IMG/VR virus record: IMGVR_UViG_3300008448_000373
Location: 1-32,227 of that record
Origin: a virus
Taxonomy: Duplodnaviria; Caudoviricetes
Length of the DNA stretch: 32,227 nucleotides
Direction: 5' to 3' (one strand)
Positions 1 through 32,227 of this stretch are shown piece after piece (position 1 is the first letter of the stretch; every line of letters begins with the position of its first letter). A program made the translations under genes and the position numbers. The notes beneath the pieces were generated by a model. The model worked only from the letters and a program-made list of their open reading frames with translations, was not told where the DNA came from and did no database searches.

Positions 1-113
1 GCAAGGAAGAGGAGCGGCTCCTAAGAGAAAGGCAGGCGTACCTGCTGGCGACTTTTCTTTTCCTCCTATACCTGTGGCTACTGTTAGCCCTCTTAAACAG
101 GACTGGGAGTTAG
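1..113 (+). CDS. 3' end of a membrane protein (partial, starts upstream of window)
   Basis: Frame 3 is open from position 3: KEEERLLRERQAYLLATFLFLLYLWLLLALLNRTGS, stop TAG at 111-113. Charged stretch followed by a C-terminal hydrophobic helix. Confidence 0.6.
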   Translation, partial: KEEERLLRERQAYLLATFLFLLYLWLLLALLNRTGS

Positions 114-298
114 TGATGGGTTGGATTGCTGCTTGTTTGCTTGTAGTCGTGTTGTTGCCTCTACTTGGAATGTTGTACATGGATGTGCTGCAAACCAAAA
201 AGGAAGCCCAAACGCAAATTGAAAAGATGGAAAAATTACGCAGAGAAGTTGAAAAGGAAAAACGAAATGATTCCAATAGTCGCATCCCTCCTCGGTAG
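74..298 (+). CDS. Single-TM plus coiled-coil membrane protein in the lysis cassette (possibly spanin-like); start uncertain
   Basis: TM segment WIAACLLVVVLLPLLGMLY followed by charged coiled coil KKEAQTQIEKMEKLRREVEKEK. The frame is open back to position 2, so the start could be upstream of the window, GTG74 or ATG116. Confidence 0.6.
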   Translation: MATVSPLKQDWELVMGWIAACLLVVVLLPLLGMLYMDVLQTKKEAQTQIEKMEKLRREVEKEKRNDSNSRIPPR

Positions 299-779
299 CC
301 TAGCCGAAAACGGCCTTGGGCTGCTTTCCAGTGCCATCCAAGCCAAAGGCAAAGAGGTAGTTGAGAAAACGCTTGGCGTAAAAATTCCTGACAACCCAAC
401 CGCAGAAGATGTCAGCAATCTGCGCCAGCTTCAGTATGAACACGAAGAGCGCCTACTTGAGTTGGGTATTGAGAAAGCCAAGATGGAATTGGCTGAATTG
501 CAGATGTTTGCCGATGCCGCCAAGAACGAAGATGACAACGTAACAGACCGTTGGAAATCGGATATGAACAGTGATTCTTGGTTGTCCAAGAACATTCGCC
601 CCATGAGCCTGATTGCCATCTTTTCTGGGTATTTCCTGTTTGCCATGATGTCTGCCTTTGGCTATAACGCCAATGAGTCTTATGTGTCCTTGCTTGGGCA
701 GTGGGGCATGTTGATAATGGGCGCATACTTTGGCGGCAGAACCATTGAGAAATTAGCCGAAATGAAAGGCAGAAAATGA
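267..779 (+). CDS. Holin, 3-TM (GTA_holin_3TM-like)
   Basis: ATG267 preceded by AAAGGAAA. C-terminal SWLSKNIRP, two TM helices and YFGGRTIEK match the pattern of this holin family. Lies just upstream of the endolysin. Confidence 0.75.
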   Translation: MIPIVASLLGSLAENGLGLLSSAIQAKGKEVVEKTLGVKIPDNPTAEDVSNLRQLQYEHEERLLELGIEKAKMELAELQMFADAAKNEDDNVTDRWKSDMNSDSWLSKNIRPMSLIAIFSGYFLFAMMSAFGYNANESYVSLLGQWGMLIMGAYFGGRTIEKLAEMKGRK

Positions 780-1000
780 AAGCCAAGCTAACCTTTTTTG
801 TGACCTTGATGGTCAGCTTTACTCTATGCGTTGTCATTATTGGCATGGTAGCCGTACTGATGGCTGGTTTGTTTGATCCATTGGTTGATAACGCAGAAAT
901 ATTTAAACTAATTAGTCCAGCGTTCCAAACCATTGTTGGCGGATTTATTGGCTTATTGGCTGGCGTGAAACTGTCGCACGGCGAAACGGAGGAAAAATGA
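776..1000 (+). CDS. Small 2-TM membrane protein (lysis-associated)
   Basis: Two hydrophobic helices; ATGA overlaps with both neighbouring genes. Confidence 0.7.
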   Translation: MKAKLTFFVTLMVSFTLCVVIIGMVAVLMAGLFDPLVDNAEIFKLISPAFQTIVGGFIGLLAGVKLSHGETEEK

Positions 1001-1338
1001 GCTTAAGCACTGAACAAGCTGCGTTTTTGCTGGACATGTGTAAGCTAATCCAGTACGCTACAGACCAAGGATTCGTGGTGACCGGCGGGGAACTTGCCCG
1101 TACCCCCGAACAGCAAGCCATTTATTTTAAGACGGGGCGTTCCAAGACTATGAATTCCATCCATCTAAAGCGCTGCGCCATAGACTTGAATTTCTTCAAG
1201 GACGGAAAGATCATCTGGGACAAAGGCATCCTTGCGCCGCTGGGCGCGTATTGGGAGACTCTGCATCCAAAGAACCGATGGGGCGGCAACTTCAAGTCAT
1301 TGGTAGATTGCCCTCATTTTGAGCGCAACGTAGGTTAA
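997..1338 (+). CDS. Endolysin, peptidase M15 family (L-Ala-D-Glu peptidase-like)
   Basis: Motifs RTPEQQ, SIHLKRCAID (SxH...D zinc ligands), WGG and DCPHFE. Confidence 0.88.
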   Translation: MSLSTEQAAFLLDMCKLIQYATDQGFVVTGGELARTPEQQAIYFKTGRSKTMNSIHLKRCAIDLNFFKDGKIIWDKGILAPLGAYWETLHPKNRWGGNFKSLVDCPHFERNVG

Positions 1339-1340
1339 AG

Positions 1341-3590
1341 ATGCCCTTACAGAAACTCCAGCTTCGCCCCGGTGTAAACAGAGAAAGCACCTCTTACGCC
1401 AATGAGGGCGGGTATTACGCATCCAACAAGATTCGGTTTCGCTCAGGTATGCCTGAGAAGGTTGGCGGCTGGGCTAAAGACACAGGAACAAACCTTTCTA
1501 CGTTACAGCCGACCACAGGTACGCTTTGGGGTGTCTGTCGTGCGTTATGGAATTGGCTCAACTTAACAGGTTACAACTTGTTGGCGCTGGGAACAAACCT
1601 CAAATACTATATTCAAAACGGTGTAAATGGCTTTTACTATGATGTAACCCCGCTGCGCAATACAACTACCGCAGGTGAGGCCACCTTTGCCGCTTCTACT
1701 GGGTCAACAACAATTACAGTTACCGATGCAGGACACGGTGCGCAAACTGGCGACTTTGTAACTTTTAGCGGCGCAGTTTCTTTGGGCGGTGTTATTACAG
1801 CCGCCATACTCAATGCCGAGTTTCAGATTACCTATCTAAGCTCTAACCAGTACACCATCACATCTTCAGTAGCAGCTAATGCAAGCGACTCTGGTAATGG
1901 CGGTGGGTCAGTTATTGCCGCTTATCAAATCACAACAGGTAATCCCGTATATACCCAGAACGTAGGCTGGGGCGCTGGTACTTGGGGTGGTCTTATTGTG
2001 GGTACAGCCACCACTGCGGTTTCCGGCGGTACGCTTTCAGCAGCTAACACTACCGTCACAGTGACCTCAACAACTGGGTTTTCTACGCCAACTGGCACTC
2101 TGTTGATTGACCAAGAGACAATTACCTACACTGGCACAACAGGCACAACATTTACAGGCTGCACTCGCGGAGTCAGTGGTACGGGTTCAGGCGCGGCTAC
2201 TACACATACAAACGGTACAGCAGTTGTTCAATCCACCACATTTACTGGTTGGGGTGCTTCGGCTCCTGCCGGTCAAGGTGTTGGACAACAGCTTCGCACA
2301 TGGAGCCAGTCAACCTTTGGCGAGGACTTGATTTTTAATGCCCGTGGTGGTGCGCTGTACTACTGGGCAAACTCTGCGTCAGCAAACACATTTAATCGTG
2401 CGCAGCTTCTCGGCCCTAGCGCGTCAATCGTTACAAAATCAGGAACTGTAACTACAGATTCTTCATGCCCAACAGTTGCCAACTTTGTAATGGTGTCAGA
2501 TTCCTCAAGGTTTGTCCTTGCGTTCGGCGTTAATGATTACGGCAGTGTGGTTCAAGACCCGTTGCTTATCCGCTGGTCTGACCAAGAGAGCTTTGCCACA
2601 TGGTTTCCGGCTATTACAAACCAAGCAGGTAGCTTCCGTTTAAGTGATGGCTCGCAAATTATTACAGCCATACAGACCCGCCAAGAGATTTTAGTATTGA
2701 CGGATTCTGCCATTTATTCTATGCAGTACCTTGGCCCACCTTATGTTTGGAGCTTTCAGATTCTGGGTAACAACATATCCATTGCTGGGCCAAATGCAAT
2801 AGCAACCGCTAACAATATCACGTACTGGATGGGCACGGATAAGTTCTACATGTACTCTGGTCGCGTTCAAACTCTGCCATGCACTTTGCGTCAGTATGTC
2901 TACAACGACATAAATTTAACCCAATCCTTTCAGTTTATGGCGGGAACCAACGAGGGTTACAACGAGGTGTGGTGGCAGTATTGTTCTGCCGACTCCGATG
3001 TAATTGATCGTTACGTTATATACAACCACTTGGATAATGTTTGGTACTACGGCGACTGGGTTAACTACACCGGCACGGCATTTCAAGGGCGCACTGCATG
3101 GCTGGACAGCGCATTACGCGCTTATCCTATGGCGGCAACCTATGGCGTGGCTGGCGGCACTACAAACGCATTACTCGTGTACCATGAAAATGGGGTGGAC
3201 GACGGCACAGTCAACCCATCAAATCCTATTGTGGCGCAGGTAACCTCATCTGACTTTGACATTGGGGACGGACACAACTTTGGCTTTGTTTGGCGGTTAA
3301 TCCCTGACCTGACCTTTGACGGATCAAATGTAAACGGGCCAACTGCCATGTTTACGGTACTCCCCCGCGCCAACCCCGGTGCGCCATATGGTGACTCAAA
3401 CAACCCAGATGTTGTCAGTGCGCAGAACTACCAGAACCAAAGAACCTATGAAATACAGCAGTTTACCCAGCAGGTGTATGTCAGGATTCGTGGTCGTCAG
3501 ATGGCGTTTAAGGTAAGCTCAGATGAGATTGGTGTCCAGTGGCAGTTGGGTGTACCGCGTATAGATATTCGTCCTGACGGTAGGAGATAA
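1341..3590 (+). CDS. Virion tail hub / stabilisation protein (P22 gp10-like position), beta-rich with Thr-rich inserted domains
   Basis: 749 aa with repeated propeller-like strands (LIRWSDQE, ILVLTDSAIYSMQYLGPP, YWMGTDKFYMYSG, EVWWQY). Located upstream of GNAT and ejection proteins as in podoviruses. Confidence 0.65.
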   Translation: MPLQKLQLRPGVNRESTSYANEGGYYASNKIRFRSGMPEKVGGWAKDTGTNLSTLQPTTGTLWGVCRALWNWLNLTGYNLLALGTNLKYYIQNGVNGFYYDVTPLRNTTTAGEATFAASTGSTTITVTDAGHGAQTGDFVTFSGAVSLGGVITAAILNAEFQITYLSSNQYTITSSVAANASDSGNGGGSVIAAYQITTGNPVYTQNVGWGAGTWGGLIVGTATTAVSGGTLSAANTTVTVTSTTGFSTPTGTLLIDQETITYTGTTGTTFTGCTRGVSGTGSGAATTHTNGTAVVQSTTFTGWGASAPAGQGVGQQLRTWSQSTFGEDLIFNARGGALYYWANSASANTFNRAQLLGPSASIVTKSGTVTTDSSCPTVANFVMVSDSSRFVLAFGVNDYGSVVQDPLLIRWSDQESFATWFPAITNQAGSFRLSDGSQIITAIQTRQEILVLTDSAIYSMQYLGPPYVWSFQILGNNISIAGPNAIATANNITYWMGTDKFYMYSGRVQTLPCTLRQYVYNDINLTQSFQFMAGTNEGYNEVWWQYCSADSDVIDRYVIYNHLDNVWYYGDWVNYTGTAFQGRTAWLDSALRAYPMAATYGVAGGTTNALLVYHENGVDDGTVNPSNPIVAQVTSSDFDIGDGHNFGFVWRLIPDLTFDGSNVNGPTAMFTVLPRANPGAPYGDSNNPDVVSAQNYQNQRTYEIQQFTQQVYVRIRGRQMAFKVSSDEIGVQWQLGVPRIDIRPDGRR

Positions 3591-3592
3591 GC

Positions 3593-3907
3593 ATGGGATT
3601 AAAAACCGCAACCCAACCGCGTTTACCAGCAGCGCCCGATCAGTATGACCGCCAGTATATGGAGCAGCTTATCAACGTGTTGCGCTTGTACTTTAGCCAA
3701 CTGGACAACGCCTCTCCCGCTGTGTTTTCTTCTCAAGGCGTTGGGACTACCTCGGTGGTAACTGCATTAACCTGCGCCCAACCTGACTTAACAACTCCCG
3801 GCGCAACCCAAGTTAGCCTGCCAACCCAAGCAGATCTTGCCAATCTCCGCAAGGGCGACATCTACTACGACACCACTGCCGCCAATGTTCTAAAGATCAA
3901 AGTATGA
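3593..3907 (+). CDS. Small virion-associated protein (position of a tail needle/adaptor)
   Basis: 104 aa, tightly coupled to the preceding gene; N-terminal PRLPAAPDQYDRQYMEQLINVLRLYFSQLDN helix. Confidence 0.6.
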   Translation: MGLKTATQPRLPAAPDQYDRQYMEQLINVLRLYFSQLDNASPAVFSSQGVGTTSVVTALTCAQPDLTTPGATQVSLPTQADLANLRKGDIYYDTTAANVLKIKV

Positions 3908-4227
3908 CCCACACAACCACCACCCCCACTGAATACGTTCAATTTGACGAAGTTGATGACATCTGGATTAGGTCGTACACCATCGAGAAGGCAGGCTGCG
4001 GTTTATCCCAGCACGTACATGAACACGACCACGCTACCCTCATTTCTCGGGGTACTATCGAGGCTTGGCAAGACGGGCAAAATATTGGACAATTCACTGC
4101 CCCTGCGGTGCTTACGATTCCGGCTGGCAAAAAACACATTTTCAAAGCATTGACAGACGATGTGGTGCTTTGTTGTTTACATAATCTGCGTGGGACTGGC
4201 TTAGAGTCGCCCCAATTCAAGGAGTAA
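3904..4227 (+). CDS. Cupin (RmlC-like) domain protein
   Basis: QHVHEHDHATLISRG (cupin motif 1) and IPAGKKHIFKAL (motif 2). Confidence 0.8.
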   Translation: MTHTTTTPTEYVQFDEVDDIWIRSYTIEKAGCGLSQHVHEHDHATLISRGTIEAWQDGQNIGQFTAPAVLTIPAGKKHIFKALTDDVVLCCLHNLRGTGLESPQFKE

Positions 4228-4230
4228 TTT

Positions 4231-5490
4231 ATGCCAGCGTTTGCCCTAACCGCCGCCGAGATTGCCGCCGCCGAAGCTGCCGCTATTGCTGCTGCCGAAG
4301 CCGCAGCGGTTCACGCCGCACAAGTAGCCGCCGCACAAGCTGCACAAGTAGCCGCCGCTGAAGCTGCCACACAAGCCGCCGCACAAGCGGCAACACAAGC
4401 TGCCACACAACAAGCCACCACCAGCGGCATTCAAACACTGGCACAAGAAGTTACAGGCACGCCATCCGCAGGAATTGAAGCGTTGAACATGGCGCAAGCA
4501 CCTGTTACGGGTCAAGTACCCACAGGGATTGAAACGCTGAACTTGGGTCAAGTACCTGTTACGGGGCAAGTACCTGTTACGGGGCAAGTACCTACAGTAG
4601 AGGAACAAGTTTTACAAGCCTTCCAAAACGCACAAGCAAACACCCCTAGCATGACGGGGCAGGAATTTTTAAATCAATCCTTTGCTGGCCCCGCTGTTGC
4701 GCCACCTGTTGCCCCTCCGCCCCCTCCAGCCCCTACGCTTCCCTCCCTTGGAGGCCCCGGAACAGGGTATCAAGGAAACGCCGTGCAGATTGGGTCAGGA
4801 AGTAACGCTACGTCCTACACGCCAGCAGAACTACAAATAATGCAAGGATCAGTACCATCGCCTGCACCAACTTCTGTAAACTCCCTACCACAGGACAGAA
4901 TGCTTAATTACGGGATGGAAACACAGGGCATAAAGACACCTTTGAATCAAACCGCAACTTACAACTTAACAGGATCAGGGGCACAACCTGCCGCAAAGCC
5001 CGGAATGGTTGAGGAGTTTATGAACATGTCGTTGCCAAACAAGCTTCTGACAGGCATGATGGGTGCGACTGGGTACGAGATGCTGAACAAGCCCAAACCT
5101 AAAGAAGAAGAAAAGTACAAATCTACGTTTAATCGCAACACATATCAAGCCTACAACCCCGTCCAACCTACTCCTTATCAACCTCGGTATGCTGTTGGCG
5201 GCATTGCGGATTTGGGCGACTATTCTGATTACGCTCGTGGTGGTCGCTTACTCAAAGGCCCCGGAGACGGTATGTCTGACGACATTCCTGCAACAATTGC
5301 TGGCAAACAACCCGCACGCTTGGCCAATGAAGAGTTTGTGATTCCTGCCGATGTGGTTTCCCACCTTGGTAATGGCTCATCTGAAGCAGGCGCTAAACAG
5401 TTGTACAAGATGATGGACAGAATCCGCAAAGCTCGCACTGGCACAAAGAAGCAAGGCAAGCAGATCAACCCTGAAAAGTACCTAGCTTAA
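4231..5490 (+). CDS. Probable internal virion / ejection protein, Ala/Pro-rich with globular C-terminal domain
   Basis: AAGGAG RBS; low-complexity N-terminus; C-terminal GPGDGMSDDIPA...ARLANEEFVIPADVVS block of the type seen in phage virion proteins. Confidence 0.65.
   Translation: MPAFALTAAEIAAAEAAAIAAAEAAAVHAAQVAAAQAAQVAAAEAATQAAAQAATQAATQQATTSGIQTLAQEVTGTPSAGIEALNMAQAPVTGQVPTGIETLNLGQVPVTGQVPVTGQVPTVEEQVLQAFQNAQANTPSMTGQEFLNQSFAGPAVAPPVAPPPPPAPTLPSLGGPGTGYQGNAVQIGSGSNATSYTPAELQIMQGSVPSPAPTSVNSLPQDRMLNYGMETQGIKTPLNQTATYNLTGSGAQPAAKPGMVEEFMNMSLPNKLLTGMMGATGYEMLNKPKPKEEEKYKSTFNRNTYQAYNPVQPTPYQPRYAVGGIADLGDYSDYARGGRLLKGPGDGMSDDIPATIAGKQPARLANEEFVIPADVVSHLGNGSSEAGAKQLYKMMDRIRKARTGTKKQGKQINPEKYLA
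4549..4593 (+). repeat. 18-bp tandem repeat CAAGTACCTGTTACGGGG x2.5 (encodes QVPVTG)
   Basis: Exact copies at 4549-4566 and 4567-4584, partial copy at 4585-4593, degenerate copy near 4495-4512. Confidence 0.9.
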
Positions 5491-5492
5491 AT

Positions 5493-5900
5493 ATGCCGCT
5501 GTACCACATACCCCCTCATCAACTGCCCACAGTATGGGATAAAGCTGCGCCACTCTTACAAAAGAGTATTGATATCGAACCGGACTTTATAACCATTGAG
5601 CAGGTGGAGTACGCAATGCGTACGGGAAAAATGTTTTTGCTTGTGTGGGACGAGCCGGATGAAGGTATTACCGGCGCGGCAGCGGTTGAGTTTATTGACT
5701 ACCCACGCTATCGTGTGGGGCATGGGGCTTTATTGGGCGGTAAAAGCGTAGTCAAGCCCCACGTATTAGCAGAGTTGGTTGCTTGGATGAAAGCTAACGG
5801 GGCTACGGTAGCCCAGTGTTGGTGCCGAAATGAATTGGTTCCCATGTATGAAAAGATGGGTATGGAACAAACCCATCACGTAATGAGGATGAAGATATGA
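5493..5900 (+). CDS. GNAT-fold acyltransferase-like protein (positional analogue of P22 gp14 / T7 gp13)
   Basis: 135 aa with GNAT-like pattern: strand pair MFLLVWD...ITGAAAVEF, helix LAELVAWMKANGA, then LVPMYEKMGME (YxKxGF-like). Lies immediately upstream of the pilot-like protein. Confidence 0.6.
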   Translation: MPLYHIPPHQLPTVWDKAAPLLQKSIDIEPDFITIEQVEYAMRTGKMFLLVWDEPDEGITGAAAVEFIDYPRYRVGHGALLGGKSVVKPHVLAELVAWMKANGATVAQCWCRNELVPMYEKMGMEQTHHVMRMKI

Positions 5901-7381
5901 ATATCACTAAGCATTTGTTTAGTTGGTTGACTGGCCAAAACTTTACCATGTACCTTGGAGGCGGTGGCGGTGGCGGTGGGCCGAACACAACATACTCACA
6001 GACTTCAAACATTCCTGAGTATGCGCAGCCGTATGTTGAAAAAATGTTGGGGTCTGCGCAAGAGGAAATTTTTAGCACAGATCCTGTTACCGGCAAAGAA
6101 AGAATAACGCCGTACACGCCTTTTAGCAACGACCCCAGCAAGTATTTTGCCGGGCCATCAAAACTGCAAACCGATGCGCGGACTGCTGCGGGAAATATGG
6201 GCGTTACCGCAGAGACTGGGCAAGCTGCAAATATGGCAAGACAGGCGGGGATGGCAGGTTTAGACACTACGTATCAAGCAGGTCAGTTTGGTAATCAGTT
6301 CCAAGCCCCCGGTCAATATCAGCCCGGTCAGTTTTCTATGGGTGAGGCGCGAGCACCTGACTTGCAGAATTATCAATTTCAAAACGCTCCGCAAGATGTG
6401 CAGTCTCAGCAGTTCAACCAGCAAGCTGCCCAAGCGTACATGAACCCCTACATGCAGTCCGTTGTGGACTTGCAACAACAAGATGCCCAGCGCCAAGCCG
6501 ATATTGCAACAACAGGACGTAACGCTCAAGCTGTGGGAGCAGGCGCTTTTGGTGGTTCTCGCCAAGCAATTATGGATGCTGAAGCAGCAAAAAACCTTGC
6601 TGCTCAAAAAGGTTCTATTCAAGCTACAGGTTTACAAAGCGCTTACGGCCAAGCCCAACAACAGTTTAATGCCGATCAAGCGCAGCGTATGCAAGCGGCG
6701 CTTGCTAATCAAGGTATGGGTTACAACGTAGGCTCTCAAAACCTAGCAGCAAACCTTGGTATCCAACAGCTTGGCGCGGGTCAAAACTTACAGGCGCAGT
6801 TGGCAAACCAACAAGCGCTGCAACAAGCACAAGGCGCTGCTGAACAATCTCGTCAATTTGGTGCTGGTCAGGGCATGACAGCCGCACAGCAACGCGCTCA
6901 ATACGGGTTAGCTGGGCAACAAGCAGGCGAGCAATCTCGTCAGTACGGCGCTGGGTTAAGAATGCAAGGACTTCAGACCGGCTTACAGGCGGCTGGGCAG
7001 TTGGGTCAGTTTGGTCAAAATATTTATGGCCAGCAGATGGGTATTAACCAGTTGCAAAACCAGTACGGCGCACAGCAACAGCAAGAACAACAAGCCATTA
7101 TTAATCAGCAGATTCAAGACTACGCAACAGCGCAACAGTATCCCATGCTGCAATTGGCAAACATGAATGCGTTGACGCGTGGTCTGCCTATGCAGTCAGC
7201 CACCACTCAGATATATCAAGCCCCGCCAAGCGCAGCTTCACAACTTGCCGGTTTGGGTCTAGCGGGGTATGGCCTGTCTCAATTGGGCGGGTCAGCAACA
7301 CCAAAAGCCAAGGGCGGTACGGTAAAAGCAAAGAAACGCCCTGCCGGTCTTGCTGAGTTAGCCCTGATGAAAATGCAGTAA
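5897..7381 (+). CDS. Gln/Gly/Ala-rich DNA ejection (pilot-like) protein
   Basis: N-terminal Gly8 tract, IPEYAQPY, YMNPYMQSVV, AGAFGGSRQA, long Q-rich helices and hydrophobic C-terminal LAGLGLAGYGL. Confidence 0.7.
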   Translation: MNITKHLFSWLTGQNFTMYLGGGGGGGGPNTTYSQTSNIPEYAQPYVEKMLGSAQEEIFSTDPVTGKERITPYTPFSNDPSKYFAGPSKLQTDARTAAGNMGVTAETGQAANMARQAGMAGLDTTYQAGQFGNQFQAPGQYQPGQFSMGEARAPDLQNYQFQNAPQDVQSQQFNQQAAQAYMNPYMQSVVDLQQQDAQRQADIATTGRNAQAVGAGAFGGSRQAIMDAEAAKNLAAQKGSIQATGLQSAYGQAQQQFNADQAQRMQAALANQGMGYNVGSQNLAANLGIQQLGAGQNLQAQLANQQALQQAQGAAEQSRQFGAGQGMTAAQQRAQYGLAGQQAGEQSRQYGAGLRMQGLQTGLQAAGQLGQFGQNIYGQQMGINQLQNQYGAQQQQEQQAIINQQIQDYATAQQYPMLQLANMNALTRGLPMQSATTQIYQAPPSAASQLAGLGLAGYGLSQLGGSATPKAKGGTVKAKKRPAGLAELALMKMQ

Positions 7382-7390
7382 GGAACACTC

Positions 7391-9607
7391 ATGCTTAATA
7401 TAAAAACCCTCACAGATACGCTGTCCGGCATGGACTTGCAGGAGTTGCAAGACTACGCTAGGGTAAATAAGAACGACCCTTACATTGTGTCAATGGCGCT
7501 GTCTATGGCAAACACAAAGAAAAAAATAAAGATCGCACAAGATGGCCAAGCGGGGATGATGCCGCAGCCTAAAGTAGCTGACCAACAAATTGCGCAGATG
7601 TCGGCTCCCCCACCGCAACAGATGTTGCCTGAAGATCAAGGCATTGCCACACTCCCCGCCCAAAACATGCAGAACATGGCAGGCGGCGGCATTGTTGCAT
7701 TTGATGATGGCGGTGAAGTGCCGGGGTATGCAGAAGGCATATTTACAGGGGCAAAGAAAAAGTATAAGCAGCTTAAGGGGTATGAGTTTGACGGTGGCCC
7801 TGAGATGTTTGATAAAGCGCTTAATGCTGAAGGTGTTACAGATCCTAAACAACGGGCATTTTTAAAAGCTATTCATGCACAAGAATCCGATCAAGCCTTA
7901 AATGCCCCCACCCGCGATAAGTCAGGCGCAATGGGGCCTATGCAAGTTACTAGAGATGCTTGGACAGATGTTTCTAAAAAAGGTGACGCATTAAAAAGCC
8001 GTTCTGACCCGTTTGAAAACATGAGGGCCGGTATCCGCTATGCCTCCACAGGCTGGCAAAAATCAGCCGGAAATCCTGTGTTAGCAGGCGCTTATTACTA
8101 CGGTGGCCCGGGAGGTTTTGCTAAAGCGCAAAAAGGTGAAGCCGTTGCGTCTTCTGAAGATAAAGGTCAGACAACTTTGCAGTACGGAAAGCAAATTTCT
8201 GCAAAATATCTTCAGATGTTGCCGCTGGCTGCGGCAACAGCCGCTCCTGAAATTGCAAAACCTCCTCCTCAAGCCGCGCCGCAAGCGCAAGGTATTGCCA
8301 CATTGGCAAGCGACCCAACTACGGGTTTTACTGTGCCGCAAGATGTGTTCAGCCCAAGCCCAGAAGAAGAACGCAAGTATGCTGCTGCGCAAGCTCAAGC
8401 AGCAGCAGAAGCTAAAAGACGTGAAGCTCTTGTCAGCCAAATCCCCGGTCAAACAGCTAAAGCGCCAGCATTTAAAGACACCAACACTTACTTTGGTGGT
8501 GTTGCTGACAGAATGGGTATACCCTTAGAAGTTCAGCGCAATGTTGCCAACACAATAAATGCAACGAGTGGGTTTACTGCGCCTATTGGCGGCGTTAACC
8601 GTGCGGCTGCAACTGTTTCCAAAGGGCTTGAGCCTACGGCAGAGATGATTCAAAAAGCTGCGCAAGCAAAACAAATTGCCGAAACGCCTCGCATTCTTCC
8701 CCCTGCCAAAGCGGGACTTGAAGCTCTTGATGAAGCATCTGCGGCTACCCGCGCTGCTGCTGATAATGCACGCCGTATGCGGCTACTTGAACAAGACCGC
8801 AAAGCTGCAATAGGCGCAGAACAATCCGTAGATGCAGCAACAAAGTCTGCCGCAATTGCAGACAAGTTTGCCAAAGAAATTGCTTTAGCGCAAGATGCTG
8901 CTCGGTTGAACCAAGCCAAAATGACAGGCGCTGCTCAAGGTTTAGCTATGACTCAAGCGGCTGACAAAGCCAATTTGATCCCTAGAGGTGGTGCAGATAT
9001 TGGCACTTTAACACCCAACGAAAATATTAAGGAAAGTGTTTTTGATCCAAATTTTGGCGGCAAACTACCCCCAGATGTTAAAAAAGATATTGTTGATGAT
9101 CTAAAAGAAAAAACCGGTGCGTCTACAGCCGAACTTAAAAAACAAGCCGCTGACAGCGGTATGGACTTCAACAGTTTTCTGTTCCGTTTTGGTTTGGGTC
9201 TGCTGGCAGGAGAATCACAGTACGCTTCGGTAAACGCAGGCAAAGCAGGACTTGGCGCTTTGGATGCAGAATTGGCCTCGCAAAAACTCAAACAGTCTGC
9301 TGCCACCACGCAAGCCGATATTGCGTACAAAGAAGCTATGGCTGCGCAAGCCAAGATGCCTGCGGGTGAAGTCCAGATGATTGAAAGGTACGCTAACGAT
9401 CCTAAGTTTCGTAAAGCGGTTGATATGATGGCTGCTGCTAAACGTGAACCAATGACTCGTGAAACCCTGTTCAAAGAGTACATCAAGTCTCCCGTTGCAA
9501 GTATCAAACCGTTTTCTGAATATGTGTCAGAATACGAAAAAGAATTTGGGCCGCTGGGTGCGGGTGTTCCTACGGGAGTCATCGTCAGCCGCGCAGGACA
9601 AACATAA
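7391..9607 (+). CDS. Internal virion protein with lytic transglycosylase (SLT) domain
   Basis: AIHAQES (catalytic Glu codon at 7883), GAMGPMQV, DPFENMRAGIRY and AYYYGGPG are SLT motifs; remainder is Ala-rich helical. Confidence 0.8.
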   Translation: MLNIKTLTDTLSGMDLQELQDYARVNKNDPYIVSMALSMANTKKKIKIAQDGQAGMMPQPKVADQQIAQMSAPPPQQMLPEDQGIATLPAQNMQNMAGGGIVAFDDGGEVPGYAEGIFTGAKKKYKQLKGYEFDGGPEMFDKALNAEGVTDPKQRAFLKAIHAQESDQALNAPTRDKSGAMGPMQVTRDAWTDVSKKGDALKSRSDPFENMRAGIRYASTGWQKSAGNPVLAGAYYYGGPGGFAKAQKGEAVASSEDKGQTTLQYGKQISAKYLQMLPLAAATAAPEIAKPPPQAAPQAQGIATLASDPTTGFTVPQDVFSPSPEEERKYAAAQAQAAAEAKRREALVSQIPGQTAKAPAFKDTNTYFGGVADRMGIPLEVQRNVANTINATSGFTAPIGGVNRAAATVSKGLEPTAEMIQKAAQAKQIAETPRILPPAKAGLEALDEASAATRAAADNARRMRLLEQDRKAAIGAEQSVDAATKSAAIADKFAKEIALAQDAARLNQAKMTGAAQGLAMTQAADKANLIPRGGADIGTLTPNENIKESVFDPNFGGKLPPDVKKDIVDDLKEKTGASTAELKKQAADSGMDFNSFLFRFGLGLLAGESQYASVNAGKAGLGALDAELASQKLKQSAATTQADIAYKEAMAAQAKMPAGEVQMIERYANDPKFRKAVDMMAAAKREPMTRETLFKEYIKSPVASIKPFSEYVSEYEKEFGPLGAGVPTGVIVSRAGQT

Positions 9608-9622
9608 ACCAGAGAGGCGTAA

Positions 9623-12600
9623 ATGCCGCAGTACAAAGTCGAGATTCCGGGTCAAGGCACATTTAATGTTGACTCCCCGGAAGAGCTAACCGATGCACAG
9701 GTCTATGCAGCGGTTCGACAACAACTGCGCTCTGAAGTTTCTGAAGCACCACAAGAAGTAGCTGCGCCAACCATTGGTGGGCAGACCAAAGAATTTTTTA
9801 AAGGGTTGCTTCCCGGCGGTATTGGCTTAGTTGAACAAGCTGGTATGGGTATATCAGCACTGCTGCCCGAAGAACAAGAAAAAGCTACACAACAATACAT
9901 TAAAGAAGCTGCGGCTACAGCCAAAGCTCCGTTTGCCGCTGCGCCGGGGTATGAGGACACAATAGGGCGTAAGTTTGGTGAAGCTACGGGTTCAATAGTT
10001 CCGTTTCTTGCCACTGGCCCGTTTGGTATGGCGGGGCGTGTAGCTGGTTACGGACTTGGTATTGGTGCTGGCGCTGGCACACAGGTAGAGAAATCTGCCG
10101 CTGAAGGCGCAACTGAAGAACAACAAACCGCCGCTACTGCGTTGGGTTCCGTGGTTGGTGCTTCAGAAATGTTTGCGCCTGCTCGCATCCTTAAACGTAT
10201 TGCAGAACCTCTAGCCGCAGGCGCTGCCGCGCTTGTAAAACGTGCGTTGATGGCGGGTGGAGAAGAAGCTGCACAAGAAGCCGCAGCGCAGGCAGCACAG
10301 AACCTTATCAGCAAAGGTATATACAAACCTGAACAAGAGATTATTGAGCAGGTTGGTGAGTCTGCCGCTTACGGCGGTGCTGTTGGTGCATTAGCACAAG
10401 GCTTGTTAGATTTGGCGCTGGGGCGCAGAGTTCGCGGCGCTCCTTCTGAACAACCCGAGGCAGGTGAAACTGCTGCCCCTCCTGAACCGGGCGCGCCTGT
10501 TGCTCCCACTACTCCTGAGGAGGAGGTGCCCGAGCCTACTTTACAGCAACCTGTTCCTGAGAAAGATATCAAAGAACCCGTGCTCCCCGGAGCCGCTGCA
10601 TCGTTTAAAGAACGCTTGGATCAGCGCAAACAGCTTGAGAAAGCCGTTGCCCCCTATGAAAAAGAACAGGCTCGTGTAGCCGCCTTGACCCCGTTTGACT
10701 ACCTGATGGAGCAGACAGGTGAGGTGCCCAAACCCGCAAAAGTCAAAGAAGGTGAAGGAGTTGTTACCGCCGATATGACCGGCCTGCCTTACGCCATGAA
10801 GTTTGCCAAGAAGCAGATTGAAGCCGCCAAGTACAACGAGATTGAGCCGGACGTTTCCAAATACATTGAGTATTTGATTACAAAGCCTGAATACGCCGAC
10901 ATTTTGGCCAAGCAAGTCAAACAACTGCCGGGGCTAAATGCCAAACAAAGCAAGTCCGTGTTGGCCGCTTTGCCATCAGCGTTGAAGTTACGAGCCGAAG
11001 CAGAAGCCAAGAAAACCGCAGAAACAGAGAAACCTGCCGAGACTCTTGATAAAGATTTAAGCCACCTTGAACCTTTGTTTAATAAGGCTTTTGAAGGTAA
11101 AGCACCCATCATTGAGGTCAACGAAAACCTCATGCCAACCCGCAACGCCAAGATAGTGCGGGAGAATGTCAATACTTTACTGCAACAAGCTGATGATGTA
11201 GAAGCAGCATACAGGGCTGCGCGGCGTGCTGGTAATAGGGCGGCAGCGGTCTCTGCTTTTGCGCAGAAGCAAATCATTACCAAGAAGCTCAACGCACTGA
11301 CTGAGGAAACTCCTGCCGGTGATTTGACTGCTGGAAAACAAAAACCTCCGGGAGAGATTGATACCCGCGCTTCTTACGCCAGAGAAGTTGTGCAGCTACG
11401 CCGCCAACAGCAGAAGGCTCTAGAGGACATTGAGGTCACGCTTAATACGCTCCGTGCTGGCGATGTGATGGGCAGAGAGATTGAACCCGTCCGTGACCCT
11501 GAAACGGGCCAGATCACCATGAAGCCGGTTGAGATTGGCAAAGGTGTAGCAGGTGCATCGGGCGCTGTGCTGGCACAACGTGCTGAGACTTTGCGTGGGG
11601 ACTACATCAACGCTTTGCTAAAGGAAGCGGCAACACATCGCCGTGCGCTGGGCAAAGCCCCCATTACCGTGGACGAAGCCACCAAAGCCGCCTCACGGGT
11701 GTATGACGTTGTAAGTGAGTGGATTGAACGCTCTAAAGCCAAGCCGTTGCCAAGGTTTGTTGAGAAGCCCGAGTTTGTAGAAAAGATTGTTCAGCCTGCC
11801 CAAAAACGTGCAGGCAAGATCATTAGAGGCGCTGTTACTGAACGGGCATACAGTGAAAAGCCTCCAGCCAAAGCTCCTGAAGGACAGGACTTTACTACCG
11901 GTAAATGGGAGAAGTTCCCCACAGGCAAGCCAAACCCACCTTTTGTTTGGGAATTTATAGACAGCCGCCCAGTAGAAGGCCGGTTCAACGAAATTGCAAG
12001 GCTGAGCGACAAGGAAGTCAAGCACTTCAAGGCTCAGATCGACAACGTAGTCAAGGACTTAGAAGAGATTCCGTCCGAAGTTTCACGTGAAACACCTCTG
12101 TTAAAGCAACAGTTTGCTGGTACTGAGGCGCAAAAGACAGCCGAAGCCAAGGGTGAGACAGCCACAACTGTGGGCGGAGAACTACGCCGTCGTACAGAAT
12201 TTGTGCGCAACTTGATGGCTAAGCCGCCTCTCAAGCCGTTGACAGAAGAAACCCGCAAAACTTTAAACCTGAAGCTGCTTGATCGTGCCGTTGACATTAT
12301 GGACAGCGGCAAAGCCTCACGCGGTTTGTTGGACGCTGTTGAACCTATTGTTACAAACTTGGCTGAAGGCCGTGAGGTTCTTCCCCAAGATATACGGGCG
12401 CTTGATGATGCCATAAAGCTGTATGAACGTACAGCCCAAGAGGGTGAGATTGCTGGTGAAGGTGCGGCTGGTCAAGGTCAGTTGTTCCCTGAGACTCGCA
12501 AAGACATTGGTTATATCCGCGCCACTCCTGCCAACTTTGCCAAGTCACCACAGATCAAACCTGTATGGGAAGCGTTAGAGCAGTCCCGCAAGCTCAAGGC

Positions 12601-15600
12601 AGAGCTAGACCAGAAGACCAAAATAGATAAAGCCAAGGCCGTTGTAGCCATCAATGAAATTGAAAGCCTTACAACATTGGTTGACAACATTAAGAAGGAC
12701 ACCAAGTTCTTTTGGGCAGACACTACCAAGTGGTCAAACCAAGCGTTGGCTAAAGCGTTTGTTCAGTTTCCCGATATTGGTAAGACAGCCGAAGAGCAGG
12801 CGCTTGTTGACATTTACCTTAAAAGTCCCAAGAGTCTTTCTGCCGCAGATGCGGCTAAAGTTAAAGAACTTGTGTCTGCGTTCAACACAAAAGCGTTGCC
12901 ACAGTACAAAGAAAAATTAAACCAAGCAGTGCAAATGCTTGCCCAAGGTGAACGTCTTAACGACGTTGACAACCGGTTGCTTGGTTTTATGCAAGACACT
13001 AACAAAAGTGTTCGTGAAGCAGCAGAAGCTAAGAAACAAGCGCTTGCCCCTTTGCAGGAAGCACTGGATAGGATTAAGGTCGCGCTCAAAGCGTCGCCTG
13101 TTTTGACAGAAGCTCAAAAAGATGCACTTGGTTTAGAAGGCAAGATCAGCGACCAGCGTGCTAAGTACGGTCAGTCTGTTGAAGCAGCTATCAAAAAGAC
13201 CAACGACCAAATGGTTGCAGCAAGAGACGCCATCCTTAACCCACAAATTGAGCCAGTGCTGCGCTCACTCAAAGCCGCAGGTACGCGTCTTGAAAAAGTG
13301 TTGGATGAAATTGTTAACGCAGAAAAAACGTTTGATGCAATGCTGGAGACCAAGGGCGGCGAAGAACGCCTGCTGAGTTCTCCGTATCAAGTTGAGAGCT
13401 TGCGCAAGAACAAAGAAACTGCTGAAAAACTTATTGACCAGATTCAAGAACAGTCAAAGATATACGAAGACTTGCTCACGCAAAAGAATGAAGACTTCAC
13501 ACGTAGTTCAATAGCCGTGCAGGCTATGCTGGACAAGAACGTCAAGTACGAGCGTGAGTATCTGGAAATACTTGAGGGGCAGCTTGCGTTTGTGCGTGGT
13601 GAAAACATTGATGCAATGCAAGAAAAGCCGGGCGAGCGCCGGATGTTTGAGAAAGTTGTGTCTACGCAGAAGTATCCGTTTGCTGCTCGCCGCGCTGAAG
13701 AAGCAATCAAAGCTCAACGTGCCGCGTTGGAGTCCGCAAAGAAACGTGCAGACGAGTTCAAGAAGGACACAGCGGATACTAAAGTCAAGCTTGAAAAGAC
13801 TCAGAAACAAGCCGCAACAGATATTGCAGATAAATTGCCCGGCGTTCAGATGTCGCAAGGCGAAGTTAGCAAACTTAAAACTGCGGCTGAGAAAGAAGCT
13901 GAGGCAAAAAACAAGGCCGAGCTTGACCTTACCGCTGAGACCATTGATGCTGGCAGACGCGCTCAGATAAAGCAGACACAGCTTGATGAATTAAACACTG
14001 AGCTTGAGAATCTATACCTTGACTTTGCTGGGCGTGCTGGCCCAACAGACCCTGCTATGTTGCAGGAGTTTGCGCGTAACAAGAAGAAGTCACCCGCTAC
14101 ACGTGCGTATGCACAAGCCAAGCTTGACCTGTATAACAAGATTGAAATCCTTGAAGCGCAAGAAGATTCAATCAAAACAGGTAAGCCTTTTAGAAAGCCA
14201 CGCACAGCCACTACGCCGAGCACTGCCGCGTTGGCGGGAGCCAAAGAGTTTCGTTCAGGTTCTGATGCTCAGCGTGAGCAACGTCAGAAACGCGTTGATG
14301 CGGCAATTGACAAAGAGTACGCACGTTACGAACGGCTTGAAACAAAAGCCACAATGCAGGCAGACAAAGAAGCACGCAAGTATGCTGAGGATTTGTTTGA
14401 GAGCGACGACTACATTGAGCCGTCTAGACAGAGCTACGAGTTCTCACGCGGTGTCCCATCGACAGGCTTGACCAAGGCGGAGCTTGAAGCTGAGCTTACT
14501 GCTGGTATGGGGGAGCCTGTTACTGGTCGCGGTAAAGAAGCGCAGGTTAATCGTGCACTGAGTGTGTATGAGAATCTTGACGAATACTTAAGCCAGTTTA
14601 AAGATGCCACACGTCAAAAACTAGAAGGCCAAATTCCATCAGACGCTAAAGGTTTTGTGCAAGACGGCAAGGCGGTACTGTTTGCCAACAACATAGCCAA
14701 AGGCGAAGGTCTGGGCGTATTGCTCCACGAAGTCGGCGTGCACATAGGTTTCCGCAATTTCTTTAACCAAGCTCAATACAACGCTTTGGTTAAGACAGTT
14801 AAATCATGGGCTGCGCGTGAAGACGGTTCTATGGAAGCGCGTGTTGGTAAAGCCGCAATGGATAGAGTTAAAGCTGCTGAGACACCTGCAAACCAAATTG
14901 ATGATGAGCTTTTAGCGTATGCCGTTGAAGAGGCAATGAAAGCTGGGGTCGAGCCAGAAGGCGTGAAGAAAGGTTCTGCTGTGCAGAACTGGTTGCGCAT
15001 GGTGGTCGATGCGTTTAGAAAAGCGCTTGAGAAGTTTGGCATCAACGCCAAGAACTTGACTGCTGGTGACTTGGTTAACTTTGCTTACGGTGCGGCACAG
15101 CTTGAACTCAAAGGAACTTGGCACGGCACTGGCGTAGAGTTCAAAGAGTTTGACCATTCATATATGAGTACCGGTGAAGGCCATCAAGCATTTGGCTATG
15201 GCACATATCGTGCACAACAAAAAGGTATTGGTCAAAATTATCAACGTATTGCGGCAGAAAACCAAACTGAAAAATGGATGGAGCGCCCAGATGTAAAAGA
15301 ATGGTATGAAACACAAGCACCAAAATTTACAGGTACGTTGCCTGAAGGAACGCCTGATTGGATTTTAGACTACGCTTTGTTTGAAGCCGCCACAGTGAGT
15401 GGTTCTTACATAACTTCCAACCCTTACAAAGCTTTTAAAGATACTTTTAAAAACAACATAAAAGAATTAACGGATTTGCGTAAAGACGGTAGGCCTGAAG
15501 CAGCTTTTAAAGATGCTACTGATGCTGAGTTTAAAAACAAACTTAAAGAACTTGAAAATTATGCAGAAACTGCGGATGAGCATTTGGTTGCTGTTTATGA

Positions 15601-18600
15601 TCAACCTGTGTACAAAGGCAAACCGTATTACGAAATCTACAACACAAACCCAACAGCCGGTAATGTTATACATATGTTTGAACGATTACGGGATAAAAAT
15701 AACGGAGTGGCACCAACTTGGAAAGAGGCTATTGAAAAAGCAAAAGTTGACGCTGGCATTATGTCAGACAGTTTTAAAGATACCCCAGAAGACCGTGTTT
15801 TTTACGATCGTTACAAACAAGTTTATGACACTATAGACAGCCTTGACGTAAATGATTTTAAATACAACCCGCCGTCTGGCCCCCCCGTGCCAGCGCCAGT
15901 TGGTTATTTGATGCGCACGTTGCATACGCGTCCAGAAAACGAATACGTTCATTGGGACGACCTTGCAGACAAACAACCACCGGTTATCAAAGCCGTATTT
16001 AAGCGCATCTATGATTCATTGACCTCACCACAAAAAGGATTTTTTGATCGTGCTATAGGCACGTCCCCGCCTGATCGCCAAAATGGGCAGGACTTGTACC
16101 AAGCGTTGAGCGCTGTATTTGAAAAGTCCGGCACACCAAGCAAATTGTCTGACATGATGGCGTCTGAAATGTTGTACGCCGAAGGTGTTGCAGGCATTAA
16201 GTTTTTTGACAATCCCTCAAGACAAACAAAAAAAGGTACGTTTAATTACGTTGACTTTGGCGACAAAGAAGAGGGCGCTCAAATACTTGGTGTTGACCTT
16301 GAGCCTGTTGGGAAGACCAAAGAGATGCTGTTCTCCCGCGCTGTTGCCCCGGGGTTTGAGGATGCGCTGAACACAGCCAACGACATCATTGCTAAGCCTA
16401 AAACAGTCCGTCAACGGGTTGAGGCTAACCTTGGTCTGGCGTTCCGTACACAGGTACTGGACAGACTGGCTCCTCTGGAACAAATTGCCAAGACTATGCT
16501 TGACCCCCTCAAGGGTACGCAGATGATGTACTACCTGCGCATGTCAGACCAGCGCATGTCCTTTGTTCAGCAAGCTGTTGGTCGTGGCGTTCCACAACTT
16601 GTTGGTTACAAGCGCAAAGACGGACAGACTGAGTACCTAATCGAAAGCAAAGAAGGCGTTAACTTGTCGTCTGTGGTCGACACCTTGAAGGACGCACCCG
16701 GCATGAATGCTGAAGCAGCCAATAAGTTGTTCACGCTGTACTTGGCTGGCAAACGTGCTGATCGTGTTGGCTACAACAAGCTGAACTTCTCCAAGACAGA
16801 AGCTGAGATACGCAGTGCCGTTAAACAAATTGAAAGTAACAAAGAACTGCTAGGCGTGTTTGAAAAAGCACGCACCCAATACAACAACTACAACCGCAAC
16901 TTGATGAAGTTCATGGAGTCTACGGGCGCTATGTCTAAGGAAGTTGCTGAACAGCTTGCCAGCACCAACGACTACATTCCCTATTACCGTGAGCGCAACG
17001 GCAACGCCGAACTGGTCATTGGCGGTGAAGGCACGTTCAAGATGGGTAGTCTTAAAGATCAACCACAACTGAAAGAGTTGATTGGTGGTGAAGAAAAGAT
17101 TATGGACTTTCTGACAAGCTCAGTGGAGAACACGTCCATCATTATGGATATTGGCTTGCGCAACAAGGCTACTACCAATGCTATGTTTGAGTTGGTTGAT
17201 CTGGGTATTGCCCGATTTGTTAAGCCTGACTCAACTGGCCCCAACATTGTGCGCTTTAAAGATCGCGGTGAAGAGAAGGCGGTTGAGATTAACACACGCA
17301 ATACCGATTTTCCCGCCGACTTACTGGTCAAAGGGCTTGAAGGTATTCCTGTAAACAACTCTGCACTTATCAGAGCTATGGGCGTCCCATCTACTTTCTT
17401 GCGTAAAGCTATTACCCTAAACCCGCTGTACTCTTTGCGTCAGATATTCCGTGACTCTGTTGCGGCTCCTCTGCTGTCCGGCGCAGACATGTTGCCCATC
17501 ATTGGCGCTCTCAAACAAATTGGTGCGTCGGCAACAAAAGAAAAGCTGGAGGCTCGCGGCATTGTTGGTGGGCAAGTATTTACTGGCACAAACGAAGACC
17601 TTACAACCATCCTCAGAGAATTCCAGTCAGGCAAGATGGGGCTGTCTCAGTTGATGGCACGCGCTGAAGGTATTGCAATGGAAGCTGACGCGTCTACTCG
17701 CCGTGCTCAGTACGACTCATACATCAAGCAAGGGCTGTCCGAGATGGAAGCTACGCTGATGTCGCTGGAGTCAATGAACTTCAACCGCAAAGGCTTGTCG
17801 CCCAGCGTGCGCATGGCGTCTACGCTGATACCTTTCTTCAACGCCCAGTTGCAAGGCTTGGACGTTTTGTATCGTGCCATGACAGGCAAGATGCCGTTCA
17901 ACGAGCGCTTAGACATTCAAGGGAAACTGTACCGCCGTGGCATGTTGTTGGCTGGCACAGCCGTGGCTTACGCCCTGCTCATGCAGGACGACGAGGCCTA
18001 CAAGAACGCTAACCCTGATGAGAAGTATGGCAACTTCTTTGTGCGCATCCCCGGATTAAAAGAACCTATGCGTATCCCAATCCCGTTTGAGATCGGTTAT
18101 ATCTTTAAAGCTCTGCCCGAAGCTATGGTCAACATTATGGCAAACAAGCAAGGCGATGAGGAAGCATACAAAGCATTCAAACAGATTGTGCTTCAGACCA
18201 TACCGGGCGGCACCTCTTTGTTTATACCTGCCGCTGTGAAACCTGCGATTGAAAACGTGGCCAACTACTCGTTCTTTACTGGGCGCTCACTTGAGACCAA
18301 GCGTGAACAGAATCTTGAGGCGGCTTACCGCTACCGAGACAACACTTCTGAGATTGCCAAGTTCATTGGTCAGGCTGGCAATGTGTCACCTATCAAAATA
18401 GAAAACCTGATACGCGGCTACACCGGCTCTATGGGTATGGCGCTGGCTCAGAGCTTTAACATAGCGATGCCAACACCCAAGGGCACACCAGAGCAAGCTA
18501 CCAAGCGTTTGTCCGAAACTGCTGTGATTGGCCCTCTGTTCCAACCCAACGATGCTGGCGGTATTGTTGGTGCTGTCTATGACCGCATGACTGAAGTAAA

Positions 18601-18886
18601 GGAAATTAAGAACACGTTTGATGAGTTGGTGAAAGATGGTCGTAAGGCTGAGGCCAAAGAATATCTCCAAAAGAACCTTAACGACTACGCCGCGTCAGCA
18701 GTGGGCGGCAACGCTCAACAGCAGATGACTTTGATTACTCAAGCAATGAATGCAGTCAAAGCGTCCAATCTTTCTCCAGATCAGAAGCGGGCAAAGCTTG
18801 ACGAGTTGCAGGCTTTGCGTATAAAGATCGCCACGAACATCCGGGAAGTCTTCGATAAAACCACACTCCCAGCATCCCGTCCTTAA
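9623..18886 (+). CDS. Giant (3087 aa) polyvalent internal virion protein: N-terminal Gly/Ala hydrophobic helices, coiled coil, zincin HExxxH, ART-like domain, LPD38-like C-terminus
   Basis: Uninterrupted ORF with AGAGG RBS. LLHEVGVH...DELLAYAVE at ~14720-14930; WHGTG...TGEGHQAFGYGTY...GIKFFD...NYVDF at ~15119-16264; C-terminal RIPIPFEIG and KPAIENVANYSFFTGR resemble LPD38. Confidence 0.8.
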   Translation: MPQYKVEIPGQGTFNVDSPEELTDAQVYAAVRQQLRSEVSEAPQEVAAPTIGGQTKEFFKGLLPGGIGLVEQAGMGISALLPEEQEKATQQYIKEAAATAKAPFAAAPGYEDTIGRKFGEATGSIVPFLATGPFGMAGRVAGYGLGIGAGAGTQVEKSAAEGATEEQQTAATALGSVVGASEMFAPARILKRIAEPLAAGAAALVKRALMAGGEEAAQEAAAQAAQNLISKGIYKPEQEIIEQVGESAAYGGAVGALAQGLLDLALGRRVRGAPSEQPEAGETAAPPEPGAPVAPTTPEEEVPEPTLQQPVPEKDIKEPVLPGAAASFKERLDQRKQLEKAVAPYEKEQARVAALTPFDYLMEQTGEVPKPAKVKEGEGVVTADMTGLPYAMKFAKKQIEAAKYNEIEPDVSKYIEYLITKPEYADILAKQVKQLPGLNAKQSKSVLAALPSALKLRAEAEAKKTAETEKPAETLDKDLSHLEPLFNKAFEGKAPIIEVNENLMPTRNAKIVRENVNTLLQQADDVEAAYRAARRAGNRAAAVSAFAQKQIITKKLNALTEETPAGDLTAGKQKPPGEIDTRASYAREVVQLRRQQQKALEDIEVTLNTLRAGDVMGREIEPVRDPETGQITMKPVEIGKGVAGASGAVLAQRAETLRGDYINALLKEAATHRRALGKAPITVDEATKAASRVYDVVSEWIERSKAKPLPRFVEKPEFVEKIVQPAQKRAGKIIRGAVTERAYSEKPPAKAPEGQDFTTGKWEKFPTGKPNPPFVWEFIDSRPVEGRFNEIARLSDKEVKHFKAQIDNVVKDLEEIPSEVSRETPLLKQQFAGTEAQKTAEAKGETATTVGGELRRRTEFVRNLMAKPPLKPLTEETRKTLNLKLLDRAVDIMDSGKASRGLLDAVEPIVTNLAEGREVLPQDIRALDDAIKLYERTAQEGEIAGEGAAGQGQLFPETRKDIGYIRATPANFAKSPQIKPVWEALEQSRKLKAELDQKTKIDKAKAVVAINEIESLTTLVDNIKKDTKFFWADTTKWSNQALAKAFVQFPDIGKTAEEQALVDIYLKSPKSLSAADAAKVKELVSAFNTKALPQYKEKLNQAVQMLAQGERLNDVDNRLLGFMQDTNKSVREAAEAKKQALAPLQEALDRIKVALKASPVLTEAQKDALGLEGKISDQRAKYGQSVEAAIKKTNDQMVAARDAILNPQIEPVLRSLKAAGTRLEKVLDEIVNAEKTFDAMLETKGGEERLLSSPYQVESLRKNKETAEKLIDQIQEQSKIYEDLLTQKNEDFTRSSIAVQAMLDKNVKYEREYLEILEGQLAFVRGENIDAMQEKPGERRMFEKVVSTQKYPFAARRAEEAIKAQRAALESAKKRADEFKKDTADTKVKLEKTQKQAATDIADKLPGVQMSQGEVSKLKTAAEKEAEAKNKAELDLTAETIDAGRRAQIKQTQLDELNTELENLYLDFAGRAGPTDPAMLQEFARNKKKSPATRAYAQAKLDLYNKIEILEAQEDSIKTGKPFRKPRTATTPSTAALAGAKEFRSGSDAQREQRQKRVDAAIDKEYARYERLETKATMQADKEARKYAEDLFESDDYIEPSRQSYEFSRGVPSTGLTKAELEAELTAGMGEPVTGRGKEAQVNRALSVYENLDEYLSQFKDATRQKLEGQIPSDAKGFVQDGKAVLFANNIAKGEGLGVLLHEVGVHIGFRNFFNQAQYNALVKTVKSWAAREDGSMEARVGKAAMDRVKAAETPANQIDDELLAYAVEEAMKAGVEPEGVKKGSAVQNWLRMVVDAFRKALEKFGINAKNLTAGDLVNFAYGAAQLELKGTWHGTGVEFKEFDHSYMSTGEGHQAFGYGTYRAQQKGIGQNYQRIAAENQTEKWMERPDVKEWYETQAPKFTGTLPEGTPDWILDYALFEAATVSGSYITSNPYKAFKDTFKNNIKELTDLRKDGRPEAAFKDATDAEFKNKLKELENYAETADEHLVAVYDQPVYKGKPYYEIYNTNPTAGNVIHMFERLRDKNNGVAPTWKEAIEKAKVDAGIMSDSFKDTPEDRVFYDRYKQVYDTIDSLDVNDFKYNPPSGPPVPAPVGYLMRTLHTRPENEYVHWDDLADKQPPVIKAVFKRIYDSLTSPQKGFFDRAIGTSPPDRQNGQDLYQALSAVFEKSGTPSKLSDMMASEMLYAEGVAGIKFFDNPSRQTKKGTFNYVDFGDKEEGAQILGVDLEPVGKTKEMLFSRAVAPGFEDALNTANDIIAKPKTVRQRVEANLGLAFRTQVLDRLAPLEQIAKTMLDPLKGTQMMYYLRMSDQRMSFVQQAVGRGVPQLVGYKRKDGQTEYLIESKEGVNLSSVVDTLKDAPGMNAEAANKLFTLYLAGKRADRVGYNKLNFSKTEAEIRSAVKQIESNKELLGVFEKARTQYNNYNRNLMKFMESTGAMSKEVAEQLASTNDYIPYYRERNGNAELVIGGEGTFKMGSLKDQPQLKELIGGEEKIMDFLTSSVENTSIIMDIGLRNKATTNAMFELVDLGIARFVKPDSTGPNIVRFKDRGEEKAVEINTRNTDFPADLLVKGLEGIPVNNSALIRAMGVPSTFLRKAITLNPLYSLRQIFRDSVAAPLLSGADMLPIIGALKQIGASATKEKLEARGIVGGQVFTGTNEDLTTILREFQSGKMGLSQLMARAEGIAMEADASTRRAQYDSYIKQGLSEMEATLMSLESMNFNRKGLSPSVRMASTLIPFFNAQLQGLDVLYRAMTGKMPFNERLDIQGKLYRRGMLLAGTAVAYALLMQDDEAYKNANPDEKYGNFFVRIPGLKEPMRIPIPFEIGYIFKALPEAMVNIMANKQGDEEAYKAFKQIVLQTIPGGTSLFIPAAVKPAIENVANYSFFTGRSLETKREQNLEAAYRYRDNTSEIAKFIGQAGNVSPIKIENLIRGYTGSMGMALAQSFNIAMPTPKGTPEQATKRLSETAVIGPLFQPNDAGGIVGAVYDRMTEVKEIKNTFDELVKDGRKAEAKEYLQKNLNDYAASAVGGNAQQQMTLITQAMNAVKASNLSPDQKRAKLDELQALRIKIATNIREVFDKTTLPASRP

Positions 18887-19025
18887 CACCGGGTATGCCA
18901 TAAACTTTAAAGGGTTGGGGAACGGAGGCGCGTAGCCCCCGTTCCTTTATTTCCACAAGATTTAAACCGGGCACAAAGAACCCATCACCCGGCTCAAGCT
19001 TCTCCCACGGATACATTATTACCAT
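18756..19025 (-). CDS. Small hypothetical phage protein (YPWEKLEPGDGFFVP...GVWFYR)
   Basis: Probable start ATG19025 (or 19016), overlapping the primase 3' end. The PW..L..G..FFVP motif is common in small phage proteins. Confidence 0.6.
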   Translation of the reverse strand: MVIMYPWEKLEPGDGFFVPGLNLVEIKERGLRASVPQPFKVYGIPGVKDGMLGVWFYRRLPGCSWRSLYAKPATRQALPASDLEKDWTL

Positions 19026-21912
19026 TGAAGTGTTCTTCCTCAAACGTGATGTGCATTGCATTGACTCTCATGACAGGGCCGTTGGTTTTGCCTAGCATGT
19101 CTTTCTTGGTGTACTTGACGCGGAACATCTTCTCCATCTGCTTCTTGAACTCGTCGTAGCTAAAGCTCATGCTGACGCAATGCTTCTTGAGTAGCTGTTC
19201 CTCAATGTAGTACTCCCTGAACCCGTCAGCAAGCGTGCCATGCTCCACACGCCCCAACACCTTAGACCTAGTGAGCGACTTGTCAACTGACTCGCCATCT
19301 CCCCATGCAGCCAGCAATCGACCATCTGCTTTCTTGATGATGATAAAGCTGCCGTAGTTGTCGCCGGTATAAGCATTGAGCACGTCCTCGGCGGTGCGCA
19401 CACTGCCACGGATGATGCCGCGTGCTTTGTCCACAACGAGTTTCAAAGCGTTGATGACTTTCTGTACTTCCACATCAATGATGTTGGCGTAGTCTCTGCG
19501 TAACAGAATAGCAGACGCAACAATTACAGTACAGCCAGCGTGCCAGTAGCGCTCGTCGTCATCAAAGTCCATAACCTTTTTCAAATGTGCGTGCGTCTTG
19601 GCAACTACTTCCTTAGCAACATCTTGGTGCTTGGTCAGCCATCTCACCCACGCTTCACCGGCCACGCCATAGTGACGCTTTATGTCCAGCAGGACTTCAC
19701 GCTCTTTAGGAGTCCACACCAGCTTTATGTTTGGGTTCCACTCCAGCATACGCAGAAGCTCACCGTTTGAACTAAACTTCCTTGCGCCAGCCATGTAGTC
19801 GGTCAGGCTTTCGTTGGAGGTCATGGTGCAGGTGGTTTTCCAAGACGTGTTGTTGAGACGCTCCTTGTTGGCTCCCGCCTCCATACGCTCCTTGCCCTGC
19901 GCTTCAGCAAAGTCAAAGATAAACACTGGTGCCCATTCCATGTTGGCACGTTGGGTGTTGGTAATCTCGTCCACAAGCAGAGGCATACTGTTGAGCAAGC
20001 CAGCGCGTTGTTGCATGGCTACTGGGGATGTGCCTTTGCCTGTCCTATACCTCAGGGGGTGACCCCACACACCAGCCTTGGCGCTCAGAACCAGCGACTT
20101 ACCAGTACCAGATTCCCTAGAGCCAATGTGCCACACAAAACCTTCGTACTCGGTAAACCGCATCAATGACGCACCAAACGAGTCTAGACACACAGCCAGC
20201 GCCGTCTCCATGTTGGGCTTGTCCACAAAGATGGTCTGCCACATCTTCTTCCATGTCTGCAAGTCACCATCGCTGTTGGTGTTGCGGTTGATGTTCTCCA
20301 GACCGGGCATGGGGATGCGTGTCTCTCTGCCGTCACTGGTGAACACACGATTGTTGTAGACAAAGCTGTTGTCTTCCTGCCAGCCGCATTGATAGGGCAC
20401 GACGATGGGCTTCTTGGCCTGCGATGCCTCACCCACACAAGCACGCACATACTCATAAAGCTGTTTGTCGTAGCCTGCAAAGGTGGACACGATGTTCTGA
20501 CTGGCTAACCACTTGAGTGTCTCGTCCCTACTGACAATAGATTTCTGTGGGAAGTTCAACGTCAGCACACCTTCAGGACGCACAGCGGCCATGTGAACCA
20601 AGTGATCGCTCTCCATCTTGAGCAGATCAACCACAAACAAGTCGTAAGGAACAAGCTGGATGGTCTTCTTACTTTTCTTGCCCTCCTCGTCTGCCTCCTC
20701 CTTGACGAAGTACACACCGCCGTTCTCGCCGTAGCTGTAACCCCTTGGTGGGAGTGGGCGTCTTACTGCGGGTATGTTGTCGGGGTCGTCGCTCTCCTCA
20801 CTCTCGTCCAGCGCAAAGAACTCCTCCTCAACAAACTCCTCGCTGACAGTTGACAGAGGAATTACTTTCTCTGTGTTGTCTGCTTTGAGTTCCCGCCCCA
20901 GTATCAACGGGTTGGTGATCTTGCCCCAGTGTGGACAACCTGTGCATATCCCGGGATTGAGTGAGTCCATCGCCACGCAGGAGTACGGCCCTTTGATCTC
21001 AGACAACTTTTGTTGCATCCGATCTAGCGGGTATGGGTGCATCTCTGACAGCCACACAGCCTTTTCATCGCCGTCATTGCAGACCTTGGCCCAAGAGAGC
21101 AGACCGCGCCATACAGGTTCCTTGCCGTCATCCTGCGCCGTGTTGAGATAGTCCACAACCTGACCGCACTTCGACTCAAAGCTGGCAAACAGCGTGGTGC
21201 TGTTCTCAATGAGCTTGACTTGCGCCTTGGTCATTGCCTTTGAGGGACGTGCGCCCGGCAGGGAAAGTGTCTCGACCCTTTGTATTGGCTTAGCTTTTTC
21301 AACAAGGTGTTTGTCGATGAGCGCCGCAATGTCTTCAAACTTAAAGATGTCGCCCTCGGCCAGCAGTTTTACTGGCATTGGCTTGCTGTACTTCTTCTTG
21401 TGATTGAAAGTTTCTGGGAAGCGCATTACCCTTGCGGAGTCAGACGTCACCGACATGTCAATAGACATTTTCTCCTGCGCACACAGACGTTTCAAGTTGT
21501 CAGCAACAGGTTTCCAAACATCAGTTGGCAGTTCTTCTGTCAGAGGCCAATAACAATGCAGTCCACCCCCTGAAGACACAATCCACGGCTTGCCTAGTTC
21601 AGACAAGCCAACCTTCTCCATAAAGGCATCCAACGCAAGGGCGGCGGCTTTCTTGGACTCGTACCCATCCATGTCAATGAAGAACGCTTTGATCTTCAGC
21701 GTGTTCTCTGCCGTGCGCTTACCTACCTTTGCAAAAGTGGATAAAGCAAAGAAAATGTTGTAGTCGGCTTTGTTCCAGCGGTCTACATGAGGGAGTAAGT
21801 CCTCAAGTTTTTCAACAAAGGCATGTTCGTTCTTTCTGGTAAGTTCGACCGCGCAGTAGTACCCCGTACCCGGAGACGGAAGAACCACCGCTAGAAATTC
21901 AAGCGGAGTCAT
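18994..21912 (-). CDS. Primase-helicase: AEP/RepB-type primase, Cys-rich domain and DUF927-like P-loop helicase
   Basis: FFIDMDG (DxD), SSGGGLHCYW, DSARVMRFP; GPYSC...CTGCPHWG; Walker A GSRESGTGKS and Walker B LLVDE. Confidence 0.85.
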   Translation of the reverse strand: MTPLEFLAVVLPSPGTGYYCAVELTRKNEHAFVEKLEDLLPHVDRWNKADYNIFFALSTFAKVGKRTAENTLKIKAFFIDMDGYESKKAAALALDAFMEKVGLSELGKPWIVSSGGGLHCYWPLTEELPTDVWKPVADNLKRLCAQEKMSIDMSVTSDSARVMRFPETFNHKKKYSKPMPVKLLAEGDIFKFEDIAALIDKHLVEKAKPIQRVETLSLPGARPSKAMTKAQVKLIENSTTLFASFESKCGQVVDYLNTAQDDGKEPVWRGLLSWAKVCNDGDEKAVWLSEMHPYPLDRMQQKLSEIKGPYSCVAMDSLNPGICTGCPHWGKITNPLILGRELKADNTEKVIPLSTVSEEFVEEEFFALDESEESDDPDNIPAVRRPLPPRGYSYGENGGVYFVKEEADEEGKKSKKTIQLVPYDLFVVDLLKMESDHLVHMAAVRPEGVLTLNFPQKSIVSRDETLKWLASQNIVSTFAGYDKQLYEYVRACVGEASQAKKPIVVPYQCGWQEDNSFVYNNRVFTSDGRETRIPMPGLENINRNTNSDGDLQTWKKMWQTIFVDKPNMETALAVCLDSFGASLMRFTEYEGFVWHIGSRESGTGKSLVLSAKAGVWGHPLRYRTGKGTSPVAMQQRAGLLNSMPLLVDEITNTQRANMEWAPVFIFDFAEAQGKERMEAGANKERLNNTSWKTTCTMTSNESLTDYMAGARKFSSNGELLRMLEWNPNIKLVWTPKEREVLLDIKRHYGVAGEAWVRWLTKHQDVAKEVVAKTHAHLKKVMDFDDDERYWHAGCTVIVASAILLRRDYANIIDVEVQKVINALKLVVDKARGIIRGSVRTAEDVLNAYTGDNYGSFIIIKKADGRLLAAWGDGESVDKSLTRSKVLGRVEHGTLADGFREYYIEEQLLKKHCVSMSFSYDEFKKQMEKMFRVKYTKKDMLGKTNGPVMRVNAMHITFEEEHFNGNNVSVGEA

Positions 21913-21926
21913 ATCTGTCCTTTGGG

Positions 21927-22136
21927 TTATTTGAAGTCGTCTGTCGCGTGGTCTACGCCTTGGGCAAAGCCGTCCTCAAAGCCTTCGTGAAAAGCCTTCT
22001 CTTTGCTGTCAATAAGTTCAGCCGTGCGTTCCACAAGCACCTCAATCCAATCAGGGGTAACTTTGTCAAAACCAATGATGTAGATATAGCGCAGAAGTTC
22101 GTTGTTGCTCAGTTGTCGAGGCTGAATACTTTGCAT
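21927..22136 (-). CDS. Hypothetical protein
   Basis: ATG22136 preceded by GGAG; MQSIQPRQLSNNELLRY...; overlaps the HTH gene end. Confidence 0.6.
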   Translation of the reverse strand: MQSIQPRQLSNNELLRYIYIIGFDKVTPDWIEVLVERTAELIDSKEKAFHEGFEDGFAQGVDHATDDFK

Positions 22137-22387
22137 GTTTTTCTCCAAGCCTCGTCGGCGCTACTAGATGTTTGCAGGATTTTGAGAAGCGAACTGACAA
22201 CAGGCCGGTACGCTACGAAGACTTCACCACCACCGAACCAGTTGTAAACAGACTGCCGTGAAGCGCCTGTTGCCTTGGCTATTTTGATGACTGGGAAATT
22301 GTGATGGACAGCCCAGCGCCCGAGTTGGTTGCCCAACGTCTTTGGCGCTTTCATGACCATGTTGATTGTTTGAGTTGAGTAAGCCAT
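22109..22387 (-). CDS. HTH DNA-binding protein (Cro/XRE-like)
   Basis: VIKIAKATGASRQSVYNWFGG is a canonical HTH signature. Confidence 0.8.
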   Translation of the reverse strand: MAYSTQTINMVMKAPKTLGNQLGRWAVHHNFPVIKIAKATGASRQSVYNWFGGGEVFVAYRPVVSSLLKILQTSSSADEAWRKTCKVFSLDN

Positions 22388-22394
22388 TTTGATA

Positions 22395-22408
22395 GGGGCT
22401 TGCGCCCC
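22395..22408 (-). promoter_or_regulatory. GNRA hairpin GGGGC-GCAA-GCCCC in the 30-nt gap between the SSB stop and HTH start
   Basis: Perfect 5-bp GC stem with GCAA loop on the - strand; no U-tract follows. Confidence 0.55.
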
Positions 22409-22417
22409 ACCCCTTTC

Positions 22418-23377
22418 TTACTCGTCCCAATCGTCAACCATTGCCGCCAAGGATGACTTCTTGGCAGGCACGGCACTAGGCTTCTTCTCTTCCTTGCGGA
22501 CAGTAGGCTCTTCGCTCTCGTCTTCAGCAACAGGCTCGGCCTTGGCTTTCTTAGCTTTGGGTGCGGGTGCTGGCGCTTCTTCCTCTTCTTCAGCCGCCAC
22601 CTTAACGGTTGGGCGCTTGCCGCCAATAGCTAAAGGAGCCGCCACATTGTCCATCTTGGCAACAGACATGGTGATAGCTTTCTGTGCCTCAGGGGTCTGA
22701 CCTTTCTCCACAATGTTGGGGTACTCGTCATCGTTCAACCAGCGCATAGCCTTAAAGAACAGCTTGGGGGACTCTGACTTGGTATCAAACTTCAAGCGTG
22801 TCACAACCTCGCTGGGGTCAACAGGGTTGGGGGTCTGCGCCAACAAGAAGCGAGCGTAGGCTTGCAGGGGGCGGTTGTCACCTTCTTCTTTACCAAAGAT
22901 TGACTTGGCTGGCAGAGTCAGTTGCAGTACATCTCCCTCCATGTCGTTGGCAAGAACCACAGCAACGCGTTGTTGAAAGCGGCAAGCACGGCTGTTATTT
23001 TGACCGGAACCGGCGACATTCTGAGCGCAGTCCGCGCAGGTGGCGGCTTGTTTGTTGGATGCGTCAGCGCTTGGCTTTTTACCATCGCTAGACCAGCAGT
23101 CAGGCGCATTGGATTCGCCGTCATAAGACTTCATGTAGAACACACGTCCGATGTCGGGTGCAGCCGCGACAATCACCACATCAAGGTAGCGTTCTTCGAT
23201 AGCGGCAACTTCTTTGCCAGCGCTATACAAACGGAACACACCGCCTTTGATTGAGATGCGTTTGCCGCCATCACTACCGCCACTGCCAGCGAGGGCTTTG
23301 GCTACAGCAGACAGACCTGTGCGGTTTTTTACAAATGCAGGAACCGCGTCCTGATTAAAAATGGTCACGTTACTCAC
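22418..23377 (-). CDS. Probable single-stranded DNA-binding protein with Cys cluster
   Basis: GTG start with AGGAG; beta-rich core, CWSSDG...CADCAQN...RACR, flexible A/E/K/P linker and acidic-aromatic tail VDDWDE typical of phage SSBs; replication-module context. Confidence 0.65.
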   Translation of the reverse strand: MSNVTIFNQDAVPAFVKNRTGLSAVAKALAGSGGSDGGKRISIKGGVFRLYSAGKEVAAIEERYLDVVIVAAAPDIGRVFYMKSYDGESNAPDCWSSDGKKPSADASNKQAATCADCAQNVAGSGQNNSRACRFQQRVAVVLANDMEGDVLQLTLPAKSIFGKEEGDNRPLQAYARFLLAQTPNPVDPSEVVTRLKFDTKSESPKLFFKAMRWLNDDEYPNIVEKGQTPEAQKAITMSVAKMDNVAAPLAIGGKRPTVKVAAEEEEEAPAPAPKAKKAKAEPVAEDESEEPTVRKEEKKPSAVPAKKSSLAAMVDDWDE

Positions 23378-23393
23378 GTTATATTTCTCCTGA

Positions 23394-23843
23394 TTACTTG
23401 GTTGGTTTACGAACAGAGATTGCGTACTCAGATACTGAGTTCAATCCGGGGGGTACGAGGCCGGGGTTCTCTTCAAGGAATGTCGACATGTTGGTCTGCG
23501 CGATGCGCTTCTCAAGCAAGTCAACTGCTTCGTGCTGAAGCACAAAGGTCTTGAACGAGTCCCAGTCTTGTGTGTTGTAGCGTGTCTTGGTAGACAGCAC
23601 CACAGTGCCTTGGTCAGTGCGCACAGAGGACACGCCTAGTGCAAGCATCTGATCTTTGAGTGCAATCTTTACGGTGTCTTGTTGCCGCTTTAATTCCTCA
23701 ACTTCATTTTCGTACGCTTGAGTTAGCTCTTGAATTCGAGCCGCCATCTTGCGGTACACCTTAGCCAGTTTGTCCATTGGAATGGCGGCTAATTCTTTGC
23801 TCTCCTCTACGGGAGGCGCTTCATCATCTATGACTGAGGTCAT
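23394..23843 (-). CDS. Coiled-coil phage protein (Gam/gp157-like architecture)
   Basis: Long helix, SVRTDQGTV strands, DWDSF and VPPGL near the C-terminus; sits next to the SSB gene. Confidence 0.55.
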   Translation of the reverse strand: MTSVIDDEAPPVEESKELAAIPMDKLAKVYRKMAARIQELTQAYENEVEELKRQQDTVKIALKDQMLALGVSSVRTDQGTVVLSTKTRYNTQDWDSFKTFVLQHEAVDLLEKRIAQTNMSTFLEENPGLVPPGLNSVSEYAISVRKPTK

Positions 23844-23875
23844 TTACTTCTCCTATTTTTTGTCTAAGGTTTAAC

Positions 23876-23903
23876 ATCATACACGGAACAAATTCTCATG
23901 CAA
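23876..23903 (-). promoter_or_regulatory. Putative sigma70-like promoter TTGCAT-N16-TATGAT
   Basis: In the 68-nt intergenic gap: -35 at 23903-23898 and -10 at 23881-23876, upstream of an AGGAG RBS. Confidence 0.45.
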
Positions 23904-23911
23904 CTCCTTTC

Positions 23912-25474
23912 TTAAATATTTTTTACTTCACTATCAAACATGCCGACAAGCAACGCGTGGTCAGTAACTTTAGCGGCCATTGCCTTGAATAGTTTTTTCT
24001 CAATGGGGCTTGACTCAATGTGTACCACAGTAACTTTGTCAGAGTCTTGACCTTTGCGATCTGCGCGAGCAATACATTGTGTATACATCTCAACAGACAT
24101 CAGAGGCCCAAAGAATACAACTGTGTCAGCGGCAGTCAGGGTAATCCCGTGGGCAGTTGCTTGGGGTTGCAACACGAGCACGCGTATCTTGTCAGTAGTC
24201 TGAAAGTCCGCAATTATCTGACCGCGTTTTGTTGCTGTAACGTCGCCATGAATCTGCCCCACGGCAAAGCCATTGCCTGACAAGTGCCGCACGATAGACT
24301 CAATGCTTGACCTGAACAGCGCAAAGATGATGACCTTCCTCTGTGTCTCCTCAAGCACCTCGTCCAACACATTGAGGCGTGGGGACGCATCGAACTCCAC
24401 AACTTCTTTGTCGTCTGTATACGCCGCACCGCAGGATATTTGTAGCAACTTGTTTACAGCAACACCGGCATTGACTGCGCTGATTGTCTCCCCCGCCGCA
24501 CGCACCATCATCTGCTCTTTGAGTAGGCGGTAGTATTTGTTTTGCTGGGGTGTCATGGGCACCTCACGCGTCACCGTGATAACAGGTGGTAGGTCAAGGC
24601 ACTGATCTTTTGTAAAACGTATTGCCGGTTGAAGCACTTCGTACACCATGTCGCGTGCGTTGGCTTTGGGTGCCCACTTGAACATGCTGATCTTGTTCAT
24701 CACCTTGTCGCGCCATGCAGTCTGGAACTTGGGCACGCCTGTGGGGTTGACCAGCCGAGCTAAGCCATACGCATCCACAGGAGACTGTGAGGCAGGAGTG
24801 CCGGTCATCATCCACAGATGTGTGTCGGGTCTGATGATTGATGCCAACGCCTTCCATCGCCGCGTAGATGGGTTCTTGTATGCGTTTGCCTCATCGACAA
24901 TCACAAGGTCAAAACGCCCATCATTGATGATCTCAGAGGCAATCAGGTTGAGTCCATCGTAGTTGGCAATGACGAACTCGTAGTCTTGTTGAATCATCTC
25001 TATACGCCGTGATGCCTGTTGATGGTGCGCGACCACGGCGCTTCTGTGAATGATGCTTCGGTTGATGTCGCCCATCCATGCGCTGTGCATGATGGACAGG
25101 GGGCACAATATCAACACCCTGCGCACCTCGCCCTTGTTCATCAAGTAGTCTGCCGCCCACAAGGCAGAGAGCGTCTTACCAGTTCCGGGGTCGTTAAAAC
25201 AGAACGATCTGCGGTTCAGAGTCATGAACGCGGAGGTTTCTATTTGGTGAGCCATTGGTATAAACTTGCCCGGCCAGTGGTAGCGCTTAGTGATGGGCGA
25301 CGGCACATCTTTGACGCCAAGATTTTTGAGCACGCGTGTCTCATCAAGTCCCCAGTACACAGCCACTTGATATACGCCGTCTTCATGACCAAGTACTTTG
25401 TGTTTGGGGATGATGCTGTATTTGTTGGGGTTGCGTGTGCGCAGTATCAGCGCTTTGTTGTCAACGATTTCCAT
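23912..25474 (-). CDS. SNF2-family (SF2) helicase
   Basis: DPGTGKT (motif I), VIVDEA (II), MTGTP (III), HGITLTAA (V), QCIARADRKGQ (VI). Start at ATG25474 in a TAATG overlap. Confidence 0.9.
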   Translation of the reverse strand: MEIVDNKALILRTRNPNKYSIIPKHKVLGHEDGVYQVAVYWGLDETRVLKNLGVKDVPSPITKRYHWPGKFIPMAHQIETSAFMTLNRRSFCFNDPGTGKTLSALWAADYLMNKGEVRRVLILCPLSIMHSAWMGDINRSIIHRSAVVAHHQQASRRIEMIQQDYEFVIANYDGLNLIASEIINDGRFDLVIVDEANAYKNPSTRRWKALASIIRPDTHLWMMTGTPASQSPVDAYGLARLVNPTGVPKFQTAWRDKVMNKISMFKWAPKANARDMVYEVLQPAIRFTKDQCLDLPPVITVTREVPMTPQQNKYYRLLKEQMMVRAAGETISAVNAGVAVNKLLQISCGAAYTDDKEVVEFDASPRLNVLDEVLEETQRKVIIFALFRSSIESIVRHLSGNGFAVGQIHGDVTATKRGQIIADFQTTDKIRVLVLQPQATAHGITLTAADTVVFFGPLMSVEMYTQCIARADRKGQDSDKVTVVHIESSPIEKKLFKAMAAKVTDHALLVGMFDSEVKNI

Positions 25475-25800
25475 TACGCATCTTCCCTCAACCGCGCCCA
25501 CGGCGTGTTGCTTTCTCTGAACTCAATCTCTTCCATCAGTTTGTTTCTGTGAAGTCTTGATGATGCGTCCATCCAAAACTCATCATCTATTTCAGATACA
25601 TCAACCCACAAGTCTCCGTACTTTGCTCTCCACATATTTGCCAGTGTTGATAGCGGCACGATATATGCTTCACGCGTATTGGGGTTGTCTACTTTCATAC
25701 CGGCGTATGGTTTTCTTGGTCTTATCACTTCTCTTGCATAAACGGACATGTCTTCTAAGTCTTCTGTCAGTTGTTGACCAAGCGTTTTCATCTTTCCCAT
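25474..25800 (-). CDS. Hypothetical protein, paralog B
   Basis: AGGAGAAGCAA-ATG at 25800; shares a C-terminal domain with the upstream gene. Confidence 0.7.
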   Translation of the reverse strand: MGKMKTLGQQLTEDLEDMSVYAREVIRPRKPYAGMKVDNPNTREAYIVPLSTLANMWRAKYGDLWVDVSEIDDEFWMDASSRLHRNKLMEEIEFRESNTPWARLREDA

Positions 25801-25814
25801 TTGCTTCTCCTGTT

Positions 25815-26201
25815 TTATTCTGGCATCCGGCACACATAGCGTGCCCTGTCTGTTAAGAAATGAACTTCAACTTCTCCGAGTTGTTTAAGTCTCTTAAAAG
25901 CTACGCTAAAAAACGCATCCTCTTCTATTCGTTCTAACTCCACCCAGTCGTGTCCGAAACGCATCACCCAAATATTGACTAAGCTATCGACTGGGACATT
26001 GAACGCTTCGCTTTCGAGCATCGCACTTGTTATTTCACTAGAAACAAAAAGCCTTGCTCTTACTATGCCTGCGTGTATGGCGTTATTTAATACTGCGGTC
26101 TGACTTCCGCTTGAAGCTCCGATTGTCTGATGCGGACTTAACGCGTAAGTTACTCCTTGTTGTTGCCCCGCCTTTTGAAAGGGGCTGTTTGTGATCGACA
26201 T
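25815..26201 (-). CDS. Hypothetical protein, paralog A (5' part overlaps HNH gene)
   Basis: AAGGAG 9 nt before ATG26201; C-terminal domain similar to the 25474-25800 product. Confidence 0.6.
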   Translation of the reverse strand: MSITNSPFQKAGQQQGVTYALSPHQTIGASSGSQTAVLNNAIHAGIVRARLFVSSEITSAMLESEAFNVPVDSLVNIWVMRFGHDWVELERIEEDAFFSVAFKRLKQLGEVEVHFLTDRARYVCRMPE

Positions 26202-26343
26202 CTTTTCCATCTCCTTTTTGTACGATACCTTCTTTCATAAGCATTGCGCGTGCTTTATTTCGAGCGGTTCTTTTTTTAATGATCTCAGGCTTCTGCTCAT
26301 ACTTTGCGTACGAGGGGCGGTCTGCGGGGTTCTTGTAAGGCAT
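26083..26343 (-). CDS. Small HNH endonuclease-like protein
   Basis: DVDHKQPLSKGG...SNLRV...N is an HNH core; AAAGGA RBS. Confidence 0.8.
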   Translation of the reverse strand: MPYKNPADRPSYAKYEQKPEIIKKRTARNKARAMLMKEGIVQKGDGKDVDHKQPLSKGGATTRSNLRVKSASDNRSFKRKSDRSIK

Positions 26344-26353
26344 GAACGTTCCT

Positions 26354-26674
26354 TTATCTGACTTGGTTTAATTTTGCTAAATCCTGAAGGGCATCCACCA
26401 CCCGTCGAGGTTGGGTCGCATCCATTTTCACGCGCATCACGTCGTGTGACAAGCGCATGGCCATGACTATCGCGCACTCGGGGTGAAACCATACGGCAAC
26501 GAAACCTTCGGCCCACCCCTTTGGGAATGCTTTTTGAAACACAGGGTCTTTAGACTGCGACATCTGCCCATGACCTGAGTGCTCGATTCCGTGCTGGTCT
26601 TCTCTAACTTCTTCGTGACAGATGTGGCACTTGGTTGGTGTCATCTGATATTCATCTGGTTTGTACAAACTCAT
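26354..26674 (-). CDS. Hypothetical protein with putative zinc site (CxxC...HxxC)
   Basis: KCHICHEE and WFHPEC; strong RBS. Confidence 0.65.
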   Translation of the reverse strand: MSLYKPDEYQMTPTKCHICHEEVREDQHGIEHSGHGQMSQSKDPVFQKAFPKGWAEGFVAVWFHPECAIVMAMRLSHDVMRVKMDATQPRRVVDALQDLAKLNQVR

Positions 26675-26683
26675 TTACTTCTC

Positions 26684-27349
26684 CTAATGTTTTGGATGAA
26701 ATTCACACGTTTTTACAGCACACCAACCACACAGAGGCGTTTGGTTTGGGTTCCATACATCGTGCTCGAAGCATGACTCTAAGCGAGCGTAGCGTTCACG
26801 GTAGTCCCACCAGTGCTTCGCCGCCTCGTCAGATGACATGCTCATCTTGACCATATCATTTTTCACGATAAACATCAACGCCGAGTTGACTCTGCGGATG
26901 TGGGGGAAGTGGGCAAACACCATGATGGACATGAGAACAAGTTGGTCTCTGTCAGGATACTTGTTGTTGCCTGTTTTCCAATCAGCCACCCATGCCGTTA
27001 GGTTCTCATCATCAATGATGATTAAGTCTGCAATGCCTCTGACCCACACGTTGTCATCTCCCCAAGACACAGGGTTTAGGTTTGTATCCAGCGCCATCTC
27101 ATACTCGGGCAGTCTGCGTCCTGCCTTTTTCAGCAACGCGTCAACAACAGGTTGGAACTGAGAGTGCTCGGGCGGTATGGGTTTGCCGTCCTTGATATAC
27201 AACTCCAAGCTCTCATGCACCTGTGTGCCGTACCGCGTAGCCTCAGTCTCTACAAAGGGGTAGTTCTTCAAGACCTTGACTTCGTGATAGCGGCGCTGAC
27301 ACCCCTCAAAATCTTTGAGGGACGAGTGAGACCATGATGGTTTTTTCAT
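26684..27349 (-). CDS. PD-(D/E)XK exonuclease, Cas4/RecB-like with four Cys
   Basis: SHSSLKDFEGC, GTQVHESLE, RGIADLI...ADWKTG, QLVLM and C-terminal CGWCAVKTC. Confidence 0.85.
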   Translation of the reverse strand: MKKPSWSHSSLKDFEGCQRRYHEVKVLKNYPFVETEATRYGTQVHESLELYIKDGKPIPPEHSQFQPVVDALLKKAGRRLPEYEMALDTNLNPVSWGDDNVWVRGIADLIIIDDENLTAWVADWKTGNNKYPDRDQLVLMSIMVFAHFPHIRRVNSALMFIVKNDMVKMSMSSDEAAKHWWDYRERYARLESCFEHDVWNPNQTPLCGWCAVKTCEFHPKH

Positions 27350-27666
27350 AGTTTGGCTGTGTTAATAGCGTGTGATAAGTGGTTGGCAAACTTGCTTACA
27401 AACGATTCGTTGTCGCGTAATGGGTGATTCATCTCGTGCAAGATGCCATGCGTTAACTCGTGCCAAAAAGTGTCGTGTACTTCTTCGTCAGAGAACTTGA
27501 TGTGCACCTCGGTTCCGTTACTGCGCTTGTATGTGGCGTGTGTAACAAGCTTCATAACATAGTTGTGGTAGTCAATCTGACCCATCTGTTTGCCGTTGAT
27601 GAGGTTGTCATACATCTGCACCATGTAAGTCCTGCGACCGATGGTAATTTCTTTCGGTATCTTCAC
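27346..27666 (-). CDS. Small zincin-like (HExxH) protein
   Basis: TFWHELTHGIL followed by NESFV; GTG start with AAGGAG. Confidence 0.7.
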   Translation of the reverse strand: MKIPKEITIGRRTYMVQMYDNLINGKQMGQIDYHNYVMKLVTHATYKRSNGTEVHIKFSDEEVHDTFWHELTHGILHEMNHPLRDNESFVSKFANHLSHAINTAKL

Positions 27667-27676
27667 TTGCTTCTCC

Positions 27677-29644
27677 TTATGATTTTGCTAACCCATATCT
27701 ACGGTGCGCACCACCGTCAGCGGCCAAAGGTATCCCCGGCATGTAACTCGGCTCCATAGTCATCTGCGCCAAGACCCAAGTCTTCGCGTCAACAACTTCT
27801 GCGTCAGGCACCAACACGATCTGTTCATCGTGCACAGTACCAACCACAGGGTATCTCTTTGTCACCCTCAACATTCCATCGGTCATGACAATGCGTGCCA
27901 ATGCCTGCGTAACATTGTTTGTTATTTTTCCTGCATACAGCTTTGTTGCACGCTCTCCGTACACCCACTGCGTTCTGCCTTTACCGTCTGGCTCAGGGCG
28001 CAGATTTGGGTACAGGAGTTTCATTCCGTTTGGTAATTCTATCTCGCCTTCACGGAATGTCAAACACTTGTGTGTGTACTCTTTGCCCAAATACAGCGAC
28101 TTGTGTATAAGCTCACTGAACAACGCCCACAGCGACACGATAGGCCAAGCAGTCCGGCGGTAGGAGTCAATGATTGCCTTGGCGGCAAGGGCATGAGTAA
28201 GTAGTTCTTTGTCAGAACAAGTGTGGGGGATGTCGAATAGCTTGTCGTCGTTGCCGTCCCACTCCACAAACTTCTGCGCGTACTCAGAGCTAACCCCTAA
28301 CGCTTTCGCGAAGTCTTTTGAGTACCGTACAGGCGGCGCACCAAGGAATCCAGTAAGGAGTTGGGACGCAAACGATGCCCAGCCAAGGCCATACCCACAT
28401 CCAAGCAATGCGCTCTTCGCCGATTGCCGTAAGTCTGGATGGCTTTCCTTAGTGAGTCCTGCGATGTTAAACATCTGAGCGCCGAACGCGGCGTAAGGGT
28501 CACCGCCAGCGCGGAAGATGTCGAGCATATCTTGGTAATCTGAAAGCCACGCGAGTACTCGCGGTTCAATTTGCGAGAGGTCACCGACGACAAGCTGATA
28601 GCCTTCGGGAGCCATAATTGCTTTGCGTAGGAAACTGCCTCGCTTGAGGTTTTGCATGTTGATTGCTGAACCTTTTGCCGCCGTCCAGCGACCCGAGAGA
28701 GCGCCGTAATACGATAGCGGAACAGGTAGTTTGCCACGCTGGGAGATATCAAGGAACCGTTGCGCACGCGTGCGTTCGGTGGTGGATTTAACTTTAAGGC
28801 GTGCTTCACAAAGGAGGGCAACGTCTTCACGTTCACCGTTGAGCAACGCTTGGAACAAGGCATCATTCTTTGCGAGAGCGAGCGTTTCTTTGCCGGTAGT
28901 TTTACTGACTTTAGTCGGGGCCACAACCCCGAGGCTTTGAAGTATGTTTGCAAACTTCGGGTTCGACGCAAGCTCAACCTCTTGTATGCCGAGTCTTTGT
29001 AGTAGTCCTTCACGCGCTTCTCCTTCTTCTGTTAGTGCCTTGATGAGCATCTTGTGGTCAAGCTCAAGCACGGGTCGTGTGTACATCTTGAGCGTCATGT
29101 CTATCAGACGCAGTTCGGATTTTGGGTAGCCCTCTCCCAATCTTTTGAATATTTCCTCACACAAAAACACATCATGCGCACAGTATGCAGCGAGTTCCCG
29201 CTCAAGGTCTTCGGAAAGTTCAGTGAGTCCATCAGTCGAGTGAACGGCTTGTCCCTTCTCCGGCAAAGAGAAGTCCTTCGCCAATTTAGCCAAGGAGTTT
29301 CCAACCTCCACACCGCGTAAAGCTCGCGCCATTGATAAAGTGTCGAAGATGAATGCGGGTTGATAACCGTAGACCCACTCAATAATGGATATATCGAACT
29401 GTGCGTTATGCGCAAGCACAGCGGTTCGTCCCCAGTCGATTCCCGAAAAGAATTCAGGTAGTCCATCTCCTCCAACCCACTCAATTGGGCTGTCAGTTCC
29501 GAACTCATGTATACATGCTCCAAACGATTTAAATCTCTTATCACGTATGTACTCCTCGGTTGTCATCTTGGATAGCGTGTAGTCACGCTTGTCCCACCGA
29601 GTTTCAAAGTCGATGGTCAGTATCCTGTCAAATGGTTTAGTCAA
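27677..29644 (-). CDS. polA: Phage DNA polymerase, family A (3'-5' exonuclease plus polymerase, no 5'-3' exonuclease)
   Basis: ExoI IDFET, ExoII HNAQFD, ExoIII YCAHD; SGRW, NMQNL; motif A DLSQIEPR; motif B RQSAKSALLGCGYG; motif C VHDE. TTG start overlaps the upstream TGA. Confidence 0.95.
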   Translation of the reverse strand: MTKPFDRILTIDFETRWDKRDYTLSKMTTEEYIRDKRFKSFGACIHEFGTDSPIEWVGGDGLPEFFSGIDWGRTAVLAHNAQFDISIIEWVYGYQPAFIFDTLSMARALRGVEVGNSLAKLAKDFSLPEKGQAVHSTDGLTELSEDLERELAAYCAHDVFLCEEIFKRLGEGYPKSELRLIDMTLKMYTRPVLELDHKMLIKALTEEGEAREGLLQRLGIQEVELASNPKFANILQSLGVVAPTKVSKTTGKETLALAKNDALFQALLNGEREDVALLCEARLKVKSTTERTRAQRFLDISQRGKLPVPLSYYGALSGRWTAAKGSAINMQNLKRGSFLRKAIMAPEGYQLVVGDLSQIEPRVLAWLSDYQDMLDIFRAGGDPYAAFGAQMFNIAGLTKESHPDLRQSAKSALLGCGYGLGWASFASQLLTGFLGAPPVRYSKDFAKALGVSSEYAQKFVEWDGNDDKLFDIPHTCSDKELLTHALAAKAIIDSYRRTAWPIVSLWALFSELIHKSLYLGKEYTHKCLTFREGEIELPNGMKLLYPNLRPEPDGKGRTQWVYGERATKLYAGKITNNVTQALARIVMTDGMLRVTKRYPVVGTVHDEQIVLVPDAEVVDAKTWVLAQMTMEPSYMPGIPLAADGGAHRRYGLAKS

Positions 29645-29907
29645 TTAAATGCCTCCTTTGGTGGTGCGCCAACCATATTTAGATAGCCGAAAAAATCATT
29701 TGCCTCGAGCAAAAGCTCCATAGCTTCCATGTCATCTGCGTTTATGGTGATGAGTCCTGCCATCTTCCCCTTCGACTTGATGAGCAGTACCGCTTGGTCT
29801 GGGTCATCGCCGTAGCACTTGACCAGTTGCAGTACAACTATCTTGAAGTGCTCGCGCTCTTCCTCAGTCATTGTGATGAGTCGTTGTTCGATTACGTCTT
29901 GTTCCAT
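29641..29907 (-). CDS. Hypothetical protein
   Basis: 88 aa, GAGGAG RBS, overlaps both neighbours. Confidence 0.7.
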   Translation of the reverse strand: MEQDVIEQRLITMTEEEREHFKIVVLQLVKCYGDDPDQAVLLIKSKGKMAGLITINADDMEAMELLLEANDFFGYLNMVGAPPKEAFN

Positions 29908-30185
29908 AGTAGCTCCTCTAGTTCGTTGATGTTGTCTTCGTTGATAACCATTGAAATCCCCCCTGACCTGCGTATGCGTTGCAGGTTGTCCTCTTGTAAA
30001 GTTGTTGGCTTGTTCTTTCCTGCCTTTGCTTCTATACCAACAAACCTGCCGTTGACGCAGACCAAGAAGTCAGGCACGCCTGAGTTTCCATAACCTGTGC
30101 CAATAGGCATAGCGTAGTACGCACCTGACTCCTCAAGCAGTTTGCGTATTTGCTTCTTTACTTTTACCTCAGGTGTTGATGCCAT
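29892..30185 (-). CDS. VRR-NUC domain nuclease / Holliday junction resolvase-like
   Basis: TPEVKVK...GVPDFLVC...FVGIEAK...KPTTLQ. Confidence 0.88.
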   Translation of the reverse strand: MASTPEVKVKKQIRKLLEESGAYYAMPIGTGYGNSGVPDFLVCVNGRFVGIEAKAGKNKPTTLQEDNLQRIRRSGGISMVINEDNINELEELLWNKT

Positions 30186-30202
30186 ACAGTTTCCTTTGAA
30201 TT

Positions 30203-30335
30203 GGTGAGGGGGTCAAGTAGATTACACGCCCCCTCGGTCGTGTTGTGGAGTGGGTGCGGAGCTTACTCTCTCAAAGGGCTAACACCCCGCATCCAACAAA
30301 ACGTGTTCGCATCTACTAGGCTTGCACGCGTTGCG
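30203..30335 (-). ncRNA. Candidate structured RNA (three hairpins plus loop-loop pairing); family not recognised
   Basis: Stems 30206-30212/30229-30235 (perfect 7 bp), 30241-30245/30294-30298 plus 30252-30261/30285-30294, and 30301-30305/30325-30329. Loop sequences 30216-30222 and 30311-30317 are exact complements. Confidence 0.55.
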
Positions 30336-30347
30336 TCAATATAATCG

Positions 30348-30500
30348 TTAGCCCTTTTGTCTTTTGTCCCTGCTTTCTTGTAGAAATTTTCTTAGCCACT
30401 TACTGGCACCTAGTTTCATGTACTCTTCATACTCACTTTGCGTTACGCGGATACCAATGGTCTTGCCGCTTTTGGTTAACTCAGTTTTTGGTCGCGGCAT
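30348..30500 (-). CDS. 50-aa ribbon-helix-helix-like DNA-binding protein (not in ORF track)
   Basis: MPRPKTELTKSGKTIGIRVTQSEYEEYMKLGASKWLRKFLQESRDKRQKG: alternating strand TIGIRV then two helices; AGGAG RBS. Confidence 0.65.
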   Translation of the reverse strand: MPRPKTELTKSGKTIGIRVTQSEYEEYMKLGASKWLRKFLQESRDKRQKG

Positions 30501-30643
30501 TTGTGTTGCTCTCCTGCTTCTTTAGTTACAAATACCAACTTACACACAGTGCAATACCACGCTGTGCCTTGGGCAACAACGGTTGTCTTGTCTTGGTGTA
30601 TTCCTTTGGTGTTACCAAAGAATGTTCTTATACGTTCAAGCAT
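30476..30643 (-). CDS. 55-aa zinc-finger protein (CxxC...HxC)
   Basis: MLERIRTFFG...WYCTVCKLVFVTKEAGEQHKC; ATG30643 overlaps the stop of the upstream gene. Confidence 0.6.
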   Translation of the reverse strand: MLERIRTFFGNTKGIHQDKTTVVAQGTAWYCTVCKLVFVTKEAGEQHKCRDQKLS

Positions 30644-31400
30644 TGTTCTTTCCCTTTCCAAACCCAAACGGGCATTTGCTTTCTTCTGCTTCTCTTGCTC
30701 GGCGGTATGCGCGATACCGATTGATGTTTGAAATCTTCTCCCCCTGTAAGAACCTATTAAATTCTTTCTCGTCCACAATGTGATGACGCAACTCTATTGG
30801 GCGCTCGGTCAGGGGTGTTAGGTGTACCAACGGCTGACCAAACTTCATCTCCAGTATGCCCCTCGTAGCTTGTTTAACAAACATCAGGTTGACATTCATG
30901 GAGTACTGATAGTTAAACTCAGTTGTCCCTGACATCAATACGTAGTCGGTTAATCTCGTCATATTCCAAGTTGGTTGTTCCCACTTGAAGTACACATCTT
31001 CTTTGCATCTTGTCACCCAAGGGTTGTCAAACTTCATGTGGCAGTAGTGGGACTCGGGCGCAAATGTTCCACGTAACAGAGCAGGGTGTTGTGACAAAGT
31101 GGTTGTGTTGTCTGAGAATCGTGCGCTGAAGTGTGGGTCACCAATAGCGCCAAGCTCAATACGAAAGTCAGACCACAATGGCTGAATGATTCCATGCTTG
31201 TAGTGGTCAACTAAACCCATGCACCGCTTCATTGTGGCAGTCGGAAACAAATCGTTGTTGATAGGTATCTCAGTCTTTAAATCTTTCCACCACTCAGGAT
31301 AGAAGTGCGCCGCCATCTTGGGCTTTGCCGCATCAAAGATCATCTGCCTATGTGTAAACATATCAACGACCAGCTTACGTTTCTTGATTAGGAATATCAT
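30636..31400 (-). CDS. 254-aa beta-rich hypothetical protein (possible dUTPase-like fold) with C-terminal CPF motif
   Basis: YPEWWK...TMKRCMGLVD...GIIQPLWSD...KFDNPW...GQPLVHLTP; ends SKCPFGFG. Confidence 0.65.
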   Translation of the reverse strand: MIFLIKKRKLVVDMFTHRQMIFDAAKPKMAAHFYPEWWKDLKTEIPINNDLFPTATMKRCMGLVDHYKHGIIQPLWSDFRIELGAIGDPHFSARFSDNTTTLSQHPALLRGTFAPESHYCHMKFDNPWVTRCKEDVYFKWEQPTWNMTRLTDYVLMSGTTEFNYQYSMNVNLMFVKQATRGILEMKFGQPLVHLTPLTERPIELRHHIVDEKEFNRFLQGEKISNINRYRAYRRAREAEESKCPFGFGKGKNNA

Positions 31401-31519
31401 TTATAAACAGGCACAACTTCGCCCCCAAAGTCTTTTTGTATGTCTCTTGCACCGCGCTCAGTCCAAAAGAACATGGGTGAGTGGTTTTCTTTAGTCCAAA
31501 CGTATCCGTATAGTTTCAT
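31397..31519 (-). CDS. 40-aa hypothetical protein (not in ORF track)
   Basis: MKLYGYVWTKENHSPMFFWTERGARDIQKDFGGEVVPVYK; ATGA overlaps on both sides. Confidence 0.6.
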   Translation of the reverse strand: MKLYGYVWTKENHSPMFFWTERGARDIQKDFGGEVVPVYK

Positions 31520-31677
31520 GTGTTCTTTTCCTTCAACTTGTTTTCTACTGCTCTAGCAAACTCCAGCCACTTACTGCCATAAACCTGTTGGTCATCAAAC
31601 ATATCTAAAATTTCTTCGGGGGTCAGCCCTACCCACGGCTTTTTGTATTCTTGAATATCATCGTCCTCATCAATCAT
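31516..31677 (-). CDS. 53-aa phage protein of the WVGLT...FARAxExKLKEKN type (not in ORF track)
   Basis: MIDEDDDIQEYKKPWVGLTPEEILDMFDDQQVYGSKWLEFARAVENKLKEKNT; ATGA overlaps; GAGGAG RBS. Confidence 0.7.
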   Translation of the reverse strand: MIDEDDDIQEYKKPWVGLTPEEILDMFDDQQVYGSKWLEFARAVENKLKEKNT

Positions 31678-31913
31678 TTCTTCATCTCCTCAATATCTTT
31701 TACCAAAATATCAAACCATTCATGTGTGGCTTTGCCTCTACCCATACTCTCCAACGGCATGACGGCGGGGCGCAGTTCTTTGATGCGTTGCAACACTTCG
31801 TTAATCACAAAATCACGATATGGGTTGGTTGCTACCGCCGCCCTCACCGCCTCCTTGCGCTGTCCTGCTTGTCGTTCAATCTCGTTGAACGCTTCGTCTT
31901 CTTCATTCATCAT
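31674..31913 (-). CDS. Hypothetical protein
   Basis: MMNEEDEAFNEIERQ...; GGAG upstream; overlaps neighbours. Start could be 31922, 31913 or 31910. Confidence 0.6.
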   Translation of the reverse strand: MMNEEDEAFNEIERQAGQRKEAVRAAVATNPYRDFVINEVLQRIKELRPAVMPLESMGRGKATHEWFDILVKDIEEMKK

Positions 31914-32022
31914 CAACTCCATTCTGTAATATGTACAAAACCCAAATCAGCATAGCGCCCATGAATACAAAAACAAAAGCGCCGAACAGCATCAGACTTA
32001 CAGTCACCGCTACGTCCCACAT
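31903..32022 (-). CDS. 39-aa single-TM membrane protein (not in ORF track)
   Basis: MWDVAVTVSLMLFGAFVFVFMGAMLIWVLYILQNGVDDE; GGAGG RBS inside the upstream gene end. Confidence 0.6.
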   Translation of the reverse strand: MWDVAVTVSLMLFGAFVFVFMGAMLIWVLYILQNGVDDE

Positions 32023-32023
32023 A

Positions 32024-32227
32024 CTAGCCTCCGAAGATTTTCTTCAGCGCATCGTACATGGCACGAGCCTGCACAATACTCATGGTGTTGAGCACTGTCT
32101 CAACATCCCACACCAGCCTCTGCGTAGGCTGAGCACTCAGCGCGGCAATGCCTTCGCCTCGCGTAGCTTTGGCTTTCTGTATGACTTGTTTGACCTGTTT
32201 GTTTGCCTTCATAGGTACATACTCAGG
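32024..32227 (-). CDS. 3' end of a hypothetical protein (partial)
   Basis: Frame is open to the window edge: PEYVPMKANKQ...MSIVQARAMYDALKKIFGG. Confidence 0.6.
   Translation of the reverse strand, partial: PEYVPMKANKQVKQVIQKAKATRGEGIAALSAQPTQRLVWDVETVLNTMSIVQARAMYDALKKIFGG

Follow-up and report, generated by a model that had tools for sequence, protein, structure and literature searches.

The window, by which we mean the whole 32,227-nt stretch of DNA that was analysed, is a virus record that is 52% complete. Its replication arm comprises a Hjc/VRR-NUC-like nuclease, a family A polymerase (polA), a PD-(D/E)XK nuclease, an SNF2 helicase and a DUF927 protein. Between the start of the Hjc/VRR-NUC-like gene and a 50-aa ORF lies a gap of 162 nt, as given in a preliminary description of this DNA. 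The nuclease had been named VRR-NUC in that description; its Pfam score falls below the cut-off (E = 0.034), but it matches the PHROG 93 endonuclease family (E = 1.5e-16) and is 35% identical to an annotated VRR-NUC. For the 50-aa ORF, a proposed RHH-like identity drew no profile match, and the nearest named Atlas clusters (CcdA, NikA and RHH_1, at 0.85-0.88) are a lead only. Cultured relatives are distant, with polA identities of 25-32%, and the RNA runs containing the stretch have lake, freshwater, sediment or marine as their labels.

The conserved sequence encoded in the gap is predicted to form six helices, arranged as two H-type pseudoknots joined by a 7-bp kissing helix (Table 1). In pseudoknot 1, the 5' end pairs with the P3 loop to give P1, which is combined with P3, and hairpin P2 is inserted in the first loop. 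Pseudoknot 2 consists of P4 and P5, and the P2 loop pairs with its last loop, forming the kiss (pseudoknot 3). Across the family, the length from P1 to P5 is 134-158 nt, with a median of 145 nt.

Table 1. Positions of the predicted element, its parts and its neighbours in the window
Feature	Positions	Strand	Remark
Upstream 50-aa ORF	30348..30500	-	RHH-like by weak lead only; this neighbour in 3/124 variants
Complete structured RNA, from start of P1 through ACCA tail	30202..30357	-	about 155 nt, predicted ends
P1 5' strand	30347..30357	-	overlaps stop codon of upstream ORF; 11/11 complementary
P2 5' strand	30325..30337	-	contains P1 of the preliminary description
P2b, 2-bp helix and 9-nt loop	30309..30321	-	loop holds kissing 5' strand, 30317-30311
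P2 3' strand	30295..30305	-	
P3 5' strand	30285..30294	-	upper P2 of the preliminary description
P1 3' strand in P3 loop	30273..30283	-	pseudoknot 1
P3 3' strand	30252..30261	-	
Predicted seed ACUCCA in single strand J3/4	30246..30251	-	complement of RBS tag of early core genes
P4 5' strand	30239..30243	-	
P5 5' strand	30229..30235	-	P3 of the preliminary description
P4 3' strand	30224..30228	-	pseudoknot 2, stacked on P5
Kissing 3' strand	30216..30222	-	pseudoknot 3; preceded by invariant unpaired A at 30223
P5 3' strand	30206..30212	-	
ACCA tail	30202..30205	-	possible processing signal
Hjc/VRR-NUC-like nuclease	29892..30185	-	
Candidate target	31916..31921	-	6-nt seed complement before ATG at 31910; start codon uncertain

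Scanning viral and metagenome contigs with sequence patterns returned at least 195 unique full-length matches, with 7 cut ones set aside and totals estimated at about 300 and about 270 stretches. Among the 195 unique matches listed, 169 had all six bases (6/6) of the kissing partner upstream, a partner that the pattern of the first scan did not fix, and in 151 a P4 of 5 bp was formed together with a kiss of 6 bp. The addition by eye of 20 near misses gave 171 members and 87 representatives; 75 of the latter make up alignment A1, from which 12 short or near-duplicate rows were left out. Two-sided changes occur in A1 at four of seven kiss pairs and three of five P4 pairs, and RNAalifold finds the kiss and P4 in this alignment unaided. 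As the rows of A1 had been selected for pairing, a separate scan fixed only the letters around the kiss: P4 and P5 were both complete (5/5) in 82 of its 102 unique matches, whereas swapped P4 strands paired in 11%, and the 87 matches that were kept held 34 sequence types of P4 and 14 of P5. A joint set of 124 representative variants (85% identity; median identity 50%) was used for the counts below. All seven kiss pairs are present in 107 of these variants, through 17 different sequence pairs. The kiss, P4 and P5 covary, also in the set selected without reference to P4 and P5. At the level of single base pairs, tree-based counting found too few supported branches, and a loose pattern scan gave mostly chance matches. 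The element is present as a single copy per record in 50 + 50 records (one record being counted twice) and in the window, and in 59 of 80 nuclease-linked loci it lies within 2.5 kb.

The kissing pseudoknot of the preliminary description is thus kept far beyond chance, and its 7-bp complement (30317-30311 with 30222-30216) is exact. The helices then called P1, upper P2 and P3 are likewise found in the sequence, and no terminator-like site occurs in the gap, in agreement with the lack of a U-tract noted before. The extent, on the other hand, had been drawn too short. An 11/11 inverted repeat ties 30357-30347 to the loop of the GC-rich hairpin, so that the element is larger than first noted and starts 10 nt outside the range given, at 30357; this pairing takes the place of a supposed weak apical stem. 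The former P3 (P5 here) stands, but its loop is not free, as half of it forms a further 5-bp helix with 30243-30239. A lower P2 helix (UGUUG/CAACA) is kept in only 7 of the 124 variants, against 7.4% in a swapped control. Two helices, and the seed discussed below that covaries with early-gene Shine-Dalgarno (SD) sequences, had been missed. A loop-E (sarcin-ricin-like) motif had been proposed to compete with the kiss; both of its halves, the AGUA and GAA strands, are present in only 6 of 124 variants, and such competition was ruled out because the motif is not conserved.

Support for the remaining helices comes from the joint set. For P1, the median pairing score is 21 for own strands and 12 for swapped ones, and 75 of 124 variants exceed the swapped 95th percentile. 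A P2 with at least six pairs encloses the kiss loop in 121 of 124 variants, and the P2b pair is C-G in 61, G-C in 8 and U-G in 5 of the 75 aligned rows. P4 has 5 bp; P5 has 6-7 bp in 113 of 124 variants, with a terminal G-C pair in 98. The folding energy of the gap is no better than that of shuffled controls (z = -0.72), which is expected since three of the helices are pseudoknots, whereas the P3 region has z < -2 in 101 of 124 variants. Invariant bases are few: three A-U/U-A kiss pairs (partly fixed by the search patterns), the A before the kissing 3' strand and a G-C pair at the P4/P5 joint. Additional helices between J1/2 and the tail or between J3/4 and the tail gave no pairing signal, and J1/2 with J3/4 gave p = 0.048. 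Several short variants (L102, L109, L130, L141, L166, L193, L360 and L380) are without the P1 pseudoknot, some having a local hairpin instead, and L193 is also without most of P3; in five others (L479, L485, L507, L508 and L539) additional bases separate P4 from the invariant AAU. Likenesses of the element to a T-loop, a Cas12a repeat, SAM-V or an IRES, which we take to be impressions only, were set aside.

In 32 of the 124 variants a 1-nt loop crosses a stem of 6-7 bp, which is A-form geometry and counts against the earlier suggestion that the structure is folded single-stranded DNA at a replication origin. A pairing partner that appears to be an mRNA SD sequence and the absence of the element from a complete relative (see below) speak against it as well. 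Loop types do not separate RNA from DNA (6 GNRA versus 4 GNA), and in the window itself the sense and antisense strands fold equally well. The element does adjoin replication genes, and comparative analysis cannot surely separate single-stranded DNA from RNA (PMC5737381), but our results lend an origin structure no support and make it extremely improbable.

From its sequence, the element is a new family of predicted structured RNA with a kissing pseudoknot, which supports one of the proposals of the preliminary description. The Rfam 15 covariance models gave no match at gathering score in the window and nine loci; at E <= 10 the only match was to DapZ on the opposite strand, with 16 of 56 bits, and 20 further loci gave two chance snoRNA matches only. 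Full-text searches of the literature found no published description, and three of the six alignment files of PMC10690425 gave no match, although a fragment may still be listed there or in the supplement of PMC5737381. With the window and locus L031 as blastn queries, no match was returned from 50,697 phage records. One pattern run against GTDB genomes gave seven matches, none with the full fold; as this pattern catches 26 of 102 members of the wider family, bacterial copies are possible. A fold model (R1) found the element in none of four cultured relatives (Rhizobium phage RHph_TM3_14A, Pseudomonas phages KPP25 and Rollin and Aeromonas phage phiA008), Acinetobacter and Xanthomonas phages being outside the scan, and hence no cultured carrier is known.

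The setting of the element is informative about the transcript to which it may belong. The gene directly downstream is the nuclease in 61 of the 124 variants, an exonuclease in 4, polA in 3 and some other gene in 53 (3 being too short), and the genes upstream also vary, a DUF3310-like gene being the commonest (32/124). In 79 of 115 variants, no more than 8 nt separate P1 from the upstream stop codon. A promoter-like site occurs between the element and the next gene in 21 of 124 variants, compared with 2 of 366 controls, and a terminator-like hairpin follows it in 4 of 124, compared with 1 of 289, whereas the 94 nt before P2 hold no promoter-like site in any of the 124. With a stop adjoining P1, no promoter-like site before it and promoter- or terminator-like sites after it, the element would belong to the upstream transcript. 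Indeed, it looks like the tail of an early transcript with both ends paired. The promoter-bearing loci (L099, L144, L463, L483, L497 and 16 more) have near-consensus sigma-70 sites and are AT-richer (44% versus 52% GC), with at least five changes on the tree. A recoding signal was looked for and no fixed frame was found, the gap modulo 3 being distributed 28/26/25 and the frame being open across the element in 4 of 79 cases.

These observations bear on readings in which the element acts in cis. A processive antiterminator for the replication operon, similar to HK022 put or Bacillus EAR, would fit an intercistronic, single-copy element that lies ahead of VRR-NUC in 81 of 124 variants and ahead of polA in 54 (within the loci sampled), and RNA-only antiterminators exist (PMC8632103). 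It is nevertheless rather unlikely, since the element is kilobases away from the nearest promoter-like sites, is followed by a promoter-like site in 21/124 and by terminator-like hairpins in 4/124 variants, and would leave the seed-SD covariation unexplained. A translational operator or enhancer for the next gene, like the T4 gene 32 pseudoknot (PMC535899), agrees with a next start codon that is mostly 16-30 nt after P5. The downstream gene varies, however, a promoter-like site intervenes in 21 variants, and J3/4 does not covary with its own downstream SD, own pairing being equal to swapped pairing (p = 0.2-0.4); such an operator is therefore very unlikely, and for the same reasons little favours the cis-acting switch for the replication genes that had been offered previously. 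A riboswitch or cis translational switch was considered as well and rejected, as the element does not regularly lead a functionally consistent kind of gene with an RBS-covering platform or a terminator.

The 3' end of the element raises the question of processing. ACC follows P5 directly in 64 of 124 variants, in contrast to 22 of 744 later spacer positions, and is extended to ACCA in 11. RNase T, which halts at CC, leaves 4.5S RNA with ACCC (PMC3439924), and RNase P cuts tRNA-like pseudoknots if RCC is present (PMC12710915); together with this behaviour, the ACC tail is a hint of processing rather than proof. It is conceivable that the element serves chiefly as a tRNA-like signal for processing or stability, in which P4 and P5 form a pseudoknotted acceptor arm of 11-12 bp ending in G-C/ACC and an RNase P cut in loop 1 splits the early from the replication mRNA. 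The length of P5, its terminal G-C pair and the enrichment of ACC all agree with such an arm, as does the cited cleavage of pseudoknots by RNase P. Against this, ACC is missing in 60 of 124 variants, the nuclease tree shows 18 changes in it, ARAGORN called no tRNA or tmRNA in 14 loci, and the seed is given no account. As the main function we consider it quite unlikely; a tRNA-like processing signal may, though, coexist with an antisense role. Among promoter-bearing members ACC is present in 2 of 21, compared with 62 of 103 others, an association that falls short of significance when the tree is taken into account, with 2 supported pairs. Metatranscriptome contigs from eight RNA runs have low depth and continue into the flanking genes; no discrete RNA was seen in them, the uncovered parts being uninformative.

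An indication of function comes from J3/4, the pyrimidine-rich single strand between P3 and P4, which was compared with the upstream early start regions of the same genome under a permutation control; all start codons in these comparisons are predicted. In eight near-complete discovery genomes the own energy was -5.91 kcal/mol and the permuted energy -5.40 kcal/mol (p = 0.002), whereas downstream genes gave p = 0.49. A replication sample of 52 new records (51 with the element and 50 with at least eight early starts) yielded 36 that were independent at 74% identity, and with the same definitions these gave p = 0.0003, against p = 0.12 for downstream SDs and p = 0.68 for early coding sequence. 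Other single strands gave weaker signals in the energy test (J1/2, p = 0.02; tail, p = 0.06), suggesting that there is some composition effect. An exact 6-nt complement was found in own early start regions at a rate of 12.4%, compared with 7.0% in permuted and 8.2% in GC-stratified controls (p = 0.0004). The signal peaks at J3/4 along the RNA and, along the target, only over the SD (-18 to -3); a z of 2.9 was reached in one further RNA window (P4a+38), where the rate was 2.9%.

A gene-family analysis of 34 families in 42 genomes, which included 7 discovery genomes and preceded thinning, places the signal mainly in a five-gene ATPase/vWA early core module. For an AAA-like ATPase gene (n = 27) and for genes of 145 aa (n = 9) and 319 aa (n = 20), the observed signal was reached in 0 of 4000 permutations each, and all three pass Bonferroni correction; a DUF2201 vWA gene (p = 0.006), the SNF2 helicase (p = 0.007, yet a downstream gene) and a DUF3150-like gene (p = 0.015) fall below it. 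Among 28 independent genomes, 15 have a core-gene match of at least 6 nt (permuted 25%) and 10 a match of at least 7 nt (permuted 9.6%), whereas 13 have no match of 6 nt or more and only generic ones of 4-5 nt. There are 22 different seeds of at least 6 nt, the matches using positions -10 to -3 before P4, and the seed register is fixed at -8 to -3 from P4. Single cases (L715, L736, L681, L708 and L709) reach 8-10 nt with different sequences. In 12 of 47 records with at least 9 kb upstream, the core genes gave no hit. In L753, the RNA core of which equals that of the window, four of five core genes have a 5- to 6-nt seed complement. The early arm of this genome (G137), 3-8 kb upstream of the RNA, has four core genes that share one extended RBS tag, and other clades have private tags. 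When nearest-neighbour pairs with different seeds were compared, the own combination beat the cross combination in 13 versus 5 of 20 pairs by energy (sign test, p = 0.096; Wilcoxon, p = 0.0096) and in 13 versus 4 by match length (p = 0.049), whereas the closest pairs showed no effect, nor did the control. The J3/4 seed thus covaries with the early-gene SDs of the same genome, with moderate strength in the paired test.

One contrast is available in which the element is missing: the complete 63.8-kb record G006 (L025) has a nuclease that is 77% identical and is without the element, and it is also without the ATPase/vWA/DUF3150-like module. The ATPase/vWA module is likewise absent from record G032, which is grouped with the variants that have additional bases after P4.

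We put at about one in two the probability that the element is excised from the tail of the early operon as a stable antisense RNA and represses the translation of early genes. Fold covariation, a single copy, a position at the end of the early arm and seed-SD covariation are the comparative basis of this reading, and from them we infer the RNA nature of the element, its excision, its pairing in trans and repression. The RNA would accumulate from the tail of the early operon and be excised, its ends paired by P1 and P5 and its ACC tail resembling those of host-trimmed stable RNAs. Its two pseudoknots would hold a seed of 6-9 nt exposed between two helices and shield it from nucleases, and the seed would pair in trans with the core genes of its own operon at their ribosome-binding sites, masking these. 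Early translation would then be turned down as the replication genes come on, as a delayed negative feedback. It is also conceivable that the seed pairing is real while its effect is to activate or stabilise early mRNAs, or that it takes place in cis between distant parts of a single transcript. Covariation tells neither the sign nor the mode of action, and the targets are found on the same strand, upstream at distances of 3-9 kb; the SD itself is covered by the match, however, and several targets for a single copy favour a free RNA, which makes this alternative highly doubtful.

One argument against a repressing antisense RNA is its scaffold, as three pseudoknots are not required for simple antisense pairing. 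Since the scaffold exceeds antisense needs, a cleaving guide RNA, antitermination and a tRNA-like processing signal keep some weight. In the first of these, the seed would be a guide and the RNA, as a ribozyme or together with a nuclease, would cut early mRNAs at the SD, as an RNA counterpart of T4 RegB, a nuclease that cuts early SDs (PMC3014915); the three-pseudoknot core would be catalytic or nuclease-recruiting and the variable J3/4 a programmable guide to the phage's own early ribosome-binding sites. The same seed-SD covariation, the fixed register of the seed, and three pseudoknots with a small invariant core at the kiss/P4/P5 junction would suit such a guide. The element is unlike any Rfam ribozyme, though, with few invariant unpaired bases and no constant partner gene, and we consider a cleaving guide unlikely.

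The antisense reading has partial precedents. The C4 antisense RNA of P1 and P7 and the CI RNA of P4 are phage RNAs processed from a longer transcript that combine a conserved scaffold with variable single strands, and the element may be likened to them; C4 and CI are RNase P substrates, and loop b' of C4 partly occludes ribosome-binding sites (PMC5320573, PMC5499578). The element shares with them a single strand complementary to phage ribosome-binding sites (with moderate strength in the paired test), but has neither their three-stem a'/b' fold nor an Rfam C4 match, and its processing is predicted only. As these sources describe it, C4 is a three-stem RNA of about 77 nt that serves temperate immunity, whereas the element has about 150 nt, three pseudoknots, one seed and several predicted early targets. 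The Cuckoo/CcsR RNAs of Alphaproteobacteria likewise present an anti-SD-like single strand on a variable helical scaffold; they are described as bacterial-genome RNAs of two to four plain hairpins that have a single constant loop motif (PMC4615179), whereas the element has one variable inter-helix strand with 22 seed types. The proposed role resembles that of RegB in shutting off early genes through an SD motif, but in RegB a protein is the nuclease and its motif is fixed (PMC3014915), and the element would, as an RNA, read a genome-specific tag by pairing. The tRNA-like structures of TYMV and TMV share with it a 3' H-type pseudoknot followed by an RCC-type tail (PMC12710915); the element, in contrast, is internal to a DNA-phage operon, has ACC in half of its variants and has no identified anticodon arm. 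Finally, the T4 gene 32 operator pseudoknot (PMC535899) and HK022 put/EAR (PMC8632103) are structured RNAs upstream of replication genes or long operons, as the element is predicted to be. They act in cis on a fixed downstream unit, whereas the fold of the element persists in variants where a promoter or terminator-like site comes before the next gene. In function the element would thus be like C4/CI, Cuckoo and, in outcome, RegB, while lying outside each by fold, and would represent a new form of phage antisense control.

A compact, uncatalogued predicted RNA fold with unusually rich covariation and three pseudoknots in about 150 nt is ready for structure work. The named candidate targets and the natural variants of seed and target bear on how early genes may be shut off in phages without a known RegB-type factor, and if the seed guides cleavage, the element could become a new programmable RNA tool.

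Three further observations were made in passing. In the cultured phage RHph_TM3_14A (MN988472.1, L569:4453-4853), a 400-nt gap from a metallopeptidase gene to the pre-polA genes holds several long hairpins by eye; it has no Rfam or R1 match and is possibly a different RNA in a similar slot. Within polA of the window, out-of-frame ORFs lie at 29104-29544 and 28297-29013 on the minus strand, with relatives in 15 and 16 of 42 genomes. The structural arm of the window contains an ORF of 3087 aa at 9623-18886 on the plus strand.
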